The notes under the pieces were generated by a model. That model did no database searches. It was not told where the DNA came from and saw only the letters and a program-made list of their open reading frames with translations. A stretch of DNA of 32,000 bases from Bellilinea caldifistulae. GTDB taxonomy: Bacteria > Chloroflexota > Anaerolineae > Anaerolineales > Anaerolineaceae. Every line of letters starts with the position of its first letter. Position 1 is the first letter of the stretch. Positions 1 through 32,000 of the stretch are shown here, piece by piece. The translations under genes were made by a program, and so were the position numbers. The stretch covers positions 210,001-242,000 of the forward strand of contig NZ_LGHJ01000011.1 of the NCBI RefSeq assembly GCF_001306055.1, read 5' to 3'.

Positions 1-547
1 CAGCCGGCTGGATATCCCGGTGCTGTTTGTCAACCCGGTGCGTCCCGATATTACCGCCCTGGTTGCCGATAAATACCTTAAATACCCCTTCTTCCGCTGG
101 TTTGCGGTGACGGCGGGAGGCATCTGGCTCGACCGCAGCAAAGCCGACTTCACCGCTTTTGGGCAGGCGCTGGCGGTGCTGCAAGCCGGGCGGGCGCTGG
201 GAATTGCCCCCGAAGGCACCCGCAGCACAACCGCCACCCTGCTGGAAGGAAAACCCGGCACCGTACTGCTGGCGCACCGCGCCCGCGTGCCGATTGTGCC
301 GGTGGGCATCAGCGGCACGCACACTGCCCTCAAAGCCCTGCTCAAACTGCGGCGGGGTGAGATTGTGGCGCGCTTTGGCAAGCCCTTCCGCCTGCCGCCG
401 TTCTCGCGCGAAAACCGCGAAGAAGACCTGCGCCGCCAGACCGATGAGGTGATGTGCCGGATTGCCGCCCTGCTGCCGCCCGAATATCGCGGCGTGTACG
501 CCGATCACCCCCGCCTGCACGAACTGCTCGCCAGCGGCGATTACTGA
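1..547 (+). CDS. Lysophospholipid (1-acyl-sn-glycerol-3-phosphate) acyltransferase family protein, 5' end outside window
   Basis: The frame is open from the window edge to TGA at 545-547. LPLAT-type motifs are visible: SRLDIPVL at the very edge (tail of the H-x4-D block), GGIWLDR, GIAPEGTRS and VPIVPVGISG. Confidence 0.75.
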   Translation, partial: SRLDIPVLFVNPVRPDITALVADKYLKYPFFRWFAVTAGGIWLDRSKADFTAFGQALAVLQAGRALGIAPEGTRSTTATLLEGKPGTVLLAHRARVPIVPVGISGTHTALKALLKLRRGEIVARFGKPFRLPPFSRENREEDLRRQTDEVMCRIAALLPPEYRGVYADHPRLHELLASGDY

Positions 548-590
548 CCGGCTCTCAACCGCCGCATCTTTTCCCCGGAGGTTCATTCCA

Positions 591-2093
591 ATGCTGCTCC
601 CCATTTTATTTCCCGTGCTGGCGCTGCTGATCTTTGTGGCGGCTTTTCTGCTGATTCGCACCAGTTTGTTCATGCGCCTTCCCGAACCGGTTGAACCGGT
701 TGAACTGCCGGAAGTGGACGCCGAGATCGCCGCCGGTCATCTCTCGCTGGCAATTCGCGCAAAGACCATTTCCTACGATGACCAGCCGCCGGACGCCATG
801 GCCTTCTACGAACTGCACCGCACCCTGGAAACGCTCTACCCGCGCGTTCACGCCACGCTGGAACGCCAGATCGTCTCCGATTTCAGTCTGCTGTACCGCT
901 GGCGCGGCAATAACCCGGAACTGCCCGCCATCCTGTTTTGCGCCCATCTGGATGTGGTGCCGGCCGCCGAGGACAGCCTTTCTCAGTGGCAGCACCCGCC
1001 TTTCAGCGGCGAGATCGCCGAGGAGCAGGTGTGGGGACGTGGCGCGCTGGATGTCAAGGGGCAGTTGATTGCCCTCATGGAAGCCGCCGAGGGGTTGATT
1101 AAAGCCGGTTTTCAACCCGAACGCACCCTCTACTTTGCCTTCGGCGAGGATGAGGAAGCCGGCGGGCGACGTGGCGCCGCGCGGATTGCCGCTTTGCTGG
1201 CCGAGCGCGGCGAGTCACTCGAAGCCGTGCTGGACGAGGGCGGCGCCATTGTACAGGGGACTTTACCGGGCGTCGAATTGCCGGTTGCGCTGATCGGCAT
1301 TGGCGAAAAGGGCTACCTGACCCTGCGCCTGCGGGTTGAGCAGCCCGGCGGACATTCGTCCGCCCCGCCGCCCAGCACCGCCATTGGCATCCTTTCGCGT
1401 GCCATTACCGCCATCGAAGACCATCCCTTCCCGGCAAGGAGCGTCTTTCTGCGCGAAACCTTCCGCGCCATCGGGGCCGCCGCCTCGCCGGCGCTCCAGT
1501 TGATTTTTGCCAACTCGTGGCTGTTTGACGGACTGCTCAAACGCCGCCTTTCGGCAGACCCGAAAACCAACGCCGCCATCCGTACCACCGCCGCGGTGAC
1601 GATGACGCGCGGCGGCGTCAAAGAAAACGTCCTGCCGCCGGCCGCCGAGGCGGTGGTCAACCTGCGCCTCATGCCGGGGGATACCATCGAATCGGCCGTT
1701 GAGCATGTCCGCCGGGCGGTAAACGATCAGAATGTCCAGATTGAGGTCATTCCCCACGGCTCGTGGGAAGCCACCCCGCTAACTTCACCGGACAGCCCGG
1801 CATACGAGAGCCTCAGCCGCGCCGTGCGCGAGGTCTTCCCCGGCGTCATCACCGCCCCCTATCTGGTGATGGGCGCCACCGACGCCCGTTATTACACGGG
1901 TCTGTGTGAAAACGTCCTGCGCCTGACCCCCCTGGTGATGACCCGCGAGGATCTGGACAGCATCCACAGCATCAACGAGCGCATCAGCGTTGCCGCTGTG
2001 GGACGGATGGTGCAGTTTTACCAGCATCTGATCCGGCTGTGGTGCGGCGCTGATGAACCACGCCGACCAGAGGACGCAAACGCGGACGATTAA
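591..2093 (+). CDS. M20 family metallopeptidase (carboxypeptidase/dipeptidase-like) with N-terminal membrane anchor
   Basis: M20 motifs AHLDVVPA, WGRGALDVKG and FGEDEEAGG are present. I prefer the ATG at 591 (MLLPILFPVLALLIF..., hydrophobic anchor), which has GGAGG 10 nt upstream, over the track start at 462, which overlaps the upstream gene. Confidence 0.85.
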   Translation: MLLPILFPVLALLIFVAAFLLIRTSLFMRLPEPVEPVELPEVDAEIAAGHLSLAIRAKTISYDDQPPDAMAFYELHRTLETLYPRVHATLERQIVSDFSLLYRWRGNNPELPAILFCAHLDVVPAAEDSLSQWQHPPFSGEIAEEQVWGRGALDVKGQLIALMEAAEGLIKAGFQPERTLYFAFGEDEEAGGRRGAARIAALLAERGESLEAVLDEGGAIVQGTLPGVELPVALIGIGEKGYLTLRLRVEQPGGHSSAPPPSTAIGILSRAITAIEDHPFPARSVFLRETFRAIGAAASPALQLIFANSWLFDGLLKRRLSADPKTNAAIRTTAAVTMTRGGVKENVLPPAAEAVVNLRLMPGDTIESAVEHVRRAVNDQNVQIEVIPHGSWEATPLTSPDSPAYESLSRAVREVFPGVITAPYLVMGATDARYYTGLCENVLRLTPLVMTREDLDSIHSINERISVAAVGRMVQFYQHLIRLWCGADEPRRPEDANADD

Positions 2094-2698
2094 TGATCAC
2101 CACCCGCCCATTGCGCCTGACTCTGCCGCTGACGCTGGTGTTGATCGGCGTGGTGACTGCCCTTGGCCCCTCCGAACGGACGCTGGGCGCTAATTTGCGG
2201 CTGGTGTTGCTGCACGGGGCGTGGGTGTGGAGCGGCAAGCTGCTTTTTGCGGCCGCCGGTCTGTGCGGGCTGGCAGCGCTGATCCGCCCGGCTGGCTGGG
2301 CGGACTGGTCGCGCGCCCTCGCTTCCAGCGGCCTGCTCTTCTGGCTGACCTACCTGCCCATGTCGCTGCTGGTGCAGCAACAAAACTGGGGCGGCATTTT
2401 CTGGGATGAGCCGCGCTGGCGCATTCCCTTCACCTTTGGGGTGGTGGCGGTCTTGTTACAAAGCGGACTGGCGGTGCTGAATCAGCCGCGCCTGACCGGT
2501 CTGGCGAACGCCGGCTTTGGGCTGGCGCTCTGGCTGGCGCTGGGCGGCGCCGAAAACATCCTCCACCCCCAGTCGCCGGTGGCGCAGTCCGCTTCGCCCG
2601 TCATCCGGCTGACCTTTGGGCTGCTGCTGGGGCTGGCGCTGCTGACCGGCGCGCAGATTGCCGTGTGGTTTCGCTTTACCCCCCGCAAAGCCGTATGA
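2093..2698 (+). CDS. Polytopic membrane protein of unknown function with a Trp-rich WGGIFWDEPRW motif (possible CcmC/CcsA-like relationship)
   Basis: 201 aa with about 6 hydrophobic segments. The ATG overlaps the upstream TAA (TAATGA at 2091-2096). The WG-x3-WD-x-P-R-W motif resembles the WWD motif of cytochrome c assembly proteins. The functional call is weak. Confidence 0.6.
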   Translation: MITTRPLRLTLPLTLVLIGVVTALGPSERTLGANLRLVLLHGAWVWSGKLLFAAAGLCGLAALIRPAGWADWSRALASSGLLFWLTYLPMSLLVQQQNWGGIFWDEPRWRIPFTFGVVAVLLQSGLAVLNQPRLTGLANAGFGLALWLALGGAENILHPQSPVAQSASPVIRLTFGLLLGLALLTGAQIAVWFRFTPRKAV

Positions 2699-3909
2699 AA
2701 TCCCCGCATTCACCCGGCCTGACCCCGCAGGTAGTCCTGTTCACGCTGATTCGCAGCGTGCTGAACACCAGTTACCGGATGGTGTACCCCTACCTGTCGC
2801 TCTTTCAAAGCGGGCTGGGAGTTGGGCTGCCGGCCGTCTCGCTGGTGCTGACGCTCCGCTCGCTGATCACCTTTGCCGGGCCGTTTCTCTCCCCGATTGC
2901 CGACCGCTACGGGCGGCGGGTGAGCATGTTGCTGGGGATGGGGCTGTTCACGTTCGGCGCGCTGATGGTCGTCTGGCTGCCGGATTTCCGCGGCTTCGCC
3001 GTCAGCCTGCCGCTGATGGCCCTGGCTTACATCATTTTCCTGCCGGCCATGCAGGCTTACCTCGGCGACCGGGTGGCGTACGAACGCCGCGGGCGGGTGA
3101 TGGGCATCACCGAACTGTCGTGGTCGCTGTCGTTCATCTTCGGCGTGCCGCTGGTGGGGGCGCTGCTGGGGCGCAGCGGGGCGTGGCAGTCGCCTTTCCT
3201 GCCGCTGGCGCTGCTGGGCGGGGTGAGCCTGCTGGCGTTGTGGCGCATTCTGCCGGCCGACCGGCCGGCCGGTCAGACCGGGCCGGCCGCCGCTGCCTCC
3301 CTGCCGCTCGGCCGCCTGGTGCAGTCGCCCGCGGCGCGCGCCGGCCTGCTCACCTTTTTGCTGTTGACGGCCGCCAACGAGACGGTCAATCTGGTGTTCG
3401 GTTTGTGGCTGGAGCAGCGTTTCAACTTTCAACTGGCGGCGCTGGGAGCCGCCGCGGTGCTCATCGGGCTTTCCGAGATGGGCGGCGAGGGGCTTTCGGC
3501 CTGGCTGGTGGACCGCCTGGGCAAGGTCTGGTCGGTGCGCGCCGGACTGCTGGTCAACCTGCTGGCAGCCGGGGTGATGTACGGGCTGGGCGGCCAGGCC
3601 TGGGGCGCCCTGACCGGTCTGTTTTTGTTTTACCTGTCGTTTGAGTTTTCGCTGGTTTCGCTGCTGCCGTTGATGAGCGAAACCCTGCCCGAACTGCGCG
3701 CCACGGTGATGGCCGGTACGCTGGCGATGGGTGCGCTCGGCCGGGCGGTGGGGACTCAGCTGGCTCCGCTGTTGTTCAACGGGGTGGGCATGGGGGGAAA
3801 TTTGCTGGCGGCGCTGGCGATGAACCTGCTGGCGTTCTGGCTGGTGCAGCGGGTGCAGGTGCGGGTGGCGGTTCGCCCGCCCGGTAAAACGGCTGGGGAC
3901 TACGCCTGA
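2695..3909 (+). CDS. MFS transporter
   Basis: About 12 hydrophobic segments, with the MFS loop motif PIADRYGRR between TM2 and TM3. The ATG at 2695 overlaps the upstream TGA (ATGA), which suggests translational coupling. The track start at 2665 is also possible. Confidence 0.8.
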   Translation: MKSPHSPGLTPQVVLFTLIRSVLNTSYRMVYPYLSLFQSGLGVGLPAVSLVLTLRSLITFAGPFLSPIADRYGRRVSMLLGMGLFTFGALMVVWLPDFRGFAVSLPLMALAYIIFLPAMQAYLGDRVAYERRGRVMGITELSWSLSFIFGVPLVGALLGRSGAWQSPFLPLALLGGVSLLALWRILPADRPAGQTGPAAAASLPLGRLVQSPAARAGLLTFLLLTAANETVNLVFGLWLEQRFNFQLAALGAAAVLIGLSEMGGEGLSAWLVDRLGKVWSVRAGLLVNLLAAGVMYGLGGQAWGALTGLFLFYLSFEFSLVSLLPLMSETLPELRATVMAGTLAMGALGRAVGTQLAPLLFNGVGMGGNLLAALAMNLLAFWLVQRVQVRVAVRPPGKTAGDYA

Positions 3910-3916
3910 CCCGTCC

Positions 3917-4126
3917 CGGATGCGGACTGCCGTCCCCTTCGATGACCGGTCGGCGGCGCGCTGCGCCGAAATCTACACTGAATTGACCGCTGGGATGCTG
4001 GACGCGGCAATGCGCACCCAAGCAGCGGTGAGCGCGTAGGTGCGCCCGTAAACGCCGTTCGGCGCGGGTGAGGTTTTGACGCAGGCTTTTTGCTCGCTGG
4101 CGGGTAACCGGCGGGGTGCGGGGCAC
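3917..4126 (-). pseudogene. Truncated DUF559 (Vsr-like endonuclease domain) remnant
   Basis: The minus-frame translation RAKSLRQNLTRAERRLRAHLRAHRCLGAHCRVQHPSGQFSVDFGAARRRPVIEGDGSPH follows the DUF559 pattern (LRxNxTxAExxLWxxLR...FRRQxPIGxYIVDF...xIELDGxxH). The similarity ends where the MFS gene 3' end begins, so the C-terminal half is missing. Confidence 0.45.
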
Positions 4127-4255
4127 ATGGCAACGGCAGGTTTGGGCAAAAGTTTTGATTGTGGGAAGGGGGTTGTGCTTTGTGCGGTGTGGTTGAAGGC
4201 GTCCCCCTCGCGCCTGCGGTCGCTTGCGGCGGGCAGGGGTAATTGGTTCGGGCTG

Positions 4256-4311
4256 CCTCCTCCCCCTAATAAAAAATCGCTTCTGCGATTTTGGGGAGGC
4301 GCAGGAGGGGG
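4256..4311. repeat. Dispersed hairpin repeat module (CCCC-A-rich-ATCGC loop GCGAT-T-rich-GGGGAGG-GCAGG), copy 1; possible weak minus-strand terminator
   Basis: The stem AAAATCGC (4273-4280) / GCGATTTT (4285-4292) has a 4-nt loop and is flanked by CCCC/GGGG. The module is closely similar to 27372-27420. Read on the minus strand, the 3' arm runs into TTTTTTATTA. Confidence 0.6.
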
Positions 4312-4315
4312 TGGG

Positions 4316-4351
4316 GTATTAATGCCCTTACGGGCATTTGTTGATTCGGAC
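4316..4351 (-). CRISPR. Solitary CRISPR repeat copy, detached from the array by 528 nt
   Basis: GTATTAATGCCCTTACGGGCATTTGTTGATTCGGAC matches the array consensus at 35 of 36 positions (C to A at position 3) and lies in the same orientation. Confidence 0.85.
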
Positions 4352-4354
4352 GCG

Positions 4355-4768
4355 TCACGTCTCTGACAGCCAGCGGCGCAGGCGATGAAGACCTCGTATA
4401 AGTCGGTCGATGAAATCTCCTTCATTTTCAGTACCTCCTTCTTCTGGTGTATTTTGTTCTTGCTCTTCTGTTTCCTTTTCCGCAGGAACTTCACTTTGTT
4501 TTGGATAGATTCGATCCAGCAAATTGTTGTATAAGCACGCCAGGGAGTGATATTCGGTGAGAAGGCGTGAATATTGCGGCCACATCATTCTTGCATCAAT
4601 GGTTGGCGAGCCCCTGCCAGACCACTGCATCGCAAAAATGAACTGGTAGTTGGACAATTGTTCCCTAAGCTCAATGAGCCTGTTCTCATATTTGTGGAGA
4701 AACAAGCCGTACTGTTTGAAGTAATAGTCCATTATTTCCTGGGAGATGTAGGGGTTGTTTTCCGTCAT
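4355..4768 (-). CDS. Hypothetical protein (137 aa) embedded between CRISPR repeats; no family recognised
   Basis: Intact ORF with GGAGG 7 nt upstream of the ATG (minus-strand AAATGGAGGCCGCAAATG). The TGA lies 3 nt from the solitary repeat. GC is about 40-45% on three 60-nt lines I counted, well below the flanks. The predicted protein has a helical N-terminal part, an acidic E/T-rich linker and a basic amphipathic tail. Confidence 0.7.
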   Translation of the reverse strand: MTENNPYISQEIMDYYFKQYGLFLHKYENRLIELREQLSNYQFIFAMQWSGRGSPTIDARMMWPQYSRLLTEYHSLACLYNNLLDRIYPKQSEVPAEKETEEQEQNTPEEGGTENEGDFIDRLIRGLHRLRRWLSET

Positions 4769-4779
4769 TTGCGGCCTCC

Positions 4780-4807
4780 ATTTCCGATCGGAAATCGGGC
4801 GCCCGAT
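4780..4807. promoter_or_regulatory. Two overlapping perfect palindromes immediately upstream of the embedded ORF RBS
   Basis: ATTTCCGATCGGAAAT (4780-4795, 16 nt) and ATCGGGCGCCCGAT (4794-4807, 14 nt) are both self-complementary. They sit directly 5' of the GGAGG of the 4768 ORF. Confidence 0.4.
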
Positions 4808-4879
4808 TGTTCGCGCGCCAGTTTATCCACGATGATATTGTTGCCGGTGTGGGCTATGGTGTAGCAAAACTCGACCTCG

Positions 4880-5663
4880 GTCTTAATGCCCTTATGGGCA
4901 TTTGTTGATTCGGACTGAGCAAAATTGTTTTACCCCCTGACCTAACAATCAATGCGTCTTAATGCCCTTACGGGCATTTGTTGATTCGGACTTATGGCTG
5001 AATACGAAATACTTGATGATTTTGCAAAGGTCTTAATGCCCTTACGGGCATTTGTTGATTCGGACGGAGTCAGCAGATTTATTGCTCCACAAAACACTGG
5101 TAGGTCTTAATGCCCTTACGGGCATTTGTTGATTCGGACTCAGGGTAAGACACACGGAGACAGAACCAGGATACGTCTTAATGCCCTTACGGGCATTTGT
5201 TGATTCGGACCAAACTGGGTTATCGCTTTTTTTGCGTTAATCGCATTCGTCAGTCTTAATGCCCTTACGGGTATTTGTTTATTCGGACCTTGTTAAGATA
5301 CCTCTCCTCCCCCCGTTGAAAGGCTGTCCGTCTTAATGCCCTTACGGGCATTTGTTGATTCGGACGATATTCGGAGAAGAACGTTTCAACAGACTATATC
5401 AGGGTCTTAATGCCCTTATGGGCATTTGTTGATTCGGACAATCGAAACAACCTTCTTGTTATCCGTACTACTGTTATTCCGTCTTAATGCCCTTACGGGC
5501 ATTTGTTGATTCGGACTCCGGAATCGGCCGCAGCACAGTCGGTCGGGGGCGCTCCGTCTTAATGCCCTTACGGGCATTTGTTGATTCGGACTGTTCAATG
5601 AAGTCTGTGATTGGAGCAATCCGCGAGGTCTTAATGCCCTTACGGGCATTTGTTGATTCGGAC
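4880..5663 (-). CRISPR. CRISPR array, 11 repeats of 36 nt and 10 spacers; no cas genes in the window
   Basis: The repeat (plus-strand reading) is GTCTTAATGCCCTTACGGGCATTTGTTGATTCGGAC. Copies start at 4880, 4956, 5030, 5104, 5175, 5253, 5330, 5404, 5481, 5556 and 5628. Spacers are unique and measure 40, 38, 38, 35, 42, 41, 38, 41, 39 and 36 nt. Variant repeats: 4880 and 5404 carry a loop C to T change, and 5253 carries two substitutions. The strand call is inferred from three points. The reverse complement GTCCGAATCAACAAATGCCCGTAAGGGCATTAAGAC places the hairpin near the 3' end and ends in ATTAAGAC, which resembles an ATTGAAAC-type handle. An AT-rich leader with a promoter lies at 5664-5760. 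A variant repeat sits at the far end. Confidence 0.97.
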
Positions 5664-5724
5664 TGCTGACTCGCTCCTGCTTTTTTCGGAATTTTTCCGA
5701 TACTTATCCGAACCGTATGCCACC

Positions 5725-5753
5725 ATACTATCATTTTCTGCGCTAAAAATCAA
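5725..5753 (-). promoter_or_regulatory. Candidate sigma70-type promoter in the CRISPR leader, reading into the array
   Basis: The minus strand reads TTGATT (5753-5748), then 17 nt, then TAGTAT (5730-5725), with TG one base upstream of the -10 (extended -10 type). It lies about 60 nt upstream of the first repeat at 5663. Confidence 0.4.
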
Positions 5754-5803
5754 CCATTTCTGGCAAAAAATTTCCCTTTCCGTACAATTTTAATCTTTGT
5801 TGC

Positions 5804-5854
5804 GTACCCCCCTCCTGAAATTGGTATTTTTTCGGTGGAATGGAGAGGGGGTAC
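5804..5854 (-). terminator. GC-rich hairpin downstream of the GT2 gene (candidate operon terminator/insulator before the CRISPR leader)
   Basis: GTACCCCCCTCC (5804-5815) pairs with GGAGAGGGGGTAC (5842-5854), giving 12 bp with one bulged A and a 26-nt loop. It lies 27 nt past the stop at 5881. There is no canonical U-tract after the stem, so the terminator call is weak. Confidence 0.3.
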
Positions 5855-5880
5855 ACATAATCTATGCGCAATTACTCCCC

Positions 5881-6624
5881 TCACGGGCTGGCCAGCGGAC
5901 GCTTCTGGCGCAGGTCACGGTACAGCCACAGCAGCAGCCACGTCCGGTAGGCGGCTTCCACCTGAATCCGCAAGGACATCTTCGACTGCCCCCAGCGCCG
6001 GTCGGCAAAGTGAATCGGAATCTCGCGGGCGCGGAAGCCGAGCAGATGGGCGGCGTAAATCATCTCCACCTGAAAGATGTAGCCGTTCGAACGCACCCGT
6101 TCGAGCGGCATGCGTTTGAGCGTCTCGCGCCGCCACAGGCGAAAACCGCCGGTCACATCCCGCACCGGAATGCCCAGAATGGTGCGGGCGTAAAAATTGC
6201 CGAACGCCGAAAGCCCCCTGCGCCAGAACGGCCAGCGTTCGTCCAGGCTGCCGCCCGGCACATACCGCGAACCCAGCGCCACATCGCACTCTTCCAGCGC
6301 CTGCGCCAGTTCCACAATCTTCTCCGGCGGGTGCGAAAAGTCGGCGTCCATCTGGCAAACCGCCTCGGCTCCCAGGTTGAGGGCGCGCTCAAAGCCCTGG
6401 ATGTAGGCGCTGCCCAGCCCCAGTTTGCCGGAGCGGTGCAGCACGGACATGCGTCCGCCGGAGCGGGCGGCCAGCCGCTCGGCAATCTCGCCGCTGCCGT
6501 CCGGGCTGTTGTCGTCCACAATCAGCAGCGAAAGTTCGGGCATCGGCAGGCTGAACAGGCGCTCGGTCAACACGGGCAGGTTTTCGGCTTCATTATAGGT
6601 GGGGATGACAACGGTAATTTTCAT
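5881..6624 (-). CDS. GT2 family polyprenol/dolichol-phosphate mannosyltransferase-like glycosyltransferase
   Basis: MKITVVIPTYNEAENL..., LLIVDDNSPDGS, QMDADFSHPP and GSRYVPGG are typical of Ppm1/Dpm1-like GT2 enzymes. The ATG at 6624 overlaps the upstream stop (ATGA). The track start at 6708 would overlap the upstream gene. Confidence 0.85.
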   Translation of the reverse strand: MKITVVIPTYNEAENLPVLTERLFSLPMPELSLLIVDDNSPDGSGEIAERLAARSGGRMSVLHRSGKLGLGSAYIQGFERALNLGAEAVCQMDADFSHPPEKIVELAQALEECDVALGSRYVPGGSLDERWPFWRRGLSAFGNFYARTILGIPVRDVTGGFRLWRRETLKRMPLERVRSNGYIFQVEMIYAAHLLGFRAREIPIHFADRRWGQSKMSLRIQVEAAYRTWLLLWLYRDLRQKRPLASP

Positions 6625-7490
6625 GGCGCGGGGGATTGGACAAGTTGCTGAAGGGCAGTGCGCACCTGCCCGGCGGTGCGCAGCGGTGAGCCCGGCTGGG
6701 GCTGCCATTCGCGGATGCGCACGCCCAGACCGTGCTGGCGGAACACGCCCCGTTCGCGGTCTTGATCGCGGTAAAAGTAATCGAAGGACTGTTCCAGCCG
6801 CTTTTGGGCGCGTTCGGCAAAGGCGGCGCGGCTTTCAAAGCGGGCGATGATCAGAAAATCGGTCGGCGTAAGATGGCCGAGGAAGAACTCGGCGCGGCTC
6901 ATCTCGCGGGTCAGGTCCTGCAGCATCAGCCCCAGGGCGCGCAGCAGGTCATCCGAGGCAACAAAGCCGTACACCTCGCGGAAGTGGTCGAGATTGAGGA
7001 TGGAAACGACAAACAGGGCGGCGGTCGGGTCATCCAGCCAGGCTTGCAGGTGTTCGTCCACCAGTGCGCCTTCGGGCAGACCGGTGACCGGGTTGGTCAG
7101 GCTGCCCTGACGGGCGCGGCGCAGGGTATTGCGCACCCGCAGGCGCAGTTCCTGAATATCGAAGGGCTTGGTGATGTAGTCCTCGGCATTGAGCTGCAAG
7201 CCGCGCAGCCGGTCGCTGCGTTCGCGCCGCTCGGTCAGAAACAGGATGGGGATATCTTTGGTCTTGCGGTGTTCGCGCAAGCGGCGCGCCACCTCAAAGC
7301 CGTCCACATCCGGCAGGCGGATATCGAGGATGATCAGGTCGGGCAGGGTGGATTGAGCAGCCTGCAAGCCGTCTTCTCCCCAGTGGACGGCGTGGACTTC
7401 GTACCCCTGCGATTGAAAATAGGCGCTGAGCATTTCCGCCACATCCACATCATCTTCGACAATCAGAAGGGTCGCCTTTTCGTCTTCCAC
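6621..7490 (-). CDS. Response regulator: REC domain fused to a degenerate GGDEF-like domain
   Basis: REC features: LLIVEDD, ILDIRLPDVDG, ITKPF. The C-terminal part follows the GGDEF fold pattern (NPVTGLP, LNLDHFREVYG), but the catalytic GGDEF position reads LTPTDF. The start codon is GTG at 7490. Confidence 0.8.
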   Translation of the reverse strand: MEDEKATLLIVEDDVDVAEMLSAYFQSQGYEVHAVHWGEDGLQAAQSTLPDLIILDIRLPDVDGFEVARRLREHRKTKDIPILFLTERRERSDRLRGLQLNAEDYITKPFDIQELRLRVRNTLRRARQGSLTNPVTGLPEGALVDEHLQAWLDDPTAALFVVSILNLDHFREVYGFVASDDLLRALGLMLQDLTREMSRAEFFLGHLTPTDFLIIARFESRAAFAERAQKRLEQSFDYFYRDQDRERGVFRQHGLGVRIREWQPQPGSPLRTAGQVRTALQQLVQSPAP

Positions 7491-7509
7491 GGGGATGCCG
7501 TCCGCTGGT

Positions 7510-8142
7510 TCAGGAAATCGGTTCTTTGAGGATCACAAAATTGCAGGTTTCATCACCCACCGAGCGGGCGGTGGTCTGGGTCACGCGGAATTCGTGGCCG
7601 CCGGAGACCCATTTGAGGCCCTCTTGCAACAAACCGGTGGCGATGAAGCAGGCCGGTTTATCGGTGTGCCGCCCCCAGCAAACCGGGCAGCGGTGGATGA
7701 TGTAGACAAAGTGGTCGTCCTTTTCTTCCACCGTGCTGAGTTGATCGCTGGTTTGGGTGAAGATGCGCGCCATGGCGGGCAGGCCGATGCGCAGTTTGGC
7801 GTGGAGGGGCAGGACCTTAAAGGCCAGGTCGCCGACTCCGGCCAGCGCGCCGAAGTTGCGCAGGGCGGCATCAAAGGTTGCCCGTCCGGCGCGCAGAGCC
7901 AGCCCGCGTCCGCCGCGCGGCCCGTACATCTCTTCCAGTGCGCCCTGAATGGCGGAAAAATCGGCAAAATCGAACTGGCGCTCCAGATTATCGGGCGGGT
8001 AGTTGTTGATCAGGTGCGGCAGGCCGGCCAGGTTGAGGATGGCGTTCAGGCCGTTCTTGCCCATCACCTCTTCGTAGGCGAGGATGGCAATCCGCGCAAT
8101 TTTATTGGGGTAGTAGAGGCCGCTTTTTGGGATGGGTTCCAT
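7510..8142 (-). CDS. V4R (4-vinyl reductase-type) domain protein
   Basis: The C-terminal pattern HRCPVCWG...KPACFIATGLLQEGLKWVSG...VTQTTARSVGDETCNFVI matches the Cys-containing V4R / COG1719-like signature (C-x2-C ... C-F ... G-x-L-x-G ... G-D-x-x-C-x-F). Confidence 0.6.
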   Translation of the reverse strand: MEPIPKSGLYYPNKIARIAILAYEEVMGKNGLNAILNLAGLPHLINNYPPDNLERQFDFADFSAIQGALEEMYGPRGGRGLALRAGRATFDAALRNFGALAGVGDLAFKVLPLHAKLRIGLPAMARIFTQTSDQLSTVEEKDDHFVYIIHRCPVCWGRHTDKPACFIATGLLQEGLKWVSGGHEFRVTQTTARSVGDETCNFVILKEPIS

Positions 8143-8157
8143 GGTATTTGAGCGCCT

Positions 8158-8529
8158 TTAGATGAGTTTGGCAAGGTCTTCGGCGGCGCGGCGCATATCC
8201 AGCAGAATCAGCCCCAGTTTGGCCTGTTCGCGCGCCAGGGTGGTCAGCACGGCTTCTTCCCCCACCGCCATCAGCACCACATAGCCCTTCTGCCCGCGGA
8301 TGTAGACCTGCTCAATTTCGCCGCGGCCGAGTTCGCCGGCAATGCGCTCGCCGAGCGCCAGCATGGCCGCCGACATGGCCGAAACGCGGTCTTCCTCCAC
8401 CCCCTGGGGCAGGGCCGAGGCAATCGAAAGACCGTCAATGCTGACGACGGCTGAGGCTTCGATATCCGGCGATGAAGCCTGCAATTCGCGCAGGCGGTCA
8501 ACCATCAATTGGGTACGCGATCGTGTCAC
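8158..8529 (-). CDS. Roadblock/LC7 (MglB-like) domain protein
   Basis: IEASAVVSIDGLSIASALPQGVEEDRVSAMSAAMLALGERIAGELGRGEIEQVYIRGQKGYVVLMAVGEEAVLTTL is a typical Roadblock/LC7 pattern. I prefer the GTG at 8529, which has GAGGAG 7 nt upstream. ATG 8505 and the track start 8568 are alternatives. Confidence 0.75.
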   Translation of the reverse strand: MTRSRTQLMVDRLRELQASSPDIEASAVVSIDGLSIASALPQGVEEDRVSAMSAAMLALGERIAGELGRGEIEQVYIRGQKGYVVLMAVGEEAVLTTLAREQAKLGLILLDMRRAAEDLAKLI

Positions 8530-8588
8530 GGTGGAACTCCTCAGAACAAATCCTCTTCTGACCGGCACGGTCAGAAAGGTTATTAATT

Positions 8589-8617
8589 ACTTTAGCATAG
8601 GGCTTAAGCAGTGTCAA
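8589..8617 (-). promoter_or_regulatory. Candidate promoter of the Roadblock-V4R-REC-GT2 operon
   Basis: The minus strand reads TTGACA (8617-8612), then 17 nt, then TAAAGT (8594-8589), preceded by TGC (extended -10 like). Confidence 0.45.
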
Positions 8618-8661
8618 GCAAAGCGACTTTTTAGTTTTGAAAAGTGGGGCGATCCCAAAAT

Positions 8662-8691
8662 TTGACAAATCCGCCGGGGTTGTGCTAAACT
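8662..8691 (+). promoter_or_regulatory. Candidate promoter of the his leader / hisD
   Basis: TTGACA (8662-8667), then 18 nt, then TAAACT (8686-8691), preceded by TGC. The predicted start site would fall at or next to the leader ATG at 8698. Confidence 0.5.
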
Positions 8692-8697
8692 AGCCCC

Positions 8698-8784
8698 ATG
8701 ATGTTCCCGCACAGCCACGCCCACGCTCATCATCCCCCCGTCCGCTCGGCGGCACGGCGGGTGCGGGCGTTCTGCGGGAGTTGA
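8698..8784 (+). CDS. Candidate histidine-rich leader peptide (28 aa) of a hisD attenuator
   Basis: ATG ATG TTC CCG CAC AGC CAC GCC CAC GCT CAT CAT CCC CCC ... TGA encodes MMFPHSHAHAHHPPVRSAARRVRAFCGS. Five His codons fall within 8 consecutive codons. The ORF lies between a promoter and a terminator, directly upstream of hisD. Confidence 0.55.
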   Translation: MMFPHSHAHAHHPPVRSAARRVRAFCGS

Positions 8785-8805
8785 TTTTTTCCGCCCGTCC
8801 ATCCA

Positions 8806-8834
8806 ATCCCCCGTGCCGCGGGGGATTTTTTTTA
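8806..8834 (+). terminator. Intrinsic terminator between the his leader ORF and hisD
   Basis: The stem ATCCCCCG (8806-8813) / CGGGGGAT (8819-8826) has a 5-nt loop and runs into a run of eight T (8826-8833). The hisD RBS GGAGG follows at 8845-8849. Confidence 0.7.
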
Positions 8835-8857
8835 TATTCTGACCGGAGGTATCTGTC

Positions 8858-10201
8858 ATGTCTTTACCGATTTACGATTCCGAAACCGCCCGCCGTACCG
8901 TTTTGCTGCGCCGCCCGCCGGACGAGGTCAGCCTGCCGGCCGCCGTGCAGGAGCGGATTGCCGCCCTGTTCGGCGAACCCCTGACCGCCGAGCAGGCGGT
9001 TGCGCGGATTGTGAGCGATGTGCGCCGGCGCGGCGATGAGGCGCTGCGCGAGTGGACGCGCAAACTGGATGGCGCCGACCTGAGCGGCGGGCTGCAAATT
9101 CCGCCGGAGGACTGCCGCGCTGCGCTGGACTCTCTGCCGGACGATCTGCGCGCCGCCCTGCAAACCGCGGCGGAGCGCATCCGCCAGTTTCACCGCCGCC
9201 AGCCGGCCCTTTCGTGGATCGAGCAGAATCCGGAAGGCACGCTCGGCCAGTTAATCCGCCCGATTGAGCGGGTGGGTGTGTATGTGCCGGGCGGCAGCGC
9301 GCCGCTGCCCTCCTCGGTGCTGATGTCGGTCATCCCGGCGCGGGTCGCCGGGGTCAGCCGGGTGGTGGTCTGCACGCCGCCGGGGCGGGATGGCAGCGTC
9401 AATCCGGTCATTCTGGCGGCTTGCGCGCTGGCGGAGGTGGATGCCGTCTACCGGCTTGGCGGGGCGCAGGCGATTGCGGCAATGGCATTCGGCACGCCCG
9501 GCCTGCCGGCGGTGGATAAAATCGTCGGGGCTGGCGGGCTGTTCGTCACCCTTGCCAAACGGCAGGTGTTCGGCGTGGTCGGCATTGAGGGACTGGCCGG
9601 CCCCACCGAAACGCTGGTAATTGCCGATGAAAGCGCCAACCCGCGCCGCGTGGCAGCCGATTTACTGGCCCAGGCCGAACACGACCCGCTGGCAACCGCT
9701 CTGCTGCTGACCCCCTCACGCCGGCTGGCCGAGGCGGTTGCCGCGCAGGTGGATGAACTGCTGGGCGATACGGCAGCCGACCGGCTGGAACGGGCCGAAA
9801 TCATCCGCGCTTCGCTGGCGGCGCGCGGCGGGGCGGTCGTCACCCGCGATCTGGACGAGGCGGTGGATTTGTGCAACGCTTACGCCCCCGAACATCTCAA
9901 TCTGGTGGTGCGGGACGGCTGGGCCTGGCTGCCTAAAATCCGCAATGCCGGCGGGGTGTTCCTGGATGAGGATTCGTGCGAGGTGATGGGCGATTACATC
10001 GCCGGGCCAAGTCACGTGATGCCGACCGGCGGTTCGGCGCGCTACGCTTCCCCGCTGAACGTGTGGGACTTTGTCAAGATCGTCAGTCTGGTGGGGCTGA
10101 ACCGCGCCGCGGTGCAGCAGCTCAGCCCGCTGGCTGAACGGCTGGCGCTGGCCGAGGGACTGGGCGCCCACGCCCTGGCGGCCCGCCTGCGCAAAGGGTG
10201 A
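8858..10201 (+). CDS. hisD: Histidinol dehydrogenase
   Basis: 447 aa with the characteristic HisD layout and motifs ([46 protein letters not shown]). The RBS GGAGG lies 8 nt upstream of the ATG. Confidence 0.95.
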
Positions 10202-10365
10202 GCGGGAGGTTGCCACGCCGCTTGCGGCGGTTCGCAATGACATGCCATTTTTAACGCCATTCCGAGCGTCAGCGACGCTTTACAATGCAGGGGAGTCTCC
10301 CGCCCCGCCAATCTCCCCTCTCGCCACCCCAACGGCTCTGCGGGAGATTGGCGGAGCGGGCGGGG
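10202..10365. repeat. Composite intergenic hairpin repeat (GCGGGAG-TTGCC...CGCAATGAC unit, a second short hairpin unit, and a long inverted repeat)
   Basis: Unit X lies at 10202-10241 and unit Y at about 10251-10278. The inverted repeat TCTCCCGCCCCGCCAATCTCCC (10296-10317) pairs with GGGAGATTGGCGGAGCGGGCGGGG (10342-10365). Related copies occur at 15056-15221 and 27272-27346. Confidence 0.6.
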
Positions 10366-10423
10366 TCGAACTTGTGCTACAATAAAAAAAGCCAGCATCT
10401 GCGTTAATTCACCGGAGGTTTTG

Positions 10424-10864
10424 ATGATCGAAATCCGCTCCCCACAAACCCGCGAGGACTTCAAAGCCTACTACGACCTGCGTTACCGCATTTTGCGCGA
10501 ACCGTGGGGCTTGCCGCGCGGCACCGAAAAGGACGACTACGAGCCGATCAGCCAGCACTTCATGGCGGTAGATACGCAAACCGGTGAGGTCTTGGGGGTG
10601 GTGAAGTTATTCGAAAAAGAACCGGGAGTGGGCTGTTTTTCGCATCTGGCGGTAGCCGGCAAAGCCCAACGCCGGGGCATCGGTAAAATGTTGATGGACG
10701 CCGTGGAACAAGCCGCCCGCCAGCGCGGATTCAAAGTGTTGGGCTGTCAGGCGCGCCTCAACACCACCGATTACTTCAAGAAATTCGGCTATCAGATTGC
10801 CGGCCTGCCGACCCAGTACTTCGGCACCACCCAGGTGGTCTGGATGGAGAAAAAACTGGACTAA
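10424..10864 (+). CDS. GNAT family N-acetyltransferase
   Basis: The acetyl-CoA binding motif AQRRGIGKMLM (Q/R-x-x-G-x-G/A) is present in a roughly 146-aa protein. The ATG at 10424 has GGAGG 5 nt upstream. The track start at 10421 is a TTG. Confidence 0.8.
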   Translation: MIEIRSPQTREDFKAYYDLRYRILREPWGLPRGTEKDDYEPISQHFMAVDTQTGEVLGVVKLFEKEPGVGCFSHLAVAGKAQRRGIGKMLMDAVEQAARQRGFKVLGCQARLNTTDYFKKFGYQIAGLPTQYFGTTQVVWMEKKLD

Positions 10865-11727
10865 ACATCCACCGAGGGCTGGGCACGCTTTGAGCGCCGG
10901 AACAACAGACCCAACAGCCCGCCAATTGGCACCAGCAGCCAGTTGATCAGCCCGTTGATTAACCCAAATCCCTGGCTGAGCCACACCAGCACGGGGCGCA
11001 GAACCACCTGCAGAGAGTGGAAACGGTCGTACGCCAGCGCAATCAGAATGGTCGCCACCGAAATTCCAAAGCGCGCCCAGTCGGAAAATTCCATCACCCC
11101 TAATTCTTCCAGCACCAGTTCAATACCGATGTTCAACACCAGCACATAGGCGGCCGCTTTCAGCACCGGGAAGCGCAGCACAACGCTGCTGAAAATGCCC
11201 GCCGCAAAACGCATCACCAGAATGCCAATGAACACCCCCAGCATCACCACCCACAACTGATCCGACAGGGAAACCGCCGCAACCACATTATCCAGACTGA
11301 AAGCCAGATCCATTAACTCCACATTCAGGACCGTGATCCAGAAACCGGTCTGTTTGACCTTGCGCAGCCCGTCATCATCGGCTTCATCGTGGTGACCGGC
11401 TCCTAAATCGTCCAGCGCCAGTCGAATCAGGTAGGCGGCGCCGATCAGTTTGAGCCACGGGTTGCGAATGATGTAGCTGGCTGCCAGCAGCATCAGCCCG
11501 CGCCCGATGTAAGCGCCCAGCAGACCGGCCCGCAAAGCGCCTTCGCGCTGATGTCCGAGCGGTTTTTCCAAAATCTTGCCCAGCCAGCTCAGGGCTTTTG
11601 GCCACGGAATCGGCTGATCGGACGGCAGCACCGATACCATTGCCCCCAGCACGGCTGCATTGTCAATCGAAAGGATGCCTTCCAGAAAAATCAATTGCAA
11701 AATAATGACAATGAAGGAAAAATCCAC
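10861..11727 (-). CDS. TerC/DUF475-type integral membrane protein
   Basis: Duplicated motif LEGILSIDNAAVLG ... DLAFSLDNVVAAVSLS within a polytopic protein. The GTG start has AAGGAG 8 nt upstream. The stop codon overlaps the convergent GNAT stop (10861-10864). Confidence 0.75.
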   Translation of the reverse strand: MDFSFIVIILQLIFLEGILSIDNAAVLGAMVSVLPSDQPIPWPKALSWLGKILEKPLGHQREGALRAGLLGAYIGRGLMLLAASYIIRNPWLKLIGAAYLIRLALDDLGAGHHDEADDDGLRKVKQTGFWITVLNVELMDLAFSLDNVVAAVSLSDQLWVVMLGVFIGILVMRFAAGIFSSVVLRFPVLKAAAYVLVLNIGIELVLEELGVMEFSDWARFGISVATILIALAYDRFHSLQVVLRPVLVWLSQGFGLINGLINWLLVPIGGLLGLLFRRSKRAQPSVDV

Positions 11728-11915
11728 TGGTGTGCTCCTTGCGTTTTTTTTCCGCAGTTAAGAACAAAAACACCCCTCTCCCCGCCGGGAGATGTCATCT
11801 GTGATTGCGGGTGTTGGAAAGAAGGGGGAATGGACTGCTTTTCTGTTTATACCACCATCTGAGCGCTGTGGTTAAAAATTAAGCGGATTATCGTTTCGCA
11901 TCAGGATAAAAAGCA

Positions 11916-12668
11916 TTATCCGCGCTGTTGATGTTCGGTCAGTTTTCCCAGAAAGTAGGGCAGCATCTTGCGCCACCACGGCCAGTCGTGGTTGACATCG
12001 TGTCCCCACAGGTCAATCCACGCCGGGATTCCTTTGGCTTCCAGAATGCCGCGCAGGACGGCCAGTTCGGCGTTCATCTCCTCCTCCCAGGCACCTTGCC
12101 CGGCACACAGGATGATCTGACTGCGGCGGTACTTTTCCAGGTACCACTCATCGCTCAGGTTGGGCAGGTACAATAACGGCGAGTTGAAGTAAACCCGCTC
12201 ATCCACGTAATCACCCACGAACAAACGCAGGCTGAATACCCCGCTCAGGCTGATGACGCTGTCGAACACATCCGGGTGGCGAAAGAAGAAGTTGGCAGAA
12301 TGATAGCCGCCCATGCTGCAGCCGGTGGTCAGCAGCAGCGCCTCTTCGCCGCAGCGCTGGCGGATGAACGGTACAACCTCGTGGATGATGTAGCGGTCGT
12401 AATCCTCATGCCGCCAGCCGCGGTCGTAGGGATGGGCGCCCCAGTTGCACCACGATTGATTATCCACACTATCCACCGTGTAGAACTGGAACAACCCCTG
12501 TTCAATGAACCAGCCGGCCGCCTCGATCATGCCGAAGTTTTCAAAGTCGTAAAACCTTCCGCCCATCGCCGGGAAGACCAGAACCGGCTTGCCGGCGTGT
12601 CCGTAAACTTTAAATTCCATGTCCTGATGGAGGTTCTCGCTCCAGTAGCGGTGATATTCAATATTCAT
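11916..12668 (-). CDS. Esterase family alpha/beta hydrolase (esterase D / Fes-like fold)
   Basis: Nucleophile elbow GCSMGG, followed by the conserved downstream DxxxxHDW-type region (WGHDVNHDWPWW). It lies 9 nt downstream of the ATP-grasp gene. Confidence 0.75.
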   Translation of the reverse strand: MNIEYHRYWSENLHQDMEFKVYGHAGKPVLVFPAMGGRFYDFENFGMIEAAGWFIEQGLFQFYTVDSVDNQSWCNWGAHPYDRGWRHEDYDRYIIHEVVPFIRQRCGEEALLLTTGCSMGGYHSANFFFRHPDVFDSVISLSGVFSLRLFVGDYVDERVYFNSPLLYLPNLSDEWYLEKYRRSQIILCAGQGAWEEEMNAELAVLRGILEAKGIPAWIDLWGHDVNHDWPWWRKMLPYFLGKLTEHQQRG

Positions 12669-12677
12669 GGGTATCTC

Positions 12678-13835
12678 TCAGACCTGCTCGATGATGTAAC
12701 TGGCAATCTCGATCACTTCTTCCTCATAGGGCGAGCGCACGATGAAACCGTAATCGCCGATGGCGGCTGCAAACGCCCCGTCAATGACGCCGTGGTAAAC
12801 CACCTGCTGAGGAAATGCCGCGGTAATTTCATCAATCGAGCGGCGGTAAGGGATGGCGTTGCGCCGTCCCACATACGCGCAGGCGTACGGGCGGGTGATT
12901 TCGGCATCGAAGCGATTGTTGACCACCACATTGGCGTATTCGTAGAACACATCAATGTCGTTGGCAAAGTTGAACATATCGGTGGTCAGGCCGCCCGGCG
13001 GGCGCATGTTGACTTCCAGCGGACGCAAACTGCCATCCGGCGTGCGGAAAAATTCAAAGTGGAAGAAGCGTTCCTGTAAGCGGTACATCGAAACGATTTT
13101 GCGCCCGGCGGCTTCGACATCCGGCTCGATCTGGCGGGTGATCAGGTACCAGAAACTGGTCTGGTTGTTGACAATGTCCATCACGCTGCCGTAGCGCATC
13201 GAAGATGAGAACACAATTTTGCCGGTCTGATTGGTCAGGCCGTCGAAAGTCACAATCTCACCCTCGATTTGTTCTTCCAGCAGGTATTCCACCAGCGGTT
13301 TGCGGGCAAAGAAGTCCTCCAGGTCGCGGCGGCTTTGCAGCCGGTAGGTTTGAAAAGCGCCGACCCCAATATCCGGTTTGGCAATCAGCGGAAAGCCCAG
13401 CTCATCCGCCAGGGCGTGGGCTTCCTGAAGGGTGTGGCAAATCCGCCCGCGGATGGGTTGCAGACCGGCTTTGGCAAACATTTTTTTCATTTCCGACTTG
13501 CGTTTGATGGCCGGAATGTGCTCACTGCGCAGACCGCGGATGTTGAAGTCGGTGCGCAGTCGCGCATCCGATTCCAGCCAGAACTCATTGTGTGATTCGA
13601 GCCGGTCAATTTTGCCGTAACGGTGGGTAAAGTAGCCCACCGCCCGAATGAGCTGGTCGTAATCCTGGGCGTTCCAGACGTGGTAGTACTCGGTCAGCGT
13701 GCTGCGGACTTGCGGGCGAAGTGAGTCCCACGGCGCATCGCCCAGCCCCAGCACATTCACCCCAAAACGGCGCAGGTTGGCCCAAAAAGGCAGGTAATTG
13801 GGCGGGTAGTGGGGAGAAAAAGCGATGAAGTTCAT
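12678..13835 (-). CDS. ATP-grasp domain ligase of unknown substrate
   Basis: An ATP-grasp pattern is visible: KSEMKKMFAKAGL, FPLIAKPDIGVGA, EEQIEGEIVTFDG and EVNMRPPGG (Mg/ATP site). Confidence 0.8.
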   Translation of the reverse strand: MNFIAFSPHYPPNYLPFWANLRRFGVNVLGLGDAPWDSLRPQVRSTLTEYYHVWNAQDYDQLIRAVGYFTHRYGKIDRLESHNEFWLESDARLRTDFNIRGLRSEHIPAIKRKSEMKKMFAKAGLQPIRGRICHTLQEAHALADELGFPLIAKPDIGVGAFQTYRLQSRRDLEDFFARKPLVEYLLEEQIEGEIVTFDGLTNQTGKIVFSSSMRYGSVMDIVNNQTSFWYLITRQIEPDVEAAGRKIVSMYRLQERFFHFEFFRTPDGSLRPLEVNMRPPGGLTTDMFNFANDIDVFYEYANVVVNNRFDAEITRPYACAYVGRRNAIPYRRSIDEITAAFPQQVVYHGVIDGAFAAAIGDYGFIVRSPYEEEVIEIASYIIEQV

Positions 13836-14100
13836 GGATAACTCCGTTGACGCATCATGAATAATTAGACATTTTAAGGAAAAAAGATTGAAATTTCAAG
13901 CAGATTTACAGATTGCTTGTATGGTCTTTTCGAGACATACCCAACCCTCAGCCCGTCCTTTTTAAAAATTAAGAGCAATTTCCTATCCTTTACCTGAATT
14001 AATCCAGAAGGATGTCTGACATTCTTTACGATATAATAATACGGAAGTACCTTTTCCCTTCCCCACCCCATTCATTCCTTCTTTTACAGAGGTAACGGTC

Positions 14101-14982
14101 ATGATTTATTTATGGATTGTTTCTCTCTTGTGGGCGTTTTCGTTTGGATTGATCAAGGGTCAATTGACCGGGCTGGATGCCAGTTTTGTGGCGTTTGCCC
14201 GGTTGCTGCTGGCGGCGCTGGCCTTTTTACCGTTTTTGCGCCTGCGCGGGGTTGACCGGCGGCTGGCCTTGCGGCTGGCGCTCATCGGTGCCGTTCAGTA
14301 CGGGTTGATGTATGTGACCTACATCTACTCGTTCCGCTTTCTCAAAGCCTACGAAGTGGCTCTGTTCACCATTTTTACGCCGTTGTATGTGACGCTGATC
14401 AACGACGCCTATCGCCGCCGGCTGAACGGGTTCAGTCTGCTGGCAACCGTGATGGCGGTGGCCGGTACGGCTATCGTCCAGCAGGCTAATTTGCTCAGCC
14501 CTGACCTGACGCGCGGCTTTTTGATTGTGCAGATCAGCAATCTGTGCTTTGCGCTGGGTCAGGTCGCTTACCGCGAGGTGATGCGCCCTCATCCTCAACT
14601 CAAGGATGGTCAGATTTTTGGGCTGCTCTATCTGGGCGGCACACTGGCGGCCGGCCTGCCGGCGCTGTTCACCACGCCCTGGGCTACGCTGACCCTGCTG
14701 CCCAATCAGATGCTCACGCTGCTGTATCTGGGTGTGGTTGCCTCGGCGGTGGGCTTTTTCCTGTGGAATGTTGGGGCGCGCAAGGTCAATGCCGGGACGC
14801 TGGCAATTTTCAATGACCTGAAAATTCCGCTGGCGGTGGCGGTTTCGCTGGTTTTCTTCGGCGAGCAAGCCGATCTGCCGCGCCTTTTGATCGGCGGGGT
14901 AGTTGTCCTGCTGGCGCTGGCGCTGAACGAGTGGAATGTGCGTCGGCGCACTCCTCTGCGGATGGCGGCTTCGACCGATTAA
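14101..14982 (+). CDS. EamA/DMT family transporter
   Basis: About 10 hydrophobic segments in two homologous halves, with an N-terminal SLLWAFSFGLIK typical of DMT carriers. The RBS GAGGT lies 7 nt upstream. Confidence 0.8.
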   Translation: MIYLWIVSLLWAFSFGLIKGQLTGLDASFVAFARLLLAALAFLPFLRLRGVDRRLALRLALIGAVQYGLMYVTYIYSFRFLKAYEVALFTIFTPLYVTLINDAYRRRLNGFSLLATVMAVAGTAIVQQANLLSPDLTRGFLIVQISNLCFALGQVAYREVMRPHPQLKDGQIFGLLYLGGTLAAGLPALFTTPWATLTLLPNQMLTLLYLGVVASAVGFFLWNVGARKVNAGTLAIFNDLKIPLAVAVSLVFFGEQADLPRLLIGGVVVLLALALNEWNVRRRTPLRMAASTD

Positions 14983-15055
14983 ACTCAATCGGGCGTGGAA
15001 ATGGTTTGGGAATGTCGAGTAAGGTGGTGGCGGGTTTGCCAGTCCAGGGGAACAC

Positions 15056-15221
15056 ATAACTCCCCGCCTCCACCACCGGCCTTACGGGAGATTGCCGCGC
15101 TCGCTTGCGCTCGCTCGCAATAACGTAAACCCCTTAATGTCACCCCGAACGGAGTGAGGGGTCTCCCCGCCGGTCTTGCGGGAGATTGCCAAGCCGCCTG
15201 ACGGCGGCTCGCAATTACATG
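15056..15221. repeat. Composite intergenic hairpin repeat, two X units flanking one Y unit
   Basis: X units ACGGGAGATTGCC...CGCAATAACG (15084-15125) and TGCGGGAGATTGCCAAGCCGCCTGACGGCGGCTCGCAATTAC (15177-15218) flank the Y unit AATGTCACCCCGAACGGAGTGAGGGGTC (15136-15163). Confidence 0.6.
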
Positions 15222-15254
15222 CCCGCCGAATTGACCGGTTAAATTAATTTGAAT

Positions 15255-15283
15255 TTCAATTCTCCCCGGTTTTATGCTATGAT
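15255..15283 (+). promoter_or_regulatory. Candidate promoter of the REC / HD-GYP pair
   Basis: TTCAAT (15255-15260), then 17 nt, then TATGAT (15278-15283), preceded by TGC. Confidence 0.35.
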
Positions 15284-15357
15284 TTACAAAACAGGCTTTG
15301 TCGGTTGGGGGTGACCTTCCGGCAAGGTGAATTGAACTGGCGGGAGGGTTTCCCCGA

Positions 15358-15801
15358 ATGACATTATCCGTTCCTTTTCGTCCCATTTTGCTGGTCGAGG
15401 ATAACCCCATGGATCTGGATCTCACCCGGCGGGCTTTCAGTCGCCGGCGGGTGCTGAATCCCATTGAGGTGGCGCGGGATGGCGAAGAAGCGATTGACTG
15501 GATCCGCCACTGGGACGAAGGCGCGCCCATCCCGGTCCTCGTCCTGTTGGACCTGAAACTGCCGCGGGTGGACGGGCTGGAGGTGCTGCGCCGCTACAAG
15601 GAACATCCGCTTTATCGCTCCATTCCGGTGGTCGTGCTTACCACCTCGGAGGAAGACCGCGACATCGAAACAGCCTACCGCCTGGGAGCGAATTCCTACA
15701 TTGTCAAACCGGTGGAATTTGAAAAATTTGTGGAGGTAGCCGCCCAGATTGAGGTGTACTGGACGCTGCTCAACCAGCCGCCGGCCCTGCGGAGCGTTTG
15801 A
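15358..15801 (+). CDS. Single-domain response regulator (CheY/Rcp1-like receiver)
   Basis: ILLVEDNPMD, VLLDLKLPRVDG, VVVLTTS and YIVKP are standard REC motifs. Confidence 0.85.
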   Translation: MTLSVPFRPILLVEDNPMDLDLTRRAFSRRRVLNPIEVARDGEEAIDWIRHWDEGAPIPVLVLLDLKLPRVDGLEVLRRYKEHPLYRSIPVVVLTTSEEDRDIETAYRLGANSYIVKPVEFEKFVEVAAQIEVYWTLLNQPPALRSV

Positions 15802-15806
15802 GAAAG

Positions 15807-18263
15807 ATGATTGGCGGTTCAGGTGTTCTTGCCAAAAGACCTGTGCGGGTTTTGTACGTCGAAGACAACCCGCAGGATGCCGATTTAACCGTCCGCTATT
15901 TGAAAAAACACGCTCCCTTTATTCAGATAGAGGTTGTCGTTTCTCAAAAAGGGGCGTTGGAACTACTTTACGAACAGCAGCAGCCCTGCAATCTGGTCTT
16001 GATAGACCGCAATCTTGCCGATGGGGATGGGCTTTCACTGCTGGTTAAACTGCGCAGCCTCAACCTGCCGGTAGCCATTGTGATGGTCACCGGCGGCGGG
16101 GACGAGGAAACCGTCATTGCGGCGCTGAAAGCCGGAGCGGATGATTACATCATCAAGCGCGATGACTATCTGGAACGGCTGCCGACGGTGATAGAAGCAG
16201 CCCTGCAGCATCACCACCAGCAAATCAGCCGCTATAACCGTCCGTTGCGGGTGCTGTATGCCGAACATCATCCCGCCGATATTGACCTGACCCGCCGCCA
16301 TCTGGAGAAGAACGCCCCCTACATCACCCTCGAAGTGGTTAACACCGGCCAGCAGGTTTTGGAGGCGCTGACCGACGCAAACCGGCTTAACCGGCCGGAT
16401 GTCCTGCTGATGGATTATCAGTTACCCGGTGGACTGAATGCACTGGAACTGATCAAAGAGATACGCGAGGTGCGCCGTCTCGCCATCCCCATTGTGCTGG
16501 TGACCGGTCAGGGCGACGAGATGATTGCACTGCAGGCTTTGCGCCTTGGCGTACAGGATTACATCCCCAAAACCGAGCATTACCTTGACCGCCTGCCCTA
16601 CGCCCTGGCGGATGCCTATCACCGCGCCCGTCTGGAACAGGAACATGATGCTCTGCGCAGCAGTGAAGAACGCTTCCGCTCTCTGTTCATGGATTCGCCG
16701 GTAGCCATGCTGGAGCAGAATTTTGCGGAAGTTAAACGCAGTCTGCTGGCGTTGCAGCGGAACGGGGTGAGCGATGTGCGGAATTTTCTGCTCCAACATC
16801 CTGAAATCGTCCGGGATTTGATGGATCAATCGGTAATTGTGGCATACAACCGGGCTGCGCTGCGGCTTTACGGCGTAAATGAGGAAAACCCGCCGCAATC
16901 GCTTGGAGAATTGCTCGACTTTGAAGCGGTGTGGCAGGACTTTATCATCGAACTGAGTGAAATTGCCGCCGGACAGGCTCACTTTCAGCGGGAAACTTCC
17001 GACATCCTGCCGGATGGACGTTGCATTTTCATCAACCTGCATTGGAACGCCCTCGATGGTTATGAAGAAACCCTCGAACGGGTGATTGTCGCGCTTGAAG
17101 ACATCACCGAGCGTAAACTGGCCGCCCAGCGCATAGAGCGTCAGCTGCACCAGTTGGAAGCCCTGCGCACCATTGATGATGCCATCAGCTCAAACCTCGA
17201 TCTGAATCAAACCCTGCAAGTCCTCATCCAGCAGATGCGCAGCCAGTTGAATCTGGATGGGATTGGCGTGCTGCTGTACGATCCGTTAGAACAGAGCCTG
17301 ACCTACGCGGCCGGCAGCGGGAGCGGAGTGGATTTTCCGCTTGGACTGCGTTTTGATTACCGGCAAAGCCTTTCCGGCAAGGCCATTGAAGGCAACCGGG
17401 TTTTGCCCGCCTGTCCGCTGCATGAGCAATGCGACTGCTTCCCGGACGCCTTGAATGAATTTTTAGACCGCCTGCGAGCGGCCGGTTACCACACGATGAT
17501 GGCCATTCCGCTGGTAACCAAAACCAGTCCGCAGGGAGTGATTGAACTGTACCTGCGTTCCGCACCGCCGACGGACGCCGAATGGCTGCAATTTTTACAG
17601 ATGCTCGCCGGACAGGCGGCGATTGCCATCGAAAATGCGCGCCTCTATGAGGATGTTCAGCGTTCCAACCGTGATCTGCTGCAAGCCTATGACGCCACCA
17701 TCGAGGGCTGGACTCGGGCGATTGACCTGCGTGATAAGGAAACCGAGGGACATACCCAGCGGGTGGTGGAACTGGTGATGCGCCTGTGCCGCAAGGCCGG
17801 CCTGAGCGAGGAACTGCTTGTTCACGTCAGACGGGGCGCTTTGCTGCACGATATTGGCAAACTGGGCATCCCGGATGCCATTTTGCTCAAACCCGGCCCG
17901 CTGACGGATGAGGAATGGGTCATCATGCGCCGCCATCCGCTCTATGCTTATGAGATGCTTGCGCCAATCGAATATCTGCGCCCGGCGCTGGATATTCCCT
18001 ACTGCCACCACGAGAAGTGGGACGGCACTGGCTACCCGCGCGGTTTGAAGGGCGAGCAGATTCCGCTGGCGGCGCGCATCTTTGCGGTGGTGGATGTGTG
18101 GGACGCGCTGACCTCCGACCGTCCCTACCGGCCGGCCTGGTCAAAAGAGCGGGCGCTGGCTTACATCATTGAGCAAACCGGCCGACACTTTGACCCGCGG
18201 GCCGTTGAACTGTTCCTTAGAGAGTTGGGGTTAGAGGGTGCAGCGGGGAATGAGGGGCAGTAA
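15807..18263 (+). CDS. Multidomain response regulator REC-REC-PAS-GAF-HD-GYP (putative c-di-GMP phosphodiesterase)
   Basis: Two REC-like regions (VLYVEDNP...LIDRNLADGDG and VLYAEHHP...LMDYQLPGG) are followed by PAS-like and GAF-like segments. The C-terminal HD-GYP signature reads HDIGKLGIPD...HHEKWDGTGYPRGL. The ATG lies at 15807. The track start is a TTG at 15798 that overlaps the upstream TGA. Confidence 0.85.
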   Translation: MIGGSGVLAKRPVRVLYVEDNPQDADLTVRYLKKHAPFIQIEVVVSQKGALELLYEQQQPCNLVLIDRNLADGDGLSLLVKLRSLNLPVAIVMVTGGGDEETVIAALKAGADDYIIKRDDYLERLPTVIEAALQHHHQQISRYNRPLRVLYAEHHPADIDLTRRHLEKNAPYITLEVVNTGQQVLEALTDANRLNRPDVLLMDYQLPGGLNALELIKEIREVRRLAIPIVLVTGQGDEMIALQALRLGVQDYIPKTEHYLDRLPYALADAYHRARLEQEHDALRSSEERFRSLFMDSPVAMLEQNFAEVKRSLLALQRNGVSDVRNFLLQHPEIVRDLMDQSVIVAYNRAALRLYGVNEENPPQSLGELLDFEAVWQDFIIELSEIAAGQAHFQRETSDILPDGRCIFINLHWNALDGYEETLERVIVALEDITERKLAAQRIERQLHQLEALRTIDDAISSNLDLNQTLQVLIQQMRSQLNLDGIGVLLYDPLEQSLTYAAGSGSGVDFPLGLRFDYRQSLSGKAIEGNRVLPACPLHEQCDCFPDALNEFLDRLRAAGYHTMMAIPLVTKTSPQGVIELYLRSAPPTDAEWLQFLQMLAGQAAIAIENARLYEDVQRSNRDLLQAYDATIEGWTRAIDLRDKETEGHTQRVVELVMRLCRKAGLSEELLVHVRRGALLHDIGKLGIPDAILLKPGPLTDEEWVIMRRHPLYAYEMLAPIEYLRPALDIPYCHHEKWDGTGYPRGLKGEQIPLAARIFAVVDVWDALTSDRPYRPAWSKERALAYIIEQTGRHFDPRAVELFLRELGLEGAAGNEGQ

Positions 18264-18304
18264 TCCATCCTGGCAAAAGGGATTTGCGTTCTGGCGCCGG
18301 CCGG

Positions 18305-18724
18305 TTACAAAAAAGCTCCCCCTAAAAACAAAATAATTAACCCCACAATCATCCATCCCAATCTCGCTGAGTAGTTGGGGGGTTCAATTTGCCCATCCCG
18401 GTCCATAGAGCGGATGAGGGGGAATAATCGCCAGTAAAAGGAGACCGTCCCGATTGCCAGAGCAAGCAGGCTGATTCGCTGGAGGGCCTCGTCTCCAAAC
18501 AGGACAATTACAACCAGAAGGAGAAGGAAAATCAATTTTGCCCCGGCCACCCAGTAAACCAGATAGCGGATAAAGGCATGAACATCCGGCATCTGTTTGG
18601 ATTTTTCCCAGGCGGAGAAGACACCCACCGCATTGGCTCTTTTCGAACCGGGTGCAAAGTACAGAGCCAACACGTTGGAAGTTTCTAAAAAAATAAAGGC
18701 TAAAAGAATTATTTTGACGATCAT
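18305..18724 (-). CDS. Small 4-TM membrane protein, unknown function (low-GC island)
   Basis: 139 aa with four hydrophobic segments. GGGAGA lies 7 nt upstream of the ATG. It is the last gene of a co-directional low-GC trio. Confidence 0.6.
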   Translation of the reverse strand: MIVKIILLAFIFLETSNVLALYFAPGSKRANAVGVFSAWEKSKQMPDVHAFIRYLVYWVAGAKLIFLLLLVVIVLFGDEALQRISLLALAIGTVSFYWRLFPLIRSMDRDGQIEPPNYSARLGWMIVGLIILFLGGAFL

Positions 18725-18856
18725 TGCGTATTCTCCCGCAAGTTCAAAACCAGCCGGCTGAAAGCCAGAACAAAAATCACGGGCGGCCCTCTCTTTTGCT
18801 TAGCGGACAGATTTCGAGAGGCATCTTGTGTATGCCGGTGCAGGCTGGCAGCAAGA

Positions 18857-20470
18857 TCATGCCGGGTTTTTCTTCGCCTTTTTGAGGATGTTTTGGGATG
18901 CGTACCAGCCGGTCAGCATCGCAATTGGCACACCCGCCGGGGAATACACCCATTGTCCGGCTTGAAAAACGTTCGGCAGTGGGGTCAGCACCGATTTGGG
19001 GATGTCTTTCAAAGTGTGAACCACAGGGGAGGATGTTTCAAACGACCAACCGGTAATCGCTCCTTCTGAACTGCCGGATACTTTTTGAATGGTCAAGGGG
19101 GTGGCGGAAAACCGGAAAAGGATATCCTCGTGGAGGTTTTTGTAAATCGATTCGGAAAGAACGCGAATCACCGTGGTTTCACAAATTTCTTTGAATTCAT
19201 CATACCAGCCGGCTTGCTCGACCTTTTCCAGAATCTGGTAATCGTAAAGGCAGCTGACCATCAAACCAGTTTTCCCTTCCGGCGCCAGGGTTTCATCCCG
19301 CAAGACCGGAATGGAAATTTCATAGGTATTCAAGCTCAGGTATCTTTCCAACCAGCCGAGAATTTCCTCCTTCGATAATTGCTCAAAATCTCGAATGATG
19401 CGAATTCTTTCTGCCTGATTTGTTTCGCCAAGCCCCTGCCGGGAAGGGGTGTAGAACACATGCTCCCCGCCATTCTGACGAAAGTAGGAAGGCGGGCGGT
19501 TTACGCCAGCATAGAGGATAAAGACGGATTCAGCTCCTTTGGAAGATAATTTACGCTCCGATTCCGTTTTGATTTTGGCGGCGGTATGTGGGTCAAGATC
19601 GTTCACCTTCAGACTGCGATACAGGGTTTTCAAGTCCGCCGCCCAGATCAGATAATCATAAGGATATTCCTGTCCGTCTGCCGCGATGATTTTGGATTGA
19701 GACGGGTTGACTTCCACAATTTTTTTATTCAGTTCGATCCTGCCGCCCCATTCAAGAAGTTTCTCTTCGACGAGGTTGCTTAAAGCGCCGGTGCCACCCC
19801 TGGGATAGAAGTAATCAAGGTAGACATAAAAGTAGCCCAGGGCGAAATGGGTTGGCGTTTTTCTAAAAAAGTGCTGGATGATGATGTCAATCAGCGATTG
19901 ATTGGTGGTCAGACCCTTGAGGAATTCCTCCATCGGCAGGTTGTATTGATTGAGCTTTCTCAGGGCGTGTAAAAACTTAAAGGTCCACGGAATCAGTTTT
20001 CTAAAGATGAAAGCTTTGTCTTTGGTCAGGTCGGTAAAATTCGGGTTGTCAAACTCGTACAGCACGCGGGTGTATTCGGAAATTTGAGAGATGGCGGCGA
20101 TGATTTGCCGGATATCCGGCTCATTTTCGGGGTAAAGTTGAATCAGCATCCGCTGGTATTCGTCTAAATCCTCCATGGAAAGAATGCTGATGAAGTGATC
20201 TTCAATTCCAATCGAAATCCGGTTCTTGAAGAAGTCCCATTCAATCCCCATGTGCTTTAACATGGGTTTGACAATGCCGGAGTTGATCAAAGCCCGCGGG
20301 CCGGTGTCAAAAAAGAAGCCGTTGCTTTCAAAGGTGCTCACCAACCCGCCAATGCGCGCGTTTTTTTCCAACAGCAGCACATCCAGTTTCTCCCGTGCCA
20401 GATAGGCGGCTGCCGTCAAGCCCGCCATCCCGCCACCCACGACAACGACTTTTTTGCGGTTACGTTCCAT
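18857..20470 (-). CDS. FAD/NAD(P)-dependent oxidoreductase, phytoene desaturase (CrtI)/amine oxidase superfamily
   Basis: N-terminal dinucleotide fold VVVVGGGMAGLTAAAYLAREKLDVLLLEKNARIGG, and a length of 537 aa typical of CrtI-like enzymes. GGGAGG lies 6 nt upstream. The gene overlaps the SDR gene by 11 nt. Confidence 0.8.
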   Translation of the reverse strand: MERNRKKVVVVGGGMAGLTAAAYLAREKLDVLLLEKNARIGGLVSTFESNGFFFDTGPRALINSGIVKPMLKHMGIEWDFFKNRISIGIEDHFISILSMEDLDEYQRMLIQLYPENEPDIRQIIAAISQISEYTRVLYEFDNPNFTDLTKDKAFIFRKLIPWTFKFLHALRKLNQYNLPMEEFLKGLTTNQSLIDIIIQHFFRKTPTHFALGYFYVYLDYFYPRGGTGALSNLVEEKLLEWGGRIELNKKIVEVNPSQSKIIAADGQEYPYDYLIWAADLKTLYRSLKVNDLDPHTAAKIKTESERKLSSKGAESVFILYAGVNRPPSYFRQNGGEHVFYTPSRQGLGETNQAERIRIIRDFEQLSKEEILGWLERYLSLNTYEISIPVLRDETLAPEGKTGLMVSCLYDYQILEKVEQAGWYDEFKEICETTVIRVLSESIYKNLHEDILFRFSATPLTIQKVSGSSEGAITGWSFETSSPVVHTLKDIPKSVLTPLPNVFQAGQWVYSPAGVPIAMLTGWYASQNILKKAKKNPA

Positions 20471-21404
20471 TTAAACCTCCCAGCTCCATACTGATCTTCC
20501 ACAACTTCATGGCAGCGTTTTTATCCAGCGCCGGCGGGGCAGGTTCCTCCAGCGTGGTGAGGTTAAAGAACTTGCCCGAAATGTTGTCCAGTTCCGGGGA
20601 AACTCCCAGGTAGTAGAGCGCTTCAGCGGCAATTTCGGTGGAGCGGGCGAACGGATCAATCAACACGCTCTTTAACATTTTATAGAGCCATCCATTTTCT
20701 TGACCGCTGTTTGTTTTGACATTACCCGGATGCATGGCGTTTATGGTAATCCCCGTTCCCTCAAGCTTTTCATTAAGTATTATCATCGAAAGTAATTGGG
20801 CCAGTTTTGCGGCAGCGTAACTTTTCAGACCGGAATAGCGCCGTTTTTCCCAGAATAATTCATCAAAACTGAGCCCTGCCACCGCAAACCGATAGGCCTC
20901 GGAATTGACGTAAAGGATTCGCCCTCTGGTTTGAGTTTTCAGCCTGCCCAGCAGATAATTGTTCAAAATAAAGGTGCTGAGGTAATTGACCTGAAAAACG
21001 GCTTCAAGACCATCTTCCGTCAAGGTTCTTCTGGTCAGGTAGATGCCGGCGTTGTGGATCAGAACGTCAATATCTCTTTCGAGGGCGGCTAAATGTTTGG
21101 CTGCCGAGTGAATATCGGATAATTTCGAAAAATCGGCAAGGAGATAGGTGCAATTCGCATTAAAGTCACGGCGAAGTTGATCACAAATTTCCTGTGATTT
21201 TTGCTCGTTGCGGTTGATCAACAACAGGTCTGCCCCATGAGAAGCATATTTTCTGGCAGCGGCATACCCAATTCCAGAAGTTGCTCCGCTGATCACCACC
21301 AAACGATGATGAAAATCTTCGTCGCAAATTTTGGGGTCTAATTTGAGATTGTGGATCATCGCAAAGACATTAGACCATTTGTACTCGCTCCGGTACGGAT
21401 TCAT
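20460..21404 (-). CDS. Short-chain dehydrogenase/reductase (SDR)
   Basis: The motifs VVISGATSGIGYAAA (TGxxxGxG), NAG and the YxxxK region (YAAAKLA) are present. I prefer the ATG at 21404 (GGGAGG upstream) over the track start at 21455, which has no RBS. Confidence 0.8.
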   Translation of the reverse strand: MNPYRSEYKWSNVFAMIHNLKLDPKICDEDFHHRLVVISGATSGIGYAAARKYASHGADLLLINRNEQKSQEICDQLRRDFNANCTYLLADFSKLSDIHSAAKHLAALERDIDVLIHNAGIYLTRRTLTEDGLEAVFQVNYLSTFILNNYLLGRLKTQTRGRILYVNSEAYRFAVAGLSFDELFWEKRRYSGLKSYAAAKLAQLLSMIILNEKLEGTGITINAMHPGNVKTNSGQENGWLYKMLKSVLIDPFARSTEIAAEALYYLGVSPELDNISGKFFNLTTLEEPAPPALDKNAAMKLWKISMELGGLNGT

Positions 21405-21630
21405 CCCGCCTCCCGCCAGTTTCACCTTTTTTCTCAATAAAATAATAATTCCCATTAAAAAAATCGGTGAGCTGGAAGTATCCTGAACCGGCCCTCAAGC
21501 CAGAGCAGGAAACCCATATACCCCACCCGCGCAATTATAACCCGTTCCGACGAACTGGTTAGATTATTGCAGAGCGGTTGGTCAGCCTTACTTCACAAAG
21601 GGTTGTATCATCAAATTCTCCATAAAAGCC

Positions 21631-21658
21631 TTGACAAAACGCCAATCCGTTCTATAAT
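21631..21658 (+). promoter_or_regulatory. Near-consensus sigma70 promoter upstream of the cysK leader
   Basis: TTGACA (21631-21636), then 16 nt, then TATAAT (21653-21658). It lies about 245 nt upstream of the cysK ATG. Confidence 0.6.
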
Positions 21659-21664
21659 CAAGGG

Positions 21665-21872
21665 CGATAATTAAGATGAAATTGATAAATATTTGGAGTT
21701 GCAGAATGCTTACTTGCGTGTGTCTGAGGCGGGGCTGATTTCAGCCGCTGCCTGAGACGAAACCGGAAACTTTCGCCAGCAGAACCAGACAGTGGCAGTC
21801 AGTCCCGCATGATCCCCTATCCTGCGCGCGGCTTGCTCCGCTGTCTTTTGTTTTTCTGCTGGCTTTTTCTTT
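21665..21872 (+). promoter_or_regulatory. Structured 5' leader of cysK-cysE with a Cys-codon mini-ORF and terminator-like helix (candidate attenuator)
   Basis: The mini-ORF ATG 21706 - TGA 21738 encodes MLTCVCLRRG, with GGAG 7 nt upstream. An upstream in-frame ATG at 21676 would give MKLINIWSCRMLTCVCLRRG. An imperfect hairpin at 21722-21758 covers the Cys codons and the stop. A long helix pairs CCAGCAGAA..CAGACAG (21776-21792) with CTGTCT..TTCTGCTGG (21841-21862) and is followed by CTTTTTCTTT. Confidence 0.4.
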
Positions 21873-21903
21873 AAACCGATTAACTTCATCACAGGAGAAC
21901 ACT

Positions 21904-22836
21904 ATGAAAATCGCTAACGATGTCACCGAATTGATCGGAAACACACCGCTCGTGCGTCTCAACCGGATTACCGAAGGGGCGGTTGCGACGGTTGTCGCCA
22001 AACTGGAGTACTACAACCCGGCCCACAGCGTCAAAGACCGTATCGGTGTTTCAATGATCACCGCTGCCGAAAAAGCCGGCCTGATCAATAAGGACACCAT
22101 CATCCTTGAGCCGACCAGCGGCAACACCGGTATTGCGCTGGCGTTTGTCTGCGCAGCGCGCGGCTACAAATGCACGCTGGTCATGCCCGAAACGATGAGC
22201 AAAGAACGCCGCATGTTACTGCGCGCCTACGGTGCCGAGTTGATTCTCACCCCCGGCAGCGAGGGCATGGCCGGGGCAATCCGCAAAGCCGAAGAACTGG
22301 CTGCCAGTGACCCGCGCTACTTCATCCCCCAGCAGTTCAAAAACCCGGCCAACCCCGAAATTCACCGCCGCACCACCGCCGAAGAAATCTGGCGCGACAC
22401 CGATGGTCAGGTGGATTTTCTGGTGGCAGGGGTTGGCACCGGCGGGACAATCACCGGTGTCAGCGAGGTGATCAAAGCCCGCAAGCCCTCGTTCAAGGCA
22501 ATTGCGGTTGAGCCAGATGCCTCACCGGTGCTTTCCGGGGGACAAAAAGGCCCGCACCCGATTCAGGGCATTGGGGCCGGCTTTATCCCCGAGGTTTTGA
22601 ATACCCAAATTTACGATGAGGTGATTCGTGTCAAAAACGAGGACGCCTTCCGCACCGCCCGTCAGATGGCTGCAATGGAGGGGCTGCTGGTGGGCATTTC
22701 ATCCGGGGCAGCCACCTGGGCCGCTCTGCAGGTAGCCCGCCGTCCCGAAAATGAAGGCAAATTGATTGTGGTGATTATCCCGTCCTTTGGGGAGCGTTAT
22801 TTAAGCACGGCTCTGTTCGCCGATTTGGCGGATTGA
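21904..22836 (+). CDS. cysK: Cysteine synthase A (O-acetylserine sulfhydrylase)
   Basis: PLP-lysine motif [11 protein letters not shown], plus [10 protein letters not shown] and [10 protein letters not shown]. The RBS AGGAG lies 6 nt upstream. Confidence 0.95.
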
Positions 22837-22855
22837 GTGGAGAAAGGGAAAGCGC

Positions 22856-23620
22856 ATGTTTGATTGGATTAAGACCATGCAAAATGATATACGCAGCGCA
22901 CTGGAACGCGATCCGGCTGCCCGCAGCCCGCTGGAAATTCTGCTTGCCTATCCGGGTATCCATGCGCTCTGGCTGCATCGGGTTGCCCACTTCCTCTGGA
23001 AGCGCAACTTCAAACTACTGGCACGCTGGCTTTCGCATGTCAATCGCTTTTTGACCGGCATCGAGATCCACCCCGGCGCGAAAATTGGTAAACGCCTGTT
23101 CATTGACCACGGCATGGGGGTAGTGATCGGCGAAACCGCCGAAATCGGTGATCATGTGACCCTCTACCACGGCGTTACGCTGGGCGGCGTCAGCCTCGAA
23201 AAGGGCAAACGCCACCCCACCATTGAAGATAATGTCGTCATTGGGGCCGGCGCCAAAGTGCTGGGCAACATCACCATTGGGCGCGGCAGCCGGGTGGGCG
23301 CCAATGCGGTGGTGATTCACTCTGTCCCCCCCAACTCGGTGGTGGTCGGCGTGCCCGGTCAGGTGGTGGCGCGCAGCAAGTCGGTCGAAGGCGGCCCGGA
23401 CCTGCACCATGACCAGCTGCCGGATGCCATAGGCAAGTCGCTGGCCTCGGTGATGGCGCGTTTGGAAGCGCTCGAACGCCAGCTGCATACCCACGCACTG
23501 GAAGCCAACGGCGGCAACGGCAAATCAATTGGCAAAGACGATGAACGGGTGCTGATCAACCCCCCGCTGGTTCATCCGCCGGAGCATGGCATCTGGCGCG
23601 GCGAAGATTTTTCGATTTGA
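22856..23620 (+). CDS. cysE: Serine O-acetyltransferase with extended C-terminal tail ending in Ile
   Basis: N-terminal SAT helices ([21 protein letters not shown]) and left-handed beta-helix hexapeptide repeats ([30 protein letters not shown]). The C-terminal ...EDFSI ends in Ile, as expected for docking into CysK. Confidence 0.9.
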
Positions 23621-24193
23621 TTATCTTTTACGGAAAGCCGCCAGTAGCACAAAAATCAAACCGGCCGCGCTGATGACGATCAGCCCCATCCCCAGCGTAC
23701 TTTCATTTAGCCAGGATGGCGGCTGCCAGTCAATCAGCGGGGCCGGCGTTTCGGTCAGGGTTGGCGTTACCGTGTAGGTCAGCGTGGGTGTGACCGGCGT
23801 TGGGGTAAGCGACGGCGTACGGGTTGGCGGAACCGGAGTCAGGCTTGGGGTGGGGGAAATGGTCGGTGTGGAGGAGGGACGCACCACCAGCGTATCGCCA
23901 ACCAGCAGCACCGCATCCTGCCCGAGCCCGTTCCATTCCAGAATCTGGGCGATGGTCACGCCGTACGCAATGGCAATGCTCCACAAAGACTGTCCACTTT
24001 CGACCTTGTGGATGACGGAACCGTCCGGGTTGGGTGTGGCGGTGATGACCGGCTGAATGACGGGCGGGTTGGTGGGGGCAATCTGGAAGGGGTTGGCGGC
24101 GTGGACCTGAAGACCCTGGCGCGCCAGCCATCCCCCGCCGGGCGAAATAAGCAGGTAAAACAGCAAGGTGATTGCGATAAAAAAGCGGCGCAT
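23621..24193 (-). CDS. LysM domain protein with N-terminal anchor/signal, Pro/Thr-rich linker and C-terminal TM segment
   Basis: The LysM core is HKVESGQSLWSIAIAYGVTIAQILEWNGL...VGDTLVV. A PT-rich low-complexity stretch follows. The start is taken at MRRFFIAITLL (24193). The stop abuts the cysE stop with no intergenic base. Confidence 0.75.
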   Translation of the reverse strand: MRRFFIAITLLFYLLISPGGGWLARQGLQVHAANPFQIAPTNPPVIQPVITATPNPDGSVIHKVESGQSLWSIAIAYGVTIAQILEWNGLGQDAVLLVGDTLVVRPSSTPTISPTPSLTPVPPTRTPSLTPTPVTPTLTYTVTPTLTETPAPLIDWQPPSWLNESTLGMGLIVISAAGLIFVLLAAFRKR

Positions 24194-24268
24194 TGGTTTT
24201 ATTATACCCAATCCGCCGCCCTTACCGGCGAGGATTTTCAACCGACGGCTCTGGAAAGCAACCGCAGG

Positions 24269-24688
24269 TCAGGAAAGCAGCCTTTCGCCGTCTCCGCGTC
24301 CCATGGTTTCGGCAATCACCAGAAAATCGTTGGCGGAGATCATGCCGATAACGGTGCCGCTCTCGTCCGCCACCGGCAGGTGGTGAATGCGTTTTTCTTT
24401 CATAACGCGGGCGCATTCGGCAATGGTCATCTCCGGTGAAATGGTGATAAGCGGCGAGCTCATAATCTCTTTCACTTTGACTTTGGAGGGGTCTTTACCC
24501 TGAGCGACGATTTTGTCGCAGATATCAATCGAGGTGACGATCCCGTATTCGGGGCTTTCTTCCGTTTTTTTGACGATTAAACTGTTGATGTAACGCCGGC
24601 GCATCGTGCTGAGCGCATCCAGCACCGGACTTTCCGGATCAACGAAGACCACCAGATCGTTCATCCAGGCGCGTACGGTATTTTGCAT
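24269..24688 (-). CDS. CBS domain pair protein
   Basis: Two CBS repeats (VVFVDPESPVLDALSTMRRRYINSLIV and ITISPEMTIAECARVMKEKRIHHLPV). The ATG at 24688 has AGGAG upstream. The longer track start has no support. Confidence 0.8.
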   Translation of the reverse strand: MQNTVRAWMNDLVVFVDPESPVLDALSTMRRRYINSLIVKKTEESPEYGIVTSIDICDKIVAQGKDPSKVKVKEIMSSPLITISPEMTIAECARVMKEKRIHHLPVADESGTVIGMISANDFLVIAETMGRGDGERLLS

Positions 24689-24815
24689 GTTCCAATTCTC
24701 CTTTACAGGGATAGGTAAGGTGTGAATGAGGTGCTTTTTACACGATGGGCTGAATGGGATACCAGCCTGAATCAAGTATAGCAAAAAGAAACGGCTTGGC
24801 AAGCCGAAAGATGAA

Positions 24816-25592
24816 TTATCTCAAATCCGGAAATTTCCAGCCGCGCAGCCCATCCAAAGCCTGGTAGGCGGTCAAATCCAGCTGAACCGGCGTCACCGAA
24901 ACGTAATTGCCGGCCAGTGCGCCGATGTCGGTGCCCTCTTCCGGCAGTCCGGTCGGCTCGTCGCCGCCGATCCAGTAATAGGGTTTGCCGCGCGGGTCTT
25001 CGCGGCGGATCAACTCGTCGCGGTAAATCCGCAATCCCAGGCGGGTGACCATCCAGCCGCGAACGGCGCTCAGCGGCTGATTGGGAATGTTCACATTCAG
25101 CAGGACGTGCGCAGGCAGGCCGTTCTCAATCACCAGCGGCACCAGCCGGGCAGCCACGGCTGCGGCGGTTTCGTAGTGCAGGGTGTGGTTGTTTTCCTCG
25201 TTGCGGTCGAGCGAGAAAGCCAGCGAAGGCAGCCCCCAGATCGCGCCTTCCATCGCCGCGGTCACCGTGCCGGAGTAGGTCACATCATGCCCGACGTTGG
25301 CGTTGGGGTTGATGCCGGAGACCACCAGATCAATCGGCTCGGGTAAAATGCCCAGAACCGCCAGCGCAACACAATCCGAGGGCGCCCCGTCACTGGCCAG
25401 GGCGGGTGTGCCATCGGCTAACTGAACTTCCTTGACCCGCAGCGGGCGGTGGAGCGTTTTGACATGCCCGGAGGCCGACCAGTTGCGGTCGGGCGCCAGC
25501 ACGCTGACTTTGCCGAACGGGCGTACCGCTTGCGCCAACGCCAAGAGACCCGGCGCAAAAACGCCGTCATCATTGGTAACCAGAATGTGCAT
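24816..25592 (-). CDS. surE: 5'/3'-nucleotidase SurE
   Basis: MHILVTNDDGVFAPGL ... SGINPNANVG ... YSGTVAAAMEG-type motifs (here YSGTVTAAMEG). The start is taken at the ATG at 25592. Confidence 0.9.
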   Translation of the reverse strand: MHILVTNDDGVFAPGLLALAQAVRPFGKVSVLAPDRNWSASGHVKTLHRPLRVKEVQLADGTPALASDGAPSDCVALAVLGILPEPIDLVVSGINPNANVGHDVTYSGTVTAAMEGAIWGLPSLAFSLDRNEENNHTLHYETAAAVAARLVPLVIENGLPAHVLLNVNIPNQPLSAVRGWMVTRLGLRIYRDELIRREDPRGKPYYWIGGDEPTGLPEEGTDIGALAGNYVSVTPVQLDLTAYQALDGLRGWKFPDLR

Positions 25593-25606
25593 AAACCTGC
25601 CTCGAT

Positions 25607-26659
25607 TCAGATTTCCTCTAAAATATCCATTTCGATTTTCAGGCGTTGGATGAGCGCCTGTTTTTCCGCTGGTGGTAAGATTGCCGCACCGGCTGCCGCC
25701 AGGACGCGTTCCTGCAATTGCTGGCGGGTTAGGCCGAGTTCTTCGCAAGCCAGCCGGTATTCGTCGCTCAGGCGAATGTCGGAAATGCCCGGGTCATCGC
25801 TGTTGATGGTCACGTTCAGGCCAGCCCGCAGCATCTGCAAAAGCGGATGTTGCTGGAGGGATGCCACTGCGCCGCTTTGCACATTGCTGGTAATGCACAC
25901 TTCAAAGGCTGTACCGCGTTCGGCCGCCAACCGCGTAACGGCTTCGTCCTCCAAGACCCGCACGCCATGCCCGATCCGGTCGGCGCCAAAGTCCTCAATC
26001 GCCTGCCGGACATTCTCGGCGCCGCCCCACTCGCCGGCGTGGACGGAAAGCGCCAACCCCTCGCGGCGGGCTTCGCGGAACAGGCTCAGGAAAGGACCGG
26101 CATTGAATTCGACTTCATTGCCAGCCAGATCAATTCCCACCACGCCGGATTCGCGAAAATCCACCGCCAGCCCGATGACCTGTTCGGCCAGTTCAAGCGG
26201 TTCGTGGCGGTTCATGGAAACCAGCAGTTGCACCGGCAGGTTGAATTCGCGGCTGGCCCGCTGAACCGCCGTGCATACCCATTCCATCACCTCGCGCAGT
26301 CCAAAACCGCGCTGGCGGCTGAGTGCCACCGGGGTAAACCGTAACTCCATGTAGCGCACCTGATCAAGTGCGGCATCTTCCACGGCTTCGCGGGTCAGGC
26401 GTTGGATGATTTCCGGCGTCTGGTAAAACAAACGCAGGGTTTGAAATTTAGCCAGAAAATTTTGAAAGGTGAGCGGCTCGCCAGTCTGCATTTGAACCAG
26501 ACCGGCCAGTTGTTGATCAGCGGGCAGGGGCATGTGCTGTTGACGGGCAATCTCCTGCAGGGTGGAAAGGCGCAAAGAGCCTTCCAGGTGGCGGTGCAGC
26601 TCCACCTTGGGCATGCTTTCGTAATAGGTTCCTTGGGTAATGGCTCCGTACCAGCCCAT
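25607..26659 (-). CDS. add: Adenosine deaminase
   Basis: PKVELHRHLEGS, HAGE (VHAGEWGG), RIGHG and INSDDP are the canonical adenosine/AMP deaminase metal-site motifs. The RBS GGAGG lies 8 nt upstream. Confidence 0.9.
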   Translation of the reverse strand: MGWYGAITQGTYYESMPKVELHRHLEGSLRLSTLQEIARQQHMPLPADQQLAGLVQMQTGEPLTFQNFLAKFQTLRLFYQTPEIIQRLTREAVEDAALDQVRYMELRFTPVALSRQRGFGLREVMEWVCTAVQRASREFNLPVQLLVSMNRHEPLELAEQVIGLAVDFRESGVVGIDLAGNEVEFNAGPFLSLFREARREGLALSVHAGEWGGAENVRQAIEDFGADRIGHGVRVLEDEAVTRLAAERGTAFEVCITSNVQSGAVASLQQHPLLQMLRAGLNVTINSDDPGISDIRLSDEYRLACEELGLTRQQLQERVLAAAGAAILPPAEKQALIQRLKIEMDILEEI

Positions 26660-26890
26660 CCCACACCCTCCTGTCAGGCTCGGAGATGATGAATCCCGGT
26701 TGGGACAATTCTATCATAAATCCACAAATGGCTTGGGGACAGGAAGGGTAAGGTTTGGCAGGACAGGATGGCCAGTGGGGTTGAAAACCCGCTTTGCCCC
26801 GCCTCGCCCGGTGTAAGTCTTAAGGCGAGAGGGCAATAACCCGAAAAGAGATCTACGGCAAGCGAAGTTAAGGGAACGGGCAAGGGCAAT

Positions 26891-26914
26891 CAAAAAGCCG
26901 CCGGAAAGGCGGCT
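26891..26914 (-). terminator. Intrinsic terminator downstream of the small Cys-rich gene
   Basis: 7-bp stem AGCCGCC (26896-26902) / GGCGGCT (26908-26914) with a 5-nt loop. On the minus strand the stem is followed by TTTTT (complement of 26892-26896). Confidence 0.6.
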
Positions 26915-26947
26915 GATTGATCTGGAGAAAACTTATAGCGAAGATCT

Positions 26948-27130
26948 TTAAGCCATCTGCTTGAGCATGTTCAACTCACGCTCCACGGCTTCCATTTCGG
27001 CTTTCAGATCGCGCAGGTACTGCTCCAGCCGTGCGATGTAATCATCGCGGGTCAGGGCGATTAAATCGCCGTGCTCGGTGCTGCAACCGCAGTTGCCGCC
27101 GCATCCACAGGTATCCTGGTGTCCGGACAT
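26948..27130 (-). CDS. Small Cys-rich protein (60 aa): N-terminal CGCGGNCGC cluster plus C-terminal coiled-coil-like helix
   Basis: MSGHQDTCGCGGNCGCSTEHG... followed by an amphipathic helix (YIARLEQYLRDLKAEMEAVERELNMLKQ). The ATG at 27130 has AAGGAG upstream. A promoter and a terminator flank the gene. Confidence 0.55.
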   Translation of the reverse strand: MSGHQDTCGCGGNCGCSTEHGDLIALTRDDYIARLEQYLRDLKAEMEAVERELNMLKQMA

Positions 27131-27184
27131 GTTGACTTCTCCTTCTGGCAAAAGTGGGACGAATTGAAACCGATAACTAAACTA

Positions 27185-27212
27185 ATTTTATGATAATTAT
27201 CCGAATTGTCAA
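27185..27212 (-). promoter_or_regulatory. Candidate promoter of the Cys-rich gene with a palindrome in the spacer
   Basis: The minus strand reads TTGACA (27212-27207), then 16 nt, then TAAAAT (27190-27185). The spacer contains the perfect palindrome GATAATTATC (27192-27201). Confidence 0.45.
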
Positions 27213-27271
27213 GACGTAAATGAATGTCAGGCCGGGTAAAACGAGGCATCTCCTTAATTTCAGAAAGGTCT

Positions 27272-27420
27272 TGCAGGAGACCGCCACGCCATCTGCGGCG
27301 GCTCGCGGTGACGTAAACCGTTCATGTCAAACCGAGCGAAGCGACACTTGCACCGCACTAAACCCCCGCCCGTTCTCCCCAAAAATCGCGAAAAGCGATT
27401 TTTGGGGAGGTGCAGGGGGC
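27272..27420. repeat. Composite intergenic repeat: X unit, Y unit and perfect 13-bp hairpin module
   Basis: X unit TGCAGGAGACCGCCACGCCATCTGCGGCGGCTCGCGGTGAC (27272-27312). Y unit ATGTCAAACCGAGCGAAGCGACAC (27324-27346). Hairpin CCCCAAAAATCGC (27377-27389) / GCGATTTTTGGGG (27395-27407), followed by AGGTGCAGGGGG as at 4293-4311. Confidence 0.6.
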
Positions 27421-27451
27421 GCGAGACTGCCGCGCTGCCGCTAACCTCGCT

Positions 27452-27670
27452 TCAGTCTTTCTGATAGGGCTTGATCACCACAAAGGCCAGTCCACCCAGC
27501 AGAGGTATGGCAAGCACAATCAGCGTCCAGAGAGCTTTTTCCGTAGCGGATAGGTTAAAGCGTTTCTGGTTCGCCAGATAGTAAATGATAAGAATGATCC
27601 AGCCAAGCACCGCCAGAAGGCTCACCATCTGAACCAGCAAAAAAACCATTTGAAGACCGGTCTGTTCCAT
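27452..27670 (-). CDS. Small 2-TM membrane protein, PLD-nuclease N-terminal (PLDc_N)-like
   Basis: 72 aa with two hydrophobic helices. The second has a WTLIVLAIPLLGGLAFVV pattern like PLDc_N proteins. The RBS AAGGAG lies 9 nt upstream. Confidence 0.55.
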   Translation of the reverse strand: MEQTGLQMVFLLVQMVSLLAVLGWIILIIYYLANQKRFNLSATEKALWTLIVLAIPLLGGLAFVVIKPYQKD

Positions 27671-27712
27671 GATAATTATCTCCTTATATCCATTGCCGAC
27701 TCTAAATTGTAT

Positions 27713-28360
27713 TCAATAAACTCGGTATGTGAAAGAACAACTTACTGGCACAGAATAGAGCCTTACCCCACCCTCGATGATAAGATAGACATTTACAATA
27801 CCGCCACCTTTGATAGAAACCTGGGCGGCTGTTTGATTGTAGGCATAACTATATTCGTTTGTGAGAGTGGCTACCATAGTCAAACCTGTTAGGCCGGTGT
27901 AAGTACTAAGAACTTTATCAATCCATCGAAATGACCCTGAACTTCCTACTCGAATATCGCCCCATGTATTAAATCTTGCAATACCATATCCTAATGGTAC
28001 AGAGCAGCTCCGCGTGATTACATTGTATGTGATGCTTTCCGTGCCTACTAAAAATCTTTCTGGGAAGTACTCTCCCGAGAAATAAATATGAGTAGTTTTC
28101 TGTGTAGAGTTCTTGAAAAAAGTTAGAAATTTTTCCAGCTCTTCCGGTGATTTGAATTTGAGAGGAGTAATACCTACTGGTATGTAATCAACTGAAGTTA
28201 AGTTGAACCGGTTTATGATTTCCTCGTAGGAGATACCGGATTTATCGAATGTACCCTGTGATTCCTGTGATAACATAGAGCCTTGACCAAACAATGTCAA
28301 TATTATCAACAGACTAATCAGGTGGTATGTTTGCATAATTCGAAGCGACTTGAATTTCAT
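27713..28360 (-). CDS. Hypothetical secreted protein (215 aa), low-GC island
   Basis: Signal-peptide-like N-terminus (LISLLIILTLFGQG), GGAGG 7 nt upstream of the ATG, and about 38% GC on a counted 60-nt line. No family recognised. Confidence 0.6.
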   Translation of the reverse strand: MKFKSLRIMQTYHLISLLIILTLFGQGSMLSQESQGTFDKSGISYEEIINRFNLTSVDYIPVGITPLKFKSPEELEKFLTFFKNSTQKTTHIYFSGEYFPERFLVGTESITYNVITRSCSVPLGYGIARFNTWGDIRVGSSGSFRWIDKVLSTYTGLTGLTMVATLTNEYSYAYNQTAAQVSIKGGGIVNVYLIIEGGVRLYSVPVSCSFTYRVY

Positions 28361-28534
28361 CTTAATTCCTCCATAAAAGTTTTCTTAAGTATTATTCTAT
28401 AAAGCAGGTAGCTTCCAAGGGGGCTTCCATAATCTGGTTATATTGGATTTTTATGTTAACAATTTGTTAATGATATAAAAAACTAACAGGCTATCCAAAA
28501 AATTAAGCAAAACAATGATGTAATCCTCATTCTT

Positions 28535-28959
28535 TGGGCATACAATCCCCAACATCAGAAAGGTAAGCCCTATGCGCCTTAAATGGATCAATTCCAATAT
28601 GCAAGGTTTCTTGGAAGTCTACAAGCGTTTCAATAGCCCCTGAGTGACTGCTTATTTGCGTAACACGCTCTTGGCTGACTTGCGCGAACCGTTACCTATG
28701 CAAGCTCAACTACCGGAGCAATTCGATTACGAATACCAGCACCACCATCCCCCTAACCTGTTTATGTTCTTCGAAACGTTAGTGGGCAAATAAGATATAA
28801 GAATTGCTCACCAATGCAAATCATTGAATAGGCTGAAATGATGCTTATGTTCTATGATCGCTTAATCCAGATATAGATATGATTGTAGTCGTGCTGAACA
28901 ATCTCAATGCTGGCGGTTCTCCATTTTTGTGTATGAGTCCGAAGAAACCCGGCGGTTAG
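28535..28959 (+). pseudogene. Decayed internal fragment of an IS630/Tc1-mariner family transposase
   Basis: Translated pieces in shifting frames read MQGFLEVYKRFNSP*, then LREPLPMQAQLPEQFDYEYQHHHPPNLFMFFETLVGK*, then IVVVLNNLNAGG. These follow the IS630 pattern ME-x-VL-x-Y...R-x-PLP...DYEY-x-R-x-GT-x-NLF...EPL-x-G...VLDNLNTH. In-frame stops and frameshifts are present, and both the N- and C-terminal parts are missing. Confidence 0.55.
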
Positions 28960-28984
28960 CGTCATAAACAGTTTAATTTCACTC

Positions 28985-30361
28985 CTACTGCAGCAGCATC
29001 TGATCCACCGCCTGCGCCAGCTGCGCCAGATTGGAGACCTGGAAGATGCGCTGGCAGAGCGGTGCGTACTGCCGCATGTCCGAATCGCCGCTGCCCCACA
29101 GCCAGACCGGCTCGGGATTGAGCCAGATCAGCGTGCGGGCGCGGCGGGCAAAGCGTTGCAGCAAGTCCACCCGCGGGTCGTTGTAGTTATTGCGTCCATC
29201 GCCGACCAGGATCAGGGTAGTGCGCGAATCGAGGATGTGCAGGTACTCGCGTTCAAAGTCCTGCAAGGCGCGCCCCAGGTCGGTGTTGTAGTAGCCGGGT
29301 GGCATACGCTGCAACACCTGCTCGATGGCCTGTTCCGGCGGCAGGTGGGCAAACTCCGGGGTGATATAAGCCAGCCGGTTGATAAAAGTGAAGGCGTGGG
29401 TGTGGCTGATCTGATCCTGAATGGCATACAGCAGGCTGAGCATCAACTCGGAGCAGTAGCGCATGGAGGTGCTGATGTCGCAGATCACCACCAGTTTGGG
29501 TTTGAGGGTGTGATCGCGGAAGCGCAGTTCCAGCGGCACATGCCCGTATTTGAGCCCGGCGCGCAGGGTGGCTTTGCTGTCCAGCTGACCGGCTTTGGCG
29601 CGGCGCATCCGCAGGGCGAGGCGGGTGCGCAGGGCAGCCGCCAGCCGCTGCACCTCGCGGCGCAGTTGACGCATCTCCTCGGGTGAGATCATCTGGAACG
29701 GCCGCTGCAAGAGACCTTCCGAGGGTGGCTGGCGCGGATTTTCGGCCATGCGTTCCAGAATGTTTTCGCCGGCCTGCCGGCGGATTTGCTGCTGCCAGGC
29801 GTTCAGGTTGTTTTGCAGGGCGCGCCGCAGCTCGTCCACTTTGCGGCGGTTGAAGCCCATCTCCTCCAGTTTTTGGAGCAATTCCTGGATGGCCTGGCGC
29901 AGTTCGGGGAACTGCATCCACTGTTCCATTTGACGGGCAAGCCAGTTCTGGTCGCGCAGGTCGAGCGGCATGTTCGGGTTCATCAGCTCGTTTAACTGAG
30001 CCAGTTCCTGCTGGCTGAGGGGTTTGCCCTGCAAAAGTTTCTCGATCATCTCCTGCAGGTGTTGGGCAAACTGGCGCAGGGCTTCGGCTAATTGACGGGC
30101 TTCCTGCGGGGTCAGTCGGGCGGCAGCCTCCTGCATCGGGGGCGGTTCGTCCGAGCGGAAGAACAGCGGAAACAGGCGGTCGAACACGGCCAGATCGCGG
30201 GCGTCTTTGATCAGGGTGGTGCGCAGGGTCAGGCGAAAGCGCTCTTTATTCTGCACGCCCATGCGCTTGACCGCCTGGAAGGCATCCTCGCTCTCTGCCA
30301 GGCTGATGCGTACCCCGCTGGCGCGCAGCGCCGAGATGAATTGGGCGGTGCGGCGTTCCAT
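28985..30361 (-). CDS. VWA domain protein, CoxE-like
   Basis: N-terminal FISALRASGVRISLAESEDAFQAV is typical of CoxE-like proteins. The C-terminal VWA carries the MIDAS-like motif VVICDISTSM and LILVGDGRNN. The ATG at 30361 has GAGGAGG upstream. Confidence 0.8.
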   Translation of the reverse strand: MERRTAQFISALRASGVRISLAESEDAFQAVKRMGVQNKERFRLTLRTTLIKDARDLAVFDRLFPLFFRSDEPPPMQEAAARLTPQEARQLAEALRQFAQHLQEMIEKLLQGKPLSQQELAQLNELMNPNMPLDLRDQNWLARQMEQWMQFPELRQAIQELLQKLEEMGFNRRKVDELRRALQNNLNAWQQQIRRQAGENILERMAENPRQPPSEGLLQRPFQMISPEEMRQLRREVQRLAAALRTRLALRMRRAKAGQLDSKATLRAGLKYGHVPLELRFRDHTLKPKLVVICDISTSMRYCSELMLSLLYAIQDQISHTHAFTFINRLAYITPEFAHLPPEQAIEQVLQRMPPGYYNTDLGRALQDFEREYLHILDSRTTLILVGDGRNNYNDPRVDLLQRFARRARTLIWLNPEPVWLWGSGDSDMRQYAPLCQRIFQVSNLAQLAQAVDQMLLQ

Positions 30362-30371
30362 GTCCGCCTCC

Positions 30372-31331
30372 TCAATTCTGCCAGCGCGGGCGCGGCGGCA
30401 GGCGGGTAGGCGGCTGATCGTCCCCATCTGTCCGCCGCAGCAGGCGGCGGGCGCGCTGCAAGTCGCTTTCGTGCTTTAGCAGCACGCTCAGGGTCGTTTC
30501 GAGGGTGCGTTCATCCAGCGCGCTGGCGTTCAGTGATACGAGGGCTTTCGCCCAGTCCAGCGTTTCGCTGATGCTGGGGGATTTACGCAAGTCCATCGTT
30601 CTCAAGCGCTGCACCAGTTCTACCGCATCCCGCGCCAGGCGCGGCGCTAAATCAGGCACTTTCAGGCGCACCACCGAAAGCTCCTGTTCCAGAGTGGGAT
30701 AATCAATGAACAGATACAGGCAGCGCCGTTTGAGGGCTTCGCTCAGTTCGCGGGTGTTGTTGCTGGTCAACACCACCAGCGGGCGGTGAACCGCTTGCAG
30801 GGTGCCAATTTCCGGCACGCTGACCTGAAAATCGCTCAGGATTTCCAGTAAAAAGGCTTCAAATTCGGCATCGGCGCGGTCAATCTCGTCAATCAGCAGG
30901 ACGGTGGGTTTTTCGGAAAGGACCGCCTTTAGCAGCGGACGCGGCAGCAAAAAACGCATCGAGAAGAATACGTCTTCTTCCTGCGCCAGACGGTCGGCTG
31001 CTTCACGCAGGCTGGCGGATTTAGCCAGCACATCCTGCAATTTATCGCGCAGCAGCTGGGTGTAGAGCATCTGTTTGGCATATTCCCACTCGTAAAGCGC
31101 CTTGGTTTCGTCCAGCCCTTCATAGCATTGCAGGCGGATCAGTTCGTAGCCGGTTGCACCGGCGATGGCTTTAGCCAGCTCGGTTTTTCCTACGCCGGCC
31201 GGGCCTTCCGCCAGCAGCGGTTTACCAAGGGTCTTACTCAGGTACAGGACGGTGGCAATTTCTTCGCTGGCGATGTATTGCTGGTCGCGCAGGGCTTTTT
31301 TAAGTTGATCGGGGGAATCGAAGGGATACAT
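30372..31331 (-). CDS. MoxR-family AAA+ ATPase (CoxD-like)
   Basis: Walker A GPAGVGKT, Walker B VLLIDEIDRA, and the characteristic LRLQCYEGLDETKALYEWEY segment of CoxD/MoxR proteins. It lies 10 nt upstream of the VWA gene. Confidence 0.9.
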   Translation of the reverse strand: MYPFDSPDQLKKALRDQQYIASEEIATVLYLSKTLGKPLLAEGPAGVGKTELAKAIAGATGYELIRLQCYEGLDETKALYEWEYAKQMLYTQLLRDKLQDVLAKSASLREAADRLAQEEDVFFSMRFLLPRPLLKAVLSEKPTVLLIDEIDRADAEFEAFLLEILSDFQVSVPEIGTLQAVHRPLVVLTSNNTRELSEALKRRCLYLFIDYPTLEQELSVVRLKVPDLAPRLARDAVELVQRLRTMDLRKSPSISETLDWAKALVSLNASALDERTLETTLSVLLKHESDLQRARRLLRRTDGDDQPPTRLPPRPRWQN

Positions 31332-31622
31332 GGTTGCACCTGTAAATTACCTATCTATTTGGGTCAATAATGTCAATATAACATATTTCAACCCTGCAAG
31401 GCTACACCTTGTAGCGAAAACCATCCAAAATCACCCGTTCGATTGGGATGGTTAAACTTGAGTTAACAGCGCAACTGTTCCACATTGATCTTCGTAAATA
31501 TAATGTATATTGTTAATTCGGAAAATGAACTTTTGGAACCTTTTAATCGGATGACATTCTGGAAAGTTGCTTCTAATCCCCACCCGCAATTTGTACCCCA
31601 ATCCTCAAGAAGGTGAAAAAAA

Positions 31623-32000
31623 ATGAGCGCAATTCTTCAGGTGAATAATCTCGTCAAGCGCTACGGCGACCTGACGGCCGTCAAGGGCATATCGTTTGAG
31701 GTGCAGGAAGGTGAAATTTTCAGCCTGTTAGGCCCAAACGGGGCCGGCAAGACCACCACCATCTCGGTGCTTTCAACCCTCTTTCCGCCCAGCGAAGGGG
31801 ATGCCCTGATCGCCGGGAATTCAGTGGTGCGCCAGCCCTATGCCGTGCGCCAGACCATCGGAATTGTCCCGCAGGAAATTGCCCTCTACGAAGATTTAAC
31901 CGCCCGCGAGAATCTCCACTTTTGGGGGCAGTTATACGGCCTTGGCGGGCGCGAACTGAAACAACGCTGCGAGGAGGTACTGGAACAAACCGGCTTGCAG
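31623..32000 (+). CDS. ABC transporter ATP-binding protein, 3' end outside window
   Basis: The frame is open from ATG 31623 to the window end and encodes MSAILQVNNLVKRYGDLTAVKGISFEVQEGEIFSLLGPNGAGKTTT (Walker A) and the Q-loop IGIVPQE. It is absent from the ORF track because no stop is reached. Confidence 0.9.
   Translation, partial: MSAILQVNNLVKRYGDLTAVKGISFEVQEGEIFSLLGPNGAGKTTTISVLSTLFPPSEGDALIAGNSVVRQPYAVRQTIGIVPQEIALYEDLTARENLHFWGQLYGLGGRELKQRCEEVLEQTGLQ

What the first reader, a model, noticed from the sequence alone, without database searches (positions are those of the whole stretch)
4316..4915. Intact protein-coding gene occupying a spacer position of a CRISPR array (528-nt 'spacer' bracketed by repeats)
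Seen directly: a 12th repeat copy (35/36 identical, same orientation) lies at 4316-4351, 528 nt from repeat 1 (4880-4915). All ten normal spacers are 35-42 nt. The interval holds one intact minus-strand ORF (4768 to 4355, 137 aa) with GGAGG 7 nt before its ATG and its TGA only 3 nt from the solitary repeat. The ORF is on the strand from which I infer the array is transcribed. Read-through pre-crRNA would therefore carry this mRNA bracketed by two repeat hairpins, followed by a hairpin plus T-run at 4273-4292. The ORF DNA is about 40-45% GC on three lines I counted, against more than 60% in flanking genes. The protein has a helical core, an acidic E/T-rich linker and the basic tail FIDRLIRGLHRLRRWLSET, and it matches no family I recognise. 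Inference: either a cargo gene was captured inside an array (anti-defence, regulator or toxin-like), or Cas6-type processing is used to release or control an mRNA.
Basis: partly seen in the sequence, partly recalled or inferred. Interest (0 to 1): 0.8.

Follow-up and report, generated by a model that had tools for sequence, protein, structure and literature searches.

The report
Protein gene inside CRISPR spacer slot
A small, conserved protein gene sits where the oldest spacer of a CRISPR array should be, and its only known relatives occupy the same kind of slot in other arrays, so some arrays appear to carry and probably express genes as well as spacers.

Summary
The window is Bellilinea caldifistulae (Anaerolineae). 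It holds 12 copies of a 36-nt repeat, 10 spacers of 35-42 nt, and one 528-nt unit at the trailer end. That unit carries an intact 137-aa ORF on the strand from which the array is read.

The ORF is a real gene. It has three relatives among about 15 billion proteins. Every one lies between two direct CRISPR repeats and points the same way as the array. One is flanked by an unrelated repeat next to cas1-cas2-cas4, with only 12 nt between repeat and start codon.

The slot varies. Related genomes hold other small genes there, or none. About a quarter of 46 surveyed arrays of this repeat family carry such units.

The host has Cas6 in a type III-A locus elsewhere on the chromosome.

Best reading (0.5): this is foreign-derived cargo, transcribed only as part of the pre-crRNA, bracketed by two Cas6 sites, and probably released as a separate mRNA. 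Neither processing nor protein function was tested. I found no family or fold match and no published precedent.

Main rival: a tolerated relic of mobile-element DNA with no CRISPR-linked role.

The parts
5664..5880 (-). CRISPR leader. It is AT-rich and carries a promoter-like TTGATT (5753-5748), a 17-nt spacer, then TAGTAT (5730-5725), plus a conserved inverted repeat GTACCCCC...GGGGGGTAC.
   Evidence: It aligns with the leader that follows cas6 in the same genome (L027) and with the KatS3mg045 leader. GC is 0.42-0.44. I read the promoter by eye. The scan tool did not flag it because it matches only 8 of 12 consensus positions.
4880..5663 (-). Regular part of the array: 11 repeats of 36 nt and 10 spacers of 35-42 nt.
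   Evidence: B. caldifistulae-like metagenome contigs share only the last normal spacer and the ORF unit, so the leader-side spacers have turned over since those strains diverged. The repeat RNA forms a 7-bp hairpin with a GUAA loop, -11.3 kcal/mol, z = -3.7.
4765..4878 (-). Truncated 3' end of an upstream gene, RNase H-like. It is cut off by the repeat, and its TGA overlaps the ORF's ATG (ATGA).
   Evidence: The frame is open from the repeat boundary: 37 codons here and 58 codons in KatS3mg045. Pfam RNase_H scores E = 0.003 over profile positions 98-139 of 141, below the curated cut-off. tblastn hits to phage RNase HI C-termini are weak, E 0.5-4. The stretch is 94-98% identical between the two species.
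4780..4795 (.). Perfect palindrome ATTTCCGATCGGAAAT, immediately upstream of the ribosome-binding site.
   Evidence: Among 153 fetched loci, the motif ATTTCCGnnCGGAAAT occurs only upstream of this gene family (Bellilinea loci and L015). It lies in a different reading frame in L015, so protein coding does not explain its conservation. Its role is unknown.
4775..4779 (-). Shine-Dalgarno sequence GGAGG, 6 nt before the ATG.
   Evidence: Read directly from the sequence. GGAGGCC(G/A)CAAATGAC is shared with the distant homologue in L005.
4355..4768 (-). Cargo gene of 137 aa (P0001, locus tag BECAL_00102). It has an N-terminal helical hairpin, an acidic disordered linker (residues 89-117, net charge -8) and a basic C-terminal helix.
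   Evidence: ORF. Homologues. dN/dS. AlphaFold2 model: pLDDT 71.7, helices at 10-20, 24-49, 59-87 and 116-136. Foldseek found no significant match in PDB or BFVD. pI is 5.0.
4316..4351 (-). Terminal repeat, 35/36 identical. The hairpin and the inferred Cas6 site are intact. The single change lies in the 3' 8-nt handle.
   Evidence: The KatS3mg045 copy is likewise changed only in the handle. The terminal repeats in L007, L015 and L026 also keep the hairpin and lose the handle.
4271..4292 (-). Terminator-like hairpin plus T-run, 23 nt after the terminal repeat.
   Evidence: Read from the sequence. The stem is conserved in three genomes while the loop differs, and it is nested in a larger C-rich/G-rich stem.

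Best explanation
The 528-nt unit is a gene cassette of foreign, mobile-element-like origin. It occupies the oldest (trailer-end) spacer slot of an orphan CRISPR array that belongs to the type III-A/Cas6 system of Bellilinea caldifistulae.

Proposed mechanism:
1. The cassette shows no recognisable promoter of its own, so it is transcribed from the leader promoter as the last unit of the pre-crRNA. Transcription stops at the hairpin and T-run after the terminal repeat.
2. Cas6 cuts at the base of the hairpin in each flanking repeat.
3. Cutting releases an RNA of about 560 nt. It starts with the 8-nt tag AUUAAGAC, carries an intact ribosome-binding site and the 137-codon ORF, and ends in a repeat hairpin.
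4. The RNA is translated into a small cytoplasmic protein.

The protein has a helical-hairpin N-terminal module that is exchanged between lineages, and an almost invariant acidic linker and basic C-terminal helix. That pattern fits a protein whose N-terminus meets a fast-evolving partner, such as a phage or another mobile element.

Type III arrays could tolerate such long units because mature crRNA length is set from the 5' tag by trimming the 3' end. That point is established knowledge of type III systems applied by inference.

Shown here: the anatomy, the conservation, the exclusive link with repeats, the variable content of the slot, and the presence of Cas6 and Csm genes.

Inferred: co-transcription, Cas6 cleavage, translation, and any role of the protein.
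For: 1. The gene is real.
- Bcal versus KatS3mg045 proteins are 64% identical with no indels.
- Codons 1-88 give dS about 1.9, dN 0.43, ratio 0.22.
- A homologue with 43% identity and E = 7.5e-21 exists.

2. The family is found only between repeats. Two searches over 5.8 billion protein clusters and one over 1.84 billion representatives returned only P0001, P0002 and P0003.
- P0002 sits at the syntenic locus, with the terminal repeat again 3 nt after the stop.
- P0003 (L005) lies after cas1-cas2-cas4 and a leader. It sits between two copies of an unrelated 37-nt repeat, with 12 nt from repeat to ATG.
- A fourth, C-terminally truncated relative (hhalign E = 5e-5, probability 67%) fills the terminal slot of another array, in L015. 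Its stop codon overlaps the first base of the repeat.
- L015 shares the family-specific palindrome.

3. The slot varies at two syntenic array loci.
- L007 holds an unrelated 156-aa membrane-type ORF.
- L006 holds two 46-aa ORFs.
- L025 and L027 hold none.

4. The pattern is general. Among 46 arrays of this repeat family with visible ends, at least 12 carry over-long repeat-bounded units with sense-strand ORFs, most with a visible ribosome-binding site.

5. The cargo depends on array transcription.
- The distance from repeat to the first start codon is 12-45 nt in L005, L006, L007, L026 and L056.
- No promoter-like site lies on the sense strand of 4100-5950.

6. The machinery exists.
- Cas6 (P0025) sits in a cas10-csm2-5-cas6 locus on the same chromosome, with a homologous leader and repeat.
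- Thermanaerothrix has cas6-cas1 next to an array of the same repeat family.

7. The origin looks foreign.
- ORF GC is about 0.45, against 0.62-0.74 in the host flanks.
- 1799 unique spacers average 0.49 GC.
- A truncated upstream gene abuts the repeat.

8. The gene is a mosaic.
- Seven flanking genes give dS of 0.32-0.60.
- Against that, the N-terminal part gives about 1.9 and the C-terminal part 0.15.
Against: - There is no RNA or protein evidence. Co-transcription, Cas6 cleavage and translation are all inferred.
- The low dN/dS of the N-terminal part could reflect selection in a donor element before import, not selection in the array.
- The C-terminal comparison rests on only about 9 substitutions.
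- The L015 copy is truncated. In L006 and L025 the terminal repeat has lost its hairpin, so bracketing by two Cas6 sites is not universal.
- Larger repeat-bounded inserts (a phage fragment, transposases, a HEPN-MNT pair) lie antisense to the array. This shows that arrays of this family also collect DNA passively.
- The protein has no recognisable family or fold.
- The family has only four members, two of them from one lineage.
Confidence: 0.5

Rival explanations
1. Passive relic. A fragment of phage or plasmid DNA became trapped between two repeats. Possible routes are aberrant Cas1-Cas2 integration of a long fragment, recombination between a spacer and its matching protospacer, or recombination with a repeat carried by a mobile element. 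The fragment persists because a type III array loses nothing by it. The ORF is intact but has no CRISPR-linked role.
For: - The cassette boundaries ignore gene boundaries. An upstream gene is truncated at the repeat here. The ORF is truncated at the repeat in L015.
- KatS3mg045 also holds a 3376-nt repeat-bounded fragment carrying four antisense phage head-type genes.
- Transposases and a HEPN-MNT pair sit inside other arrays of this family.
- The GC content of the cargo matches that of the spacers.
Against: - The family is seen only between repeats, in three independent contexts and with two unrelated repeat families.
- The frame, the ribosome-binding site and the full length are kept in three lineages. 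Neutral sites in the flanking genes have diverged by 0.3-0.6 substitutions per site over the same period.
- Small cargo ORFs lie mostly on the sense strand, most with a ribosome-binding site close to the upstream repeat.
- No homologue was found in IMG/VR or GenBank phages.
Confidence: 0.25
2. Addiction or abortive-infection cargo. The cassette encodes a toxin-like or growth-arrest factor. Its expression is tied to array transcription and Cas6 processing, so that it stabilises the array or acts as a second line of defence. This would resemble the toxin-antitoxin modules found beside or within CRISPR-Cas loci.
For: - Other cargo in the same slot includes small membrane proteins (L007, L026, L145, L095, L110), an MqsA-like zinc-finger ORF (Pfam E = 1e-5, below cut-off) and a HEPN-MNT pair identified by eye.
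- Small membrane toxins of type I toxin-antitoxin systems co-localise with CRISPR arrays in C. difficile (PMC5961336).
Against: - P0001 has no hydrophobic segment and no PADLOC or toxin-family match.
- No partner gene or antisense element was identified.
- No spacer matches the cassette beyond 13 nt.
Confidence: 0.12
3. Leftover of a second array. The ORF is an ordinary neighbouring gene that once lay between two arrays, and 4316-4351 is the last surviving repeat of the second array.
For: - Arrays of this family do occur more than once per genome and per contig.
- Solitary and partial repeats exist at array ends.
Against: - No homologue lies at any non-CRISPR locus.
- The same tight packing recurs in other lineages and with other repeats. 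The stop codon lies 0-9 nt from the repeat in six cases.
- The sequence after the terminal repeat is the conserved trailer with its terminator, not another spacer.
- The upstream gene is cut exactly at the repeat.
Confidence: 0.05
4. The RNA is the functional product. The long unit acts as a crRNA-like or decoy RNA, for example a guide made from its first 40 nt or so, or a regulator working through the palindrome. The reading frame is incidental.
For: - The non-coding 5' remnant, the terminal repeat and the trailer are 92-100% identical between species, more conserved than the neighbouring genes.
- A family-specific palindrome exists.
Against: - The first 40 nt after the repeat differ between the two Bellilinea species, because KatS3mg045 has 64 extra nt there.
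- The 5' region shows no unusual structure (z = -1.1), and Rfam gives no match.
- Protein-level conservation at saturated dS argues for coding constraint.
Confidence: 0.08

Closest known systems
Ordinary CRISPR array processed by Cas6 in a type III-A (Csm) system
   Same: - A leader, 36-nt hairpin repeats, spacers of 35-42 nt, and a terminal repeat that is degenerate at its 3' end.
- Cas6 and cas10-csm2-5 are present in the same genome.
   Different: One unit is 528 nt long and holds a complete, conserved protein gene with its own ribosome-binding site. A processed unit would be an mRNA, not a guide.
Type I toxin-antitoxin modules next to CRISPR arrays in Clostridioides difficile (Maikova et al. 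2018, PMC5961336)
   Same: Small accessory genes are physically and perhaps regulatorily tied to arrays. Several other cargo ORFs found here are small membrane proteins.
   Different: - Those modules lie beside arrays. They are not between two repeats and are not on the pre-crRNA.
- They have antisense RNA antitoxins.
- P0001 is a soluble 137-aa helical protein, and no partner was detected.
crRNA-like mini-arrays and CreTA-type RNA modules inside CRISPR-Cas loci (abstract of bioRxiv 10.1101/2024.10.29.618823; CreTA details recalled from memory)
   Same: A repeat, a non-standard insert and a second repeat form a unit kept within a CRISPR-Cas locus. The flanking repeats match the local system.
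   Different: - The inserts in those units are short guide-like sequences that act as RNA by partial pairing with promoters.
- Here the insert is a translated-looking gene of 414 nt.
- No spacer complementary to the cassette was found.
Solitary repeat units and RNA anti-CRISPRs on phages and plasmids (Camara-Wilpert et al. 2023, PMC10651486)
   Same: CRISPR repeats occur outside their normal repeat-spacer context, next to mobile-element genes. This is a possible source of repeat-flanked DNA through recombination.
   Different: - Those repeats sit on the mobile element and act as decoys for Cas proteins.
- This unit is chromosomal, part of an array and conserved at a syntenic site.
- No viral copy of this repeat was found in IMG/VR.
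Insertion sequences that interrupt CRISPR arrays
   Same: Foreign DNA interrupts an array. Real examples occur in this repeat family, in L036 and L112.
   Different: The cassette has no transposase gene, and I saw no terminal inverted repeats. Its boundaries are whole CRISPR repeats.
Synthetic Cas6/Csy4 insulators that flank genes in engineered operons (recalled from memory; not checked here)
   Same: Cas6-family hairpins are placed on both sides of an ORF so that the transcript is cut into a defined mRNA.
   Different: That is an engineered device. This would be a natural counterpart, and cleavage has not been shown.

Membership tests
CRISPR array (Cas6-processed, type III-A associated) | Three or more near-identical direct repeats separated by unique spacers of similar length | tested here: met
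   12 repeats and 10 spacers of 35-42 nt; 0 matches expected by chance.
CRISPR array (Cas6-processed, type III-A associated) | A leader on one side, a degenerate terminal repeat on the other, and cas genes in the genome | tested here: met
   The leader is homologous to the one that follows cas6. The terminal repeat is changed in its 3' handle. cas10-csm2-5-cas6 lies on the same chromosome about 0.5 Mb away around the circle, assuming the 3.70-Mb scaffold is the circular chromosome.
CRISPR array (Cas6-processed, type III-A associated) | Every unit is a short spacer that yields a guide RNA | tested here: not met
   The trailer-end unit is 528 nt and encodes a conserved 137-aa protein.
CRISPR array (Cas6-processed, type III-A associated) | Repeats are cleaved by Cas6 in the transcript | not testable with these tools
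   The repeat folds into the expected hairpin and Cas6 is encoded. No RNA data were available.
Insertion sequence or transposon inserted in an array | A transposase gene, terminal inverted repeats and a short target-site duplication | tested here: not met
   The unit holds only the 137-aa ORF and a 37-codon gene remnant. It is flanked by full 36-nt CRISPR repeats. No Pfam match. I made no dedicated search for terminal inverted repeats.
CreTA / crRNA-like regulatory mini-array | A short pseudo-spacer with partial complementarity to a promoter or toxin gene, acting as RNA | tested here: not met
   The insert is 528 nt and protein-coding. A comparison of 1799 unique spacers with all long repeat-bounded units, including this 528-nt unit, gave only 13-nt chance-level matches.
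Type I toxin-antitoxin next to an array (C. difficile type) | A small hydrophobic membrane toxin with an overlapping antisense RNA antitoxin | tested here: not met
   P0001 has no hydrophobic segment. The model shows a soluble helical protein. The scan found no antisense promoter-like site within the unit.
Viral solitary repeat unit / RNA anti-CRISPR | A lone repeat carried on a phage or plasmid genome | tested here: not met
   The locus is chromosomal and syntenic across Bellilinea species. IMG/VR has no copy of the repeat.
Anti-CRISPR or other known defence/anti-defence protein family | Sequence or fold match to a described family | tested here: not met
   No significant match in Pfam, PHROGs (best E = 0.19), PADLOC, NCBIfam, PDB sequences, or Foldseek against PDB and BFVD. 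Activity cannot be tested here.
RNase HI (upstream gene remnant only) | Match to the RNase_H profile above the curated threshold | tested here: inconclusive
   E = 0.003 and 18.2 bits against a cut-off of 25.8, aligned to the last 42 profile positions. Several weak hits to phage RNase HI. This is what a C-terminal fragment would give, but it is not proof.

The most novel reading that the evidence does not exclude
Some CRISPR arrays, here those of a type III-A/Cas6 system in Anaerolineae, act as platforms that capture and express genes. Whole genes from mobile elements become installed as over-long spacers. They are transcribed from the leader and cut out by Cas6 as separate mRNAs, and they are kept because their products help the host, for example by excluding phage. 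The 137-aa family would be the first protein family that lives only in spacer slots. Its hypervariable N-terminal module would be exchanged among arrays or with phages.
Probability: 0.3. Interest if true: 0.85.

Novelty: new variant of a known kind. Interest (0 to 1): 0.72.

Why it matters
CRISPR arrays are regarded as stores of short guide sequences. A conserved protein gene that sits in a spacer slot, is flanked by whichever repeat the local system uses, and is found nowhere else suggests arrays can also carry and express genes. It would also give Cas6 a natural role in maturing an mRNA.

If confirmed, it would add a new class of CRISPR-linked genes that annotation pipelines are likely to miss or split. 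It would raise the question of how kilobase-scale DNA becomes bounded by intact repeats. It would provide a natural version of the Cas6-insulated operons built in synthetic biology.

B. caldifistulae is a cultured, sequenced organism, so all of this can be tested directly.

Tried and rejected
- Family and fold assignment of the protein. Pfam, PHROGs, PADLOC, NCBIfam, a PDB sequence profile, and Foldseek against PDB and BFVD gave nothing significant.
- More family members. These searches added nothing beyond the four loci: a profile search of 5.8 billion clusters; back-translated scans of metagenome contigs and viral contigs; tblastn against GenBank phages; and an HMM search of all six-frame ORFs in 153 loci.
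- A phage source for the RNase H-ORF operon. None was found.
- A viral copy of the repeat. The 23-nt core has 0 hits in IMG/VR. Three hits to the 18-nt hairpin are unrelated terminator-like hairpins.
- A spacer that targets the cassette. KatS3mg045 spacer 12 shares 21 exact nt, antisense, with the start region of the L015 ORF. The same purine-rich 21-mer occurs in unrelated 30%-GC phages, so I treat this as weak and do not use it.
- A known RNA family in the unit, leader or trailer. None.
- A special structure in the processed 5' region. None, z = -1.1.
- An internal promoter. None was flagged on the sense strand.
- A published precedent. Eight full-text searches and five papers gave no description of intact genes in spacer slots. 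The library does not include most subscription-journal papers.
- Diversity-generating retroelement mutagenesis as the cause of the variable N-terminus. I rejected this by eye: the substitutions are of all types, not only at adenines.
Full report

Yes. The window matches Bellilinea caldifistulae, scaffold DF967971.1.
- It holds 12 copies of one 36-nt repeat. On the minus strand the repeat reads GTCCGAATCAACAAATGCCCGTAAGGGCATTAAGAC. Shuffled sequence gives no matches.
- Eleven copies form a regular array at 4880-5663, with ten spacers of 35-42 nt.
- The twelfth copy (4316-4351) is 35/36 identical and lies 528 nt beyond the array.
- That interval holds one intact minus-strand ORF (4355-4768, 137 aa). 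GGAGG lies 6 nt before its ATG, and its TGA lies 3 nt before the terminal repeat.
- A hairpin with a T-run follows at 4271-4292. Its stem is conserved in three genomes while the loop differs.
- GC is 0.43-0.50 across the ORF and array, against 0.61-0.74 in the flanks.

**2. Which strand is transcribed, and by which system?**

The evidence points to the minus strand.
- The AT-rich stretch at 5664-5880 is a leader. It aligns with the leader that follows cas6 in the same genome.
- That second locus (L027) is a type III-A operon: cas10/csm1, a NACHT gene, csm2-csm5, two accessory genes, cas6, a leader and a five-repeat array of the same repeat.
- In Thermanaerothrix daxensis, cas6-cas1 precede an array of the same repeat family.
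- The repeat RNA forms a 7-bp hairpin with a GUAA loop, followed by a short tail (-11.3 kcal/mol, z = -3.7).
- By analogy with other Cas6 repeats, which I recall from memory, cleavage would leave the 8-nt tag AUUAAGAC.

The ORF therefore lies on the transcribed strand, in the oldest slot of the array. Two metagenome contigs with an identical ORF share only the last normal spacer and the ORF unit with the reference strain. The array has therefore kept acquiring spacers, and the ORF unit predates all but one of the normal spacers.

**3. Is the ORF a gene?**

Yes.
- A Bellilinea metagenome-assembled genome (KatS3mg045, L001) has a 137-aa homologue, 64% identical with no indels. It sits at the same site between the glycosyltransferase and MFS genes, and its terminal repeat again lies 3 nt after the stop.
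- Divergence is strikingly uneven. Codons 1-88 give dS about 1.9, dN 0.43 and a ratio of 0.22. Codons 89-137 give dS 0.15. Seven flanking genes give dS 0.32-0.60.
- The 111 nt before the ATG, the terminal repeat and about 400 nt of trailer are 92-100% identical, more conserved than the neighbouring genes.
- I conclude that the N-terminal module was replaced by recombination with a much more divergent allele that had near-identical flanks. Where such alleles reside is unknown.
- An AlphaFold2 model (pLDDT 71.7) shows a helical hairpin (residues 24-49 and 59-87), a disordered acidic linker and a basic C-terminal helix.
- No family or fold match was found.

**4. What lies upstream of the ORF?**

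- The 111 nt between the repeat and the ATG include a gene remnant (4765-4878). One frame is open from the repeat boundary and ends in a TGA that overlaps the ATG (ATGA).
- KatS3mg045 keeps 58 codons of this frame and B. caldifistulae keeps 37.
- The fragment matches the C-terminal end of the Pfam RNase_H profile at E = 0.003, below the curated cut-off. It also gives weak hits to phage RNase HI.
- The unit therefore looks like a piece of a two-gene operon cut off at the repeat.
- A perfect palindrome, ATTTCCGATCGGAAAT (4780-4795), sits just before the ribosome-binding site.

**5. The link to CRISPR repeats is specific to this family.**

A search of 1.84 billion representative proteins found one further relative, P0003 (140 aa, E = 7.5e-21).
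- Its contig (L005) reads: partial cas1, cas2, cas4, an AT-rich leader, a 37-nt repeat (GTTGCACCCCCTTCGATCCGCTTGTGGATACTGAAAC), 12 nt containing GGAGG, the ORF, 63 nt, then a second and slightly degenerate copy of the repeat.
- This repeat is unrelated to the Bellilinea repeat.
- The ORF is the only unit of that array.

A fourth, remote and C-terminally truncated relative fills the terminal slot of another array (L015, Chloroflexota MAG175).
- hhalign gives E = 5e-5, probability 67%, over 79 columns.
- Its stop codon overlaps the first base of the terminal repeat.
- It shares the palindrome motif, which is absent from the other 148 loci and lies in a different reading frame there.
- L015 is syntenic with the cas-adjacent array of B. 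caldifistulae, not with the window's array. The family therefore occupies different arrays in different lineages.

No member was found at a non-CRISPR locus.

**6. The slot is variable and the pattern is general.**

At the window's syntenic locus:
- Bellilinea sp. H69_726 (L007) has an unrelated 156-aa membrane-type ORF between the last repeat and a partial terminal repeat.
- MAG175 (L025) has only 121 nt and a truncated repeat.

At the cas-adjacent locus:
- An uncultured Bellilinea (L006) has two 46-aa ORFs that end exactly at a partial repeat.
- B. caldifistulae itself (L027) has none.

I scanned GTDB genomes and JGI metagenomes with the repeat core and surveyed the arrays.
- Of 46 arrays with at least 700 nt visible beyond the regular part, at least 12 carry an over-long repeat-bounded unit with sense-strand ORFs. 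Most have a visible ribosome-binding site.
- Cargo includes small membrane proteins, a DUF4352 lipoprotein (E = 1.4e-20) and an MqsA-like zinc-finger ORF (E = 1e-5, below cut-off).
- The first start codon lies 12-45 nt after the upstream repeat in five cases, which leaves no room for a promoter.
- Larger inserts lie antisense to the array: a 3.4-kb fragment with phage head-type genes, two transposases, and a HEPN-MNT pair identified by eye.
- Cargo GC (0.37-0.55) resembles the mean GC of 1799 unique spacers (0.49).

This sample is not random, so the proportions are rough.

**7. How it most likely works.**

My preferred reading (confidence 0.5) is as follows.
- The cassette is mobile-element DNA that became installed between two repeats.
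- It is transcribed only as the last unit of the pre-crRNA.
- It is bracketed by two Cas6 sites and is probably released as a discrete, translatable mRNA.
- Type III arrays should tolerate long units, because mature crRNA length is set from the 5' tag. This is established knowledge applied by inference.
- The invariant C-terminal part and the swapped N-terminal module suggest a protein that engages a fast-evolving partner.

None of the RNA or protein steps was tested.

The route by which 0.3-3.4 kb of DNA becomes bounded by intact repeats is open. It could be aberrant Cas1-Cas2 integration, spacer-protospacer recombination, or recombination with a repeat carried on a mobile element.

**8. Rival explanations.**

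- Passive relic (0.25). This fits the arbitrary boundaries and the antisense inserts. It does not explain why the family is exclusive to repeat-flanked slots or why the ORFs stay intact.
- Addiction or abortive-infection module (0.12). This fits other cargo types and the C. difficile precedent (PMC5961336). P0001 does not look like a toxin.
- Leftover of a second array (0.05). Recurrence with other repeats and the absence of any non-CRISPR homologue argue against it.
- RNA-only function (0.08). The differing first 40 nt and the protein-level conservation argue against it.

**9. Novelty.**

Eight full-text searches found no report of intact genes in spacer slots or of natural Cas6-bracketed mRNAs. 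The library omits many subscription journals.

The nearest known things are toxin-antitoxin modules beside arrays, crRNA-like mini-arrays, viral solitary repeats and insertion sequences in arrays. Each fails at least one defining feature here.

I class the finding as a new variant of a known kind.

Noticed in passing
L027:3088-4788 (B. caldifistulae DF967971.1, type III-A locus): A 566-aa NACHT NTPase gene sits inside the csm operon, between cas10/csm1 (plus an 86-aa ORF) and csm2. A 421-aa MJ1674-like gene and a 134-aa gene precede cas6.
   Followed up: no
L001:5525-8900 (Bellilinea sp. KatS3mg045): A 3376-nt insert bounded by repeats lies near the leader end of the array. It carries four antisense genes, two with phage head-type Pfam hits (Phage_Mu_F; HK97-gp10_like, weak). 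A degenerate extra repeat and a spacer of about 31 nt lie between the leader and the repeat at 5489.
   Followed up: partly
L007:2881-3457; L006:269-577; L026:3628-4113: The terminal slot of related arrays holds unrelated small genes: a 156-aa membrane-type ORF; a 46-aa CxxC...CxxC ORF plus a 46-aa helical ORF; and a 74-aa ORF plus a 64-aa ORF with one predicted transmembrane segment. All lie on the sense strand. In L006 the stop abuts the terminal repeat, and in L026 it lies about 5 nt before it.
   Followed up: partly
L095:3553-4953 and L110:681-1089 (= L124), coordinates on the array-sense strand (reverse complement of the stored locus): Two arrays carry internal long units. Each encodes a 65-aa protein with an N-terminal hydrophobic helix and a very acidic, tyrosine-rich tail, preceded by AGGAGG. 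The two may be related, but tblastn did not link them.
   Followed up: no
L031, L045, L086, L087, L089, L110, L142 (array ends): These arrays end in, or contain, tandem composite units of about 91-215 nt. Each unit is the first 29 nt of the repeat followed by CTGGATTGATGATTGATGATTG... and further shared sequence. Spacers of 55 nt in L086 and L087 match these units.
   Followed up: no
L036:2842-4603; L112 (about 1780 nt after repeat end at array-sense position 1281); L041:118-1311: Transposase genes of 484 aa and 444 aa, and a HEPN-MNT toxin-antitoxin pair, lie between repeats of arrays of this family. All are antisense to the array. I identified them by eye and did not scan them against family libraries.
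   Followed up: no
window:3909-4316 and 3776-4084 (minus strand): The trailer after the terminal repeat is 92-100% identical between two species whose flanking genes have dS of 0.32-0.60. It overlaps a small DUF559-type ORF.
   Followed up: partly
window:~5795-5860 (leader): An inverted repeat, GTACCCCC(T/C)C...GGAGGGGGGTAC, is conserved in both B. caldifistulae leaders and in KatS3mg045. Its role is unknown.
   Followed up: no
L027:11874-12422; L015:2647-3206; L006:713-1091: Low-GC 88-aa and 58-aa (membrane-type) genes follow the cas-adjacent array on the same strand in three genomes. No repeat was detected after them in L027; L015 and L006 were not checked for one.
   Followed up: partly
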